A stretch of 64,000 nt of DNA from an uncultured delta proteobacterium (GCA_963716725.1 CAVQUB010000005.1:448001-512000), one strand, 5' to 3'. Shown: positions 1-64,000, numbered from the stretch's first letter. Numbers and translations: made by a program. The notes: a model not told the origin generated them from the sequence alone.

Positions 1-1550
1 AGCGGGAATCCGCCGGGCTACGCCAGCTACAGCCAGGGTCTCGATCCCGTGCTGGCCAACCTCGATCAAGATCCCGGCGTCGAAATTACCAACGGGCAGT
101 TCGTCTGGGAGTGGAAGGGCGGCGCGTGGGTGCAGGAGACCACCTTCCCCGGTGCGACGCCATCGGCGCCGGGCTTCGTGGCCGTGGCGGACTTCGGTGC
201 CTACGGCGCGAGCGTGCCGGCGACGAACCCCGAGATCGCGGTGGTGCGCGGCGGCTACGCGATGATCTACGCCATCGACGGCGCCCTCGCGATGCCGGCC
301 CTGAGCGTGCCCGGTGGCGGCGGCGGTCCGCCGACCGTCGCAGACTACGACGGCGACGGCCTGCCGGAGCTCGGCGTCGCGGGGCAGGCGTTCCTCACCG
401 TCTTCGACATCGACTGCACGACGACGCCGCGTCCCAGCGGCACCTGTCAGAATACGAACGGCTGCGACGACGCGACCGGAACGGCTGGGCCCTGCACGAC
501 GGGCATCCTGTGGTCCCGTCGCACTCAGGACATCTCGAGCAACATCACCGGATCGAGCGTGTTCGACTTCGAAGACGACGGCAAAGCCGAGGTCGTGTAC
601 GCCGACGAGTGCTTCGTGCGCGTCTACGACGGCACCAATGGTCGCGCTCTCTTCAGCCAGTACCGTTCGTCGTGCACCTGGTACGAGAACCCGGTCGTAG
701 CGGACACCGACGGCAACTTCCGCGCCGATCTGGTCACGCCCTCCAATCTCGCCTGCTCCGACGGCGTGAACGGAATTGCCTGCTCGATGCTGAACGCGGA
801 CGGCGTCGATCCGCAGTTTGCTGGGGCGGGCTGCTCGTCAACAAGGACTGCGTCAGCAACGTCTGCGACAACGGATACTGCCGGTGCACCTCGACGGCGC
901 AGTGCTGCGCCGCGGGCACCGACGCCGCCTGCCTCGATCAAGGCGTAAAGTGCGCGGCTCCGCCGGCGGGTCTGCCGGGCAGCGGCAATACCTGTCGCGC
1001 GAACCACCCGAAGGGTGTGTCGGGCATCCGCGTCTACCAAGACGCCACCGACCGCTGGGTGCGCTCCCGCACGATCTGGAATCAGCACGCCTACCACGTG
1101 ACGCACATCAACGAAGACGGCACCGTGCCGAAGACCAGCGCTTGGCAGAAGAACTGGACCGATCCCAAGCTGAACAACTTCCGCCAGAACGTGCCCGGTG
1201 ACGCCAGCGGCCAGGACATCCCAGACATGACGGCGGGAATTGCCGGGTTCAGCTGTGGCTCGGGCGGCGCGCTGCTCAACGCGCCCGTCTGTAACCGCGG
1301 CACCGCGCCCATCGGCTCCGGCGTCAAGGTTGGCTTCTACGACGGCACCACCAAGGTGTGCGAAACGCCCACCACCCAGGCGCTCGCTCCGGGCAAGTGC
1401 GAGACAGTGACCTGCCTCTGGGCCACGCCGCCGACCAGCACGCCGACGGACATCAAGGTCATCGCTGACGACGACGGCGCGAAGACCGAGTGCAAAGAGG
1501 GCAACAACGAGGGAACCGTGGTCGGCGTGAAGTGCAAGCCGCCGGCGTGA
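1..1550 (+). CDS. FG-GAP/VCBS-repeat secreted protein with C-terminal CARDB-like Ig domain (5' truncated; apparent frameshift near 833)
   Basis: Frame 1 is open from base 1 with DxDGDG-type repeats (ADYDGDGLPE, FDFEDDGKAEVVYADE, ADTDGNFRAD). The sense continues in frame 3 (LVNKDCVSNVC...RTIWNQHAYHVT...ECKEGNN), the typical C-terminus of this myxobacterial family. Confidence 0.8.
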   Translation, partial: RESAGLRQLQPGSRSRAGQPRSRSRRRNYQRAVRLGVEGRRVGAGDHLPRCDAIGAGLRGRGGLRCLRRERAGDEPRDRGGARRLRDDLRHRRRPRDAGPERARWRRRSADRRRLRRRRPAGARRRGAGVPHRLRHRLHDDAASQRHLSEYERLRRRDRNGWALHDGHPVVPSHSGHLEQHHRIERVRLRRRRQSRGRVRRRVLRARLRRHQWSRSLQPVPFVVHLVREPGRSGHRRQLPRRSGHALQSRLLRRRERNCLLDAERGRRRSAVCWGGLLVNKDCVSNVCDNGYCRCTSTAQCCAAGTDAACLDQGVKCAAPPAGLPGSGNTCRANHPKGVSGIRVYQDATDRWVRSRTIWNQHAYHVTHINEDGTVPKTSAWQKNWTDPKLNNFRQNVPGDASGQDIPDMTAGIAGFSCGSGGALLNAPVCNRGTAPIGSGVKVGFYDGTTKVCETPTTQALAPGKCETVTCLWATPPTSTPTDIKVIADDDGAKTECKEGNNEGTVVGVKCKPPA

Positions 1551-1563
1551 CGCGCGCGCCAAT

Positions 1564-2319
1564 TCAGCGCACGAAGATCATGCCCTGTTTCCCGTTCATG
1601 TCGGCGTTGTAGTTGCAGTCGGTGTCCTCCCCCATCTTCCAGCCGTCCGAGAGCAGGCCGAAGGCCTCGAGCTCCGTGGTGTCCCGCACGTAATAGGCAT
1701 TGTTCCGATCCGTGTAGCCGACGTGCGCCATCATGGAAACCGTGCCGGTCAGCGGGCAGTCGCCCACCACCACCTTCACCGCCGGCGTGAGCAGATACGG
1801 GAGCTGGGCATATGTCTTCAAGAACGCCAGTGGCACCTTGGCGACGAAGCCCTTGACGATCCCGTAACCGCTATCGCGCTGAGCCAACAGGATCTCGGTG
1901 AACACGAAGCCGTTGGCGCTCAGGTTGAGGGAGTAGGGCAGGCTCGGGTTGTCCGGTGCCCCGGTGCCGAAGCGCCAGCCGAAGGTGGCGTCGTCCGGAG
2001 CCGCCTCGACCGATCGCGCGACGAGCGTCCAGCCGCCGCCGGCGAGGCTCATTTCGCAATGAGCCAGGAATTGCTTGCCTCCCGCGGTCCTCAGCGTCTG
2101 CACCCCACTCTGGGTCGAGCCCGCTGCCCGGAGTGTCTCGCAAGTGACCGCGCCCAGGCCCCCGTCGGCGCCGCCCTTTCCGCCGACTCCGCCACTTCCA
2201 CCGCCACTTCCACCGCCGCTGCTGCCCGCGGCTCCGCCGGTCCCCGAGGACGAGAACTCTTCGCCGGAGCACGCGGCAAGCAGCGAGAGCAGCGTGAGCG
2301 CCAGACACGGCCGGACCAT
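1564..2319 (-). CDS. Lipoprotein with Gly-rich linker and fibrinogen-like C-terminal domain
   Basis: Lipobox LLAAC; motif CEMSLAGGGWTLVAR; ATG at 2319. Confidence 0.7.
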   Translation of the reverse strand: MVRPCLALTLLSLLAACSGEEFSSSGTGGAAGSSGGGSGGGSGGVGGKGGADGGLGAVTCETLRAAGSTQSGVQTLRTAGGKQFLAHCEMSLAGGGWTLVARSVEAAPDDATFGWRFGTGAPDNPSLPYSLNLSANGFVFTEILLAQRDSGYGIVKGFVAKVPLAFLKTYAQLPYLLTPAVKVVVGDCPLTGTVSMMAHVGYTDRNNAYYVRDTTELEAFGLLSDGWKMGEDTDCNYNADMNGKQGMIFVR

Positions 2320-2365
2320 GGATCGAAGCGAAGCAGGCGCGGGGGCGAACGTCAATTCGGATCCG

Positions 2366-2995
2366 TCAGCTGCGCTCCGCCGTGGCGACGAGCACCCAGC
2401 CGAAGGCGATGGCTTCGAGGGTCGTGCGCTCCGCACTCACCCCTTCGAATAAGCGGCGCAAGCTCGCCGAATCGAGCTTGGAGGGGTGGAGCGCCTTGCG
2501 ACTGAAGCCTTGCGCGCGGGCGATGACCTCGAGCACCGTGCGCTCGAGCAGGATCAACGAGCGCGATGCGTAGTTGGGCGTCGTGAGGAAGACGCGACCG
2601 CCGGGTCGAACCACACGGAACGCTTCCGCCAACCAAGCCGCAGGGTCGGGTACATGCTCGATCACATCCATGGAGACCAAGCCATCGAAGTGCGCGTCGG
2701 GGTAGGGCAGCGGATCGCCGGCAACGATCACCTCCGCGCGCGCGATACGCTCGCCGTGAAGCGCGTTGGCCAAGCTCATCGCCCTTGGGTCGATGTCCGC
2801 GAGCGTGAATTCCTTGCCGACAGCATCGATCGACTCGAGGTCGAAGAAGGGACCCGAGCCGAGATTGAGGATGCGCGGCCCAGGCACTCGCCGGACGAAG
2901 TGATCGAGCGCTCGGACGATGGGCCCATGGTAGAGGCGCCAAGGGAATCGCAGCTTGAGCCGGTGATTCGAGAAATAGTCGACCGCCTCCGTCAC
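2366..2995 (-). CDS. Class I SAM-dependent methyltransferase
   Basis: ILNLGSG motif I, LPYPDAHFD, DVIEHV, RVVRPGG, TTPN. Confidence 0.88.
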   Translation of the reverse strand: MTEAVDYFSNHRLKLRFPWRLYHGPIVRALDHFVRRVPGPRILNLGSGPFFDLESIDAVGKEFTLADIDPRAMSLANALHGERIARAEVIVAGDPLPYPDAHFDGLVSMDVIEHVPDPAAWLAEAFRVVRPGGRVFLTTPNYASRSLILLERTVLEVIARAQGFSRKALHPSKLDSASLRRLFEGVSAERTTLEAIAFGWVLVATAERS

Positions 2996-2999
2996 GCAG

Positions 3000-3845
3000 T
3001 CACTCCGGTCGCGAGCAGACCACCAACAACTCCGCGGTGGGTGCCGACTCCCCTTCCGCTTCCAGAGCAGCGCGCACCAACTCGTAGGCCGGCCGTGCTG
3101 CCCACCTCCGAAGCCGCGGAAAGTTCGTCCAGCGCGTGGTCATCTTCTTGTTCACCAGACCCAAGAGCGAGGGCAACAGCAAGAGCTCGAAGGTCACGGT
3201 CGTCGCAGTGCTCAGCACGGGGTCCACTCGCTCGACCACCAGGCCGGCCTTCTCGACGCGACGCCGCCACTCGGCCTCGTCGTACAAGTGGCGGTGCTTG
3301 AACACGCGGTCCACCGAGTCCTGCAGCGCCCGACCCGCTCCTTCGAGCCCCAGCGCCCGGAGCAAGCGCACGCTGGCGAACCAGCTCGCCCAGTCTCGGT
3401 TCGGCACGAACAGATACGCGCGGCCGCCCGGTTCCAGGCTTCCGCGGATGGTGGCGAGAGCTGCGTCGAGATCGGGAACGTGCTCCAAAGAACAGTTCGC
3501 GATGCAGGTCGCGAAGAACTCCTGGGGCAGCTTGGCGCGAGCGATGTCGCCCAGGATGATCTGCGTGTAGGCGCGGCTCGCGAGGGCCCATCCGCCTTCT
3601 TTTGCGTCGACGTCGATGCCCCAGATCTCTGCGTCCTTGAAGGCTATTCTGGCGAAGAGCCCGTCGCCGCAGCCGACGTCGAGGATGGGCCCGGGGCAGT
3701 CGTAGCGGCGGATCTCGGTCAGACGCGCGCACTCTTTCACGCACAGGGCGGCGGGCGCGAAGGGGAAGTACTTCGTGAAGTCGTCGAAGGATACCTCGTT
3801 CGGCGGGCGCATGGGCTGGTCGAGTCTAGCTCGAAGCGAGGGCAT
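3000..3845 (-). CDS. Class I SAM-dependent methyltransferase
   Basis: ILDVGCGDG, NCSLEHVPD, LEPGG; 4-nt gap to the downstream methyltransferase. Confidence 0.88.
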   Translation of the reverse strand: MPSLRARLDQPMRPPNEVSFDDFTKYFPFAPAALCVKECARLTEIRRYDCPGPILDVGCGDGLFARIAFKDAEIWGIDVDAKEGGWALASRAYTQIILGDIARAKLPQEFFATCIANCSLEHVPDLDAALATIRGSLEPGGRAYLFVPNRDWASWFASVRLLRALGLEGAGRALQDSVDRVFKHRHLYDEAEWRRRVEKAGLVVERVDPVLSTATTVTFELLLLPSLLGLVNKKMTTRWTNFPRLRRWAARPAYELVRAALEAEGESAPTAELLVVCSRPE

Positions 3846-3854
3846 GGCGTCGTG

Positions 3855-4391
3855 TCATCCCGCGCGCAAGAGCAAGCGGACGACCTGCGCGAGCTTGGCT
3901 TCGCCGCGCTTCTTGCTCTCCGCCGAACCACGGGCCGCAGCGCGGACGAGATCACTCAAGTGGCGCCGATCGGCGGCAGGGTGTGCAGCCAAGAGCGCGT
4001 CGAGGGCGCGAGGTCCTTCGCCGACCAGCCGCACGGCCCACTGCCGCGCCGCTCCCTCCTCGGCGCTCGGCTCCGCACCTTCGGGTGGGGCCTCTCCGCG
4101 CGCCAGCAGCGCATCGAGGCGGGTGGCAATTGCTCCCCACTCTCCGCCGCGGAGCAAGCCGCGCACGACGCGTACCTGACGGTCGTGGGCCCGCGCGCTC
4201 TTGATGGCGCGAGCAGTCTGGATCGCGTCGACGAGCCGCTCGTCGAGTCCGAGGCGCGAGAGGGTGGCGCGGCTCACTGCGACCAGCTCTTTCGCCAAGC
4301 GAGTGAGCGCGTCTTCTCGTACGACACGCGCACGCTTCTTGTCGCTGCGCGAGACCAAATCGTCCGCGTCATCCGGGGCGCCGGCGCTCAT
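3855..4391 (-). CDS. darP: DUF615 / YjgA (DarP) ribosome biogenesis factor
   Basis: SRSDKKR...LAKELV...LDERLVDAI...AHDRQVRVVRGLLR...ADRRHLSDLVRAA matches the YjgA pattern. Confidence 0.8.
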   Translation of the reverse strand: MSAGAPDDADDLVSRSDKKRARVVREDALTRLAKELVAVSRATLSRLGLDERLVDAIQTARAIKSARAHDRQVRVVRGLLRGGEWGAIATRLDALLARGEAPPEGAEPSAEEGAARQWAVRLVGEGPRALDALLAAHPAADRRHLSDLVRAAARGSAESKKRGEAKLAQVVRLLLRAG

Positions 4392-4400
4392 CGCGGGAAA

Positions 4401-5882
4401 CTAGCGAACCCGCGGGATTCGAGCAAGCAGCAGTCGGCGCAGGGCCTCGCGGAGCTCGGGCTCCGACAGGCTCGCGTACCCAAGGCGCAGAAAGGGCCGC
4501 GGCTTCCCGTCGAAGGCGAAGCGTCGCGCGCTGTGAATGGCCAGGCCGTGACTGGCCGCCCGCGCGCACCAGGCGTCCACGTTCACACCTCGAGCGCGGG
4601 TCCAGAGTGCCAGGCCCCCGGTCGGCACTCGGAACGAGAGCACCTCAGGCAGCTGGCGCGTGAGCGCCTCCACCAAGAAGTCCCGCCGTGCTTGGTAGAT
4701 GCGTCGCGCCTTCCGCGCGTGTCGCTGCAGGACGCCGTCCTCCAGCAACTCGGCCAGCGCCGCTTCGACGGGCAAGTCCCCCTGTTGGTCCACCTGCACG
4801 CGCAGACGCGCGAGCGCGTCGATCACCGGTCGCGGCGCGACCACCCAGCCTGCGCGCAAGCCGGGCGCAAAGATCTTGGAGAGCGTGCCGACGTAGATCA
4901 CGACGCCACCTGCGTCGGCGCTGGCGAGAGGCAGCACGGGTCGCCCTTCGTAGTGAAACTCATAGTCGTAGTCGTCCTCGATCAGGGCGAAACGGTGCCG
5001 ACGGGCCAGCTCGAGTAACGCGAGGCGACGAGGAGCGCTGAGCGTCGCCAGAGTTGGATACTGATGGTGAGGAGTGAGGTAGATCGCGCGCGGCGCCTTG
5101 CGCTCGCACAGGCGCGCGACCGCCTCGACGTCCAACCCCGCCGTGTCGGTAGGCAAGGCAACCAGCTCGACACCGCGCGAGGCGAACGCATCCCAAGCCG
5201 GACGGTATCCCAGCGCTTCGATCCCAACGACGTCGCCGGGTTCAAAGAGCGCGCGGGCGATCAGGTAAAGCGCCATTTGGCTGCCCCGGGTCACGAGCAC
5301 GTCGTCCGCGCCGACGGCCAACCCGCGGGTGGTCGAGAGCATTTCGGCGAGGGCGGCGCGCAGGCGTGGGTGGCCTCGCTCGTGCCCGTAGCCGAGCACG
5401 CGGGTCTTTTCTCGTCGGAGCGCGCGACGAATGGCGCGGGCGAGCTCGGTGCTCGGCGCGAGACGCACGTCTGGGATCCCCCCCGACATCGACAGTGTGC
5501 CTGGAGCGAGCACCGATGCGCCTGGCGCTGACGGCGATCGCAGCTCGAAGCCCGGGCGCAGTGCCAGCGCGGTGCGCCGCGCGAAGCGGCGTGGCGCCAC
5601 CTCGGGCAAATCCGTCGAGACGAAGGCGCCGCTGGCTGGCCGGGTCACGAGCCAGCCTTCGGCGGTCAGTTCGGCGTAGGCTGCGATCACCGTGTTGCGA
5701 TGCACGCCCAGCTGCTCGGCGAGCGTGCGCGAACCGGGCAGACGCTCGCCGCGTCGGAGGCGGCTCCGCCGGATGTCGTCGGAGACGGCCCGGGCGATTC
5801 TTGCGAACAGCGGGCTGTCGTCGCCGTCGTCGAGGGGGAGCGCGAGGCGCCACTCCCGTGCTGGTCTGTCATAAATATCCAA
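4401..5882 (-). CDS. MocR/GabR-family PLP-dependent GntR transcriptional regulator (start uncertain)
   Basis: wHTH LPGSRTLAEQLGVHRNTVIAAYAEL; aminotransferase-like TPHHQYPT, IEDDYD, GTLSKIFAPGLRAG. Nearest in-frame start is TTG 5882; an out-of-frame ATG lies at 5872. Confidence 0.9.
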   Translation of the reverse strand: MDIYDRPAREWRLALPLDDGDDSPLFARIARAVSDDIRRSRLRRGERLPGSRTLAEQLGVHRNTVIAAYAELTAEGWLVTRPASGAFVSTDLPEVAPRRFARRTALALRPGFELRSPSAPGASVLAPGTLSMSGGIPDVRLAPSTELARAIRRALRREKTRVLGYGHERGHPRLRAALAEMLSTTRGLAVGADDVLVTRGSQMALYLIARALFEPGDVVGIEALGYRPAWDAFASRGVELVALPTDTAGLDVEAVARLCERKAPRAIYLTPHHQYPTLATLSAPRRLALLELARRHRFALIEDDYDYEFHYEGRPVLPLASADAGGVVIYVGTLSKIFAPGLRAGWVVAPRPVIDALARLRVQVDQQGDLPVEAALAELLEDGVLQRHARKARRIYQARRDFLVEALTRQLPEVLSFRVPTGGLALWTRARGVNVDAWCARAASHGLAIHSARRFAFDGKPRPFLRLGYASLSEPELREALRRLLLARIPRVR

Positions 5883-5906
5883 ACTGGACCTGCCAGAGGA
5901 TCCAGT
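5861..5906. promoter_or_regulatory. Putative MocR operator (two direct repeats plus one inverted repeat)
   Basis: CTGGTC 5861-5866, CTGGAC 5884-5889 and TCCAGT 5901-5906 (inverse of ACTGGA) around an AT-rich spacer, between divergent genes. Confidence 0.6.
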
Positions 5907-5946
5907 AGGCGGGCACGGATGGCAGGTCAATTGCGAGGTCCGAACC

Positions 5947-6597
5947 ATGCGCCTGCTCGAGCCCACCTCCCGCACCACCCTCCGTCGCCGCAAGGAACGC
6001 GGCTCCTTCGACCGTGAGCTGATCGACTCGATCGTCGACGAAGCCCTGATCTGCCACGTGGCTTTTGTTCACGATGGCCACCCTTTCGTGCTCCCGACCA
6101 GCCACGTGCGCGTCGGGGACCGGCTGTACGTGCATGGCGCCCGTCGGAGCCGACTGCTCGAGGCCACCACCCAGGGCGCGCCGGCCTGCATCAGCATCAC
6201 CCTGCTCGATGGCCTGGTGCTGGGCCGATCCGCCATGCACCACTCGATGAACTACCGGTCGGTGGTGATCCTGGCGAGCGGACGCGAGGTCACGTCGCAG
6301 GAGGAGAAACTCCTTGCGCTCGAGGCCTTGGTCGATCGCGCAGTGCCCGGTCGATCGCGCGAGGTGCGACCACCGAGCGAAGCGGAACTGAAGGCCACGA
6401 GAGTGGTGGCGTTTGCCATCGAAGAGGCATCGGCCAAGGTGCGCCAGGGCCCGCCCGTGGACCTCGCCTCGGATCTGGACTCGCACTGCTTCGCGGGTGT
6501 CATTCCGCTGACGCTGGTCGCGTGCGCAGCGGTGCCTGACCCGCAGCTGGGCCCGCTGGCGGCGGCCGCGCCGGCGACGCGTGTGCCGGCTCGTTGA
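5947..6597 (+). CDS. Pyridoxamine 5'-phosphate oxidase-like FMN-binding protein (NimA-like)
   Basis: LYVHGA, LDGLVLGRSAMHHSMNYRSVV, SAKVRQGPP; common partner of MocR regulators. Confidence 0.9.
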   Translation: MRLLEPTSRTTLRRRKERGSFDRELIDSIVDEALICHVAFVHDGHPFVLPTSHVRVGDRLYVHGARRSRLLEATTQGAPACISITLLDGLVLGRSAMHHSMNYRSVVILASGREVTSQEEKLLALEALVDRAVPGRSREVRPPSEAELKATRVVAFAIEEASAKVRQGPPVDLASDLDSHCFAGVIPLTLVACAAVPDPQLGPLAAAAPATRVPAR

Positions 6598-6630
6598 GCG
6601 CTCCTGCAGGCGCGCGCCGGCGGCATCGAG

Positions 6631-7344
6631 CTAGTTCCGGCGCGCCTTCTTCGCCTCGTCGCCGACCTTCTCGAGCATGCGCGCGAGTTCCTGCATGGCC
6701 TCGGGGCTGGCTTTGTTCTTCGACGGCGTGGCGGGCCGCGCGGGCGGCGGATTCGACGGGGGCTTCTTTCCCGCGGCGCGCCAGCCGGACCAGGTGGGCG
6801 GCGGGCGCCAGGCCACCGCATCCACGCGTTCGGAGCCCGATGGACCTCGCTTTCGGCGCCCGCTGCGGGCCAGGTGGCCGATCAACTTCCACGCTTCGTG
6901 GCCGTCGAGGGGCGGAACCGGCAAGAGGTTCAACGCAATGAGCCAGAGGTTCGTGAAGGTGAACACGCTCACGAGCTCCGCAACGAAGGGTGTGCGAGGG
7001 TTTCCCAGGAGCGCGAGCCCTGCGAAGGTCCCGGCGAGCAGCAGCGCTTGAGCGACCACGCCTCCCCAGGCGATGAAGCCGCGCTCGGTGGCGGTGGCGC
7101 GCCCGGACCAGTGACACAGGCCCCCGAACCCCGTGATGTCGATGCCCTCGACGCGCAGTCGGAAGGCCCGGACCAATACCGCGTGACCCAGCTCGTGGAT
7201 CAGGACCAGCAGCAGGAATCCCGCCCAAAACCCCGGAGCGAAGCGGAAGCCGCCGAACACCAGGGCACCGATGGGCACGGTCCAGTGCAGGCGGATCGGG
7301 ATCCCTCGCAGGCGGGCGACGGTGAAAGAGCCGCGGTCGAGCAT
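6631..7344 (-). CDS. Site-2 protease (M50) family membrane metalloprotease
   Basis: HELGH and NLLPVPPLDG motifs. Confidence 0.88.
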   Translation of the reverse strand: MLDRGSFTVARLRGIPIRLHWTVPIGALVFGGFRFAPGFWAGFLLLVLIHELGHAVLVRAFRLRVEGIDITGFGGLCHWSGRATATERGFIAWGGVVAQALLLAGTFAGLALLGNPRTPFVAELVSVFTFTNLWLIALNLLPVPPLDGHEAWKLIGHLARSGRRKRGPSGSERVDAVAWRPPPTWSGWRAAGKKPPSNPPPARPATPSKNKASPEAMQELARMLEKVGDEAKKARRN

Positions 7345-7411
7345 CGTCAGAGCATCCTAATCACCGGAGGTCCACTGCCCAAGGGGTGTCCGGCCTGCTA
7401 GTGGGACCCGG

Positions 7412-7684
7412 ATGGAACCCAAGCTCTTTGCCACCGTGTTCCTCACGGTGTTTCTTGCCGAGCTCGGCGACAAGACCCAATTGGCCACCCTGCTCTATGC
7501 CTCGGACGGCAAAATCTCGAAGTGGACGGTGTTTTTCGCCGCGTCCGCGGCGCTCGTGCTCACCACCGCGCTGGGAGTCGCGGGCGGCGCGATCCTCTCG
7601 CGTTACGTGTCCGAAAAGGCGCTGCACTGGGTCGCCGGGCTGGGCTTCATCGCCGTCGGGGTCTGGACCTTGGTGAAAGCATAG
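7412..7684 (+). CDS. TMEM165/GDT1 (UPF0016) half-size Ca2+/Mn2+ transporter
   Basis: FLAELGDKTQLAT signature; three hydrophobic segments. Confidence 0.92.
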   Translation: MEPKLFATVFLTVFLAELGDKTQLATLLYASDGKISKWTVFFAASAALVLTTALGVAGGAILSRYVSEKALHWVAGLGFIAVGVWTLVKA

Positions 7685-7699
7685 GAATAGGCTCGGCAG

Positions 7700-9025
7700 G
7701 TGGCTGCACGCTCACGCATTTTGGTGGCATTGCTCAGCGTAGGCTGCGCGCAGAGCGCGCCGCGCACCGGCGAACCCCAGCCCTCGGTCCCGAGCCCGGC
7801 ATTGAGCGTGCGCCCCGCACAGCCGCCCTCCGCCCAACCCTCGGCGTCCATCCCGACGCCGACGGCGCCGATTGACCTCGAAGCCAAGTCGAAGCAGCTC
7901 GCGCGGCGCTTCATCATCCTCGACGGTCACATCGACGTGCCCTACCGGCTCTGGGGATCCCGAGACAAGGCCGGGAAGATCACCGAAGACGTCACCCAGC
8001 GGACGGCAAAGGGTGACTTCGACTTCCCCCGCGCCAAGGCCGGAGGGCTCGATGCGCCCTTCATGAGCATCTACGTGCCCGCCAAGCTCGAGCGCGGCGG
8101 AGCCAAGAAGCTCGCCGATCAGCTGATCGACCTGGTGGAAGACATCGCGAAGAAGTCTGGCGACGCCTCGCGCGTCGCGCGCTCGCCCGCGGAAGTTCGG
8201 GAGAACTTTGCTCGAGGCAAGCTCTCGCTCCTGCTCGGCATGGAGAACGGGTCGCCGATCGAGAAGAAGCTCGAAAACCTGAAGCACTTTCACGGACGCG
8301 GTGTGCGCTACATCACGCTGGCTCACTCCAAGGACAACCACATCTCCGATTCGTCCTATGACGACCGCCACACGCACAAGGGGCTCAGCCCCTTCGGTGA
8401 GAAGGTCGTGGCCGAGATGAACCGTCTTGGGATCCTGGTCGACGTTTCACACCTCTCGGATGATGCGTTCTGGGACGTGATCGGCGCCAGCAAGGTCCCC
8501 GTCATCGCTTCCCACTCGTCGTGCCGCCACTTCACGCCGGGCTGGGCGCGCAACATGAGTGACGAGATGATCCAATCGCTGGCCAAGCAGGGCGGAGTCA
8601 TCCAGATCAACTTCGGGTCGGGCTTCATCGATCCGAAGATCCAGAAGTCCGAGAGCCAGCGGTGGAGGCGGCGCGCCGCATTCTTGAAAAAGCACAAGCT
8701 CGAGTCGAGCGACCCCAGCGCCAAACCTTTGCTCGAGCAGTTCGAGAAGGACAACCCAGCCAGCTTTGCCACCGTGGAGCAGGTCGCCGATCACGTCGAT
8801 CACGTGAAGAAGCTCGCGGGGGTGGATCATGTCGGTCTGGGCAGCGACTTTGACGGTGTGGGGGACTCGCTGCCCACCGGGCTCAAGGACGCGTCGCAGT
8901 ATCCGAACCTGATCAGGGTACTGCTCGAGCGCGGCTACAGCGAGGCCGAGATCGAGAAGATCTGTTCGGGCAACGTGCTGCGCGTGTGGGAAGCAGCGGA
9001 GCGCTTCGCGGCTGGCGTGCGCTAG
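7700..9025 (+). CDS. Membrane dipeptidase (peptidase M19), lipoprotein
   Basis: LSVGC lipobox; DGHID, DVSHLSD, ASHSS, GLGSDFDG. Confidence 0.93.
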   Translation: MAARSRILVALLSVGCAQSAPRTGEPQPSVPSPALSVRPAQPPSAQPSASIPTPTAPIDLEAKSKQLARRFIILDGHIDVPYRLWGSRDKAGKITEDVTQRTAKGDFDFPRAKAGGLDAPFMSIYVPAKLERGGAKKLADQLIDLVEDIAKKSGDASRVARSPAEVRENFARGKLSLLLGMENGSPIEKKLENLKHFHGRGVRYITLAHSKDNHISDSSYDDRHTHKGLSPFGEKVVAEMNRLGILVDVSHLSDDAFWDVIGASKVPVIASHSSCRHFTPGWARNMSDEMIQSLAKQGGVIQINFGSGFIDPKIQKSESQRWRRRAAFLKKHKLESSDPSAKPLLEQFEKDNPASFATVEQVADHVDHVKKLAGVDHVGLGSDFDGVGDSLPTGLKDASQYPNLIRVLLERGYSEAEIEKICSGNVLRVWEAAERFAAGVR

Positions 9026-9026
9026 C

Positions 9027-9581
9027 CTAAGCGCCGCGTTTCACCCACGGCACGTCGGGCACACCTGCCTCGTGATTGGCCCGTCGCGCCAGGACGAAGA
9101 GCAGATCACTCAGCCGGTTGAGGTAGACGATGAGCTCGTCGCGCACCGGAGACGCGCGCCGCAGCGCGACCACCGCGCGCTCGGCGCGCCGGCAGGTGGT
9201 CCGCGCGGCGTGCAGCTGCGCGGCGCCCGTCGTGCCGCCCGGCAGCACGAAGCTCGCGAGGGGCGTCATGCCTTCTTCGGCGCTGTCGATGGCGCGTTCG
9301 AGGCGCCCGATGTCGGCGCCGTCGACCAGCGCCATCTTCAAGCGCGACTCGTGGCCTGGCACGCAGGCCAGCTCAGCGCCCAGGGTGAACAGATCGCTCT
9401 GCACTTCCCTGAGCACTTCGTCGATGGCCGGCACCAGACCGGCTGCTCGCGCCGCGCCGATGGCCGCGTTCGTCTCGTCGACGGTGCCGTAGGTATTCAC
9501 CCGGGCATCGTCTTTGTCGACGCGCGCGCCGCCGAAGAGCCCGGTCGAGCCGGAGTCGCCGGTCTTCGTGTAGATCTTCAA
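9027..9581 (-). CDS. pduO: Cob(I)alamin adenosyltransferase, PduO type
   Basis: KIYTKTGDSGST, YGTVDE, RRAER, YLNRLSDLLF; TTG start overlaps the cdnL stop. Confidence 0.95.
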   Translation of the reverse strand: MKIYTKTGDSGSTGLFGGARVDKDDARVNTYGTVDETNAAIGAARAAGLVPAIDEVLREVQSDLFTLGAELACVPGHESRLKMALVDGADIGRLERAIDSAEEGMTPLASFVLPGGTTGAAQLHAARTTCRRAERAVVALRRASPVRDELIVYLNRLSDLLFVLARRANHEAGVPDVPWVKRGA

Positions 9582-10093
9582 GCAGAAAAGATCTCTTGGA
9601 TCTCACCTTCGATGCTGGCGGCGGTCACCTTCTTCGCCAGCGCGAGCTCCTGGATCAACAGCGATCGGGCCTGATCGAGCAAGCGTCGCTCGCCGAAGGA
9701 GAGATCTTTGTCGAACTTGAGCCGGTACATGTCGCGCAGCACCTTGGCGATCTCGGCGGGCAGCCCGCTCTTCAGCATCTCGGTATACGCACGGAAGCGT
9801 CGGTTCCAAGGCTGGACGTCCACTGCGACTTCCGGCGCACGCAAGATGTCCAGGATCTTTTCGGCTTCCTTCTTCTTCATGACCGCACGAAGTCCCACGC
9901 GGGACGCAGCCTCGGTGGGCACCATCACCTTCAGATCCGAATCGACGATCTTCAGGACGTAGCAAGTCGTGCGATGTCCTCCGAAGTCTTTTTCCTCGAG
10001 CTGAACAACTTCACCAACCCCGTGCGAAGGATGCACGGCCCGGTCACCAACTTTGAAACTGGGCGCGATCGAACCATTAACCTGCGACTGCAT
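9578..10093 (-). CDS. cdnL: CarD-family RNA polymerase-binding factor (CdnL-like)
   Basis: FKVGDRAVHPSHGVG, WNRRFRAY, LSFGERRLLDQAR; GGAG RBS before ATG 10093. Confidence 0.9.
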   Translation of the reverse strand: MQSQVNGSIAPSFKVGDRAVHPSHGVGEVVQLEEKDFGGHRTTCYVLKIVDSDLKVMVPTEAASRVGLRAVMKKKEAEKILDILRAPEVAVDVQPWNRRFRAYTEMLKSGLPAEIAKVLRDMYRLKFDKDLSFGERRLLDQARSLLIQELALAKKVTAASIEGEIQEIFSA

Positions 10094-10220
10094 GTCCACT
10101 CCTGCTCGGCTCGTCGGGGTCCCCCTGAACGACAAGTCGGTGGCGCTTACTACGAGCAGACTGCCCGGGTCAATCACGACGCGCCCTCGGCCGAGAAATG
10201 GGTCGGCAAAGCCAGCGGGA

Positions 10221-11243
10221 TCAAGGCAAGTCGGTGCTCTTCTCAGTCGGAGGCTTCAAGTCCAGGATTTCCCAGACTTCGGCCATCACCGCGGCTCGCA
10301 AGCCCTGCGCCAGGGGCAAAGCGTCCACCTCGACGCTCAGGCGCACGGAGTCTGGGGTCGCAACCACCGTGGGAGGCGCAGCCTGGTCGAGCCCCAGGAG
10401 CTTCCCGAGACCGCTCCGGCTCAGATCCTCCCAGGCTAGCCCCACCTGCGTCGTGGGATCGACTTCGGCTGAGCCAAAGCTGCCCGAGATGACCACCACC
10501 GCAGAGAGGCGACCGTCGGCGGCCGGGCGCACGGCGATGGCGACCGCTGTGGCTGCCACGAGCAGGCCGCGGGCACCCCGGGTCCACTCCCCGCTGAAAG
10601 GCCCCGGAGCATAGAAACGCACGGGCGCCGACTCGAGGTCTTTGATCGGAAGCGACGACAGGGCCGAGCCTCGAAGCGCAGACGGAGACTTGGTGAGCTT
10701 CTTGCGCGCATAGAGCTCGACGACTCGAGCGGGCAGCGCCGAGCCGACGGAGACCGCGACCAGCCGTTCATCGACGCGCACCATGGTCTCCGGGGTCTGA
10801 CCCACGACGCCCGACAGCCGATGGATGCGCGGGTGAGGGCGGGCAACGCGAACTCCAGCCAGCAGTCGCTCGGCGAAGCGCTCCTCGGCGAGCGTCGAGC
10901 GCGAGCGCGAGTCAGCGACGTAAAGCGTCGCGTGATCGAAACCGGCGACGAGCCCGGCGTCGAGCGTGCGCAGATCGACGCCGCTCGACTTCGAGAACGC
11001 GTCGAGGCGTTCTTTTGGCAGGAGCAGATCGATGGCCCGGGCCAGCGCGGGGTCCGACGCGATCTCTTTGGGGCGTCCCAAGACCATCCAGCGCAGCCCG
11101 GCCGATGGCACGTAGTCGCTGAGGGGCCCGTCGTGCAGCGGTGGTGCTTCGGAGGTTGCGCTCTTGGGCGGTGGGGGCGTCGCGCCGCCGCCGCAGCCGA
11201 GGGTGAGGACCGCAGCCAGGCACAGCGCGCCGAGCGCCTTCAC
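10221..11243 (-). CDS. Hypothetical lipoprotein
   Basis: GTG start overlaps the tyrS TGA; signal [17 protein letters not shown]. Confidence 0.7.
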
Positions 11244-12460
11244 GGGGCGACCCGGATCCGACAGAAGCGGCGGTTCTTGGAGCCGACCCGGACCAGGTAG
11301 CTGCCACCCGCGTCCAGGGCGTGCAGCCCGTCCTTCACGACGCTGCCGTCGACCTCCACGCCGCCGCCTTGAATCAAGCGTCGGCCCTCGCCGTTGGAGC
11401 TGGCCAGCCCCGCCTGGGCCAGCGCCTTGGCGAGCAGCAGCTTGCCGCCCTGCGACGGGAGCTCGGTCTCCGGCACTTCGTCCGGCACGCCGTCGCCCAG
11501 GTAGGTCGCTCGGAAGGTCGCTTCCGCGCTCGTCGCCGCTTCCGCGCTGTGGAAGCGCGAGACGACCTCGGTAGCGAAGGCCGCCTTGGCCGCGATCGGA
11601 TCGCCGCCCTCGCGCAGAGCCGCGATTTCCAGCGACGTGCGGGCCGACAAGAGCTCGAAGAAGCGCCAGATCACCTGGTCGCCAATCTGCATGCACTTGC
11701 GGAACATCGTGACCGGCGCCTCGGTGAGGCCCACGTAGTTGTCCGCGGACTTGCTCATCTTCTTGCCGACCACCCGGCCATCTTCGATGCGTGCGTCGAT
11801 GCCTTCGAGGATCGGCGTGGTCAGCACCAGCTGTGGCTTCTTGCCGTAGCGCTGCATCAGATCGCGGCCGACCATCAGGTTGAAGAGCTGATCGGTTCCT
11901 CCCAGCTCGACGTCGGATTCTAGCGCCACCGAGTCGTAGCCCTGCAGCAGCGGGTACAGCAGCTCGTGCAGGTAGATGTCCCTGTGCTGGTCGAGGCGCT
12001 CACGGAAGTCCCGTCGCTCGAGGGTTCTGGCGACCGTGCGCTTGGCAGCGAGCTCGACCAGTTTGTCGAGCGAAAGACCGGCGAGCCACTCGCTGTTGTA
12101 CCGAACCACCGTCTTGTCCGGGTCCAGCACTCTAAAGGCCTGTTCTTGATAGGTTTTCGCCGAGGCGAGGACCTCGTCGCGGGTCAGCTGCGGGCGCATC
12201 TCGTTCTGCCCCGTGGGATCACCGACCATCGCGGTGAAGTCGCCGATCAAGAACGTCACCTCGTGACCAAAGTCCTGGAACTGACGCATCTTCTGGAGCA
12301 AGACGGTGTGCCCGAGGTGCAGATCGGGACGGGTCGGATCGAACCCCGTCTTGATCTTCAGCGGTCGTCCTTCGCGCAGGCGATCGAGCAGCTCGTCTCG
12401 CTGGACGAGATCCACGACCCCACGGGTCAGCTCAGTGAACTGTTCTTCGGCGCTGGCCAT
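11240..12460 (-). CDS. tyrS: Tyrosine--tRNA ligase
   Basis: [13 protein letters not shown] (HIGH), [22 protein letters not shown]-terminal S4 domain. Confidence 0.98.
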
Positions 12461-12538
12461 ACGAAAGCCTCCGGAAGGAGAGTGATTTCTCGCTCTCCTT
12501 GCCGCGTCCTCGCCGGGAAAGCTACTCGGGAAGCGCGC

Positions 12539-12865
12539 TCAATCGTCGTCGTCGTCGCTGTCGTCGCCGCCGCTGATCGCGGTGTGTCGGCTCGCGTTCA
12601 CGAGCTCTTTGAGTTCTTTGCCGACCTTGAAGAACGGCAAGCGCTTCGCCGGAACGGGAACCGGCTGGCCGGTGCGCGGGTTGCGGCCGTCGTAGGGTTT
12701 GTACGGGCGCACCGTGAAGCTCCCGAAGCCCCTGATTTCAATGCCTTCGCCTTTCTGCAAGGCCTCGGTCATCGCGTCGAAGACGCAATTGACGACCATC
12801 TCGGCGCGGGCCTTGGTGAGCTCCCCACGGGCTGCGATGGCTTCGATGAGCTCGCTCTTGGTCAT
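12539..12865 (-). CDS. ihfB: Integration host factor beta / HU-family DNA-binding protein
   Basis: MTKSELIE...IEIRGFGSF...GRNPRTG...PFFKVGKELKELVN, with an acidic tail. Confidence 0.9.
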   Translation of the reverse strand: MTKSELIEAIAARGELTKARAEMVVNCVFDAMTEALQKGEGIEIRGFGSFTVRPYKPYDGRNPRTGQPVPVPAKRLPFFKVGKELKELVNASRHTAISGGDDSDDDDD

Positions 12866-12941
12866 GCCCCTCGAGCCTCCTCCGGAAAGCCCGATGTTTT
12901 GCCCTAACGCCTCAATTGTCAACGCCTTTTCGTGGCGGAAC

Positions 12942-14906
12942 CTAGCGGGCCACGGGCCGGAGGGCCAGTTCGTCCAGGACCAGGAGGTCTCCGGCCGCGG
13001 CAATTCGCAGCCGGAAAGGCCCTTTGTCCAGCAGGATCGGGGGCCCGGACGCCTCGAAGCACTCGCCGGCCCGAGCGCCCCACCGAGCGGTCCAGGAGAC
13101 GCCCCCGGCGGCGAGGTCGGCGTTCGCGGGGCCGTCCCGAAGGGGTACCCAGCGGGACACGACCTGGTAGCTCCCGGCCCTGTCGGTCATCAGCTCGAGA
13201 TCGACGTCGGCGTTCACCAGCGCGAGGCCGTAGCCACCGCCGGCGCAGGTCGCCCCCGGGTAGGCGGGGTGCGCGTAGCCGCGCCGCACCGCGAGCGGCG
13301 GCCACTCGGCGCCGGCCTCGACCTCCCGGCTCTCATGGGGCAGGTAGGGTTCGAGCCGCGGCGGCGCCGCGCGGGGGCTGGCGTCGAAGATGTATCGGAA
13401 CGTCGGCGGACGGCCCAGTGCGTCGAAGAGAAGCCAGTCGTGCGCATCGTCGCGGAAGCGAGCGACCACCAGCCCGCGGGTGGCGTCCCGGGCGCCGGGC
13501 GCCAGGCCCAGGTTCAATCCGTGATCGGTGTTCACGAGCACGAGCCCACGGGTCACGCCGGCGTGCTGCAAGACCTTCGGCTCGAACATGGGTCGTCCAC
13601 CTTCGCGATCGCGCAGCGACTCGTGCATGCGGCTCGCGTGAACGCCGAACGCGATGCACATTGCTCCCGGTGCGAAGCGTGCGAGTCGCAGGCGCATGAG
13701 CCCCCACGCGACCAGCGCGTGCTCGACGGGCAAAGCCTCGGCGTAGAGTCGGGCTCCACCGCCGGGGTAGTTGCCATCGAAGTAGAACGGCGCGTAGGCC
13801 GCTATCACTGCCAGCAGCACCAAGCCGGAGAGACGAACAGCGCGCTCGCGGCGCCCGATGAAGAGCGAAACGGGGACCAGCGCGTAGAGCGGCCATGCGT
13901 TGAGCAGATCGCCGAAGTGCATCCAGAGTCGCCGCGACGTGGTCCCGAGCACGGACGCCAGGTCATGGCCCCGGGCAAGCCGCTCGCGCACGAAGTCGCC
14001 GTGCTCGAACACACAGCCGATGCCCTTGCCGAATCCATAGCGAAAGCAGCCCGGGGGGCCGTCGGCGAGGGCGTAGTACCGAAGCTGCGTCGAGGCGAGC
14101 CACGACCCGGTGGCGGCGTGCTGGTGCAAGGCGAGCAGCGCGAGTCCGGGCACTGCCCCGGCCGCGAGCAGCGCGAGGTCGACGCGACGACGCCGACCAC
14201 AGATCGAGGCGGCGAAGAGCGCAGCCACGACGCCCGTCACCGGTCGTGTCGCGATAAGCCAACCCAGCGCGAGCCCGGCGACGAGGGTCCAGCGCCTCCC
14301 CTTCAGCGATCCGAGCAGCGTCGCCGAAAACAGGATCGCTGCCCAGCCGTGGGACATGGTGTCGGCGGTGTGGTAGCGCAGCGCCGCGCAGAGCACTGAG
14401 AGCGTCGCGGCGAGCAGCGCGACGTCGTCTCTGCCGAAGAGTTCGCGCGCCAGCGCGTAGGTGACCCAGACCAAGAGTGCCGCGAGCACCGGACCGACCG
14501 CGAGGGGCGCGCCGACCAAGAACCCGATCGAGAGCAGGGCCGGGTAGCCCGGCGGGAAGAGCACCGTGAGCGTGGTCGCTTCGGGGGGAGTGAGCAGAAA
14601 CCGACCGCGGAACGAGCCTGAGGGATCCGGGACCGGAAAAGCGAAGTACCCTTCGGAGAGCGCCCGCGCCTCGAGAAAATAGCTCGTCGCGTCGATGATG
14701 CGTGGTCCACCCTTCAGGTAGTGGAGCAGGTAGCCCGTCGAGAGCAGCGTCGCTGTCAGCGCCAGCAGGCCGAGCGTGAGTCGAGGACGCGCGCGCACGA
14801 GCCTCGCGATGGGCTCTGCCCCCAGTCGTCCGGCGGCGACGGCGCCGAGACCCGCGAGCATGATCGCCCACGGAAGGCCTTCTCGCGGCAATCCGAAGGT
14901 GTCCAT
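12942..14906 (-). CDS. Multi-pass membrane protein, putative GT-C (PMT-like) glycosyltransferase
   Basis: IIDATSYFLEAR after TM1, FPPGYPALL, ATRP, GARLYAE; many TM segments; probable ATG at 14906. Confidence 0.65.
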   Translation of the reverse strand: MDTFGLPREGLPWAIMLAGLGAVAAGRLGAEPIARLVRARPRLTLGLLALTATLLSTGYLLHYLKGGPRIIDATSYFLEARALSEGYFAFPVPDPSGSFRGRFLLTPPEATTLTVLFPPGYPALLSIGFLVGAPLAVGPVLAALLVWVTYALARELFGRDDVALLAATLSVLCAALRYHTADTMSHGWAAILFSATLLGSLKGRRWTLVAGLALGWLIATRPVTGVVAALFAASICGRRRRVDLALLAAGAVPGLALLALHQHAATGSWLASTQLRYYALADGPPGCFRYGFGKGIGCVFEHGDFVRERLARGHDLASVLGTTSRRLWMHFGDLLNAWPLYALVPVSLFIGRRERAVRLSGLVLLAVIAAYAPFYFDGNYPGGGARLYAEALPVEHALVAWGLMRLRLARFAPGAMCIAFGVHASRMHESLRDREGGRPMFEPKVLQHAGVTRGLVLVNTDHGLNLGLAPGARDATRGLVVARFRDDAHDWLLFDALGRPPTFRYIFDASPRAAPPRLEPYLPHESREVEAGAEWPPLAVRRGYAHPAYPGATCAGGGYGLALVNADVDLELMTDRAGSYQVVSRWVPLRDGPANADLAAGGVSWTARWGARAGECFEASGPPILLDKGPFRLRIAAAGDLLVLDELALRPVAR

Positions 14907-14910
14907 GACA

Positions 14911-17070
14911 TCAGCGTGGCTGAACCAGCCAGAGGTGATGGAGCGCGTGCTCGCCTTCGATGGCTTCCACCTCGACGGGCAGGCGCGCCTCGGCGAGGTC
15001 AGCGGGTAGCTCGAGGCCCAGCTCGATGAACCCATCGGCATGCTCGAAGGCGAGCTCACCCACAGGTCGATCGCCGATCTTCACCGCCAGCCGTCCGCGC
15101 CGTGGCGGAGCCATGCGCACGATGATCCGTGCCGAACGCCCCCTTTCGGGCCCGCGGAGGTCGAAACGTGCCCTGTGCCCCTGGGGAACGATCCGTCCGG
15201 CGTCGAACAAGTCGCGGTGCGGCTCCCGAGGGTGAGCCAAGCGCTTCATCTCGACGTGGGGGATCCCAATCGTGGTCGAGTAGGCATGCTCGCGCTCACT
15301 GACCACGTCGGCTAGATCGAGCTCGTCCACCACTGACTCGCGATCACCCAGGGAAAATGGCTTGTCGCTCCCGTCGAGGGCGCTCCAATCCGGTCGATAC
15401 AGGACCTTCGCCGCTCCGCCGCAGATCACGTTTCCGGTGACCGGGACCTCGCCTATCACCTGGCCGAACCAGAGCGGGAGCACGCCCCACCACGACGGGT
15501 AGAGGGCCATGATGTCCGGCCGCTCACCGGGCGGCATACGCTCGATGAGCTCGACCGCGGCGCCAACGCCCTGACGAGTGGCGCGGGCGAAGGGCAGTCC
15601 GTGCATGCCGCCGAGCCCGATGATGTCGAGGGCGGGTAGATCCGCGGCGTAGGGGATGGCGCCCGCGTCACCGAGCAGCACGCGGCGAGGAGGCGTGGGC
15701 CGCATGTCGCGCAGCAGTCGTCCGGTGCGGATGTGCTGGTCGCGGATGTTGCGCGATGCGCGGCCGAAGAACCAAACCTGATCCCGGAACTTGGGTCGGT
15801 GCAGGACCGCAAAGGTGCCCGCTGCGGACAACGCCAGCGAGGCCAGGACCACGCGCAGCACCACCCCGCGCCGGCCGAGAGCGAGCGTCTTCGTCACCGC
15901 CGCTCCCAGGCCGAGACAGGCGGCCAGGAGCACCCAGCTCAGAGCAGGCATCGTGTAGCGCTCGTTCTGCCAGCGCACCTGACCGTTCAGCGCCACCATC
16001 AGCACCCAGCAGATCGCGCTGGCCCAGAGCAGCAACGCCCAGCGACGAGTCTCACCAAAGGCGAGCGCGAGGGCGCCCAGCGCGAACGGCACGTAGCCCA
16101 CGGCGAAGGTGCCGCTGAGGTGGTACTCGGCGACCCGGCGTACCTGGTACTCGACGTGGAACTTCCAGGCGTTGTAGGCCTCAATGGCGCTCAGGTGCGG
16201 GTGGTGGAGTTCGAGCTTCACCAGGGCGCCGGCGGCAGTGGCGTCGCCCGTGAGGATCTTGTTCGCGAGGGTCTGCGCGACGAGGACGGCGGCGGCCGGA
16301 GCGCCGGCGATGATCGAAACCCAGAGCGCGCGTCGGGTCCCCAACGATCTTCTCACCGACCACCCCGCCGAGAGCGCGAAGACTGCGACGACCACCGCGG
16401 CCTCGGGCCGCGTCGCCACCAGCACGGCGCACCAGAAGCCGAGCAGCCCCGTCGCCAGCCACGGCCTCGCGGGCGCGCTCGAGCCCGGCACGCCGCGAGT
16501 GAGGTCGTCCCACGCGATCAGGGCCGCTCCCCAGACCGCCAAGAAGAACGCCACCTCCATGCCGCTGAACAAGCTCCACGCCAAGACGCCGATCCCCAGG
16601 AGCGCCGGCGGTACGAGGTAGCTCGTCGCGTTTGGCAGATCGCGGAACAGCCTGCGCGCAGCGAGCAAGAGCGCGAAGGTGGACACACACGCGATGACGC
16701 CTGCCCACACCATCAGCGAGAGCTTGCGGAAGCCGATCAGGTAGCCGAGCGACAGGACGAAGGGGTAGAGCAGGCTCGTGCCGCCGCTCGAGTAGCCGTT
16801 GCCCTCGGACCACTGAAAGGGATGGCCGCGGGCGCTGGCGCGGGCAAAGTCGAAGTGAATGAAGACGTCGTCCAGCGGACCGGACCAGTCGTTCGGGGAC
16901 GCCAAGGCTTGTCCCGAGGTGTAGAGGATCTGCTGGCGCATCGACCCATAGAACAGACACGCGACCCACAGCGTCGCCACGCCGGCCCACAAGGCATAGA
17001 CGGCGCGCTCTGCGCCTGCGCCGAGCCAGCGCGGAGCGTGACGGTCCCCGCTGGGTCGAGCCGCATCCAT
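14911..17070 (-). CDS. Multi-pass membrane protein, putative GT-C glycosyltransferase
   Basis: PLDDVFIHFDFAR, GGTSLLYP, SGMEVA, TRPE, DAGAIPY...DIIGL motifs. Confidence 0.7.
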   Translation of the reverse strand: MDAARPSGDRHAPRWLGAGAERAVYALWAGVATLWVACLFYGSMRQQILYTSGQALASPNDWSGPLDDVFIHFDFARASARGHPFQWSEGNGYSSGGTSLLYPFVLSLGYLIGFRKLSLMVWAGVIACVSTFALLLAARRLFRDLPNATSYLVPPALLGIGVLAWSLFSGMEVAFFLAVWGAALIAWDDLTRGVPGSSAPARPWLATGLLGFWCAVLVATRPEAAVVVAVFALSAGWSVRRSLGTRRALWVSIIAGAPAAAVLVAQTLANKILTGDATAAGALVKLELHHPHLSAIEAYNAWKFHVEYQVRRVAEYHLSGTFAVGYVPFALGALALAFGETRRWALLLWASAICWVLMVALNGQVRWQNERYTMPALSWVLLAACLGLGAAVTKTLALGRRGVVLRVVLASLALSAAGTFAVLHRPKFRDQVWFFGRASRNIRDQHIRTGRLLRDMRPTPPRRVLLGDAGAIPYAADLPALDIIGLGGMHGLPFARATRQGVGAAVELIERMPPGERPDIMALYPSWWGVLPLWFGQVIGEVPVTGNVICGGAAKVLYRPDWSALDGSDKPFSLGDRESVVDELDLADVVSEREHAYSTTIGIPHVEMKRLAHPREPHRDLFDAGRIVPQGHRARFDLRGPERGRSARIIVRMAPPRRGRLAVKIGDRPVGELAFEHADGFIELGLELPADLAEARLPVEVEAIEGEHALHHLWLVQPR

Positions 17071-17234
17071 CGCGGCCGCTTCTAGCATTTGGGCTTGGAC
17101 GAAGGCCGTGGTGGCGGTTCTGGCTGAGAAATCGAGGCTTGCCCGGAGGCGACGGAGGCGCTCTACTACCTGCCTCCCCAAGCAATTCCTGCTTTGGACT
17201 GCACTTCCTCCACCCCCCGCTTCGCCGGATGACG

Positions 17235-19166
17235 ATGCGCTGGTTCATAGAGGTGTCTCGCCTCGGCGAGGACACACCTCTCGAAAAATACTGCCTCGAG
17301 GCCAAGCAGTGGCAAGCCGCGCTTCAAGAAGCGCGGAAGCGTCGCGGTGACACCGGGCCGCTCTCGAAGTTCTCCATCGAGCTGCTCGAGCACGGCTACC
17401 GCGCCGTCGATCCGAGCCAGAAGATCCGCTACCTCGTCAACAAAGCGCCGCCGGACGCCTCCCTTTCGCAGCCGCCGCCGCCTGGCCCCGGCCCCGCCGC
17501 CGCGCCGGGCTCGTTCCCCACGCCGACGGTCCTCAGCGAGCCGGTGATCAAGTCAACGGAGGACGTCGCGGCCTCCACCGATCCCATGGCGTCGCCGGCT
17601 CCTCACAGCGATCCCCTCGCGTCGGCGCCGAAGACCGATCCCATGGCCGCGCTGCCGCCGGAGTCCCACGCGCCGCGCACCGATCCACTGCCGCAGCCGC
17701 CGCCCATCCCGCCGGACGAAGTGCCGCCCATCGGCGCTGGCACGCCCTCGTCGACGACGCAGCCGATGTCCGCGCTGGGGTCGCCCTCGGAGCCGCCGCG
17801 GCCTGCCATCCACATGACCCAGCGCAGCATCGAGGCCGCGCGCGAGCCGGATTTCCAGGTCGTCAAGAAGCGTGAAGAAGAGCCGACCGATAAGACGCCG
17901 ATGCTCTATCGCGAGTACGCCTACGCGGTCAGGCCGGGCACCGAGCGCGCGAGCACCGAGGTCCTGCTGTGGCTTCGCTTCCGCGAGCTCCGCACGGCGC
18001 TCGAGCAGCGATCCGAGCGTAAGTTCATCCAGCTGGCCGTCTTCGACCACGTCTTCGAGAAGAAGCCCGCGCGCGCGCCCATCGCCACGCTGATGTGGAA
18101 GGACTGGCGGGGCGACGCGGTTGTCCAGTTCCCGGATCCGGACGGGCCCGTGATCTCAATGGCGCCGCCGGCGGTGACTGCGCCGCCACCGGCGGCGGAG
18201 GCCGCGGTGACGCTGCCGCCGACCAACGTCGTGTCGATAGAGCCCGCGCCGGTTGCTCTGACGGAGCCTGGGGCGCCGCCGACCATTCTGACCGCCCCGC
18301 AGCAGGACCCGGCGCCCGCCGTCTCGCAACCCTTCGCGCCCGCGCCCTCATCACCCACCGCGTCGCAGCGCCCGCTCGCGGAAGAGGTCCTGGGGTCCGC
18401 CTCCGTCGCACCGACCGCTCCAGGTGCCGAGCCCGCTCCCTCGGGTCCGGTCACGACTCCGCTCACACCCGGACCGGCCGCGGCGGCTCAGCCGGTCCCC
18501 GTGGAGGCTGCGAAGCCAGCGCCCACACCATCGGCGCCGCCACCGCCGTCGGAACCCGCGAAGCCCGCGCCCGCGCCCGCCGCTGCAGCGGAACCGCCCG
18601 CTCCGACCCCGGCCACCGCGCCGCTCAAGCGCCGCGCGGATGAAGATCTGATCGGCGAGCTCTTCGAGTCGATGCACGATCTGCATTTCATGCCGGACAT
18701 GATGAGCGGCGTGGAGTTCGTGCTCGGCATCCTGAACAAGACGCTGCCGAGCGAGGCCGTGCTGATCCACGTCTTCGACATCAATCTGCGCCAGTTCGTG
18801 GTGGTCCGCGCCTTCGGCGCGTCCCCGCAAGCCGTGACGCTGCATCGGACGCCAGACCGCGAACCAATGTTCCAGCGCGTGATGCGAGGCACCCGCTCGG
18901 TCGTCACGAAGAACGCCTCCAGCGAAGCGGCATACCGCGCCGAGCGCTGGGGGCTGCTGAACGTCCTGCCCGAGGTCGCCATCGTCGGGCCGGTTCAGCA
19001 GCAGGGTCGCTTCCTCGGAGCCATCGAGTTGGCCAACCCACTGGGCGGGGGCGCCTACACCGAGCACGAGTCCCACGCACTCGACTACATTTGCGAGCAG
19101 CTCGCCGACTTCTTGGCAGCGCGGCCCATCATCGTCGATGCCGACGTGGTGCTCGGCAAGCACTGA
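17235..19166 (+). CDS. Pro-rich signalling protein with C-terminal GAF domain
   Basis: Pro/Ala-rich linkers; C-terminal IVGPVQQQGRFLGAIELAN...YTEHESHALDYICEQLA is GAF-like. Confidence 0.75.
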   Translation: MRWFIEVSRLGEDTPLEKYCLEAKQWQAALQEARKRRGDTGPLSKFSIELLEHGYRAVDPSQKIRYLVNKAPPDASLSQPPPPGPGPAAAPGSFPTPTVLSEPVIKSTEDVAASTDPMASPAPHSDPLASAPKTDPMAALPPESHAPRTDPLPQPPPIPPDEVPPIGAGTPSSTTQPMSALGSPSEPPRPAIHMTQRSIEAAREPDFQVVKKREEEPTDKTPMLYREYAYAVRPGTERASTEVLLWLRFRELRTALEQRSERKFIQLAVFDHVFEKKPARAPIATLMWKDWRGDAVVQFPDPDGPVISMAPPAVTAPPPAAEAAVTLPPTNVVSIEPAPVALTEPGAPPTILTAPQQDPAPAVSQPFAPAPSSPTASQRPLAEEVLGSASVAPTAPGAEPAPSGPVTTPLTPGPAAAAQPVPVEAAKPAPTPSAPPPPSEPAKPAPAPAAAAEPPAPTPATAPLKRRADEDLIGELFESMHDLHFMPDMMSGVEFVLGILNKTLPSEAVLIHVFDINLRQFVVVRAFGASPQAVTLHRTPDREPMFQRVMRGTRSVVTKNASSEAAYRAERWGLLNVLPEVAIVGPVQQQGRFLGAIELANPLGGGAYTEHESHALDYICEQLADFLAARPIIVDADVVLGKH

Positions 19167-19184
19167 ATGTGTGTTTGAAGGGCC

Positions 19185-20778
19185 ATGGCCGTCCGGACCC
19201 GGCGCGAGCGTGTCCTCACGTTCTTCTTCGTTCCGGCGCTCGTCTTCGCCGTGATCGTCCTGCTCGGCGTCACCTTCAGGAACAGCTTTCAGCTCGAGAA
19301 GCTCCGCGAGCAGTCGGTCGTCGAGGCCACGCTGACGCTGGCCAACGAGAAGGCCGATCGGCTCGACAAGCGCATCATCGAACAGGACAACGCCGTTCTG
19401 TCGTTGGTGGACGTCACCGACCGCGACGGCTTTGGCCAGCAGTGGTTGAAGGTTGCGGCGCGACAGACGCCCACCATCAGCAACCTGTTTCTGGTCGACC
19501 TCGACTCGCCGGCGCAGGAGGTGGTCGCCTTCGCGACCCGCGTCCCCGCTGCAGGCCGAGGCGGAGCGCCGGGTCTTCGTCCGAGAACTCTTGCCCGAGC
19601 TGGAGCTGGGCGAACCACAGACGCAGCTCCGCCACCTGCACAAGACCGTCGACGGGCAGAGTCACCTGGTCAGTTATTGGCAGCGGGAAGCGCGTGGTCG
19701 GCGGCTCCTCTTGGCGGCCTGGCACGACGTGCCGCGAGTCGTGCACGACCTGTTTCCCGCGCTCTACTCCGAGCGTGATCAGAACACCCGCGTCAACGTG
19801 GTGGACGAGAGCTCCCGCGTGGTGTTCGGCCCGAGCCTGACCCGTGGCAGCTTCACGCTCGGTCGGCGCTTCGAGACCACGCTCTACAAATGGCGAGTCA
19901 ACGTCACCTTGGTCAGCGCTGCCGAACTCACCGAAGCGGTGGCCCGCCGCCGCACCCTCGAGCTGCTGTTGGTAGCCACGTCGTGGCTGGTCGTGCTCGT
20001 CGGGCTCACGGTCGTGCTCGTCGCCGTGGCACGAGAGCGCAAGCTCTCGAACCTGAAGAGCGACTTCGTCGCAAACGTCTCCCACGAGCTCAAGACGCCG
20101 CTCTCCTTGGTGCGAATGTTCGGTGAGCTCCTCCAGAGCGGGCGGGTCGAAAACGACGAGAAACGCGACCAATACCTCAAGATCATCGTGTCGGAGAGCG
20201 AGCGTCTGGGCTCGCTGATCGAGAACGTGCTCGACTTCGCCAAGGTCGAGCGAGGCAAGGCGGCGTACCATTTTGCGACGGCCGATGTGCGAGACGTCGT
20301 GACCCGAGCGGTGGAGGTCTGCCGTGTTCGGGCCCAACGCGAGCAGGTCGATCTGGTGCTGACGCATGCCGACGACCTCCCGCCCGCAGAGATTGACGAG
20401 CGCGCGCTGGAGATCGCCGTGATCAATCTGGTCGACAACGCGCTCAAGTACGCGCCAGACGGGCGTCGGGTTCTGGTCTCAACGCATCGCACCAATGACC
20501 ACGTCGAGATCCGGGTCGCGGACGAGGGCCCCGGAATCGCCCTGGAAGACCGCAAGCGGATCTTCGAGAGATTCGAGCGAGGACGCGGCGTGCAGTCCAA
20601 GCAGATCCGCGGCAGCGGCATCGGGCTGGCCTTGGTCAAGCACATCGCGGAGGCGCATGGGGGCCGGGCCTGGTGTGAGCCGGTGGACCCTCGGGGGAGC
20701 GCGTTTGCGCTCACCGTGAAGCTGGCCGAAAAGGGCGGACGCTCCCCGAGCATCGCGCCGCGCCCCTCCGTGGTCTGA
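19185..20778 (+). CDS. Membrane sensor histidine kinase (apparent frameshift near 19545)
   Basis: N-terminal TM in the 19185 frame; second TM, H-box NVSHELKTPL, NLVDNALKY, DEGPGI and GSGIGL in the 19453 frame. Confidence 0.88.
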
Positions 20779-20781
20779 GCG

Positions 20782-21561
20782 TCAGCGAACGCCTTCGTCT
20801 TGCTGCTGCGCGTGGTCCAGCACCAAGGCCGAGATCGCGGAGCGGATCTCGTCGGCGCCGCCCACGCGATCGAGGCTGAACTCGAACTGTCCGGCCTGCC
20901 AGTCCAGGATGGCGAGCAGTCCGTCCCGAGACGACAGCGCCGGGCCGTCGCCCTCCATCTCGACGCGAAGCGCGCGGCCCTCCCGCATGAACACCCGCGC
21001 GACGCGGTCGCTGACCACCAGCAAGATCCCGGTCTTGCGTTCTACCGCGAGAAACGACAGAAGCGAGGCTGCCGACACGTTGTCGAGATCGCCGCGCAGT
21101 GTCCCCGCCGTGTCACTCTCCTCCGCCTGCCGCCGTCGCCGCACGACTCGATGCACCCGCATCAGCAGCTCATCGGGGTGGAATGGCTTGGGAATGTAAG
21201 CGTCTACGCCGAGCTGGTAGCCCTTCAATCGCTCCTCGTCGCCGTTGAGCGAGGTCAAGAACACGACGGGCACGCCCCCTAGGTTCGGGCGGGCGCGGAT
21301 CATACGCAGGAGCTGCCAGCCGTCCATGCGCGGCATGTTCACGTCTGTCAGGACCACGTCCGGCGGATCGCTGACGCACATCGACAGCGCTTCGAGTCCG
21401 TCCGAGACCGTCCGGACGCGATCCCCGCGCCGCAAGAAGGGCTCCGCGGAGTACTCGCGCCAGCGCGGATCGTCATCGACGACCAGCACGTCCAGGACCT
21501 CTGGAGCACGCACCGACGCCGGAATGCTCTGCCGGGGGCGAGGGCCGGGTTCGTTGGGCAT
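20782..21561 (-). CDS. Response regulator with C-terminal DUF4388 (PATAN-like) domain
   Basis: VLVVDDD, TDVNMPRMDG, YIPKPF; LRGDL...ERKTGIL...WQAGQFEF. Confidence 0.88.
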   Translation of the reverse strand: MPNEPGPRPRQSIPASVRAPEVLDVLVVDDDPRWREYSAEPFLRRGDRVRTVSDGLEALSMCVSDPPDVVLTDVNMPRMDGWQLLRMIRARPNLGGVPVVFLTSLNGDEERLKGYQLGVDAYIPKPFHPDELLMRVHRVVRRRRQAEESDTAGTLRGDLDNVSAASLLSFLAVERKTGILLVVSDRVARVFMREGRALRVEMEGDGPALSSRDGLLAILDWQAGQFEFSLDRVGGADEIRSAISALVLDHAQQQDEGVR

Positions 21562-21605
21562 CTAAGGGTCGCCCATCTTAACCAAACTCGGGGCTGCTGC
21601 CGAAA

Positions 21606-23126
21606 TCATTGATTCGAGGTCAGGATCCTCAGCTTGAAGCCCAACTCTTGGCTGAGTGCGACCATCTCGCCGAAGACGTCGCCGTAGGCGACGGCCACGT
21701 GGTTCGACAAGAAATGCGCCATCAGATCGTCGCGGGAGACGCCGAGATCCGCTGCCATGAAGGGCCACTGACGCGTGGTGCCTTCCCACCAAGCGTCTCG
21801 CACGGCCGGCGGCAGTCGCACCACCTCACCACGGCCGACGTCCATGCACAGCTCGTTTGCTTTGAGATAGGCCCGGGCCCAGGTGATGACGCCGGGCAGG
21901 CTCTCGCCCGCGAAGGTGCCGCCCGGGACCGGGAAGTAGCCCGCGGGTTGTCGGTAGCTGTGAACGCCCGCGAGCGTGCTCGGGTCGTGATTGAAAGCGT
22001 ACGCGCCGCAGGAGCCGCTGTTGAGCAGCAGCCACAGAAAGCGGCCGTCGTGCTCGGCGCCCCAACGCAGGTCGTGGAACATGACCGCCTGGTGGAGACC
22101 CTTGGCCACCAGCAAGCGTTTCAACATTTCCATCGGCAGGGCGTTGCCCTGATCGGCCTCGGTCGCGCACGCCACGGTGTCACCGTTCGACTCCGGGCGA
22201 CAGGTCGAGTTGAAGAGACCCTCGGCGAAATCACTGGGGGGCCTGAGCGGCAAGAGGCCCAGTTGGTACTGCCAACCCAGGCAGTCGGCTTTGTATTCGG
22301 TGAGTAAGTCCAGCACCGCCAGGTAGTCGCGAAGCTGCTCGCGCGTGGCGTTTTCGTCGAAGTCGGCCGCATCGGCCTCTTTCCAATGAAAGGCCACACC
22401 TTTGTCCACGACGAAACGGAAGGCGTCGTCGATGCGGCGGGCGTCGATGCTCTTGCCGCGGTCGATGATCCACGCTTGATCGATCTTGTGTTCGGCGAAG
22501 CCGTGCTGCGCGAGCAGCCGGGGGCCGAAGTAGCCATTGATCATGCCCATGCTGGTGTCGCCCAGCATCATCAGCAGCGGGTGACGACCACGGATGTTCG
22601 CCGCCACCTCACAGGCCAGCGCCGCCGCCTCGGGGCTCACGGGAGCATGCCGGGCCAGCGCCGACTCGGAGTAGCTCACTTTGCCGGTGGTGCACCACTC
22701 GTCGAGGCGGTCCATGAACGTCGCGTCGCTGCCGAAGTCCTCGGCAGAGGACCAGATCCGGGAGTGCGGCCGCCCCATCGTCTCGAGACACGCTCCGGTG
22801 TTCAGGAGACCCACCAAACCAGGCCACTGGCCACTGAAATTGGAGGCCAGGAGCAGGGGGTTGTCTTTGCCCACGACGCCGTCGCAGGTGTGCGGCCCGT
22901 ACACCCAGTGCACGAACACGCCGATCATCGGATCGGAGATAGGTCCGAGCCTCTCGATGGACTCGTGCGGCTTGGTCAGAAATCCCGGCACTCGATAGGG
23001 CGCGCGTCCGAGCTTCTTCAGCGCGGACTCGAGCTTCTGCGTCGCCGCTTCAACGCTCGGAGCGGCCAGCTCGTTGGGGCGGGCTCGACCGTCACCCGGC
23101 CAGAAGACTGCGACCTGCTTCGCCAT
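21606..23126 (-). CDS. L-fucose/L-arabinose isomerase-like sugar isomerase
   Basis: NFSGQWPGLVGLLN, LGWQYQLGL, EADQG metal-site motif, C-terminal SNHVAVAYG. Confidence 0.7.
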   Translation of the reverse strand: MAKQVAVFWPGDGRARPNELAAPSVEAATQKLESALKKLGRAPYRVPGFLTKPHESIERLGPISDPMIGVFVHWVYGPHTCDGVVGKDNPLLLASNFSGQWPGLVGLLNTGACLETMGRPHSRIWSSAEDFGSDATFMDRLDEWCTTGKVSYSESALARHAPVSPEAAALACEVAANIRGRHPLLMMLGDTSMGMINGYFGPRLLAQHGFAEHKIDQAWIIDRGKSIDARRIDDAFRFVVDKGVAFHWKEADAADFDENATREQLRDYLAVLDLLTEYKADCLGWQYQLGLLPLRPPSDFAEGLFNSTCRPESNGDTVACATEADQGNALPMEMLKRLLVAKGLHQAVMFHDLRWGAEHDGRFLWLLLNSGSCGAYAFNHDPSTLAGVHSYRQPAGYFPVPGGTFAGESLPGVITWARAYLKANELCMDVGRGEVVRLPPAVRDAWWEGTTRQWPFMAADLGVSRDDLMAHFLSNHVAVAYGDVFGEMVALSQELGFKLRILTSNQ

Positions 23127-23141
23127 GCCCCGATCTGTAGC

Positions 23142-24209
23142 TCACTTGGGCGGAGGTGGAATCACCACCGCCTTGGTGGTCACGCCCGCACCGCTGAAGT
23201 CCGCGTTGGGGAAGGCAGTGAGCAGGCAGGCGGTCCCGTCCGAGGTGTCGATTTCGACCAGGTTCCCCTTGCGAGAGAAGCCGTAGACCTTGTCGGCCCA
23301 GGTCGTGATCCCGTACATGCTGCCGTAGGCCGTGTTGGCGGCGTCGGCGCAGCTCGGGTGCTTGACGATCTGCCCGCGCACGGCCTTGGTCACTGGCAAG
23401 ATCGACGCCTTGGCCAGCTTGATGACGTCGATCTCGATCAGCGTATCGGTGGTGTTGCAGTTGCTGGTCGCCGGCGGATTCGGGCAATCGCGTACGGTGG
23501 CGAAGCCGATGGGGTTGCCGTCGTTTTCCACGAAGACGATGTCGCCGGACAGCTCCCAGGCCTTGTTCTGGTGATTGCTCGGATAGACGTGACCGTTGCC
23601 GTCGCTCACCGGCACGTTGCCGAACACTCCGCGCTGGGACAAGCCGCCGTTTTGGTCGATGGCCCACAGTTCACCGGCGGTGTTCCCGGCCACCAGCACC
23701 TCTTCCGTCGCGGAGATCACGCCGACGGGTGCGAAGGTGAGGGCGTAGAACTTCACGTCCAGGGTGGCGCTCAGGGTGATGGATTTGGCGCAGTGCACCA
23801 CCTGGGTCGAGACGTCGAGCTGGTGAACCTGAGTGTGGCTGATGCCCCAGAGCTTGCCGTCTTTGTCCACCGCCACGTCGGTCATCGCCGGATCTTGTCC
23901 GCTCGCGCCCACGCAGTCGAAGTCGCCCAGCTGTTCGAGAGCGGGGGTCGCCGCGGTCGGATCGATGCGGAACAAGGTCGTGTCCGTGTGCACGTAGACG
24001 ATCGACGGGCTGCCTGCGGAACCGTCCCCGCCCGAGTCGATGACCAGCCCACCTGAGCCCCCGCCCGAGCCTCCGCCCGAGCCTCCGCCCGAGCCCCCGC
24101 TGCCCGCGTCCGGCCCCACACCCCCGCCCCCGCCTTCGCCTGCGGCGCAAGCTGCGAGCAACACTCCGAGCGCGAACGACGGCGAGAGCAGGGAAAACCA
24201 ACGACGCAT
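23142..24209 (-). CDS. Lipoprotein with Gly-rich linker and beta-propeller-like domain
   Basis: LLAAC lipobox; MTDVAVDKDGKLWG; SGDIV; GAGVTTKA C-terminus. Confidence 0.7.
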   Translation of the reverse strand: MRRWFSLLSPSFALGVLLAACAAGEGGGGGVGPDAGSGGSGGGSGGGSGGGSGGLVIDSGGDGSAGSPSIVYVHTDTTLFRIDPTAATPALEQLGDFDCVGASGQDPAMTDVAVDKDGKLWGISHTQVHQLDVSTQVVHCAKSITLSATLDVKFYALTFAPVGVISATEEVLVAGNTAGELWAIDQNGGLSQRGVFGNVPVSDGNGHVYPSNHQNKAWELSGDIVFVENDGNPIGFATVRDCPNPPATSNCNTTDTLIEIDVIKLAKASILPVTKAVRGQIVKHPSCADAANTAYGSMYGITTWADKVYGFSRKGNLVEIDTSDGTACLLTAFPNADFSGAGVTTKAVVIPPPPK

Positions 24210-24253
24210 GCCGCGAACCCTGGCAGCGAGCCGGCCGCGGTGCAAGGCGACTG

Positions 24254-25931
24254 TCAGCCCTCGTAGACTTCGTCTTGCTCGATGCGTGAGAGCACCCAGT
24301 CGAACTGGCCGGAGGTGAGCTTGACCTGGCAGTGCCCGCATTGGCCGGCTGCGTTGATGGCCAGGGGCGCGCCGCAACTTGGGCACGCCGCGTCAGTGCG
24401 GGCCGGGCCCTTGGCGCCGCTGGCCCGGATCAACGTCCAGTACTCGGTGTACTCGCGGTCCCGGTTGCGATCGCCGCCCACCACGACGCCGTCGGCGTCA
24501 CGGATGGTGTAGTCGCGCCCGGCCGCAAACAAGCGCACCGTGATCGCATCGAACCAGCGGTCACTGGTCAAGCGTGCGAACTCGAGCCGCCCGATGCGTG
24601 GGTTGTCCATCATGTTGCGCAGGCCGGACTTGCGGTAGGCGTCGATCCAGTAGGTCTGCGCCGTCCACAGGTTGTCGCTGAGGTAGGGCCGGGCTTGATC
24701 CCAGGCCAGTGACGACCACGCGACCTGCATGGTCTGGAACACGAGGCCGACCCGGGCCAAGAACGCGTTCTGATCGAAGCTGGGGTCGCGCTGTTGGAGT
24801 GCCGAGAGCGCGGCCGAGAGCCCCGCGTCGATGTGCGTCGGCAGATCGCTGCCTTGCTCTTCGGTCGTGCCCGTGAGCATGGGCGGTCGCGCTTCGCGCT
24901 CGAGCACCGAGATGTTGCTGACCACCCAGTCGAAGGCGCCCGTGTCCACCACCGCCTGGCAATAGCCGCAGGTCGAGCCCACGACGCGATCGAGGGGGCC
25001 GCCGCAGTTGGGACAGGAAAACACGCGCACCCGATCGGGAGGGCGGCTCTTGGCCTCGGCCTTTCGGGTCAGCACCCACGACTCGCGCAGCCACGAGCTC
25101 TGGGGCGCAGCCCCCGACGGCGTTTCGGTGAAGTTCGCCTCGAACTCGATCACGACCCGAGCCCCGTTCGCGCCCACCTGCACCGAGTCGTAGCGCATCG
25201 AACCGACCACGACGGTCGTGACCGGGATCTGCCCCAGTGCGGCCAGGGGCCTGCGCGCGCTCTCTTGCAGATAGGGCGCCAGAGTGTCCAGCTTGCCCGC
25301 GCCCCGTGCGGTGTGGGCTTCCGCGTACAGCGCGTACGCAAAGTCCTCGAAGCTCACGATGGAGAAATCCGGGTCGTTCGCCTTCAGAGCCTCGAGCTTC
25401 GAGCGTGCCGAGTCGACCGTCCGCGGGGGCGGCGGAGCTGGCAGTGCTCCAGCCCTTGGGCTTCCGCAGCCAACGCAGGAAGAGCACCCCTCCGAGACCG
25501 AACATGGCGGTGGCTATCACGCCAACAAAGCCCAGGAAGCTGAGGGCCACGATGCTGGCTTCGCGCTCGTTGTTGCCACGGATGCGGGTCGCCGCCGGTC
25601 GGGGTGGGACGCCGCCGTAGACCGACGGCGCACCGAGCGTCCAAGACGTGGCGCGCTCTTTCCCGCTGCCCACCCGGTACGTGTAGACCGGCTGCGCCGG
25701 CGCGCTAGGAGTCGAGCTGCCGCTCTTGGTCGAGGAGCCCGAGCTGGAGCTGCTGCGTGACGAGCTCGAGGAGGAGCGCGAGGACGAGGACGAGGACGAG
25801 GAAGACGAGCGCGATGACGAGGACGAGCTGCTCTTGAAGGTGCTGCCTCCTCCCGGCCGCGCCTCGGAGGAGCCCGAGGAGCTGCCGAGCACGAGCAAGA
25901 CGACCGCGGCACACACCGGGGCGCGCATCAC
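24254..25931 (-). CDS. Membrane-anchored double Tim44-like-domain protein with two zinc ribbons (apparent frameshift near 25443)
   Basis: ARPGGG + poly-Ser, then a TM. Second frame reads LKANDPDFSIVSFED...ESWVL, CPNCGG..CGYC, RDPSFD...TEYWTL, CPSCGA..CGHC, DWVLSRIEQ. Confidence 0.8.
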
Positions 25932-26554
25932 GACACCATCCCGTCGGGCAGCTCGTTCACGTCGTCGTCGGCGCGTGGCAGCTCCCGAGCCAAGGGGGCG
26001 GCCATCTGCAGCAGCCCCTGCTCGAGCTGCCGTATACCGTCACCCCGAATCGCCGCCGTCACCTCGACCACGGCCTTGCCAAACTCAACGCCGAGCTTCT
26101 TGGCGTCGACACCCACATCGGGCACCACCTCGACCATGCGCTCGAAGAGCGACACGTAGATCAAGATGCCGGTGCGGGCCGAGGTCCCGTCGATGCGCTG
26201 CTCGTGGAAGGCCGTCAGCGCCGCGCGGCGCACATTGTCGCGGAGCGTGCTGCCTCTGACGAACCTGCGCCGGAGGGCGGGCACCTGCGCGCAGAAGAAC
26301 GCCGCGCATGCGTAGAGCACGAGCAGGGCCGGGGGAACGGCGTCGTCGGCGAACTCGGCGGGGTGGTACACGTAGACGAAGAGGCCGAGCCCGGCGACGA
26401 GGGAAGCGAAGCTCAGATCGGCGGCCCGATAGTGCCCGGAGCTCTGCCGGACCGTGACCACCAGCTCCGCGGAGGTCTGCGCCTCGAGCGCGACCACGGC
26501 GCGCTCCACGCGCGTCTTCGCATCGTTACCCAACCAGTCGTGGTCGCCCGCCAT
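25928..26554 (-). CDS. TPM-domain membrane protein
   Basis: LEAQTSAELVV, RTGILIYVSLFERMVEVVPD, DVNELPD. Confidence 0.85.
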   Translation of the reverse strand: MAGDHDWLGNDAKTRVERAVVALEAQTSAELVVTVRQSSGHYRAADLSFASLVAGLGLFVYVYHPAEFADDAVPPALLVLYACAAFFCAQVPALRRRFVRGSTLRDNVRRAALTAFHEQRIDGTSARTGILIYVSLFERMVEVVPDVGVDAKKLGVEFGKAVVEVTAAIRGDGIRQLEQGLLQMAAPLARELPRADDDVNELPDGMVS

Positions 26555-27285
26555 CAGCTCGGCCCTCCCTCGACTTTGACGTTGGGCATGTGTTGCTTGA
26601 AGCCGGCGGTCAGCGCCTTCTGCAGGTTCCACTGCAAATCGAACTCGACCTCGAAGGCGGTGGCGCCGTCGAGCTTCTCGTCGCTCTCAGCTTGTACGCG
26701 AAAGCCTCCTACGCGGCGCTTGTTCGCCAGATCGAAGGCGAGCACCTCGGCGTCGACGAATCCTCCGTCGAACTCCGGGCGCACCGCCCCGCTCCGACCC
26801 ACCGACGGGCGAGCGAACCCGCGAGTGCGGATCACGAACACGAAGTCGAGCTTCTCGCACAGGTCGAAGTACTTCGTGCCCGAGTACCCGGTCCCGGACG
26901 CCGGTGCCGCCTCGGGATGCCGCGGGTCCCACGGCTGCCGCTCGGTGTGCACCAAGGCCGAGCAGGTGTTGACGACGTCGCTGCCGGCGACGCGTGCGTA
27001 CACCAAGCCGAGCTCGTCGAGCTCCCTCAGATCCTCCACGTAGAGCAGCGCTGCGTTGGCGGCGCCCGGTGTGCCGGACTTCATGTAGATGGTGGCTCGG
27101 AGATCCACCGGCTCGTCCTTGTCGAGCAGCGGCGTCTTCGCGGTCTCTTCGGCCAAGCCCCGCACCAGGGCGAGCTTCTGCTCGACGCCTGGACCCCGTT
27201 CCTTCACGACCTCGTCGATGTACGGCCCGCAGCCGGCCGTCATCGCGCACCCTCCCCACAAAAGCAGAGTTTGGAGTCTCGTCAC
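26554..27285 (-). CDS. Hypothetical lipoprotein
   Basis: GTG overlaps the SBP stop; signal peptide ends MTAGC; coupled to the TPM gene. Confidence 0.65.
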   Translation of the reverse strand: MTRLQTLLLWGGCAMTAGCGPYIDEVVKERGPGVEQKLALVRGLAEETAKTPLLDKDEPVDLRATIYMKSGTPGAANAALLYVEDLRELDELGLVYARVAGSDVVNTCSALVHTERQPWDPRHPEAAPASGTGYSGTKYFDLCEKLDFVFVIRTRGFARPSVGRSGAVRPEFDGGFVDAEVLAFDLANKRRVGGFRVQAESDEKLDGATAFEVEFDLQWNLQKALTAGFKQHMPNVKVEGGPS

Positions 27286-28268
27286 GGAATGGCCTCGCCT
27301 CCGGTTCTTGCGTTGTCTTTGGTGAAGGCACGGGTTCCCAGCACTTGCTTCTTGGGCACGCTCTTGCCGCCGAGTAGCTGGAGCGCCGAGTCGATGGCCT
27401 CGGTGCCGCCGGTCGGATAGAGAAACGTTGCGTCGAGGAGGCCCTGCTTCACGTATTCGACGCCTTCGTGGGGGAGGGCGTCGATGCCGATCAGCTTCAT
27501 CTCCTTTTCGCGGTTCGCCGCCTTGGCTGCCAGGTACGCGCCGTGGGCGCCGGGATCGTTGTGGGCGTAGACCAGATCGATCTTCTTTTGGGTGGTGAGC
27601 GCCGACTCCATCTCTTTGCGGGCGTTCGGCTCGAGCCACTGCATGTCGGCCTCGAAGACCAGCTTCAGGTCCGGGTTCTTGTCGAGATCGAGCCCTTCGC
27701 GAAAGCCTTTGTTCCGGTCCTGCCCCGGGGTGCTGGTCATCAGCCCCTTGAGCTCCACGATCAGGCCCTTGCCGCCCAGGGCCTTCACTGCCCACTTGCC
27801 CGCTTCACGCCCGATCTTGAGGTTGTCGGCGCCGATGAAGGTCGTGTAGGCGTCGCCTTGAACCGCCCGGTCGAGCACGATCACGTGGATCTTCTGGTTG
27901 TAGGCCTCGGCCACGGGCTGAGTGAGCGGCGCCGCCTCCTTCGGGCTGATGATCAAGAGATCGATCTTCTGCGCGACGAGCTCTTCGACCTGGGCCCGCT
28001 GCCGGAGCGAGTCGTTCTGCGCGTCTTTGAACACGACCTTCAGGTTTGGGTGTTTCTCCGCCGCCTTCTTCACGTCCTCGTTCATCTGCACGCGCCAGGG
28101 CTCGCCCAGGTTGCACTGGCTCATGCCGATCAGCCACGGGCTCTCGGCGGTCCCACGCTTCGAAGCGGCGCTCGCGGCTGGTCCCGCGTCGCTCCTTGCC
28201 GGCTCTTTGCACGACGCCGCCACGAGTACGGCGGAAAGCGCGATGGCTGCCCTCGAGACTGCCGACAT
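27282..28268 (-). CDS. Sugar ABC transporter substrate-binding lipoprotein (RbsB/PBP1 fold)
   Basis: VAASC lipobox; IDLLIISPKEAAPL, VIVLDR, IGADN, AHND, IGIDA. Confidence 0.92.
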   Translation of the reverse strand: MSAVSRAAIALSAVLVAASCKEPARSDAGPAASAASKRGTAESPWLIGMSQCNLGEPWRVQMNEDVKKAAEKHPNLKVVFKDAQNDSLRQRAQVEELVAQKIDLLIISPKEAAPLTQPVAEAYNQKIHVIVLDRAVQGDAYTTFIGADNLKIGREAGKWAVKALGGKGLIVELKGLMTSTPGQDRNKGFREGLDLDKNPDLKLVFEADMQWLEPNARKEMESALTTQKKIDLVYAHNDPGAHGAYLAAKAANREKEMKLIGIDALPHEGVEYVKQGLLDATFLYPTGGTEAIDSALQLLGGKSVPKKQVLGTRAFTKDNARTGGEAIP

Positions 28269-28311
28269 GAAGGCGGACGCTAGCACGCAGCGATTCTGGT
28301 AGGATCTCGGG

Positions 28312-29784
28312 ATGTACCGCGTCCTCGCGCTCCTTTTCGTAGCTGGCGGGTTCACTGCATGTGGGGGCTCCGACGAGAGCAAATCGAGCGCTGGCGGAGG
28401 GACGGGCGGCACCGTCGCGACCGGCGGCACCGTCGCGACCGGCGGTTCCGGTGGGTCGGGGACGGGCGGCAGCTCGGGGGTTGGCGGAGACGCGGGCACC
28501 GACGCGGGGTGCACGCCCGCGAGTTGTGCCGCGCCCGGACACGCCTGCGTCGCCGGTGCTTGCGTCGAGGACTGCCGCGCCCCCGGCGCGAACGCTTGCG
28601 ATACGGGCAAGGTGTGTCACGTCGGGAGCGACAACCCAGGCAAGTGCGTGGCGACCGGCAGCGCCTGCGTGATCAGTTCTGTTCCGGCCGCATGCTCGGG
28701 GCCGAACGGGACCGTGACCTGCGGGCCGGGAACCCGTTGTGACGGCGAAGGCGTGTGTTATCCGGCGCTGCCCTGCGCGTCGATGCAATGCCAAGGCGGC
28801 GTCTGTCACGGCACCGAGTGCGAGTGCACGAGGCCCGCGCCAACCTGCACGCCCGCGCCTCTGGGCAAGCCGGGCGACGCCGGCACGCTCAACGACTTCA
28901 AGTTCTCGCGCTGCGGTTCGGTCTCGAGCTGCGACGGTGGCATCTTCGATCTCGACTTCGACCAGAAGTGCAACGCCTACGGCGTGACCATGATCTCGGG
29001 TACCGATTACTTGAGGAAGATCGCGCCCTCGGGGACGGTCACCGAGAATGCCGGCGTCACGAACCTCAACATGGGCGAGGTCGCTGCCATCCAGGGCAAG
29101 GGTGGCCTCTTCGGCGGCGGCCTCCAAGACGTGGCGCTGACCTACATCTGCTGCGCGACCTGCGGCTGCGTGCTCTCGGGATCCGGCGGCAACCCTCAGG
29201 GCGTCGCGTCGGTCGACACTTCGAACGGCTCGCTGCCGATGAAGATCCCGACCGTCAACTTCAGCTCTGGCGCGGGGCCCTTCGGCGATTCCCAGATCGA
29301 CACCGGGCCCTACGGCCTGACCTGGGGCCTCGATCAGGTGCTTTACGTGGGCAATGTCGACGCCAACGGCGACTACCACGCGCTGGACCTGAGCACGCAG
29401 ACCAAGAAGGTGGTCGCGACCTTTGCGAAGCGCGTGATCGCCAGCGCACCCTTCGACACGACGCGCATGATGGTGGGCCTCGAGGGTGGAGAGGTCCAGC
29501 TCGTCCCCGTGCTTGGCAAGACCGGCACGCCGAAGACGTTGATCAAGCTCGCGACCCACATGACCAGCCTGGTCCGCGATCCCTGGAGTGGCCGGATCTA
29601 CACCGAGCTCAGCGACAAGAGCATCGTGTCCTTCGCCGAAGACGGATCGGATCTGAAGCCTTTTCAGACCGCGCCTGCCCTCGGGCGGATCGCCATCGCG
29701 CCCGACGGACACGTCTATCACTTGACCCTCGGTTGGCCGACCAAGGCCGAGATCGTGCGCTGGCCGCTGCCGACCACGCTGTGA
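28312..29784 (+). CDS. Cys-rich lipoprotein with Gly/Thr linker and beta-propeller-like C-terminus
   Basis: FTAC lipobox; many Cys; repeated propeller-like blades (GPYGLTWG, IAIAPDG). Confidence 0.7.
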   Translation: MYRVLALLFVAGGFTACGGSDESKSSAGGGTGGTVATGGTVATGGSGGSGTGGSSGVGGDAGTDAGCTPASCAAPGHACVAGACVEDCRAPGANACDTGKVCHVGSDNPGKCVATGSACVISSVPAACSGPNGTVTCGPGTRCDGEGVCYPALPCASMQCQGGVCHGTECECTRPAPTCTPAPLGKPGDAGTLNDFKFSRCGSVSSCDGGIFDLDFDQKCNAYGVTMISGTDYLRKIAPSGTVTENAGVTNLNMGEVAAIQGKGGLFGGGLQDVALTYICCATCGCVLSGSGGNPQGVASVDTSNGSLPMKIPTVNFSSGAGPFGDSQIDTGPYGLTWGLDQVLYVGNVDANGDYHALDLSTQTKKVVATFAKRVIASAPFDTTRMMVGLEGGEVQLVPVLGKTGTPKTLIKLATHMTSLVRDPWSGRIYTELSDKSIVSFAEDGSDLKPFQTAPALGRIAIAPDGHVYHLTLGWPTKAEIVRWPLPTTL

Positions 29785-29849
29785 TCACCGCGCAGGCCGC
29801 GCGCTGCCACCCGGATCGGCGAGCGCACCCGTGCTACGCTCGCGGCGCG

Positions 29850-30419
29850 ATGGTGCTGCCCGCTCCGCTCCACAACTACTCCTACGCGGACTACACCGCT
29901 TTGGAAGAGCGCAGCCCGGTGCGGCACGAGTTCGTCTCCGGGGAAATCTACGCCATGGCCGGCGGCACACCGGAACACGCGGCGCTCGGAGCAGCGGTGC
30001 TCCGCCACCTGGGAAACCAGCTGCCGGCGGGCTGTCGCGCGTACACGTCCGACCTGCGCGTTCGCGTCGCCGCCAGCGACGTCACGACCTACCCGGATGG
30101 CGCGGTGGTTTGCGGGAAGACCATTCGCGCGGCCGACGATGCGATGGCGGTGACGAACCCCGTCGTGTTGATCGAGGTCACGAGCCCGTCGACCGAGGCC
30201 TACGACCAGGGCGCGAAACTGGAGTTCTACAAAACCCTCCCCAGTGTTCGAGAGGTCTTGATTCTGTCTCACCACGGTCCGCGCGCGACCTTGCACCGCC
30301 GGGGTCAGGATGGGGCGTGGACCGTCCACGAAGCGGTACAGGGCGGGGTCATCGAGGTCCAGTCCGTGGGCGCGTCGCTCGCGATGGACGAGGTCTACCG
30401 GGACTTCGCAGCGGATTGA
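29850..30419 (+). CDS. Uma2 (DUF820) family PD-(D/E)xK putative endonuclease
   Basis: HEFVSGEIYAMAGGTPEH, YPDGAVVC, NPVVLIEVTSPSTEAYD. Confidence 0.93.
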   Translation: MVLPAPLHNYSYADYTALEERSPVRHEFVSGEIYAMAGGTPEHAALGAAVLRHLGNQLPAGCRAYTSDLRVRVAASDVTTYPDGAVVCGKTIRAADDAMAVTNPVVLIEVTSPSTEAYDQGAKLEFYKTLPSVREVLILSHHGPRATLHRRGQDGAWTVHEAVQGGVIEVQSVGASLAMDEVYRDFAAD

Positions 30420-30799
30420 GGCCGCGCGACCACCAGCACGTTCCCGTCGGGATCGGCGAAGTACGCGGCTTCGTCCCCCCAGGGGCGCGGCGCCAGGGCG
30501 GACAACTCGCGCGCACCCGCGCGCTTCAGTCGGTCCACGCAGGCCGGCACGTCGTCCGCGTAGAAGTACAGCTCCGTGGCCGCGAGCCGCCCCGCGGCGA
30601 CCAGCTCGGGCACCTGCCCCGTGTTGTGTCCGAAGGCGTTGCGCTCGTAGAGCCCGAGGCGCATGCCGCCGGGCAGCTCGTGCTCGACGTACACCGGCAC
30701 CTGCACGCTGCGCGGCCAGCCGAAGGCCTCGGCGTAGAAGCGCTTGGACCGCTCGAGATCGCTGACGGCGAGGATGGTGAGCACGTGGCGCGCGGTCAT
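30395..30799 (-). CDS. VOC/glyoxalase family protein
   Basis: LAVSDLERSKRFY, RPWGDEAAYFADPDGNVL. Confidence 0.9.
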   Translation of the reverse strand: MTARHVLTILAVSDLERSKRFYAEAFGWPRSVQVPVYVEHELPGGMRLGLYERNAFGHNTGQVPELVAAGRLAATELYFYADDVPACVDRLKRAGARELSALAPRPWGDEAAYFADPDGNVLVVARPQSAAKSR

Positions 30800-30974
30800 G
30801 GCGCTGGCATAGCCCGAGCGGCGGCGCGGGTGAAGAGGCGCGCCCGGGCCCCGACACGTTGACCTGTTGGACTCGCGGCCGGATGCGGCTGCTCGTCCAC
30901 GGGGCCTTCGCGCTGCTCGCGCTGATCCAGTTGAGCGCCGGCTGCGGGACAGCGGGACCTTCACCCACCACCTT

Positions 30975-31976
30975 TCAATCCACCGCCCCTGAGCGCGTGC
31001 GCCACGGCCTCTGGAACAGCACCGCGAATACCAAGATGGCGCCGGTCAGCATCAGGCGGGCCTCGGTGCTGAAGGCGTTGAGGCTCAGGATCTTCTGCAG
31101 CATGCCCAGCGTCACCGCGCCGATCAGCGTGAGCCCGACGCCGCCGCGGCCGCCGGCGAGCGACGTGCCGCCGAGCACGACCATGGCGATCGCATCGAGC
31201 TCGTAGCCGGTGCCGGTCTCGGGATCGCCGTGGGTCTCTTGGGCGGCCTGGCAGATGCCCGCGATGGCGGCGAAAGCGCCGCACAGCGCGTAGGCGAGGG
31301 CCAGCGTGCGGCCCACGGGCACTCCGGACAAACGCGCGGCCTCGTAGCTGCCGCCGACGGCATAGAGGTAGCGCCCCGCGGTCAGCCGCGCGAGCACGAA
31401 CCAGGTGACCAGGGCGCAGGCGGCAAAGATCAGCGTGACGACGGACACGTTGTCGCCGAGCACCTTGCTGTCGATGGTACGGAACACCGAGGGCAGCTCC
31501 ACGGTGGTCGAGCTGCCGTCGGGCAGCACCACGTAGTTGGTGACCTTCTTGCCGCCCGCCAGGAGCTTGGCGAGGCCGCGCGCGAAGACCATCATCGCCA
31601 GCGTCACGATGAAGGGTTGCACCCGGAAGCGCGCGATCAGGGCGCCGGACGCGAGGCCGAGCAAGGTGCCTGCTGCGAGCACCAGGACAATGGTCGCGCC
31701 TGCGCCAAGACCCAGGGGCATGCTGAGGGTCGCGAACAGAACAGCGGCCACTGCCATCACGCTGCCGACGGACAGATCGATGCCGCCCGACACGATGACC
31801 AGCGTCATGCCGCAGGCCAGAATGCCGAGCACGCTGATCTCTCGCAGCATCGCCCGCTGGGTGCTCCACTCGAAGAAGGCACCGTTCTGGTTGAAGACGC
31901 AGCCGACGAGGATGACGATCAAGAGCGGCAAGAGCGCTCGCCCCGCGCTCGATCGCATCCAGCCGCCCGCCTTCAC
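30975..31976 (-). CDS. Sugar ABC transporter permease (RbsC-like)
   Basis: GGIDLSVGS, QPFIVTL, AARLSGV, YELDAIAMVVLGGTSLAGG. Confidence 0.93.
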   Translation of the reverse strand: MKAGGWMRSSAGRALLPLLIVILVGCVFNQNGAFFEWSTQRAMLREISVLGILACGMTLVIVSGGIDLSVGSVMAVAAVLFATLSMPLGLGAGATIVLVLAAGTLLGLASGALIARFRVQPFIVTLAMMVFARGLAKLLAGGKKVTNYVVLPDGSSTTVELPSVFRTIDSKVLGDNVSVVTLIFAACALVTWFVLARLTAGRYLYAVGGSYEAARLSGVPVGRTLALAYALCGAFAAIAGICQAAQETHGDPETGTGYELDAIAMVVLGGTSLAGGRGGVGLTLIGAVTLGMLQKILSLNAFSTEARLMLTGAILVFAVLFQRPWRTRSGAVD

Positions 31977-33490
31977 GCCGCCGCTCCCTCGCCGCCCATG
32001 GCCAAGGCCAAGAGGCGCTCGCGATCGAACTCGGCGCGCGACAGATCAGCGCGGCACTTGCCGCGGAACAGCACCAGGACGCGGTGGCAGAGCGTCATCA
32101 GCTCGTCGAACTCCGACGACGCCACCAGGACTGTCGCGCCTCGCGCAGCGACCTCGCGCACGAGTCGATGCACGTCGGCCTTCGCCGCCACGTCGATGCC
32201 TCGGGTCGGATCGTCGAGCAAGAGCAGCTTCGGCTTCGAGAGCAGGCAGCGCGCGAGCGCGACCTTCTGCTGGTTCCCGCCAGAGAGGCAGCCTGCGGGC
32301 GCCGCCATCGATGGGGCCACGAGGGCGAGGCGATTGGTCATCGCTGTAGCGAGCCTGCGCTCGCTCGTGAGTGAGAGCAGACCGTGGGGGAAGAGCCTGC
32401 GGAGGCTGGTCAGCGTCACGTTGTCCGCGACCGGGCGAGCGGAAAACACGCTGTGAGAACGATCGCGGGCCAGGAGGGTGACGCCGCGCGAGACCGCCTG
32501 CACTGGCGAGCGCGGCGCGTAGGCGTCGCCCGACAGTGTCATCTTTCCAACTGGCCGCGGCGCGATCGCGCCGAACAACGCCAGCAAGACCTCGCTCGCG
32601 CCGGAGTCCGAGAGCCCCGCCACGCCGACGATCTCGCCCGCGCGGGCCTCGAAGGAGACCCGGTCCAACAGCGGGCGCCCGCCGGGCCCGCCCGGGACGC
32701 CGAGCCCCGACACCGCGAGCGTGACCGGCCCCGGCTGCCCCTCGGCCGTCGCGCTGTCGCGCTCGACGCTGCGTCCCGCCATCTTCTCCACCAACGACCC
32801 TTCGTCGAGCTCGCTGGCCGCCCCCGAGAACACCCCCCGTCCGTCGCGCAGCACCGTGACGCGATCGGCGACGCGGAAGATCTCCTCCAACCGATGCGAG
32901 ATGAACACGATGCCCTTGCCCTGCTCGCGCAGTTCAGCCACGCGCTCGAACAAGAGCTTTGCTTCCGGCTCCGAGAGCGCGCTGGTGGGCTCGTCGAGGA
33001 TGAGCACCCGCGCGGCTTGGTGCAGAGCGCGCGCGATCTCGATCAGCTGTCGCTTGGCCAATCCGAGACATTCCACGCGCTCGCGGGGGTCCACGCCGAC
33101 GCCGACCTGCTCGAGGATCTGCCGCGCTTCATCGAGTCGGCGCGCAGCGAGCCAGGGCGCGGCGAGGCTTCGCCGCTCTCCCAAGAACAGGTTGTCGATC
33201 ACCGAAAGCGATGGGACCAGTGACAGCTCTTGGTGAATGGTCGCGACCCCGGCGCGCACCGCACTGTGCGGTTCGTCGAAGCGCACCATCTCGCCGCTCA
33301 CACGAAGCTCCCCCTCGAAGTCGGTGATCGCGCCCGACAGGATCTTGATCAGCGTGCTCTTGCCGGCGCCATTGCCGCCGGCCAAGACGTGGACCTCGCC
33401 GGGTCGCAGGTCGAACGAAACCCCCGACAGCGCTCGGGTCGAACCGAACGACTTGGCGACGGCGCGGAGTTCGAGCAGCGGTACGGTCAC
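31973..33490 (-). CDS. Sugar ABC transporter ATP-binding protein (RbsA-like, tandem ATPase)
   Basis: GGNGAGKST, ILDEPT, LSGGNQQKV, DDPTRGIDV. Confidence 0.93.
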   Translation of the reverse strand: MTVPLLELRAVAKSFGSTRALSGVSFDLRPGEVHVLAGGNGAGKSTLIKILSGAITDFEGELRVSGEMVRFDEPHSAVRAGVATIHQELSLVPSLSVIDNLFLGERRSLAAPWLAARRLDEARQILEQVGVGVDPRERVECLGLAKRQLIEIARALHQAARVLILDEPTSALSEPEAKLLFERVAELREQGKGIVFISHRLEEIFRVADRVTVLRDGRGVFSGAASELDEGSLVEKMAGRSVERDSATAEGQPGPVTLAVSGLGVPGGPGGRPLLDRVSFEARAGEIVGVAGLSDSGASEVLLALFGAIAPRPVGKMTLSGDAYAPRSPVQAVSRGVTLLARDRSHSVFSARPVADNVTLTSLRRLFPHGLLSLTSERRLATAMTNRLALVAPSMAAPAGCLSGGNQQKVALARCLLSKPKLLLLDDPTRGIDVAAKADVHRLVREVAARGATVLVASSEFDELMTLCHRVLVLFRGKCRADLSRAEFDRERLLALAMGGEGAAA

Positions 33491-33552
33491 GCGAGGGAGA
33501 GTAACCAAACCGAGACGAAACGTGGCATGATCGGCGGACGCGGAGGTTCAAC

Positions 33553-34158
33553 ATGCGTGGATTGGCACTTGGCTTGGTGTTGGTGATGCTCTCGGTGAGC
33601 GCTTGTGGCGACGATGGCGACGACGGCGGCGGCAGCGGCGGCAAGAGCACCGGTGGCACTGGCGGCGGCAGCGCGGGCAGCGGCGGAGCGACTGGCGGCA
33701 CGGGTGGCGGAACCGCAGGCAGCGGCGGAGCGACCGGTGGCACTGGCGGCGGCAGCGCGGGCAGCGGCGGAGCGACCGGCGGTACGGGCGGCGGCAGCGC
33801 GGGCAGCGGCGGCACCAGCGGCGCCGGTGGCAGCACCGACGGCGGCAAGCCCGACGGCGGCAAACCCGACGGCGGCAAACCCGACGGCGGCAAGCCCGAC
33901 GGCGGCAACACCGACGGCGGCAACACCGATGGCGGCAAACCCGATGCCAGCCCGAACACGGATGGCGGCGGAGCGTGCACGGCCGACAAACAATGCAAGC
34001 TCTTCTCGTCGTACTGCAGCACGGCTCCCTGTCAGTGTATCGCTCTCCCATCCGGCCAAGCAGATCCCAAGTGCGGTGGCACGCTGGTGAACTGTCTGAA
34101 AGATCCCTGTCTCGGCAAAGTCGCGACGTGCAACGGCGGCACCTGTCAAGTGAAGTGA
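33553..34158 (+). CDS. Gly-rich repeat lipoprotein with small Cys-rich C-terminal domain
   Basis: VSAC lipobox; (GGTGGGSAGSGGAT)n and (DGGKP/DGGNT)n repeats; C-terminal Cys cluster. Confidence 0.75.
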   Translation: MRGLALGLVLVMLSVSACGDDGDDGGGSGGKSTGGTGGGSAGSGGATGGTGGGTAGSGGATGGTGGGSAGSGGATGGTGGGSAGSGGTSGAGGSTDGGKPDGGKPDGGKPDGGKPDGGNTDGGNTDGGKPDASPNTDGGGACTADKQCKLFSSYCSTAPCQCIALPSGQADPKCGGTLVNCLKDPCLGKVATCNGGTCQVK

Positions 34159-35504
34159 GAGCGGCAGCGCTCGCACTTGTCGTCAGCGTCTCGGCCTGCG
34201 GCTCGCGCTCGGGCTTACTCGAGCCCGGGCCCAGCGCCGGCGGTGCATCGGGCAGCGGCGCGACCAGCGGAGCTGGCGGTGGCGGTGGAAGCGGCGGCGG
34301 GGGGGTCGGCGGCGTCGGTGGAAGCGTCGGCGGCGTCGGCGGCGGCGGCACCGGCGGCACTGTCGCGTGCAATAGCCTGTTTCAAATCGAGCCCAGCGTC
34401 GTGGTGCAGCAGCTTGCCGGCGATCAGGACTCCGCGCCCGACCTCGTGTTCTCGAGCGACGGCGGCGAGCAGGTCAGCGTCGCGTTCTTGCGTCAGCCCC
34501 TGGGTCCGGCGAGCTTCCGACAGATCCGCCACGCGACCCTGTCGCCGTGGTCGGACTGGCCGACGGCAGGCCAGCTCGCGCCGGCCTACGAAACCTTCAA
34601 AAGTCCCCAGCTTTCGCCCAAGTTCCGGGCCGGTTCGGGCTTCGGTGAGCACCTGTCGCTCCTGGTGGCGCACGAGGCGGGCGCTACGGCCGTCACCAGC
34701 TTCGCGCCGATGGTCGCGGCCCAAGCGTCGAGCGCCGGGCCGACCGTGGGCGTCCAGGGTTCGACGCCGGCCTTCGTCGCGCGCGGATCGGGGGGCCGCC
34801 ACTTGGTCGGAACGCGGGACGACACGTTGCTCTGGGGCCAGGTCGTTCAAGGCAACTCGGTCGTTCAGAGCAGCATCGTGGGATGCGCCGCCTTCGCGCC
34901 CATCGCGGATGCGGTTCAGTTCGGCGACGGTTGGTTGGTGGCGGTGGCGTCGGGTCAGAAGACGCCGATCTTGGGCTGCGAGGCAGATCCGGGCCCGCCG
35001 AGTCGCGTCGATGTGGTCCGAGTGAATGCAGATGGCACGGCAGAGTTCGTCACCGGCATCGATGCTGGCGCGCCGATCATGCACCTCGCGGCGGCGCCTC
35101 ACCCCGACGGCCTGTACGTCGTGTATCGCGTCGCCAGCGGTGGCGTAATGGCGCCCATCCGATGGTTGCGCGTCTCCGCGTCGGGTGCGGGCATCGTCGG
35201 TCCCGGAGACGTGTCGGGGCCGGCGGACGTACCCCTCGACTTCGACGCGACCTCCCTCGGCGATCGCCTGGTCGTGGCGTGGGGCAACGATCCGGCGGGC
35301 AACCCGCCAGATCTCGTGATCTCCGTGCTCGACCCCTTCGGAGCACAGCTCGCTCAGCACGCCTGGGAGCCCGAGTTCTTCGGGCCCGTATCGGTGATTG
35401 GCGCCCCGTCGGGCAATTCGCTCTTGGTCGCGTGGCAGGGCCCGTCCCCGGCACTCGTGACCGGTGTCTCGCTGACCCGCCTCGACTGCGTTGGCGATCT
35501 GTAG
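34155..35504 (+). CDS. Lipoprotein, putative beta-propeller
   Basis: GTGA overlap with the upstream gene; VSACGSRSGL lipobox; Gly linker. Confidence 0.7.
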   Translation: MRAAALALVVSVSACGSRSGLLEPGPSAGGASGSGATSGAGGGGGSGGGGVGGVGGSVGGVGGGGTGGTVACNSLFQIEPSVVVQQLAGDQDSAPDLVFSSDGGEQVSVAFLRQPLGPASFRQIRHATLSPWSDWPTAGQLAPAYETFKSPQLSPKFRAGSGFGEHLSLLVAHEAGATAVTSFAPMVAAQASSAGPTVGVQGSTPAFVARGSGGRHLVGTRDDTLLWGQVVQGNSVVQSSIVGCAAFAPIADAVQFGDGWLVAVASGQKTPILGCEADPGPPSRVDVVRVNADGTAEFVTGIDAGAPIMHLAAAPHPDGLYVVYRVASGGVMAPIRWLRVSASGAGIVGPGDVSGPADVPLDFDATSLGDRLVVAWGNDPAGNPPDLVISVLDPFGAQLAQHAWEPEFFGPVSVIGAPSGNSLLVAWQGPSPALVTGVSLTRLDCVGDL

Positions 35505-35513
35505 AAACACGAA

Positions 35514-35543
35514 CGCCGCGGATCCCCGAAGGAACCCGCGGCG
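35514..35543. terminator. GC-rich hairpin between convergent genes
   Basis: CGCCGCGG 35514-35521 pairs with CCGCGGCG 35536-35543. Confidence 0.5.
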
Positions 35544-35564
35544 CGCGTGTGGCAGAGGCGACTG

Positions 35565-38078
35565 TCAGCCAGTGCCGGGCAGGGTGGCGTTCGACAGCCA
35601 CTTGAAGCCGTCGAGCAACACGCTCGAGTCGAAGGCCGTGTCACCCACGTCCCAGACCACGATGCGCAGCTCGACGATCTGTCCCGGAACGACGTTGCCC
35701 GCCGTGGTCAGCCAGAACGATCCGCCACCGACCGTGCATGCGCCGGACTTCTCGAAGCCGGTCCCGAGCAGACCGCCGATGCCCGCGCCGCACGAGGCCG
35801 CGTTCACGCTGCTGTCCCAGCAACCCGGGTTGCTCGCCTGGCTCTCGCACACCGCGAACAGGCTGGTGCCCGCCGCGATGTTGATACCGATGGGCCACTT
35901 CTTGCCCGCCGTGTCCAGGTAGGTCATCAGGTTCTTGTCGATGGGGTTCGGAATCGGCGAGGGCGCGCCGCTTGGCGTGTCCACCAGCGCGACCAGCTGG
36001 TCGTTGAAGTCCGTGCACACGTACTCGGGGTACTCCGCGCTCAGGAAGTACGAGTTGAACGAGAAGGCCCGAGCGTTGGTCGGCGCGCGCAGGCGCAGCC
36101 GCAGCATGACCGAGTCGCGAGCGAGGTTCGGTCCACCCGAGGTCCCCGAGCCGCAGTTCGGCGCCACGGGCAGCGCGTTGGCGGCCTTGAGCGGCGGGTT
36201 TGCGGTGGTGAACCAGTCCTTGATGCAGCGCGCGTCCGTGCAGGTCGAGACGTTGACCGAGCTGCTCGGACCGTGCGTCGTGCTGACGTTGAACCCGCCC
36301 GGCGCGCCGCCGTTCGGACCTGGGTTGGTCTGCGTCGCGTCGGAGGCAATGCCGCTCGAGAAGACCGCCATCGAGCCGCCCTCGATCGGCACGTTGTTCG
36401 TGCCGAACTTCGGTCGGATCGAGCGAGCTCGGACGTCGCCCAGGGCAGAGCCGTCGGCGCGCAAGAGCTCGGCGGTGATCAAGCCCCAGGTCTTGTCCTT
36501 CTTGGCCGCGGGGGTTTCGGTGGTCGTGCGGCAGACCCCAATCGCCTTGGCGTAGTCGCCCGCCGTCGCGGAGTTGGACGCCAGCGTCTGATCGCAGGGC
36601 AGCGCGTCTTCTTGGTCGAAGAGATCGATCTTGGCGTTGCAGTTGTCGTCGATGCCGTTGCCCACGACCTCCACCGCGCCCGGGTTCACGTACTGCGGCT
36701 CACTGCCGCAGGTGCCCGGCTTGTCGCAGCAGTCACCTTCGGAGGCCAGCCAACCGTCGCCGTCGCAATCGGTGGTGGCGCTGTTGCACTGCTGGCAGGT
36801 TCCGGTCACGCACTTCGCGCCGGGCGCGCAGGCGTTGCCGCAGGTTCCGCAGTTGGCCAAATCGATCTGCGTGTTGACGCACGAGTTGCCACACTTGGTG
36901 AGGCTGCCGCCGCATACACTGGCGCAGGTGCCGTTGTTGCAGATCTGGCCCGACGTGCAGGCGGTGCCGCAGGTGCCGCAGTTCGCGCCGTCGGTCTTGG
37001 TGTCGACGCAGGTCGAGCCGCACTTGGTGGTGCCGCCGGAGCACTGCAAGCTGCAGGTGCCCGTCGAGCAGACCTGGCCGCTGGGGCACGCATTGCCGCA
37101 GCCGCCACAGTTCGCGGGATCGGTGTCGGTGACGACGCAGGCTGTGCCGCATTTGATGGCGCCGCCGGAACACTGCAGGCCGCAGGTCCCCGTCGAGCAG
37201 ACCTGCCCGCCGGTGCAGGCGTTTCCGCAAGTGCCGCAGTTGGTCGAGTCGCTGTTGGTGTCGACGCATACGGTGCCACACTTGGTGGTGCCGCCGCTGC
37301 AGGTCAGACCGCAGGTGCCCGTCGAGCAGACCTCGCCCCCGCTGCAGGCGGTGCCGCAGGTGCCGCAATTGGCCGGATCGATCTGAGTGTCGACGCATTT
37401 GTTCCCGCAGAGCGCGGTGCCGCCGAGACACTGGCTCGCGCACTGCCCCGCGGAGCAGACCTCGCCGGTCTTGCAGGTCGTGCCGCAAGCGCCGCAGTTG
37501 GCGGGATCGATCTGGGTGTCGACGCACTTGTTGCTGCACTCAGTGGTTCCGCCCAGGCACTGGCTCGCGCATTTTCCGGCGGAGCAGAGCTCGCCGGTCT
37601 TGCACGCGGTGCCGCAAGCGCCGCAGTTGGCGGGATCGATCTGGGTGTCGACGCACTTGTTGCTGCACTCGGTAGTCCCGCCCAGGCACTGGCTCGAACA
37701 CTGCGCGGCCGAGCAGAGCTCACCGGTCTTGCATGCCATCTCGCAGCCGCCGCAGTTGGACGGGTCGATAGTGGTGTCGACGCACTTGCCGTTGCACAGC
37801 GTGGCGCCAGGACACTGCCCGCCGCCGCCGCCGGTGGCGCCGCTGCCGCCCGTAGCGCCGCTGCCGCCCGTAGCGCCGCTGCCGCCGGTGGCGCCGCTGC
37901 CGCCTGTGGCGCCGCTGCCGCCTGTGGCGCCGCTGCCGCCTGTGGCGCCGCTGCCGCCAATGCCCGCAGATGACCCGCTGTCGCTGCCGCAGCCGGCGAG
38001 CGGGGCGGCCGCGAACGCGGCGAGCGCAGCGACGGTCAGAGCCGCCGAGCGCAGTTTGGATCGATGATTGGTTTTCAT
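35565..38078 (-). CDS. Large surface lipoprotein: GGSGAT linker, eight 43-aa Cys-rich repeats (MXAN_6577/Stig1-like), MopE-like metal-binding motif, choice-of-anchor-L-like domain
   Basis: LAGC lipobox; CVDTxxDPxNCGxCG repeats with 129-bp period; DCDGDG...NPGAVEVVGNGIDDNCN; FLSAEYPEYVCTDFND, WDVGDTAFDSSVLLDGFKW. Confidence 0.8.
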   Translation of the reverse strand: MKTNHRSKLRSAALTVAALAAFAAAPLAGCGSDSGSSAGIGGSGATGGSGATGGSGATGGSGATGGSGATGGSGATGGSGATGGGGGQCPGATLCNGKCVDTTIDPSNCGGCEMACKTGELCSAAQCSSQCLGGTTECSNKCVDTQIDPANCGACGTACKTGELCSAGKCASQCLGGTTECSNKCVDTQIDPANCGACGTTCKTGEVCSAGQCASQCLGGTALCGNKCVDTQIDPANCGTCGTACSGGEVCSTGTCGLTCSGGTTKCGTVCVDTNSDSTNCGTCGNACTGGQVCSTGTCGLQCSGGAIKCGTACVVTDTDPANCGGCGNACPSGQVCSTGTCSLQCSGGTTKCGSTCVDTKTDGANCGTCGTACTSGQICNNGTCASVCGGSLTKCGNSCVNTQIDLANCGTCGNACAPGAKCVTGTCQQCNSATTDCDGDGWLASEGDCCDKPGTCGSEPQYVNPGAVEVVGNGIDDNCNAKIDLFDQEDALPCDQTLASNSATAGDYAKAIGVCRTTTETPAAKKDKTWGLITAELLRADGSALGDVRARSIRPKFGTNNVPIEGGSMAVFSSGIASDATQTNPGPNGGAPGGFNVSTTHGPSSSVNVSTCTDARCIKDWFTTANPPLKAANALPVAPNCGSGTSGGPNLARDSVMLRLRLRAPTNARAFSFNSYFLSAEYPEYVCTDFNDQLVALVDTPSGAPSPIPNPIDKNLMTYLDTAGKKWPIGINIAAGTSLFAVCESQASNPGCWDSSVNAASCGAGIGGLLGTGFEKSGACTVGGGSFWLTTAGNVVPGQIVELRIVVWDVGDTAFDSSVLLDGFKWLSNATLPGTG

Positions 38079-38314
38079 TTCAGCTCCATTGCTTGCGGAC
38101 CTGCCCGCAGCGACCCCGCGGACGTGCGCCTGCCAAGAGGTGGGCGCACCGTCGCCGGGTCTCATACCTGCGCCGCAGGCTCGATCTTCCTCGAGCCCGC
38201 ATGTCGCAGTTTTCATGGGAAATTTTGCCGTGGCGCTGGTTGCCGAGCAGTCATGTTAGAAGGCGGGTCCCGACTGAGAGTGATGTCACCTCAGGTTCTT
38301 CCACGGAGATCGTC

Positions 38315-38674
38315 GTGAGCCACTGGGCCTCAGCGCTGGCTTTTCTCGTCCTATCCGCCGTCGTCGGCGCGAGCATGCTCCTCATCGCGAGACTGCTCGG
38401 GGTGCGCGCGCGCGTACACTCGCCGCTGAAGCACCAGACCTACGAATGTGGCGAAGAGCCGGAGGGGCCGGCCTGGCTCAAATTCCATCCGCGCTACTAC
38501 GTGGTGGCGCTGGTCTTTGTCGTCTTCGACGTCGAGGCGGCGTTCTTGTTCCCCTGGGCCGTGAGCGTCGGCAAGCTCGGGCTCATCGCCATCATCGACA
38601 TGGTGATCTTTGTCGCCATCCTGATGCTCGGCTGGTGGTACGCGGTCAAGAAGGGCGCCCTGAAGTGGCAGTGA
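38315..38674 (+). CDS. nuoA: NADH-quinone oxidoreductase subunit A
   Basis: [36 protein letters not shown]. Confidence 0.95.
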
Positions 38675-39411
38675 ACGAAGACGACCGGTCGTTTCAGCAC
38701 CCGCTCTACGACAGCCTGGCCCGCATGCCGGGGCTCGACGTCGCGACCACGAGCGTGGACAAGCTCCTGAGCTGGGGTGCGTCCAACTCGCTCTGGATCT
38801 TTGCCATGGCCACCAGCTGTTGCGGCATCGAGCTGATGGCCGCCGCCGCGAGCCGAGTCGATCTCGACCGCATGGGCACTATCGTCCGCGGCTCGCCGCG
38901 CCAGAGTGATCTGATGGTGGTCGCCGGGACCATCACGGTGAAGATGGCGCCGCGCGTGAAGAAGCTCTGGGATCAGATGCCCGAACCGAAGTGGTGCATC
39001 GCCATGGGCTCGTGCGCCATCAGCGGCGATTTCTACCGAGACATCTACTCGGTCGTGCCGGGCATCGACACCTTTTTGCCGGTCGACGTCTACATCCCGG
39101 GCTGTCCGCCCAACCCAGAGGCGCTGATGCACGGGCTCATGCGCCTACAGGAGAAGATCAAGGCCTTCCGTGCTGGAGAGCCCCGCGACGCCGCCGAGCG
39201 GCCGCCGACGCCCGAGCACATGCGGCTACCGCGCCTGCCCCGCCTCGACGATCCAAGTCGGCCCGAAGAGCTGAGCCTGCTGCAGACTCGGAGTGCCGGA
39301 AGCCTTGGCCTCGGGACGGAGCTGAACTTGGTCGAGCTTCGCCGCTCCAAGGAAGGCGAAGCCCTGGAAGCCAAGCTCGCGGGGCTGCGTGCCCCCGTGA
39401 AGAAGGAGTAG
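38671..39411 (+). CDS. nuoB: NADH-quinone oxidoreductase subunit B
   Basis: [37 protein letters not shown]. Confidence 0.96.
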
Positions 39412-39414
39412 CCC

Positions 39415-39903
39415 GTGAAAGGCGCTGCGAAGAACCAAGAGCTCGAGAAGCTGCTTGCCGACGAGTTCGGCGTGACCGATTTCCCGGCCGATGCGCCGGC
39501 GATCGTGGACCGCTCACGTCACCTCGAGCTTGCCGAAAGGCTCAAACAACTCGGCTACCGCATCTACGTGACCGTGGTCGTCACCCACTACCTGCCCCAG
39601 CTTGCGAGCAAGACCGGTCCGGAGCAGCCGGAGCACTTCGAGGTGGCCACGGCGCTGCGCAAGCCGACGAAGGGTGCGGCCCTCGCCGTCTGGCGGACCC
39701 GACTCGCTCCGGGCGAGAGCCTCGACTCTCTTGTCTCGCTGTTTGCGGGAGCCGACTGGCAAGAACGCGAGCAATACGACCTGCTGGGCGTGACGTTCGA
39801 GAACCACCCGGATCTGCGCCGGCTGATGATGCCCGACGACTGGGAAGGGCACCCGCTACGCAAGGACTACGCCATCGATACGGCGTGCACGCCTTGGAGG
39901 TGA
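39415..39903 (+). CDS. nuoC: NADH-quinone oxidoreductase subunit C
   Basis: [25 protein letters not shown]...GHPLRKDY. Confidence 0.94.
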
Positions 39904-39907
39904 GCCG

Positions 39908-41176
39908 ATGGAGCTGAGCGTCGATCCCAAGCCAGGCAAGCCCGCCAAGAAGGCCTCGGAGCAGACCGGACCGCCCTGGTTCGTCCAGGGCGCCGCGGCG
40001 CCCATCGAGCGCGCGAACCCCTACCTCGAGATCGAGGACTACGATCCCGAGGCGGATCTGATGGTGCTGAACCTCGGGCCCCAGCACCCGAGCACTCACG
40101 GAGTCTTCCGCGTCAAGCTCTACCTCGACGGTGAGTTGATCGTGAAAGCCGTGCCCTACGCCGGCTATCTGCATCGCGGGGTCGAGAAGTTGTGCGAGAA
40201 GCTGGCGTTCACCCAGATCACGCCCATCGTCGACAAGAACGACTACGTGTCGCCGATGATGAACGAGCAGGCCATCAACATGGCCTTCGAGGCCCTGCTC
40301 GGCGCCGAGGTGCCGCGACGCGCTCGTTACATCCGCACCATCGTCGCGGAACTCCAGCGCATCGCCAGCCACCTGCTCTGGCTCGGGACCTTCGGCCTCG
40401 ACCTGGGCGGCGCGCTTGGCGGCGGATCGACGGTGTTCCTTCACTGTTTCCGCGAGCGCGAGCTGATCATGGACCTCTTCGAGGCCCTGACCGGCTGCCG
40501 CTTCCACTACAACACGCACACCGTCGGCGGTAACCGTCACGACATCCCCGAGGGCTGGGCTTCGCAGGTGAAGCAAGCGCTCTCGGTCATCGACTCGCGA
40601 GTCGGCGAGTACGAAGAGCTGATGACGCACAACGCCATCTTCGTGAAGCGCACGCGCGGGGTCGGGGTCGTCGACGGCGAGCTGTGCTTGGAGCTCGGGA
40701 TCACCGGGCCCATGCTCCGAGCCGCGGGCGTCGACTACGACATGCGCCGCGATGCGCCCTACCACGCCTACGACGAGATCGAGGTGCGGGTTCCGACCGA
40801 GACCGCCGGTGATTGCGAGGCGCGGACGGTGGTCCGCATCCGCGAGATCGCGGAGAGCACGCGCATCGTGCGCGAGCTGATCGACGGCGTGCCGGAAGGC
40901 CCGATTTGCGGTCACAAACCAATCAAGATCGTGCTGCAAGAGCGCAGTGCTGGCGGGCAAGCCTACGCGGCCCTCGAGAGTCCTCGCGGAGAGCTCGGCA
41001 CCTGGGTCATCGGAGGCGGCGCCAACAAGGGCACGAGCCCCTATCGACTGAAGATCCGGCCTCCAAGCCTGCACGCCGCGAGCTGCTTGCCCTACGTGCT
41101 TCCCGGCCACAGCTTGAGCGACGCCATCGTAATTCTGGGCAGCGTCGACCCCATCATGGGCGAAGTCGATCGTTGA
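39908..41176 (+). CDS. nuoD: NADH-quinone oxidoreductase subunit D
   Basis: NLGPQHPSTHGV, GYLHRGVEK, ESPRGELG, GSVDPIMGEVDR. Confidence 0.97.
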   Translation: MELSVDPKPGKPAKKASEQTGPPWFVQGAAAPIERANPYLEIEDYDPEADLMVLNLGPQHPSTHGVFRVKLYLDGELIVKAVPYAGYLHRGVEKLCEKLAFTQITPIVDKNDYVSPMMNEQAINMAFEALLGAEVPRRARYIRTIVAELQRIASHLLWLGTFGLDLGGALGGGSTVFLHCFRERELIMDLFEALTGCRFHYNTHTVGGNRHDIPEGWASQVKQALSVIDSRVGEYEELMTHNAIFVKRTRGVGVVDGELCLELGITGPMLRAAGVDYDMRRDAPYHAYDEIEVRVPTETAGDCEARTVVRIREIAESTRIVRELIDGVPEGPICGHKPIKIVLQERSAGGQAYAALESPRGELGTWVIGGGANKGTSPYRLKIRPPSLHAASCLPYVLPGHSLSDAIVILGSVDPIMGEVDR

Positions 41177-41207
41177 CCCCGGCGTCGCTCTCCGCGACAC
41201 TGCCCGC

Positions 41208-42464
41208 ATGAACGGGGTCAAACTCTGGGGAGTTCGAGGCGTTGGACTGATCGCGGCAATGGCCATCGGCCAAGCCTGTTCTGGGGACGGCGCGCCCGCA
41301 GAGCGCGGTTCTGCCGGTCAAGTGTCTTCGCCCGTGCAGGTCGCGAGCGGCGGCGGCTGCACCGTCGAGTGGGTGCGGCTCAACTACGACACGCCCGGTA
41401 CCGACAGCGGTGAGTTCCTCGAGCTTCGGGTCACTAATTCCGGCTCGGCGGCGACTACGCTGGGAGCTTGCGGACTCGCCAGCATTCGATTGGTCAGCGA
41501 TTCGGACTGCGGCACCTATCGGACCATCGCGCTATCAGCCGTCGCCATTCCGAACGACGGCATCATCGTGATCTGCGACTCGACCCAGATCACGGGCGGA
41601 GTGTGTGACGTGGACGTCAGCGCGGGCGCCACCGGCTGGATCCAGAACGGCGCCCCGGACCACCTCAGCTTCGTGGCGGGTGACGACAGCGTCACGCTCC
41701 ACGCCACCTACGAGGGTTCCGCCGCGGGGTGTCTGCCCGACGGCGGCGCGGTCCCAACGCTGCTCCTCCAGACGGAAGACAACGCCGCCCCCGACATGGT
41801 CAACACCTGGTGCGACAACAAGTGGATCCTCCAGGATGTCACGGACTCGGGACCCGGCACGCCGCTCAAGTGTCCGGTCGACGGCGGCGCCGACGCCGGG
41901 GACGAAGGCGGGGACGCCACGGCCGACGCGACCGCCGACGCCACGGCCGACGCGACCGCCGATGCCACGGCTGACGCGACCGCCGATGCCACGGCTGACG
42001 CGACCGCCGATGCCACGGCTGACGCGACCGCCGATGCCACGGCTGACGCGACCGCCGACGCCACGGCTGACGCCACGGCTGACGCCACGGCTGACGCGAC
42101 CGCCGACGCCACGAGCGACGCGACCGCGACGGGTGGGACCGGTGGCACGGCAGGTGCCGGCGGCACGGCTGGAGCCGGTGGTACGGCAGGCGCGGGTGGC
42201 GCATCGGGCGGCAGCGGCGGCGCGAGCAGCGGCGGCGCGAGCAGCGGCGGCGCGAGCTTCGGCGGCGCGAGCAGCGGCGGCGCGAGCTTCGGCGGTACCG
42301 GTGGCAAGTCGGACGCCGGCGTGGGCGGGTCGAAGTTTTCCGGTGGTGGCTCTGACGACGACGGTGGCTGTGGCTGCGCGCTGCCGGGCCGTCAGCCCGC
42401 GTCTCCGGGTGCGTTTGCGCTCCTGGCGCTCGGACTCGCGGCGCTCTCGCGTCGCCGACGCTGA
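41208..42464 (+). CDS. MYXO-CTERM sorted surface protein with lamin-tail-like N-domain and (DATA)n stalk
   Basis: NYDTPGTDSGEFLEL, IQNGAPD; C-terminal DDDGGCGC + hydrophobic stretch + RRRR. Confidence 0.85.
   Translation: MNGVKLWGVRGVGLIAAMAIGQACSGDGAPAERGSAGQVSSPVQVASGGGCTVEWVRLNYDTPGTDSGEFLELRVTNSGSAATTLGACGLASIRLVSDSDCGTYRTIALSAVAIPNDGIIVICDSTQITGGVCDVDVSAGATGWIQNGAPDHLSFVAGDDSVTLHATYEGSAAGCLPDGGAVPTLLLQTEDNAAPDMVNTWCDNKWILQDVTDSGPGTPLKCPVDGGADAGDEGGDATADATADATADATADATADATADATADATADATADATADATADATADATADATADATADATADATSDATATGGTGGTAGAGGTAGAGGTAGAGGASGGSGGASSGGASSGGASFGGASSGGASFGGTGGKSDAGVGGSKFSGGGSDDDGGCGCALPGRQPASPGAFALLALGLAALSRRRR
41913..42128 (+). repeat. Coding 12-bp tandem repeat (Asp-Ala-Thr-Ala), 18 units
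   Basis: GAYGCSACSGCY units in frame, with mostly synonymous variation and one DATS unit. Confidence 0.92.
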
Positions 42465-42581
42465 GCTACCTCACACGAAAGATCGCGGCGCCCTTCGCGG
42501 GCAAACTCAGCTTGCCGCCAGCGGCGTCGTCCGCGCATCCCGAGAGCGCCAGGCACAGGCTCAGACCAGCGCCGAGGCGTC

Positions 42582-45500
42582 TCATTCGACGATCACTCGA
42601 TCGCCGGCGCCGCGCCCGAAGGTCTCGGGGTCGTACATTTCTTCGACCTTCGGCGGTGGCACCACGAACTCTCCGGGCGTCGTGGCTCGCGCGACGTAGG
42701 TGTAGTCGTAGACGCCCGAGTAGAGCAGCGAAGCGAAGGCCTCCACGCGTTCGTCCCGCATGTTCTGGTGTTCGTACCAGGCGCGGCTCCACCACCACGG
42801 CGTCTTCGATTTGCCCTCCTCGGCCTTGGCGTCCACGGGGATCGTGCCGGTGGTGGCCAAGGCCGGATTCAGGGGCTCGAGGCCAGCTGGCAAGGGATCG
42901 ACCAGCGCGACGTGATAGCGCCGCCCCGGCGCGACCATGGCCAGGCGCACGCGCACCAGGGACCCGGCTTTGACGCGCCATGTGCCGTCCGGATCGCGAC
43001 GCACGTCTTCGGGCTTCTCCGCGCCCTCGTAGAGTCGGCTCACCGAGAAGCCGTGCTCGGCGGGCGGTGGCCGAAGGTCCCGTGGTGCGTACTGCATCCC
43101 GAGGCGGTAGTAGAGGCGTCCATCGCCTTCTTTGGCGAGCACCAGAGCCGCGGGCTGCGGCAGCTCAGCGAGCATGGCCAGGGGAATGTCCACGTGCTTG
43201 CGATCGGTGGTGCGACCTTGAAACCGGTGCTCACTGGCGAGGCGAGTGCCGAGCCACGAACGCGCCGTGAAGTTCGGCGTCACCTTCTCGTAGGTCGTGA
43301 AATAGCGGTGCAGCGCGAGCAGCACGAACGCGTTCTCTTGAGTCGAGAGCCAACGCCCGCGCTTCTTGTGGGCGAGCAGACCCGACACGACCTTCGGGAT
43401 CACGTCGCTGTCCGGGCGGTCTTCGATCAACGCCTCGAGCAAGATGGAGTCGCTCCTCCGGCTCGATGCCAAGAGCACATGCTCGTCGCTCTCGTCGAAC
43501 TTCGTGACGAAGTGCGCCTTGCCCGCGGTCTCACTGGTCCGGTTGTCGACGTGGCGACGGATCTGTTCGACCTGGGCCGCCGATGCCCCGTCTTTGCTCA
43601 GAACCGGCAAGAGCCAGCCGAGGGCGTCCAGCGGCAGCTTTTCGACCCCGCCCGCCTCCGTGATCAGCGCGCGCGCTCGGGCGGGATCCCCATCCTTCGC
43701 CAGCCACCGCACGTTCAGAGCGTAAGCCTCGATCACGCGTCGTGCGTCCGGTGGATACCAGTTCGGGAAGTAGTTGCGGATCGTTCGGAGGAAGCTCAGC
43801 GCAGAGCCGCGCATCTCCTGAGGGAGCGAGTAGCCGGCCTTCTCTGCGCGGATCAGGGCGTGCGTCACATGAACGCTCACGTAGGGTACGGGCGCTCGAT
43901 CGCGCCGCCAGTAGTCCCAGCCGCCGGTGTAGCTCTGGCGGGTCTTGAGCTTCTCGATGTCGGCCTTCACCGTGGCGTTGAGCGCCTTGGGCGACGGCAG
44001 CCCCTCGGCGTTGAAGGCTTCGAGCACGTCGCGCAGAGCCGCGATCGACAGAATGCGCGACGAGATCTGCTCGTTGCACTCGAAGGGATATCGCACCAGG
44101 TAGAGCAGCGCGTCCGTCAGACCCTGGAGCGCTGTCGAAGAGGTCGTGATCTCGACGTTGCCGAATTCCTTGAAGACACCGCTCGGCAGCTTCACCGGCT
44201 GCGAGATGGCGCCTTGGTCGATCTGGCCGTAAGTCGCGAAGGCCTCGGTGGTCGCCGGCGTCCAGACCGGGAGCTCGATCTCGGAGGCGTCGTCTCCGGC
44301 GGCAGACACCGCCCCGACCTGCAGGCGCGCGCTGCCCGCGGACATGGCCGCCGCCGGGAACCTGACCTCCACGCGATCGTTGGCGGGCACGCTCACCCGC
44401 AGCGCGTTCGGTCCGGTCACCTTCAGGTTGTCCGCTCGAAACGCGACATCGACGCTGAGCGGGGTCGCGGTTTGGTTCTGCAGGACCACCGGTAGCGTGA
44501 AGCGATCGCCGAAGTTCAGGAAACGCGGAGCCGAAGGTCGGACCATCAGAGGCAGGCGTGCGGTGACCGCGCCTTCGCCGGATCCGAAGCGGTTCTCGCC
44601 GGAGGCGACCACCGCCATGATCCGGTACCGCGTCAGATTGTCGGGCAGCTTCACGGTGGCTTCCGCCCGCCCGCGAGCGTCGGTCACGAGCTTCGGCACG
44701 AACGCCGCCAGCGAGCCGAAGTCGGTGCGCATCGCGATGGGTTTGGGCTTGCCTTCCTTGCTTTTGTCGGCCCGTCGTTCCACCACGGATCCGGGCGGCG
44801 CTGGCGGCGGCGGCGGAGCCGTCATGGCGCGCCGCGTCGCTCCGGGCTTGGCGGCGGCGTAGCGGCCGCTTACGACCGAGGGGCTAAGCCCGCCCCCGCT
44901 CTTGAAAGGCATGTCCGGCGCGAAGCGCCCGTTCTGCTTCTTCGACTTCGCCTCGAGGTGATGCCGCGCCGTGTCCGGTCGCATCAACGCCACGTTGAGC
45001 CGGGTCTCGTAGTCCCGCACGCCAGCCCCGCGGGTCGGGTAAAAGACCTCGAGTGGATCCGGCAGGTCGTAGCCTGCGAGGGCGAGCACGCTCTCGTCCA
45101 CCGCAACCATGGCGAGGGAAGCGCCGCTGACCGGGTGTCCGCTGGAGTCGCTCACCTGGAGTGCAACGCGGGTCTTGCCGCCCGGCGAGAGTTCCTTCTT
45201 CTCGGGTGTGATGCGCACGCTGAGCGAGCGATCCTTCGGCGGGATCTTCAGCGTCGCGGCGCCCGACGCAAAGGCGGGTCGCTTGGGCAAGCTGAGGTCG
45301 GGCTCTCCTCGCTCGTTGTCCCGCGCAACAGCGCCCACGATATCCAGCTCAACCGTCACGTTGGGCAGCCACCGGTCCGAGAGCGGCAGCTTGATCGTGG
45401 ACGAGCGCCGCTCGAGGCGCACGCGTTCAATCTTGACCAGGCCATCCCGACGCACCGTGAGCAGACCTTCGGCCGGAGCAAAGGGGGCGACCACCAGGAT

Positions 45501-48500
45501 CTCCGCGGTGTCCGTCGGGCGATACTCGCGCTTGCCCGGCACCAGCTGCACCTTGGACCCGCGCAGCGTGGGGTTTTCGGGCGGGTCCTCCCCGAGCACC
45601 CACAGCTCGATCTGGGTCTGACTCGGCCGACCGTGAACGTCGGTCACCGTAGCCGTCACCCGGTGCAGGCCGCCGGCTCGCGTCGCCAGGATGCAGGTCA
45701 CTGACTCGGTCGTGCTGGTGACGGAGCAGGTCTCTGCCGGGCCGATGTCCTCTTCCGAGGTCGAGCCGTGCCAACGGGTAGTGACCCGTTCGAGCTTCAC
45801 GCCCACGGGCCGTCCAGCAATCGCGGTGCCGTCCAGATCGGTGACGATCATGTCGAGGTTCAAGCTCTTGCCCGCGGCGAGCACGGTGCTCTCCTCGCGC
45901 AACCCGACCGTGACGTTCGCGGGATGCACCAGCATGGTGGAGCGCGCCGTCCAGCTCTGTCGATTCACGTCCGTCACCGACGCTTCGAGATCGAGCTGCC
46001 GCGCGTACGCGGGTTCCAAGCCGTCGAAATCGACTCTGAGGCGATGTTGGCCGGCGGCGTCGGTCTTGGCTTTCCATTCCTCCCGCGCCGGGCGGTCTTT
46101 TTCGGACCGGCTCCACCACGACCAACGATTCGGCTTCCCGAAGTGGTAGCCCGCGCGGTTCGGCGGTACGAAGCTCGCGTCGGCGGCGCTCACGTTCCAC
46201 TCGACCTCCGCGTCGGGCAGTCCGCCGCCGGCAAAGTAGCTCGCGGACACCGTCCCGATCGCGTGCTTGCCGACGTAGTGCGGGCCTTCGGTGGATTGCG
46301 CCGTGACCTCGAACTCCGGCTTGCGGAACTCCTGCACCTGGAACGGGTGCCGGTGGCTCTCCCCATGGAATTGTCGAGCCTCGTCGAGTTCCAGCGCGAT
46401 GTGCGCGTTCCCGAGGTTGGCGGCCTTCGGAATGTCGAAGGCGAGGTGGAAGCCGCCGTCGGAGTCGACCGAGGTGCTGCCTTTCGCGATCTCGTTGCCC
46501 ATGGGTTCGTAGACTTCGAAGGTGACGCGGGTGGCGCTGCCCGCGGGCAGGCGCGTCACGTCACCGCTCTTGCCGGCTCCGGCAAGCCGCACGAAGCCCT
46601 TGGCGTTGACCCGCTCCCCGGGTTTGTACAGGTTGCGATCGTCGAACACGAACCAACGGACCCGATCGCTGATGGGTTGCGCGACGAAGGAACCGCCTCC
46701 GAGCCACACCAAATCGTCCGCCTGACGTCCGACCAATTGAGCCCCCTCGTTGACGAGCGTGAGGGTGGCGAGGCCATCAGTGCCGGTCTTCTGGCGACTG
46801 CCGCGCGGCTCGACCGTGACGTCGACGCCCGGCAGCGGTGTGCCGTCCGCGAGACGCGTGGCAAACACGTGTCCCGAGTCCGAGTCCGTGAACGCCGTCA
46901 GGCCGATCTTGGTGACCTGGAGCCAGACGCGAACCCACTGCCTCGAGCGGTAACCCCAACGATCGGGTGGCGGATGCGTTGGCGGCTCGACGATGGCGAG
47001 CACCTGTCCGACGCCGTTCTTCAGCGCCGGCGAGAGGTCGACGGAGGTTTCGGTGAGATCGTCGGCAACGCCCTTGACCTCCACCGTGCGATTCGAGATC
47101 AGCCGACCCGGTGGCGTTCCCAGCTTGCCTTCCCAATCCCAGTCCCGGCGCCATTTCTGGTAGCTCTCGAACTCGCTGGGGGTCACGGCGTAGAGCCGCA
47201 CCTTGAGGCGCGGGCGGTTGATGCTGAACACGCCGAGCTTGGGTCCGAAGCCCGGGTCGAGCACCACCATCTCGTCCTGCTCGGCGAAGAGGTACGGCTC
47301 CGCGGAGTCCACCTGGATCTCGAGCGTCGCCGCGGAGCCGAGGGTCTGACCAAACTGGTCTCCGAGCTCCGGGCCCACCGTGACTTGGTACTTGGTGCGC
47401 CCCTTGCTGCGCCCGCGGATCGCGATGTCGCTCCCGGATTGCTCGACGCGCATCTCGGGCAAGTTCGGAGCGACGCTGATCAACCGCTTGTCGAAGGTCT
47501 TGGGGTCGAGCGGGTTGGTGAAGCGCACCGACCATGCAGCGAGCGGCGGGCAGTGTTCGTCCCAACCGCAACTGATCCGCTCGGCCTTGAGGGGGCCGAA
47601 GGTGCGGAAGTTGAAGGACTGATCCTTCGCGGTGAGCCGTTTGCCTTCCGCGCTCGGCGTGCCGGCCTTGAAGACGGCGTGCAGCTGCGTGTTCTTGGGC
47701 AGCGGGCTCAGGGGCTTGAGGGCAATGAAGCGGTCTTTCTTGGCGCGATCCCGGGCCGAGCGAGCGTCCTGCGACCGCTCGATCTCGTCCTCGTGGGCCA
47801 GCCTCACCGGAAACGAAGCTTGCCCAGCCCGCAGCGCAAAAGCGGCGAGCACCGCGTTCCGGTCGATGCGCTGGTCGAAGGTGGCAAACATCATCGGCTC
47901 GAGCTCCGACGGATCACCCCAAGGTCGCGGGGAGAAGCTCTGAACGTCCACGGTCGGAGTGGCGAAGCGCCAGCTCTTGGCCTGCGCGAAGGCTTGTCCG
48001 TTTGCTGAGCGTGTCCCCGCCGGGACCTCGACCTGATACTCCGTGGCCATCGGGAGGCGCTCGTCGCTGGGATCGAAGACCAGCGTTTGCGTTCCGACCC
48101 AACGCCAGCGCCCGGGTGGTTCGGGCACGAGGCGCACCGGCACGCCCTTCTTGGCGAGATCGTCGTGCGAGGTCAGCTCGACCATGGGCTCCGAGAAGGT
48201 CACGCTCAAGCTCGGCGCCATGCTCACTTCGCCTTCCGGTTGGAAGCGCGTGACTTCGACCGGACCCTTGGCGGTCGGGGTCGCCGGCGGCGGCGCGCCG
48301 CGTGGTGGGAAGTCCGTCTTGACGGTCTCGCCGGGGCGCGGCGGCGCCATGGACTTCTCCCGCAGCGCGAAGGCCTTCTTCTCCGCCGCGACCTTGAAGG
48401 GCGGCAGTCTCGCCATCAGGCGGTCCGCATCCGCGCCGGTCAGCGGAGACGCTGGTGCGGACTTGGCGCGCGAAGGGCGTTCGGGATCGGCGTCACTCAG

Positions 48501-48665
48501 GCGAAAGCCGAGGCCAGACTTCGAGACGCGCCACACCACCTTCTCTTCGGCCAGCGCAGTCGGTGGTTCGGCCTTCTTCACGGGCGCCACCGGCGGCGGC
48601 GTTCCCGGACAGGCGGCGGCCAAGAGCGCGAGCAACACGACCAGCGGTGCGGGTGAGCGTTTCAT
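42582..48665 (-). CDS. Bacterial alpha-2-macroglobulin family lipoprotein (2027 aa)
   Basis: LAAAC lipobox; DRNLYKPGE, VQEFRKPEFEV, VDESVLAL, LPDNLTRYR, YPFECNEQ thioester motif, YVARATTPGEF. Confidence 0.95.
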   Translation of the reverse strand: MKRSPAPLVVLLALLAAACPGTPPPVAPVKKAEPPTALAEEKVVWRVSKSGLGFRLSDADPERPSRAKSAPASPLTGADADRLMARLPPFKVAAEKKAFALREKSMAPPRPGETVKTDFPPRGAPPPATPTAKGPVEVTRFQPEGEVSMAPSLSVTFSEPMVELTSHDDLAKKGVPVRLVPEPPGRWRWVGTQTLVFDPSDERLPMATEYQVEVPAGTRSANGQAFAQAKSWRFATPTVDVQSFSPRPWGDPSELEPMMFATFDQRIDRNAVLAAFALRAGQASFPVRLAHEDEIERSQDARSARDRAKKDRFIALKPLSPLPKNTQLHAVFKAGTPSAEGKRLTAKDQSFNFRTFGPLKAERISCGWDEHCPPLAAWSVRFTNPLDPKTFDKRLISVAPNLPEMRVEQSGSDIAIRGRSKGRTKYQVTVGPELGDQFGQTLGSAATLEIQVDSAEPYLFAEQDEMVVLDPGFGPKLGVFSINRPRLKVRLYAVTPSEFESYQKWRRDWDWEGKLGTPPGRLISNRTVEVKGVADDLTETSVDLSPALKNGVGQVLAIVEPPTHPPPDRWGYRSRQWVRVWLQVTKIGLTAFTDSDSGHVFATRLADGTPLPGVDVTVEPRGSRQKTGTDGLATLTLVNEGAQLVGRQADDLVWLGGGSFVAQPISDRVRWFVFDDRNLYKPGERVNAKGFVRLAGAGKSGDVTRLPAGSATRVTFEVYEPMGNEIAKGSTSVDSDGGFHLAFDIPKAANLGNAHIALELDEARQFHGESHRHPFQVQEFRKPEFEVTAQSTEGPHYVGKHAIGTVSASYFAGGGLPDAEVEWNVSAADASFVPPNRAGYHFGKPNRWSWWSRSEKDRPAREEWKAKTDAAGQHRLRVDFDGLEPAYARQLDLEASVTDVNRQSWTARSTMLVHPANVTVGLREESTVLAAGKSLNLDMIVTDLDGTAIAGRPVGVKLERVTTRWHGSTSEEDIGPAETCSVTSTTESVTCILATRAGGLHRVTATVTDVHGRPSQTQIELWVLGEDPPENPTLRGSKVQLVPGKREYRPTDTAEILVVAPFAPAEGLLTVRRDGLVKIERVRLERRSSTIKLPLSDRWLPNVTVELDIVGAVARDNERGEPDLSLPKRPAFASGAATLKIPPKDRSLSVRITPEKKELSPGGKTRVALQVSDSSGHPVSGASLAMVAVDESVLALAGYDLPDPLEVFYPTRGAGVRDYETRLNVALMRPDTARHHLEAKSKKQNGRFAPDMPFKSGGGLSPSVVSGRYAAAKPGATRRAMTAPPPPPAPPGSVVERRADKSKEGKPKPIAMRTDFGSLAAFVPKLVTDARGRAEATVKLPDNLTRYRIMAVVASGENRFGSGEGAVTARLPLMVRPSAPRFLNFGDRFTLPVVLQNQTATPLSVDVAFRADNLKVTGPNALRVSVPANDRVEVRFPAAAMSAGSARLQVGAVSAAGDDASEIELPVWTPATTEAFATYGQIDQGAISQPVKLPSGVFKEFGNVEITTSSTALQGLTDALLYLVRYPFECNEQISSRILSIAALRDVLEAFNAEGLPSPKALNATVKADIEKLKTRQSYTGGWDYWRRDRAPVPYVSVHVTHALIRAEKAGYSLPQEMRGSALSFLRTIRNYFPNWYPPDARRVIEAYALNVRWLAKDGDPARARALITEAGGVEKLPLDALGWLLPVLSKDGASAAQVEQIRRHVDNRTSETAGKAHFVTKFDESDEHVLLASSRRSDSILLEALIEDRPDSDVIPKVVSGLLAHKKRGRWLSTQENAFVLLALHRYFTTYEKVTPNFTARSWLGTRLASEHRFQGRTTDRKHVDIPLAMLAELPQPAALVLAKEGDGRLYYRLGMQYAPRDLRPPPAEHGFSVSRLYEGAEKPEDVRRDPDGTWRVKAGSLVRVRLAMVAPGRRYHVALVDPLPAGLEPLNPALATTGTIPVDAKAEEGKSKTPWWWSRAWYEHQNMRDERVEAFASLLYSGVYDYTYVARATTPGEFVVPPPKVEEMYDPETFGRGAGDRVIVE

Positions 48666-48692
48666 CGGGGTCCCTCTCGGTGGCCACGGATG

Positions 48693-48965
48693 CTACCGCG
48701 TGCGCGCCCCGAGTCGCTTGGCGATCGAAAGGGCGAAGAAAACCAGGTTGGCGATCGACGCCGCGGCACCGCCGACCACCCCGACCCCGAGCACGAGGAG
48801 ACCCAAAGTTCGAAGCATTGCGCTCGACTCCGAGATCCCCACCACCAGGCAGACGACGCCCGCGACGCCCGCGACTCCCCCAGCCGCCACCCCGAGACAA
48901 CTCAGGCGCGTGAGCTGGCGGTAGCGTGCGGCTTCCGCCTCGGCGGGGGTCGGGGCAGGTTGCAC
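48693..48965 (-). CDS. Small membrane protein (start uncertain)
   Basis: Two long hydrophobic segments; co-oriented upstream of the A2M gene. Confidence 0.5.
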   Translation of the reverse strand: MQPAPTPAEAEAARYRQLTRLSCLGVAAGGVAGVAGVVCLVVGISESSAMLRTLGLLVLGVGVVGGAAASIANLVFFALSIAKRLGARTR

Positions 48966-49110
48966 GGCGGTCCAGGCTGTGTACCGCACAAAACCTGCGT
49001 GAGCTTGAAGGGTCGCTGGCCTTGCTGCTAAATGGCCCTCCCCGCGTCGGGAATATGACGTTACGTACGCTTCATGCGTTGCCGGGCCGCGCCCGGCCAG
49101 CGAGCGATCT

Positions 49111-50121
49111 GTGCCCACCGAGTTGTTGAAGAACCCCTTCGTTCACGGCGCCGTCTACGGCGTCTTGATCGTCACCGTGCTGATGACCATCACGGCGTGG
49201 AGCATCTGGTTCGAGCGCAAGTTCGCCGGTCGCATGCAGAGTCGCGTCGGGCCCACGCTGGTCGGCCCCTTTGGTTTGCTGCAGCCCCTCGCCGACGCGG
49301 TGAAGCTCCTCCAGAAAGAGGACATCGTCCCGGCCGCCGCTGACCGCACGCTCTTCAATCTGGCGCCGCCGCTGACGGTTCTCTTCGCGCTGGCCACCGC
49401 GGCCGTGATCCCGTTTGGCCCCGAGGTGATCGCTGCGGATCTCGACATCGGTGTGCTCTGGGTTCTCGCGATGGGCGGGCTCACGGTGTTCCCGGTTTGG
49501 ATCGCGGGCTGGGCCAGCAACAACAAGTACGCGCTGCTGGGCGGGATGCGCGCGGTCGCCCAGGGTATCTCCTACGAGATCCCGCTCGTGCTCGCCGCGC
49601 TCGTGCCGGTCACCCTCGCCGGATCGATGAGCATTTCGGACATTGTGCGCTACCAAGAGCAGCACGGCTGGATCGTGGGCTTCCCGCCGGGCCCGGGCTT
49701 GATCGCTTTTCTGATCTTCTTCATGGCATCGCTGGCGGAGGCCAACCGCATCCCATTCGACATCCCCGAGGCCGAGAGCGAGCTCATCGCAGGTGTGACG
49801 ACCGAGTACACTGGAATGAAGTTCGGGCTGTTCTACTTGGCCGAGTACCTGCACACGTTGATCGTGAGCGCGCTCGGCGCCGCGCTCTTCTTTGGCGGCT
49901 GGGCGGGCCCGATGGGACTCGCGCCCGGGCTCCACTGGATGGTGATCAAGTCGCTGCTGCTGTTCTTCGTGGTTTTTTGGGTGCGCTGGACGTTCCTGCG
50001 CTTCCGTGCCGATCAGCTGATGAGCTTGTGCTGGAAGTACCTGGTCCCGGCGGGCCTCGTGCTGGTCATGCTCGCCGCCTTCTGGGTTCACTACGGCGTC
50101 GGCAAAGCGGGAACGAACTGA
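49111..50121 (+). CDS. nuoH: NADH-quinone oxidoreductase subunit H
   Basis: ERKFAGRMQSRVGP, GLLQPLADAVKL, SNNKYALLG, RIPFDIPEAESEL. Confidence 0.97.
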   Translation: MPTELLKNPFVHGAVYGVLIVTVLMTITAWSIWFERKFAGRMQSRVGPTLVGPFGLLQPLADAVKLLQKEDIVPAAADRTLFNLAPPLTVLFALATAAVIPFGPEVIAADLDIGVLWVLAMGGLTVFPVWIAGWASNNKYALLGGMRAVAQGISYEIPLVLAALVPVTLAGSMSISDIVRYQEQHGWIVGFPPGPGLIAFLIFFMASLAEANRIPFDIPEAESELIAGVTTEYTGMKFGLFYLAEYLHTLIVSALGAALFFGGWAGPMGLAPGLHWMVIKSLLLFFVVFWVRWTFLRFRADQLMSLCWKYLVPAGLVLVMLAAFWVHYGVGKAGTN

Positions 50122-51077
50122 TGGGCTACCTGGGCGACAGCCTGCGCGCCCTGGCGCTCACGCTGAAGAACGCGTTTCGCCAACCGGTGACCGTGCGATT
50201 TCCCGCCGAGAAAAGGCAACGTGCGGCGCGCTTCCGCACCAGCTTCGCGCTGCTCCACGACGCGGAGGGTGACGAGGCCTGCGTGGGTTGCCTGCAATGC
50301 GAGAAGGTCTGCCCTTCGCAGGTCATCACCATCGTGGTCGAGAAGCGCGACTCCCCGGTGACTCAGAAGCGGCGCGGCTACGCCACGGATTTCACCCTCG
50401 ATCTCAACGCTTGCATCTACTGTGAGCTGTGCGTCCAGGTCTGTCCGACCGACGCCATCGTGATGACGCGCGAGGCCGAAGTGCCGGCGTACTCTCGGGA
50501 GGCACTCGTGCTCACGATGGACCGGCTCTACGCCAACGAGAAGAACAAGCCGCTGGCGTGGGGCACCGCGACGAACCTGATGGAGATGCAGAACCCGAAG
50601 CGGGGTCAGGCCGCGGAGGCACCCAAGCCGAAAGCGGAGCCTACGTCGCCCGCCAAGCCCGCGTCGCCTGCCAAGCCCGCGTCGCCTGCCAAGCCCGCGT
50701 CGCCTGCCAAGCCCGCGTCGCCGGCGGAGCCTGCGTCGCCCGCGGGGGCTGCGTCGCCGGCGGAGGCTGCGTCGCCGGCGGAGACTGCGTCGCCCGGGCC
50801 GCCTGCGTCGCCTGCGTCGCCCGCGTCGCCTGCCAAGCCTGCGTCGCCCGGGTCGCCTGCGTCGCCCGGGTCGCCCGCGTCGCCCGCGTCGCCTGCGTCG
50901 CCCGCGGAGCCTGCGTCGCCCGCGGAGCCTGCGTTGCCCGCGGAGCCTGCGTCGCCCGCGGAGCCTGCGTCGCTCGCGGAGCCTGCGTCGCCTGGCAAGC
51001 CTGCGTCGCCCGCGGAGAGCAAGCCGACAGCGGAGAGCAAGCCGACAGGCGAAACCGATCCGCCTCGGGCCGAGTGA
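50121..51077 (+). CDS. nuoI: NADH-quinone oxidoreductase subunit I with long Pro-Ala-Ser repeat tail
   Basis: CVGCLQCEKVCP and CIYCELCVQVCP; ATG overlaps the nuoH stop. Confidence 0.92.
   Translation: MGYLGDSLRALALTLKNAFRQPVTVRFPAEKRQRAARFRTSFALLHDAEGDEACVGCLQCEKVCPSQVITIVVEKRDSPVTQKRRGYATDFTLDLNACIYCELCVQVCPTDAIVMTREAEVPAYSREALVLTMDRLYANEKNKPLAWGTATNLMEMQNPKRGQAAEAPKPKAEPTSPAKPASPAKPASPAKPASPAKPASPAEPASPAGAASPAEAASPAETASPGPPASPASPASPAKPASPGSPASPGSPASPASPASPAEPASPAEPALPAEPASPAEPASLAEPASPGKPASPAESKPTAESKPTGETDPPRAE
50634..51047 (+). repeat. Array A: 18-bp (2x9-bp) tandem repeat inside the nuoI 3' end
   Basis: About 21 units like CCTGCGTCGCCCGCGGAG / CCCGCGTCGCCTGCCAAG, then 2x GCGGAGAGCAAGCCGACA. 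Confidence 0.92.
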
Positions 51078-51096
51078 TGCACTCGGGCGGCGCGTG

Positions 51097-52143
51097 CTAG
51101 TCGAAGCCTGGCGGCGCCACCGGGTGCTCGGGCCAGGCGGACAGGCGAGCCGCGGACGGTCCGGGAGTGGCCGTCGGATCGAGCAGTCCGTAGCGGCGCC
51201 ACCCGATCCGCAACAGCCCGACGCGCGGCGGCTGGATCCCCGTAGGCAGCTCGACGCATGGGTCGCGATCCAAGGCGAGCGCGCGCACCAGCCCCCGCGT
51301 CGATCTCCAGCCGTCGAAGTGTCGTGCTGACGAGAATGGGTCGAGGAAGTCGGTTGGCAGTTGCCTGCCCACCTGCGCTTGATGCCGCCGGAAGTTGGCC
51401 AGCACGTAAAGCAAAGCACTCCGCACCTCGAGCGGTGTCCGAAGCGGACGAGCGTAGTACCGACCCGTGAATACAGGGCCACGCGTTCCCATGAGCGCGT
51501 TTAGGCCGCGCGCAATCCGAACACAGAGGCCTTTCATTGCCCGCGAGAGGGCGACTCGATCCGGAGCTTCGGCGATCAGGTGCAAGTGGTTGCCCTGCAC
51601 GGAGTAGTGCACCAAGCGAAACCCGAACCGTTCGCAGCTCCCCGCAAACGCACGGCGCAGCGCCTTCAGACCACGTTTGCTGCGCAAGTTCCAGACGCGG
51701 TCGAGCACGCGAAGCGTTACATGGACCGGGTGCGCCGATCGATGCGCCGGGCGCTCTCGGTGAGGCACGGGGCGACGTGCCCCCGGCTTGCGACCGGCGC
51801 CCGCGCGGCGCCCGCCGTGACCGTGACCAGGATCGCCCGTGCGATCGGCCTGCGCGCGGCGCCTGTCGTGTCCGGAGTCGCCTGCGCGCCCGGAGTCGCG
51901 TGCGCGCCCAGAATCGCCTGCGCGCCTGGAATCGCCTGCGCGCCTGGAATCGCCTGCGCGCCCGGAATCGCCTGCGCGCCTGGAATCGCCTGCGCGCCCG
52001 AAGTCGCCTGCGCGCCTGGAATCGCCTGCGCGCGCGCTCGGGGGCGGCCCCGAGTCGCCGGATCGCCTGCGCGAAGGGCGGACTGGAGCCGAGCGAGCGG
52101 CATTCAGACGGGCCGACGGCCGAGTTGGAGACGGATTCACCAC
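51097..52143 (-). mobile_element. RAYT-like (REP-associated) HUH Y1 tyrosine transposase; start uncertain
   Basis: GGRRAGAGRKP, PVHVTLRV, YSVQGNHLHLIAEA (HUH at 51580-51588), VFTGRYYARPL, LLYVLAN (Tyr at 51406-51408), DPFSSA..FDGW. GTG candidates at 52140 and 52143; the frame stays open to 52527. Confidence 0.85.
51874..52035 (+). repeat. Array B: 9 x 18-bp tandem repeat GGA(A/G)TCGCCTGCGCGCC(C/T)
   Basis: Nine contiguous units counted from 51874. Confidence 0.95.
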
Positions 52144-52207
52144 TTGATTAGGGCGGACATTAGCGCCGCCGGCGCCATCTCGCAAGCCCAGAGTGACCGG
52201 CCCAGCG

Positions 52208-52540
52208 TGAGTCGGGTGCGAGCCCTGAGCCGAGTGCGAGCCCTGAGCCGAGTGCGAGCCCTGAGCCGGGTGCGAGCCGTGGGTCGGGTGCGAGCCGTGA
52301 GCCGGGTGCGAGCCGTGAGCCGAGTGCGAGCCCTGAGCCGAGTGCGAGCCCTGAGCCGAGTGCGAGCCCTGAGCCGAGTGCGAGCCCTGAGCCGAGTGCG
52401 AGCCCTGAGCCGAGTGCGAGCCCTGAGCCGAGTGCGAGCCCTGAGCCGAGTGCGAGCCCTGAGCCGAGTGCAAGCCGTGAGCCGCGTGCGAGCCCTGAGC
52501 CGCGTGCGAGCCCTGAGCCGCGTGCAAGCCGTGAGCCGCG
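52208..52540 (+). repeat. Array C: 18.5 x 18-bp tandem repeat TGAGCCGAGTGCGAGCCC
   Basis: Units start at 52208+18k up to 52514, plus a partial unit; the central copies are identical. Confidence 0.96.
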
Positions 52541-52558
52541 AGCCGCGGGTCGGTTGCG

Positions 52559-53555
52559 TCAGCGCCGTGCGAGCACCCGCGAGATACTCGGGACGACGTC
52601 TGCCCGGCCGGCCATCAACATGTTGAGCTCGACCGATCCGCAGAATCCGCAACCGGCGCAATCGAATCCAGGCAGCTCGCTCAGGGCGCGAGCCACGCCG
52701 TGGGTCCGGACGTTCGGTGCCGGCGCGTCGTATCGGATGCGATCGCAGGGCACAACGTCGCCGTTGGCTTCGATCATCGCGAATACCCGCCCCGCCCAGC
52801 AGTCGAGTCCGCGAATCGCTGGCCAACTCGCGATGTGTCGGAGCCCCCCCAGGCTGTTGCGCAGGCGGCGCGGGTCGCGGAGCTTGGTCCGAACGAGCAG
52901 CGCGATGGCGCGGCGATAGTCGCTGGCGTCCGGAAAGAGGTCCTCGCAAACCCGGTCGGCCGAGTGCTCGGTGGCCATCACGGGCTGGAAGGCCACGAAC
53001 GTGTCGTGCTTCCGGGCGAGTTCGATCGCGAACGGGATTTCGGAGAGGTTCTCGCGGGTCATGGTGAAGGCGAACGAGAACTTCACGCCCAGCTCCTTCA
53101 AGACGGCGATGCCGCTCGTGAGCTCGGCGAACGCACCCGGTCGGTCGCGGATGTGGTCGTGCACCGGCGGGCTGCCATCCAGCGAGAGCTTCACCAGTTC
53201 GAGCGGGCGAAGCGCAGCTCGTCGTTCCGAGAACAAGTAGCCCGTGGAGTTGAGCTCGGTGGCGATGCCTTGGTCGACCGCGGCGCGGACTATCTCTGCG
53301 AGATTCTCGGCGCAACGTTGGCTCTCCGCCGGAGAGCGAGAGGCGCCGGGCCCCGAGCCGCGACAGATCCGCGATCACGGTGCGCCATTCTTCGGTCGAG
53401 AGTTCCTCGGTTGGGGTCGACCAAAAGGAGCAAAACCGGCAGCGCGAATGGCAGCGATTGTTCAAGTTGATGCGGACGGCAACGGGAATGCGGCGCCCCA
53501 GGGCACGAACCTTCGCCATGTCGACCAGGGCAGCGACCTTGTCCGAGGCCCTCAT
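52559..53555 (-). CDS. Radical SAM protein with Twitch/SPASM-like C-terminus (apparent frameshift near 53307)
   Basis: CHSRCRFC and SGGEPTLR in one frame; continues NLAEIV...ELNSTG...LSLDG...CWAG...NGDVVPC...CAGCGFC in the next. Confidence 0.85.
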
Positions 53556-55309
53556 TGTCCTGCGGGCCTGCGCGTGGTGCTCGCCAACGCCAACGCGGGC
53601 GCGCGCAGGCCGTCGAAGAAGGTCTGGTAGCGCCCGAACGCAGGCACGGAGCCGCCGCGCGTGGGGCCGAGCTCGGCCACTCGATCCCGTGTCAGCGCGG
53701 GATCGGGCCCAGCACGCTGGGCCTCCTCGCGGGCCAGCGTGAGCGCGCCGCCGAGCCCGCCGCCGCGGGCAAACACGCCATGCCGCGCGCCGGGGCTGGC
53801 GACCGTGATCGCCGCTTCCGCGAAGGTCATCAGCGCACGGGCCAACCGGCGTGCGATCCCCGCCGTCGTCGCCGGCCTGAGGGGCCGCAGCGCGAGTTGC
53901 GCGCCGACGCGCGCGTAGCGGCCCAGTTCCTCGAGGCTCTGAACGCGCCGCAGCATCGAGAGCGCATAGCGCGGTCGCGAATAGAAACGCAGGTACGCTC
54001 GCCGCGCCATGTGTTCGAGTTCGGCGCGCTCGAGCTTCGTCCACGGGGTGGGGAGCAGGTGCTCGCCCACGCGCCCCGCCACGTACTCGCGCCAATAGTC
54101 GATGCCGAGTTCCTCGATGACGTGGCGCCGTTCGAGTTCGGTATGGGGCTTGATGACGGCGATCTGGTACTGCGCGTAGGCGAGCGGCAACGACAGCGAC
54201 AAATCCACGGTGCGGCGCACGCTCGCCCTCGTGTCGCCGGGCGCTCCGAGAATGAAGAATCCCAGCGCCATGATGCCCGCTTCGTGGACCACGGCCAGCG
54301 TCTTTCCCAGATTCGTGGAGGCAGACTGACCTTTCATCATGTGCTTGAGCACGTCGTCGTCGCCGCTCTCGATGCCGAAGTAGATCCGCCGACATCCGCC
54401 CTCCGAGAGCGTTTCGATGAGTTCGTGGTCCGCGCCGCTCTTGCTGCCGTGGAAACTCAGGGAATCCACCCGGGAACGACATGACCAGATGACGTCGAGC
54501 TTGCGGCGTCGCACTTCACGGGCAATGTCCAGAGCGCGCTGACGGTCATGGAGCATCAAGGGGTCGAACCAGTCGATCTCGCGAATGCCGAGCGCGATGC
54601 ACTCTTGCATCTCGTCGACCACTTGTTCAGCTGTGCGAGCGTCCCACCCGCTCTGCCGCATGCAGCAGAATGTGCACGGGTACGGGCAGCCAATCTCGCT
54701 CATGCCGACGGTGAAGCTCCTGCGCTGCGAGACGTGGGAGTAGTAAAGACGATTGTCGAAGATGCTCCGATCCGGGGTCGGGTAGTCCCGGAAACGTCGG
54801 CGCTCGCCCGCGAAGGTGTGCCGAAGCTCGCCGCCGCGTCGCCAGAACAAATCCGCGACCTGCTCGTAGCCGCGGCCTCGTTCGAACGCGGGCAAGAAGG
54901 CCGGCAAGAAGTCGTGCCCCTCGGCGCCGCACAGGTAGTCGAAGCCGCCTTGGTCGACGATCTCGTGGGGAAATGCCTTGGCTTCGTAGCCGCCCACCAG
55001 CGTGGGCAGCCCGGTACGCTGCTTGATGGGCTTCGACCATGCGTACAGGTCGCGAATGGTCTGACAGGCGTGGGCGGAGAACGCCACGAGGTCGGGGCTG
55101 AACTCCGAGATCTCCCGCACGACTTGGTCGAGGGACTTCTTCTCGGCGGGCGCGTCCCAGAGGCGGACCTGCCAGCCGGCGGCCTTCGCGCCGCGCGCCG
55201 CCCATCCGAAGCCGATGTGCGGGAACAAACCGAACTCGTCATCGACGGTCGGCAGGTTCTCGTTGAACGACTTGGCGAAAAACGGGGGGTAGACGAGGGC
55301 GAGCTTCAC
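53552..55309 (-). CDS. Cobalamin-binding radical SAM protein (class B methyltransferase-like)
   Basis: N-terminal B12-binding-like domain (LVYPP, PDLVAFS, LVGG); GCPYPCTFC, FGIESG, FILGAPGDT. Confidence 0.9.
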   Translation of the reverse strand: MKLALVYPPFFAKSFNENLPTVDDEFGLFPHIGFGWAARGAKAAGWQVRLWDAPAEKKSLDQVVREISEFSPDLVAFSAHACQTIRDLYAWSKPIKQRTGLPTLVGGYEAKAFPHEIVDQGGFDYLCGAEGHDFLPAFLPAFERGRGYEQVADLFWRRGGELRHTFAGERRRFRDYPTPDRSIFDNRLYYSHVSQRRSFTVGMSEIGCPYPCTFCCMRQSGWDARTAEQVVDEMQECIALGIREIDWFDPLMLHDRQRALDIAREVRRRKLDVIWSCRSRVDSLSFHGSKSGADHELIETLSEGGCRRIYFGIESGDDDVLKHMMKGQSASTNLGKTLAVVHEAGIMALGFFILGAPGDTRASVRRTVDLSLSLPLAYAQYQIAVIKPHTELERRHVIEELGIDYWREYVAGRVGEHLLPTPWTKLERAELEHMARRAYLRFYSRPRYALSMLRRVQSLEELGRYARVGAQLALRPLRPATTAGIARRLARALMTFAEAAITVASPGARHGVFARGGGLGGALTLAREEAQRAGPDPALTRDRVAELGPTRGGSVPAFGRYQTFFDGLRAPALALASTTRRPAGQ

Positions 55310-55324
55310 GAGTCGACCGTGCGC

Positions 55325-56044
55325 TCAGCGTACACTGGGCCGGGGCGCTGCGCTTGGTGCTCGGCGGCCGAGCTCGCGGAGCGCGCGAATGGCCACCAGC
55401 GCCCAAGCCGCGTAAAACGCGACCTGAAAGAAGCCCAGCGCGCCGCCGATGGCATCGCCCGCGCCGGCGCGAGGAACGTAGCCGAGCCCTCGTTCCAGCA
55501 GCGGAAGGCCGTCGATTACCACCGTTACGATCGCTGCCACGAAGAATGAAACGCCTTCGACGGTGTGCGAACTCGCGGGTGAGCACCGCGCCCACAGCGC
55601 CCGAACCCGGGCAAATGGCAGCAAGGGAAGCCCAAAGAACAACACCATTGGGCTGCTCATCCAGATCAGCGCCCAACCCAGCACCGAAGCGTGGGTCGCC
55701 TGAGCGTTGTGAAAGTTGGGCGAGCCGCCGGTGATCGTTGCGACCAAGCTGTGTCCCAGGTCGAGGCCGTACACCGCGCCCCAGTCGATCTCCTCTTGGA
55801 ATGTCGCCGTCAGGTAGACGACCACTGCCATCGCCAACCCGCGGGCCGCGCCCGCCGCCCGGGCCGCCACCCAGAGCCACAGCGTGGTTGTCAGCGCCAG
55901 CAGCAGGTGCCCAGCGTGCTCAATGGGTCCCTCCTTCGCCGCGAGGCGAAGCCAGAGCTCCGGCGCCGCGAGCACCACGGCGAAGTACATTGCGACCATC
56001 GCAGTGAACAGCTTTGCGAACGGCAGGTCGAAGAGCCTTCGCAT
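55325..56044 (-). CDS. Uncharacterised multi-pass membrane protein (EEIxWG...NxHN motif)
   Basis: KEGPIEH, QEEIDWG, NFHN; about six TM segments. Confidence 0.65.
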   Translation of the reverse strand: MRRLFDLPFAKLFTAMVAMYFAVVLAAPELWLRLAAKEGPIEHAGHLLLALTTTLWLWVAARAAGAARGLAMAVVVYLTATFQEEIDWGAVYGLDLGHSLVATITGGSPNFHNAQATHASVLGWALIWMSSPMVLFFGLPLLPFARVRALWARCSPASSHTVEGVSFFVAAIVTVVIDGLPLLERGLGYVPRAGAGDAIGGALGFFQVAFYAAWALVAIRALRELGRRAPSAAPRPSVR

Positions 56045-56104
56045 CTGAAGGCCGGCATTCTACAGCGGTTCGCACCCAAGGGAACGCTGACGTACAGTCG
56101 ACTG

Positions 56105-57121
56105 ATGTCGCTCCGGACCACGCTCGGCAGTGCGGCACGCTTCGGAGCCGCCTCGGTCTTGGGTCGGCCACAGCTCTTGGGTTTGGGCTGGTCGATCACC
56201 CGGATCTGCAACGCCCGTTGCACTTTTTGCAGCCGGCATGGCGGCCCCGGAGGGCCGCCCACCGCTCTGGCCCTGGGCTTGATCGATCAGCTGGCAGAGC
56301 TCGGGTGTCGGCGCGTGCATTTTACGGGCGGCGAGCCGCTGACGCGGAGCGATCTTCCGGACCTGCTGCGTCGCGTTCGATCGCGCGGCATGACCAGCAG
56401 CGTGAATACCAACGGCACGTTGGTGGCCGAACGCAGCGACGTGGTGCGGGACGCGGGGTCCTTCTTGGTCAGCGTCGACGGGCCCCGAGCCATCCATGAC
56501 CAGTATCGCGGCGCGGGAGCCTTCTCGCGCCTCGTCACCGGGCTCGGCGTGCTCGCCCGAGCGCAGAAGCCCATACTGCTCTCGGTCACCTTCTTCGACT
56601 TCAACCTCGAACAGATGCCGTTCTTCTTGGAACTCGCGCAGCGTTTCGGCGCCCGCCTGGTGCTCCAGCCGGGGGCCACTCACGTGCTCGGATCGACCGA
56701 ACCGAACCCCGTAGCACCTAACGTCGAGCGCTACCGCGCGTTGCTCGCATCGCTGCTGGACGATCCCCAGGCGCTGGGGCTCGTGTGGAACTCTGCGCGT
56801 GGACTTCGTGAGCTCGCGCGATTCCCGGAGCAGCACCGACTACGCACCCACGCCGGCCGCATCACCGCACGCCTGGAAGCGGATGGGCGCCTCTTTCCGT
56901 GCTCTCGCAGCGTGAACGATCCAGCGGCACTGCCTGCCCCCGACGCCTTCGAACTCGGGATGCGCGAGGCCTTCCGACGGTTGCCGCGAATCGACTGCTC
57001 CGGTCACGTCTGCCAGTGCGCCAACAACGTCGAAAAGAGCCTGCTCTACGCCCTCGACCCCGGCGCCTGGTACGACGCCGCGACGCGCCGATTTGCCGAG
57101 ATGCGCCGGATGGCTGGGTGA
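56105..57121 (+). CDS. Radical SAM protein with Twitch/SPASM-like C-terminus
   Basis: CNARCTFC, TGGEPL, NTNG, VSVDG, DGRLFPC. Confidence 0.9.
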   Translation: MSLRTTLGSAARFGAASVLGRPQLLGLGWSITRICNARCTFCSRHGGPGGPPTALALGLIDQLAELGCRRVHFTGGEPLTRSDLPDLLRRVRSRGMTSSVNTNGTLVAERSDVVRDAGSFLVSVDGPRAIHDQYRGAGAFSRLVTGLGVLARAQKPILLSVTFFDFNLEQMPFFLELAQRFGARLVLQPGATHVLGSTEPNPVAPNVERYRALLASLLDDPQALGLVWNSARGLRELARFPEQHRLRTHAGRITARLEADGRLFPCSRSVNDPAALPAPDAFELGMREAFRRLPRIDCSGHVCQCANNVEKSLLYALDPGAWYDAATRRFAEMRRMAG

Positions 57122-57966
57122 CGCCCCACCGATCTCGTGGGTGGCACTTGGCCGTGGCCGTCGGGGTGTCGGCCGGGCTGCTTTGGCTTATCGCGACCCA
57201 GGTCGACGTGCATCGAGTTTCAGCGGTCCTTGGCGCAGCCGACGCTTGGCTGATCGCCTCGGCCGTCGTCGCGGCGCTGTTCGTCAATCTACCGCTCTCG
57301 GCGCTCTCACTCGAGCGCGCGCTCGCCGCTCACGGCGTGAAGCTTTCCTTGGGCGCCGCCCTGGGCGCAACCGTGGGCCACCTGGCGCTGCACGCGGGTG
57401 GGACCGCGGTGGTGGGGAAGGCCGCGCGGGCGCTGTACTTGTCGAAGGCTCACGGAGTGGAGGCGGCAGCTGCGGTTCGCGCGGAGGTGACGCTTCTCGT
57501 GATCAAGCTGGCGGCGTTGTTGGTGCTGGCTGCTGCTGGAGCGGCGCTCGCGCGCGCGTGGTGGAGCGCGCCCTGCTTGGTGCTGGTGCTCGGCGCACTC
57601 GTGGCGTGGGGCGAGCGTCGAGGCGCCCGCGCGGCTGCGCTGTCGGGGGCGTTCGCCTGCGCGCTCGCGATGGGGATGGGGCAGCTCGTGGTCTTCACGC
57701 TCGCCCTCCGATCGCTGGACGTGACGCTGCCCGTCATCCAAGTGCTCGGCCTGTTCCCGCTATGTCTCGTGGGCGCCAAGCTCCCCGTTTCGTTGATGGG
57801 ACTCGGCGTCCGCGAGGCGCTGGTATTGCTGATGTTTCGCGGCAGCGTGCCGGCCGAGGCGCTGCTCGGCGCGACGCTGCTGTTCAGTTTGACCGAGCAA
57901 GTCTTGCCAGGTCTGCTTGGTCTTGGGTTTTCACCGCGTTTCGTCGCACGCACGCTGCGCGGCTGA
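57118..57966 (+). CDS. Lysylphosphatidylglycerol synthase TM / flippase-like (UPF0104) membrane protein
   Basis: GKAARALYL, LPVSLMGLGVREA; GTGA overlap with the radical SAM gene. Confidence 0.78.
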   Translation: MTPHRSRGWHLAVAVGVSAGLLWLIATQVDVHRVSAVLGAADAWLIASAVVAALFVNLPLSALSLERALAAHGVKLSLGAALGATVGHLALHAGGTAVVGKAARALYLSKAHGVEAAAAVRAEVTLLVIKLAALLVLAAAGAALARAWWSAPCLVLVLGALVAWGERRGARAAALSGAFACALAMGMGQLVVFTLALRSLDVTLPVIQVLGLFPLCLVGAKLPVSLMGLGVREALVLLMFRGSVPAEALLGATLLFSLTEQVLPGLLGLGFSPRFVARTLRG

Positions 57967-57967
57967 C

Positions 57968-58651
57968 TCAGCCGAGCAGCGCTTCGATTGCACCGGGCTG
58001 GTCGAGATCGCGGAACACGAAGTGAGCGCCACGAGTCCGCAGCACCTCGAGTTCTTCGCCGCCGGTGCCTACCGCGACGACGTCGGCTCCGATGGCCAGA
58101 CCTGCGTCGACGTCTCTCACGGTGTCGCCGATGACGACCACACGGCACTCGCCGGGAGGGCGGCCGAACAGCTCCGCTCCGCGCTCGGCGCCGGTCCGCA
58201 ACAGCTGCGCTCGGTCCTCGTGGTCGCAACCAAAGCCCCCGAACGCAAAACGTTCGTAGAGCTCCACCTTCGACAGCTTGATCCGTGCGCCGCGGCGTAG
58301 GTTTCCGGTGCCGAGCCCGATGGCCGTGTGGTCGGCCCCGAGCGCCGCGTCCAACGCCCGAATGATGCCCGGGTACACCGCGTACTCGGTCGCCGAGCTT
58401 ACCTCCTGCTCGAGAAGCCCGACGTAGAGAGATAGTAGTCGCTCGATGCTGGCGTCGTCGTCGTCGTGCCCGACGTGAACGAGCCCCGCCCGCACGATGG
58501 CGCGATCGGTCATGCCTGCAAAGGGGAAGTGCGTGGCGTCCCCGCGCCCCGTCAATACCTCGAAGGCGCGATCCATCGCGCGTCGCCCGGCGCCGCCCGT
58601 CGTGACGAGCGTGCCATCGATGTCGAAGAGCAGAACCGTGTGCGCGCGCAA
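57968..58651 (-). CDS. HAD-superfamily hydrolase (phosphatase)
   Basis: LFDIDGTL, LGTGN, VIGDTVRD. Confidence 0.92.
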   Translation of the reverse strand: MRAHTVLLFDIDGTLVTTGGAGRRAMDRAFEVLTGRGDATHFPFAGMTDRAIVRAGLVHVGHDDDDASIERLLSLYVGLLEQEVSSATEYAVYPGIIRALDAALGADHTAIGLGTGNLRRGARIKLSKVELYERFAFGGFGCDHEDRAQLLRTGAERGAELFGRPPGECRVVVIGDTVRDVDAGLAIGADVVAVGTGGEELEVLRTRGAHFVFRDLDQPGAIEALLG

Positions 58652-58676
58652 GCCAGCATGATAGCTTCATCTCGCG

Positions 58677-59063
58677 ATGGAGATGTTCAGAGAGTGTGGC
58701 TGGCCCGCGTTCGTCGTGCTGGCCTTGGCGATGGTCGCCGTGCTCGTCGGGATGGTCGCTCTCGGTGTCGCGATCGCTCGTCCTCGCGCCGGTCTGATCC
58801 TGGGCGTGGTCGCGCTGGCGACCTCCTGCTCCGTAGCGGCGATGGGAGCCGGGGGGACGGTCATCGGCAAAAACGCCACCGACCGAGCGTTGTCAGGGGC
58901 CGGCGTGAACCCGGAGCAGCGCGAGCGGATCCGCGTGGTGGGTTATGCGGAAGCGGGCCAGTGCACCAGTTTGGGCGCGGGTTTCGGCGCCTTGCCGCTG
59001 GTACTGGCAGCGGCTGCCATTGTTGTGGGGTTGTTGCGCAAGAAGTCCGCGTTCGCTCAGTAG
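58677..59063 (+). CDS. Small membrane protein (3 TM)
   Basis: Hydrophobic ORF starting MEMFRECGWPAF; divergent from the HAD gene. Confidence 0.65.
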   Translation: MEMFRECGWPAFVVLALAMVAVLVGMVALGVAIARPRAGLILGVVALATSCSVAAMGAGGTVIGKNATDRALSGAGVNPEQRERIRVVGYAEAGQCTSLGAGFGALPLVLAAAAIVVGLLRKKSAFAQ

Positions 59064-59458
59064 CCGACGTCGTCCTTGGGCAACGGTTTCAGTCCCGAGC
59101 CCAGCGGCGGATATCCTGGTGGCGTGGTCGTCAGCGGCACGGCGGTGGGGTAGGGCGCGGTGGAGGACCCGTAGGGTGTCGGCGCGAGATCGATTCGAGG
59201 CGCCCAGCCCGACTGCAGCGCGGCCTGCCCCGGCCCGCGGCAGCGGAGCAAAAAGCTCTCGCGATCGGAGTGGGTGCGGGACAAGTCGTACCCCGTCGGA
59301 CAGCGTTCGCCCGCGAGTTGGTAACAACGCGCCTCCTGGCCCTTGCAGCTCAAATGGAACATGCGCGAGCCATCCGGCCCCACGATGGGCGAGACCGTCG
59401 CTTCGACGGCGCACGATAGGGCCAACGAACACATGATCGCTGCGGCGAGGCTGCGCAC
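59057..59458 (-). CDS. Small Cys-containing lipoprotein
   Basis: LALSC lipobox; GPDG...C...CYQLAGERCPTGY. Confidence 0.65.
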   Translation of the reverse strand: MRSLAAAIMCSLALSCAVEATVSPIVGPDGSRMFHLSCKGQEARCYQLAGERCPTGYDLSRTHSDRESFLLRCRGPGQAALQSGWAPRIDLAPTPYGSSTAPYPTAVPLTTTPPGYPPLGSGLKPLPKDDVGY

Positions 59459-59482
59459 AGGCGCAGTCTACCACGAGTCGAT

Positions 59483-61690
59483 TCAGCCTCGCGTCTCGAG
59501 CAGCTTGGCCCGCAACGTCGCCGTGTCCCGCCTCGAGCTTCGCTGCGGCGAAAGGCGGCTGAACAATGGCAGCGCCACGGAGCGCAACGCTTCGGGCAGC
59601 ACGTTCTCGAAGTACTCCAGCGCCGTTCCCCTCAGCGCGTCGTCTCCACTCCTCAGGGCACGGTAGGCAAGTGAGAGCGGCTCGCGTTCGAGCACCAACG
59701 ACAAGAGCACGATGGCGTGCTCCACGGACTCGAGCGCTGAGTGGTCGCCGGAGTGGTCCATCCCGCGCCGAGCCAGCGCCTCCGACCCCCGCCGTAGCTC
59801 GATTTCGACAGCGGAAAGCAGGCGATCCTTCGGCAAGGCATGGTCGACGGCCTGACGCTGCAGGGCAAACGCGGCCTGGTGACGGACCTCGGTCTCGGTC
59901 GCGAACAGCGCGTCAGTCAGCGCCGCGCGGGAACGTGGATCCGTCGAGGACTCGAGGGCGCGGGGAATGCGCCGACGAATCACGGCGCTCAGGCGCGCGT
60001 CGCCGAGCGAGCGCACCAGCTCGGTGGTGGCCCGCGGGCCGGCGCGCCGCAGGGCGCGCAGCGCATCTCGGGAGAGTTCGTCGTCACCCAGCAAGTCGAT
60101 CACGTCCGCGATGAGCTCGGGGGCGATGTCCGCGTCGTTCGTCAGCCGCGCGCGCGCCCGACTTGGATTTCTGGAACGGAGATCGTCTCGGGCTCGGTCC
60201 AGGTCAATCTCGTCGCCCGACAGGAGGAGGCGCAGCGAGACGGGCGCTGATCCGAATCCTTCTTCGCGGACGTCGGGCGGCAGGTCCCCCAGCGTCTCCT
60301 CGGAGATCGACTCCGGAGGTGGTGCTTCAGTGGGCTGGGTGCCGCTCTGGCGCATGCGCTCGATGCTCGCGAGCAGCTTCCGGCGGTCGAGCGCTGAGGT
60401 CTCCGCCAATGTTCGTCGTGTCGTCGCGTCGAGCGCGTCTCGCGCGGTGAGGCGGACCGCGCCTCTCCGAAGGCTCTCGGCCAACGCAGACACGTACCCG
60501 CGATGCAGTCGGATCGTCGTGAGCAACGCTGCCACGGCGGCCCCCGCCGCGAGCAGCAAGATGATGCTCTCGGCGTCGGCGACCCGCGGCAGGATCTGAA
60601 GCGTGAGACCGCTGCCGAGGGCGGTGCCGATGCGGTCGAAGCCCACGTCGATCAGCATCTTCGCCGGGCGTTTCTGGGCCCGGGGCACCGGGGTGTACGC
60701 CACCTCGTACGCCGCCCGGTACACCGAACTCTGCACGAGGGCGTCGGTGCCCCGCGCAGCGACGGCGGTCCCGAAGCCCGGGACGAAGAGCGCGAGCAGC
60801 GATGCGCCCGTCACGCTGATTGGCAAGATGGCCATCGTGCCCGCAAGGCCCAGCCGACCCAGCGTGGCGCGCGTCGCCAGCCCCTGCACCGCGAACGACG
60901 CCAGGCCGACCCCCATGTGGAACAACGCGAAGAACGCCATCAACTCGGGGCCCTTCGGGACCCGCGCGACGACCCGCGCGCTCATCACGTAGTCGAGCAG
61001 GGCACTGGTCATGGCCACCAAGACCACCAAGACTCCGAGCTTCCCGAGATAGGGGTGAGCCTGGATCACTTCGAATCCGGAGCGCGTGCCCACGCGCTCG
61101 GCTGGGGGAGCGAGCTTGGCGCGCGCTCCGAGGACCCGTACTGGCACGATCGCCAGCAGGTTCATCAGGGCTAGCACGGCGAGCATCACGGGGACGCCAC
61201 TGGTTCGCCCGAGCGTGAACGCCAAGAGCCCCCCAGCGGCACCGCCAGCGGTTCCACCCATGGCGATGCGGCCGACGACGCGGCGGGCCGTGTGTGGATT
61301 GAAGCACTCGTTGATCAAGGCCCAGGTCCCTGCGGTCAATGCCGCACCCAGGAACGCGACCTGGAGATAGAGCGTGATAGCGGCGCTCGCGGGCGCATGC
61401 GTCGACAGCACCCATTCGGCTCCGAACAAGATCGCATTGACGACCAGCGCTACGGGCAGCACTCGCGCGGGCGTCCAGGACGCCATCACTCGCGCCGCAG
61501 CCAGGGCGGCGACCAACGAGACCCCGGCTGCCGCTGCCATCATCTCGGGCAATCGGCTCACGTCGTGATGCGAGAGGAATAGGGCGTCCCGCGCCGCCTT
61601 GGCGCCGACCAACTGGGCGACGCTGGCCCCGGAGGCCAGCGCGGCCATCAGCACCGCTCGGCCCACTTGCTCGCGACGGTCGGGGCCCAT
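59483..61690 (-). CDS. Npt1/TLC-like MFS transporter fused to HEAT repeats
   Basis: GAKAARDALFLS, YTPVP..KRPAKMLIDVGFDRIG; helical repeats and LRGTALEYFEN. Confidence 0.75.
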   Translation of the reverse strand: MGPDRREQVGRAVLMAALASGASVAQLVGAKAARDALFLSHHDVSRLPEMMAAAAGVSLVAALAAARVMASWTPARVLPVALVVNAILFGAEWVLSTHAPASAAITLYLQVAFLGAALTAGTWALINECFNPHTARRVVGRIAMGGTAGGAAGGLLAFTLGRTSGVPVMLAVLALMNLLAIVPVRVLGARAKLAPPAERVGTRSGFEVIQAHPYLGKLGVLVVLVAMTSALLDYVMSARVVARVPKGPELMAFFALFHMGVGLASFAVQGLATRATLGRLGLAGTMAILPISVTGASLLALFVPGFGTAVAARGTDALVQSSVYRAAYEVAYTPVPRAQKRPAKMLIDVGFDRIGTALGSGLTLQILPRVADAESIILLLAAGAAVAALLTTIRLHRGYVSALAESLRRGAVRLTARDALDATTRRTLAETSALDRRKLLASIERMRQSGTQPTEAPPPESISEETLGDLPPDVREEGFGSAPVSLRLLLSGDEIDLDRARDDLRSRNPSRARARLTNDADIAPELIADVIDLLGDDELSRDALRALRRAGPRATTELVRSLGDARLSAVIRRRIPRALESSTDPRSRAALTDALFATETEVRHQAAFALQRQAVDHALPKDRLLSAVEIELRRGSEALARRGMDHSGDHSALESVEHAIVLLSLVLEREPLSLAYRALRSGDDALRGTALEYFENVLPEALRSVALPLFSRLSPQRSSRRDTATLRAKLLETRG

Positions 61691-61890
61691 GAACTCAGAC
61701 CGAGGATACGCCGCCTGGGGTCCGGGAGGACGGCTACCTCGGGGGTCGATGCTTGAAAAAAACTGAACAAATACGCACCACTGCGGCTGCTGGTTATCGA
61801 AGCGCGCAGGCGCGCGAGCCGATTCTCTGCGGCCGTGCGTCTGGGCTGTGTTGGGCCGGGCTTCGGTCCACCACAGGAGGATCTTCGAAG

Positions 61891-62106
61891 ATGAATCTGC
61901 GTACCGCTATCGCTCTCGTTTCGCTCGTTTCCATCAGCGCCCTCGGCATTGCCTGTGGTGGCACCCCGGCCCCCGAGGCGAAGGCCCCGGAGACCCCCGC
62001 GGCCCCCGAGGCGACGCCTCCGGAGACCCCCGAGGTTCCCGCCGCTGGCGGCGACGAGAAGAAGGAAGAGCCGGCCGCCGAGCCCAAGGAAGAAGAGAAG
62101 AAGTGA
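61891..62106 (+). CDS. Small Pro/Glu/Ala-rich lipoprotein
   Basis: AGGAGG RBS, GIAC lipobox, downstream terminator. Confidence 0.8.
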   Translation: MNLRTAIALVSLVSISALGIACGGTPAPEAKAPETPAAPEATPPETPEVPAAGGDEKKEEPAAEPKEEEKK

Positions 62107-62149
62107 GCCCGCCGTCGAGCCCCCTTCCGGGAGCTCGACGCGATTCACG

Positions 62150-62183
62150 GAGGGCGGCCCTCGGGTCGCCCTCTTTCTTTTGT
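62150..62183 (+). terminator. Rho-independent terminator
   Basis: GAGGGCGGCC-CTCG-GGTCGCCCTC followed by TTTCTTTTGT. Confidence 0.85.
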
Positions 62184-62360
62184 GCGCCGACCGTGGGCGC
62201 GGGTTCAAGGGGGACGCCCTAGCGCGCCGCCTGTGATGCGAGCGCACAGGCGTTGCCACGGCGGCACTCGAAGCGCGGCAACGCGCTCACGGTGAGTGCT
62301 TCGATCGGCGCTGTCCCTCGCGATCGAGTACCGGCACGTCCGTTGCAATCGTCCGTTGCG

Positions 62361-63377
62361 ATGGATCTTCCCACGCTTGCACGTGGGCTTGGCGCACGTT
62401 CGGGGTTCGGTCCGGCACCGATCTCCATCGGCTTCGAGCTCACTCATCGCTGCAATCTCGCGTGTAGCTACTGTGATCGGCACACGCCGGCACACAGCGA
62501 GATGACACGCGCCGAGATCCTGAAGGCGCTGTCACAGCTGCACGACTTGGGCATGCGGCACGTGTCAGTCGACGGCGGGGAGCCGCTGACGCACAAGCAC
62601 GTGGACGAGATCACGGCCTTTCTCGTCCAGCGGCAGGTGCGGGTATACATGAATACCAACGGCATCCTCGTTCCGAGGAAGCTCGCGACTATCCGCCTGC
62701 TCTCGAAGGTGAAGATCAGCCTGGACGGTCCGGCAGCGTGCCACGACGCGGTGCGGGGCGAGGGGTCGTGGCGGAAAGCCGTGGTCGGGGCCCTCGCTGC
62801 GCGCGACGCGGGCGTGCCCGTGGAGCTCACCTGCGTCGTCGGCAGACACAACGTCGATCAGATCGAAGAGCTCTTGGCTTTCGCCGACCACGCTCGCTTC
62901 TCGGTGGTCTTTCAGCCGGCTCGCAACAGCCTCTTCGTGGGCAGCGCCCGTGACGGCGGCGCGTTCCAGCTCGAAGCGGCGGAGGTGCGGCGGGTGTTCC
63001 GTCGTCTCGAGGCTGCCAAGCTGCGGGGCTGCGCGGCGGTGGCGAATCGCTGGTCCAGTCTGCGACATTTTCGCGACTTTCCCCGGGATGTCGCGCCGCC
63101 CTGCGCCGCGGGCTTCATCAACGCCACCCTCGACCCCGAAGGCAATCTCTTTCATTGCGGGCAGCTGAGCCGGCTCGGCCGCTCGGCGAACGTCGTCGCG
63201 ATGGGAGCGCGAGCTGCCTTCGAGGGGCTGGCGAGGCACGGATGCTCGCAGTGCTGGTGCGCGCGAGTGGTCGAAGAAAACTACGCCTGGGGTGGGCGCG
63301 TGCACCGCATGTTGCCGCCGCTGGGCGTCGCCGAACCGACACCCCGAGCGTCGCGGCGCCTGAAGGTGGTGGCGTGA
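62361..63377 (+). CDS. Radical SAM protein with Twitch/SPASM-like C-terminus
   Basis: CNLACSYC, GGEPL, NTNG, ISLDG, CAAG...EGNLFHC...CSQCWC. Confidence 0.9.
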   Translation: MDLPTLARGLGARSGFGPAPISIGFELTHRCNLACSYCDRHTPAHSEMTRAEILKALSQLHDLGMRHVSVDGGEPLTHKHVDEITAFLVQRQVRVYMNTNGILVPRKLATIRLLSKVKISLDGPAACHDAVRGEGSWRKAVVGALAARDAGVPVELTCVVGRHNVDQIEELLAFADHARFSVVFQPARNSLFVGSARDGGAFQLEAAEVRRVFRRLEAAKLRGCAAVANRWSSLRHFRDFPRDVAPPCAAGFINATLDPEGNLFHCGQLSRLGRSANVVAMGARAAFEGLARHGCSQCWCARVVEENYAWGGRVHRMLPPLGVAEPTPRASRRLKVVA

Positions 63378-64000
63378 CGCTCGGCTCCGCTGCGGCGCTT
63401 CGCTCGGCCCGCCCGCTGCGCGTGTCCATCGATGCGCGCTACGTGCGAGAGCGGCCCAGTGGGATCGGTGCCTACGTACGCGCCCTCGTCGATCGCCTGC
63501 CGGCCCTCGACGAAGCGTCGCATTTTCACTTCTGGGTGGACCCGCGCGCGCCGCGCCCGCTCTCGACCGGGGACAATACGAGCGAGTCGTTGGTGCACAG
63601 CGCGGCCAACGGGTTCTCGACGTTGGCCCTGCCGACTCGACTGGTGAACCTCGAGGGCATCGACGTGCTGCACGCGCCGTTCAACATTCTCGGACGCGGC
63701 ATCCCGTGCCCGACCGTGGTGACGATCCACGACCTGATGTGGCTCGAGGCTCCCGCGGACGCCGAAGGGCTCTCGCTGGTTACGCCCTTCAAGGCCGCGT
63801 ATTACGCCGATGGGATCCGTAGGGCGCTGCGACGAGCCGACTGCCTGGTAGCGATCTCGAAGGCAACGGCCGACGCCATTCGGCGGGCGGAGCCCCGCGC
63901 GTCAAGCCGCGTGCACGTCGTTCATCACGGCGTCGAAGCGCGTTTCTGCCCGCCTTCCGACCGGGAGGCCGCGCGCGACGCGGCGTTGGAGCGATTGGGG
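63374..64000 (+). CDS. Glycosyltransferase family 4 (3' truncated; not in the ORF track)
   Basis: From GTG 63374: RVSIDARYV...SGIGAYVRAL...DVLHAP...VVTIHDL...AISKATA...VVHHGV. Confidence 0.85.
   Translation, partial: MTLGSAAALRSARPLRVSIDARYVRERPSGIGAYVRALVDRLPALDEASHFHFWVDPRAPRPLSTGDNTSESLVHSAANGFSTLALPTRLVNLEGIDVLHAPFNILGRGIPCPTVVTIHDLMWLEAPADAEGLSLVTPFKAAYYADGIRRALRRADCLVAISKATADAIRRAEPRASSRVHVVHHGVEARFCPPSDREAARDAALERLG

Follow-up and report, generated by a model that had tools for sequence, protein, structure and literature searches.

REPtrons, described in E. coli and Pseudomonas, combine a TnpA-REP (RAYT) transposase with REP, REPIN or BIME arrays (PMC3333891, PMC3116915, PMC5581495, in the sections covered here). 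Their enzymes fall into RAYT groups 2/3, or subclasses 2.2, 2.4, 2.5, 2.7 and 2.8. A nick-extend-rejoin step has been proposed for BIME arrays and strand transfer was shown in vitro; rolling-circle-like amplification by a RAYT is one published model for BIMEs (PMC3333891). No REPs were found for subclasses 2.1 and 2.3 in the account of PMC6006769, and RAYTs were concluded to have an unrecognised function (PMC5581495). TIRYT/TIRtrons and the TnpA-Y1 subclass 2.1 have a RAYT-like enzyme without REPs. Flanking minisatellites received no mention in the sections of PMC3733652 and PMC6006769 covered here, and myxobacterial names were not found by term search in two text supplements of the latter. 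A description of the Y1 family reported below, its motif or its minisatellites was not found in the literature covered, which left out most subscription journals.

The locus and its predicted transposase

The window was the whole stretch of DNA analysed, 64,000 nt from an uncultured delta proteobacterium (GCA_963716725.1 CAVQUB010000005.1:448001-512000; genome 84% complete). The following features were assigned.

50121..51077, plus strand: host nuoI (NADH-quinone oxidoreductase chain I), whose C-terminal tail is long and rich in Pro/Ala; the gene converges on the transposase gene
50634..51017, plus strand: array A, 18 bp x 21.3 (TRF), in frame in nuoI (PASPAK/PASPAE)
51097..52143, minus strand: Y1/HUH tyrosine transposase, about 348 aa from a GTG at 52143 (Pfam/NCBIfam profile matches, alignment, structure model)
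51406..51408, minus strand: putative catalytic Tyr (YVLANF), the invariant Y148, aligning with the TnpA-REP Tyr region
51580..51588, minus strand: HUH motif (His-Leu-His) from sequence reading, invariant among 35 aligned homologues
51860..52033, minus strand: array B, 18 bp x 9.6 (TRF), in frame (RAGDSR/G) within the N-terminal extension of the transposase
52143..52160, minus strand: family cis-motif ATGTCCGCCCTAATCAAG (consensus ATNTCYGC-N2-3-AWTCAAG), non-palindromic, abutting the start codon
52157..52185, minus strand: possible promoter TTGCGA-17-TAATGT, read by eye, position conserved in the congener G003
52208..52538, minus strand: array C, 18 bp x 18.4 (TRF), non-coding, ending about 45 nt 5' of the cis-motif
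52559..53236, minus strand: upstream host radical SAM/SPASM gene, boundary of the insertion

The preliminary description of this DNA had reported an intact-looking HUH/Y1 enzyme with an HLH motif and a catalytic tyrosine, and this reading held. The protein matched Pfam Y1_Tnp with 29.3 bits, above the cut-off of 23, and stayed under the cut-offs of the NCBIfam RAYT model NF047646 (33.2 bits, cut-off 80) and the IS200 model NF033573 (18.2 bits, cut-off 55). Y1_Tnp was the sole domain found, and no C-terminal helix-turn-helix was detected by Pfam at E up to 0.1. H88, H90 and Y148 (numbering of a 250-aa query) were invariant across the 35 aligned transposase sequences, which were hand-picked among 120 listed of 2968 matches. 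The Tyr region of the aligned family followed the consensus YVLxNxRRH, and family proteins carried an NH.H motif and, past the core, a conserved SS motif. The predicted structure had a pLDDT of 87, and its best Foldseek match was 4er8 (E. coli TnpA-REP), with 2f4f, 2vjv and 2xm3 (IS200/IS608/ISDra2 TnpA) as further top matches. A Y1 transposase fold is predicted with confidence. Translation probably starts at 52143, as the alternative GTG at 52140 is altered in strain X5. The TTGCGA-17-TAATGT sequence was not among the results of a sigma-70 consensus scan, which reported no site. Named homologues were mostly labelled Myxococcota, Polyangiaceae, Anaeromyxobacter or Deltaproteobacteria. The family transposase was present with one copy in the window's genome and up to 19 matches in relatives, and its dN/dS against the G003 orthologue was 0.07, with dS near saturation. 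These comparisons showed an intact, conserved gene that belongs to a large, myxobacteria-centred Y1/HUH family.

REP palindromes had been reported as lacking, and the searches agreed. The two non-coding flanks of the transposase contained no GTAG/CTAC and one GTGG/CCAC. Folding of units and flanks was no better than that of shuffled sequences, with no z-score below -0.7 in 15 tested stretches, and Rfam gave a single chance-level match at the locus. In the window's genome, no REP-like copies of B, C or the flanking DNA were found dispersed elsewhere, and 16-mers of these sequences had at most one other site. The same genome carried a second Y1 gene, which was flanked by true palindromes and had no comparable array.

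The locus resembles REPtrons in its predicted HUH and single-Tyr fold, and, in this genome, in a transposase that is single-copy and vertically kept (relatives have up to 19 matches), with locus-specific tandem arrays of variable copy number. Unlike REPtrons, it has neither GT[AG]G-footed hairpins nor high-copy flanking 16-mers, its array units differ per locus and are not copies of a recognition element, and the conserved element of the family is a non-palindromic one overlapping the 5' end of the gene itself. The protein lacks the class-2 Y---NP signature, in addition to its sub-threshold RAYT score. With TIRYT/TIRtrons and subclass 2.1, as far as described in the sections of PMC3733652 and PMC6006769 covered here, it shares a RAYT-like enzyme without REPs and the NH.H and SS motifs; inward-facing repeats occur in some relatives and a dispersed repeat family in two genomes. 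It differs from them in the family Y motif, YVLxN without the class-2 NP, in having no HTH tail by Pfam, and in that no terminal inverted repeat or GGGGWSAS was seen at the window locus. The TnpA proteins of IS200/IS605 elements (IS608, ISDra2) have the same predicted fold. Two further likenesses serve as leads only: the last bases of the family motif are TCAA, which is where IS608 is cleaved at its right end according to the part of PMC3201880 covered, and G(G/A)AT often lies about 15 nt before the motif, comparable to the IS608 guide GAAT (PMC3597680, likewise in part). Unlike IS200/IS605 elements, the locus has no subterminal hairpins, no Y---Q signature and no tnpB beside the gene; the protein is longer, and instead of near-identical copies there is one copy in the window's genome. 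From these features, the element is judged not to be an IS200. The locus resembles the REP-less subclass 2.1 in part and is read as a variant of the REPtron/TIRtron kind.

Origin and variation of the three arrays

The three 18-bp arrays of the preliminary description, A downstream of the transposase, B at its 5' end and C upstream, were all recovered by TRF. Array A is codon-driven. An 18-bp array in the nuoI tail was present in all five congeners examined, with 5.1 copies in G005, 6.4 in G002, at least 7.9 in G001 and 17.1 in G004, in which no transposase was found, and with 18.6 copies in the transposase carrier G003. Array A had been counted as part of the RAYT system. Since it is in-frame nuoI coding sequence and occurs in congeners without the transposase, it was placed outside this system, as an independent repeat of the host gene. 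The two longest nuoI tails were those of the two transposase carriers, a sample too small to use.

Arrays A, B and C had further been presented as related repeats of one system with the shared core TGCG(TC/C/A)GCC(C/T). Under this reading they would form one family of direct-repeat REP substitutes that the enzyme recognises through the core. The core was indeed co-oriented, with 10, 8 and 13 matches in A, B and C on the plus strand and 0 on the minus strand. In addition, exact matches to the 58-nt tip of the G003 element measured 12 nt in B, 9 nt in C and 10 nt in A; random windows gave a joint probability of 0.0002 for those of B and C, in a test chosen after the match was seen. Unit identities were 11/18 for A-B, 12/18 for B-C and 10/18 for A-C (shuffle p = 0.09, 0.09 and 0.76), inside the spread against 113 other 18-bp units of the genome. 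Some 4+gap+3 pattern was shared by 32% of random unit triples with free strand and by 9% with fixed strand. The period was not distinctive either, as 18 bp was the commonest genome-wide (217 of 1084 tandem arrays). Unit similarity, core and period were therefore at background and the relatedness of the three arrays was rejected. The TGCG..GCC core was present in only 1/77 arrays near family genes. This and the codon-driven origin of A, together with the scarcity of B and C 16-mers elsewhere in the genome, make a shared substrate highly improbable.

The history of B and C was reconstructed from the congeners. The G003 orthologue was 76% identical to the window transposase and lay between the same two host genes; these neighbouring genes were 75–77% identical between the two genomes. 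The comparison fits one old insertion between the radical SAM gene and nuoI, since then inherited vertically under purifying selection. G003 lacked array B and had a different array, 19 bp x 9.7, at the position of array C. At the empty sites, the two host stop codons were separated by 12 nt in G005 and by 22 nt in G001, and arrays were absent. In a related strain (run X5), the contig skipped 36 bp of B, corresponding to two units, and 306 bp of C, so that about 1.5 C units were kept and 17 units were missing; this C array is shorter than assembly collapse would probably leave. Variant units were found at the ends of array C, as is typical of VNTRs. Because of the differing arrays in G003, the bare empty sites and the copy change in X5, B and C are read as VNTRs younger than the insertion.

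The arrays were also checked against sequencing data, as had been proposed. Contigs from four runs of four studies (4/22 listed runs) covered parts of them, so that an assembly artefact is excluded, and depth was raised in array C in runs X1 and X9. One of the four runs may be the window's own source.

These data bear on the possibility that the element inserted beside existing minisatellites, favoured by the single-stranded DNA that these expose when forks stall. Transposition of IS200/IS605 elements involves single strands at the replication fork (PMC5027513, in the part covered), and array A pre-exists beside the insertion site in all five congeners examined. The empty sites, however, have no array at the C position, the inherited site is occupied by one array in the window's genome and by a different one in G003, and B lies inside the element between motif and core, as do 12 other arrays of the family. 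Such a target preference is decidedly improbable.

A coincidence of three unrelated VNTRs in a repeat-rich genome would agree with the modal period of 18 bp, with the background level of unit similarity and with the 4.2% of called genes in this genome that have a strong upstream array (TRF score ≥100, ≥2.5 copies). Against it, no other three of the genome's 129 strong arrays lay within 2.5 kb as A, B and C do, G003 had acquired an independent array at the same place, and arrays were enriched across three sets of family loci. At the family level, coincidence was refuted by the within-genome and IS110/IS66 controls described below. It is accepted for array A only and is improbable for the locus as a whole. 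Elsewhere in the window's genome, 7/33 copies of another repeat had a strong array within 1.5 kb, and a 12-copy element carried its own VNTR.

Tandem arrays and a cis-motif across the Y1 family

A comparison of homologue flanks with ordinary genes had been suggested as a check. The scorable set comprised 201 loci, after 43/244 rows with <500 bp upstream were dropped. A strong upstream array was present at 34/201 loci, against 3–4% of ordinary genes; the 34 were made up of 3/64, 3/34, 7/58 and 19/43 in the locus sets plus the window locus and G003. The expected enrichment was thus found in part of the family, and 167/201 loci had no strong upstream array. In set 1 (123 loci), non-coding arrays up to 700 bp upstream had a density of 0.48 per kb, against 0.17 in far flanks. 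Set 2 (79 metagenome loci, L171 excluded as a duplicate) had 0.71 against 0.20 arrays per kb. In set 3, the window's own family (53 loci, two of them already present in the earlier sets), arrays lay upstream of 28 loci, with 1.51 against 0.14 per non-coding kb; downstream density was 0.70 per non-coding kb. Arrays were scored more often where flanks were full (28/121 against 6/80 loci). Contig breaks upstream of the gene, a possible sign of lost arrays, showed no bias (24 and 21 of 159).

Array presence was nearly all-or-none by genome. All scored copies were array-positive in G095 (5), G231 (3) and G153, G286, G228, G062 and G058 (2 each). None was in G026 (10), G037 (8), G192 (6), G229 and G046 (4 each), G156, G132 and G030 (3 each) and G049 (2). 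G124, G273 and G036 were mixed. In the family tree, array-positive loci occurred in several clades, with host and clade confounded. Copies within one genome were mostly close kin, so that p-values overstate independence and clade and host effects are inseparable. Paralogues were mostly 66–90% identical, with one pair at 98%.

Each family locus had its own array unit, with periods from 6 to 134 and no shared strand skew. Periods lay between 15 and 24 in 30/75 arrays and at exactly 18 in 11/75, and 38/75 were not multiples of three. Arrays placed as B is, with the motif on one side and the conserved core on the other, occurred at 13/151 motif-bearing loci, window locus included. The idea that the arrays are a conserved substrate is not supported, given these differing units and the rarity of the TGCG..GCC core.

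The association was controlled within genomes. In six array-positive genomes, 15/15 family copies had a strong upstream array, compared with 27/928 called genes and 13/282 intergenic gaps of ≥200 bp. The six genomes were picked after arrays had been seen; dropping one copy from each left 9/9 positive. Control genes and gaps came from 1.2 Mb of evenly spaced regions of these genomes, and the gene caller was crude and missed nuoI. A blind Pfam search in five of the genomes found arrays at 19/19 Y1 rows (18 distinct places). Other transposases of the same five genomes had arrays in 1/19 rows for IS110 and 1/30 for IS66, 2/49 together, where 30/38 IS66 matches came with loci, many of them identical copies. 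One of the 19 Y1 rows is an IS200-type fragment in G231, also array-bearing, and another has its array about 1 kb downstream. Far-flank array density was equal in array-positive and array-negative genomes (11.3 and 9.9 per 100 kb). Altogether, an association was shown in these comparisons: tandem arrays are strongly enriched beside the family gene in some lineages, and they are locus-specific and arose after insertion. By the same association, arrays B and C belong with the transposase gene.

The enrichment could also be explained without catalysis. The insertion would then provide neutral, GC-rich, transcribed space in its flanks and in an N-terminus that can be dispensed with, where arrays could arise by ordinary slippage and be tolerated. 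Tandem arrays are abundant in the genome (1084), the units of different loci are unrelated and have no common strand skew, no fixed breakpoint was found, and the variant units at the ends of C are VNTR-like. The intergenic gaps and the IS110/IS66 rows were, however, far less often array-bearing than the family copies, and the palindrome-flanked second Y1 gene of the window's genome had no such array. A passive hot spot of this kind is a possibility, though a doubtful one.

When paralogue flanks were aligned, they were similar from around the promoter as far as the stop codon and had no hairpins in common; the motif just before the start codon came to light in this way. A matrix trained without the window locus placed 52143-52160 at the top of 363 genome sites, with a score of 29.3 against 22.0 for the next. 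The motif core was found on the sense strand near the start at 42/114, 45/68 and 40/49 loci and on the antisense strand at 3 in each set. Regions near genes (342 kb) held 177 copies and regions far from them (440 kb) held 16; density was about 14-fold higher up to 1 kb from the gene than at distances above 1.5 kb. Extra copies occurred on both sides and in both orientations at 51/202 loci; no downstream copy was found at the window locus. The motif may be partly promoter, and the downstream and inverted copies argue for a second role. The motif did not fold, with z below -2 in 4% of 120 motif contexts. Its short form separated carriers from non-carriers poorly in 61 genomes and also occurred in coding DNA. 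Judged by conservation, the cis-element of the family is this non-palindromic motif rather than the arrays, and it is a candidate substrate of the enzyme.

Tandem runs were found beside distal motif copies in 14/192 windows, against 1.4% of 1647 near-gene motif-free windows, without a significant bias of arrays to the 5' or 3' side (p = 0.095). The motif lay inside only 3/72 near-gene arrays. A fixed array-to-motif distance was not found in family loci, nor was a single breakpoint or cut position in pairs of motif copies. At loci L311 and L313, the arrays start with TCAA within tRNA genes. Since repetition of tRNA 3' ends is a known mark of integrases, these two arrays were not counted as cut-site evidence.

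A second, non-folding repeat of about 70 bp flanked the genes in G095 and G153, inward-facing where both copies were present. It was dispersed genome-wide, with 90 matches in G095 and 29 in G153 against 8 and 1 in controls. Copies away from the gene had a strong array on the 5' side in 7/55 cases and on the 3' side in 3/55, with 20/560 for random windows. As dispersed copies were only weakly array-bearing, the array effect is probably mostly in cis. Inward-facing repeats were clear in some relatives; overall, inverted matches were found in 25/152 near and 18/100 control flanks, and neither inverted nor direct flank similarity was enriched over control in family loci.

A candidate mechanism and its meaning

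The reading preferred here, given a probability of about 0.5, is that a RAYT-like HUH enzyme acts in cis near its motif and seeds local duplications. It is supported by the within-genome and transposase controls, the enrichment in three locus sets, the younger age of the arrays, the motif and the intact enzyme. Against it count the array-negative loci and genomes, the kinship of copies within genomes, the few arrays that contain the motif, the failure to find a fixed distance or breakpoint, the weak array load of the dispersed repeats, and the arrays found beside the IS200-type fragment and beside other repeats of the window's genome. The enzyme would bind the motif on single-stranded DNA, mainly near its own gene, and nick close to it. 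The 3'-OH would then be extended and rejoined, or repaired out of register, duplicating 10–60 local bases. This step would correspond to the published BIME amplification model (PMC3333891, in the part covered), without a hairpin unit. Host slippage and recombination would afterwards alter the copy number of the array.

The arrays had earlier been proposed as direct-repeat substrates or products of a RAYT subgroup, for instance as iterated nick sites or through rolling-circle-like amplification. The association with arrays and the lack of REPs survive from this proposal; the units as substrate, and the inclusion of A, do not. With units that differ per locus and a separate motif as the conserved candidate substrate, the arrays look like products. 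More tentatively, and with odds against it, the family may contain a branch of cis-acting duplicators. Its members would recognise the motif at their own promoter and nick and rejoin nearby DNA with little sequence preference, making minisatellites of whatever adjoins, the enzyme's own N-terminus included and perhaps the tail of a neighbour gene.

Bacterial minisatellites are usually attributed to replication slippage. An array-seeding enzyme, if confirmed, would give VNTRs a new origin and might serve as a tool for local duplication. The family offers a candidate substrate, the 18-nt motif, together with a visible candidate product, the locus-specific arrays. Both the substrate question of REP-less RAYT-like enzymes and the BIME model become testable in this way. 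If the duplicator reading is true, bacterial VNTRs would have a dedicated enzymatic source in such a branch, one that parallels BIME amplification without hairpins.

Host genes next to the transposase and coding arrays of the window

The radical SAM/SPASM gene upstream of the Y1 transposase gene has a 5′ end (window 53236-53300 region) that is apparently frameshifted or truncated compared with the congeners G002 and G003, and its open reading frame begins mid-domain at window position 53236. On the other side of the transposase gene, nuoI was out of frame within or ahead of its repeat tail in three congeners, G003, G004 and G006 (loci L111, L114, L125 and L130). This reflects either assembly errors or genuine slippage in the tail. 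Further coding-type tandem arrays were located in the window, including a Cys-rich 43-residue repeat:

33631-33944, 36828-37958 and 41913-42295: coding-type tandem arrays with periods of 42, 15, 129, 18 and 24 bp

Dispersed repeats of the genome

The most common non-simple repeat had a length of approximately 650 bp and occupied 33 sites (e.g., C1:35689) with 89-99% identity, many copies carrying a variable insert past the first 130 bp. Two further families were represented at fewer sites:

C2:193798, C4:157630, C5:605043, C21:51033, C33:25636 and seven further sites: repeat element present at 12 sites
C9:68687, C9:232548, C14:21724, C26:12962, C26:22262 and three others: family of approximately 51-bp units

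The 12-site element contains an internal 27-bp VNTR of 1-9 units, and its flanks were near-identical in the three copies inspected. The approximately 51-bp units were dispersed, with one to four copies in tandem per site.

Y1 loci of relatives and the second Y1 gene

In the relative G231, tandem arrays with periods of 85 bp and 134 bp were found 3′ of the transposase at loci L311 and L313. Their units start at TCAA in the T-loop of the neighbouring tRNA gene and are reiterations of its 3′ end. The relatives G095 and G153 held a dispersed, non-folding intergenic repeat of approximately 70 bp terminating in GCGGCTGCCAGGACC, with 90 and 29 matches, respectively, which also flanked their Y1 genes.

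A second Y1 gene was present in the genome of the window:

C5:165574-165909: second Y1 gene, locus L465, with the motifs DHAHV and YVRRQREHH

It scored above the NCBIfam cut-off for IS200. Tandem arrays were absent from the flanks of this locus. Two short palindromes flanked the gene on both sides, a layout that is REPtron-like.
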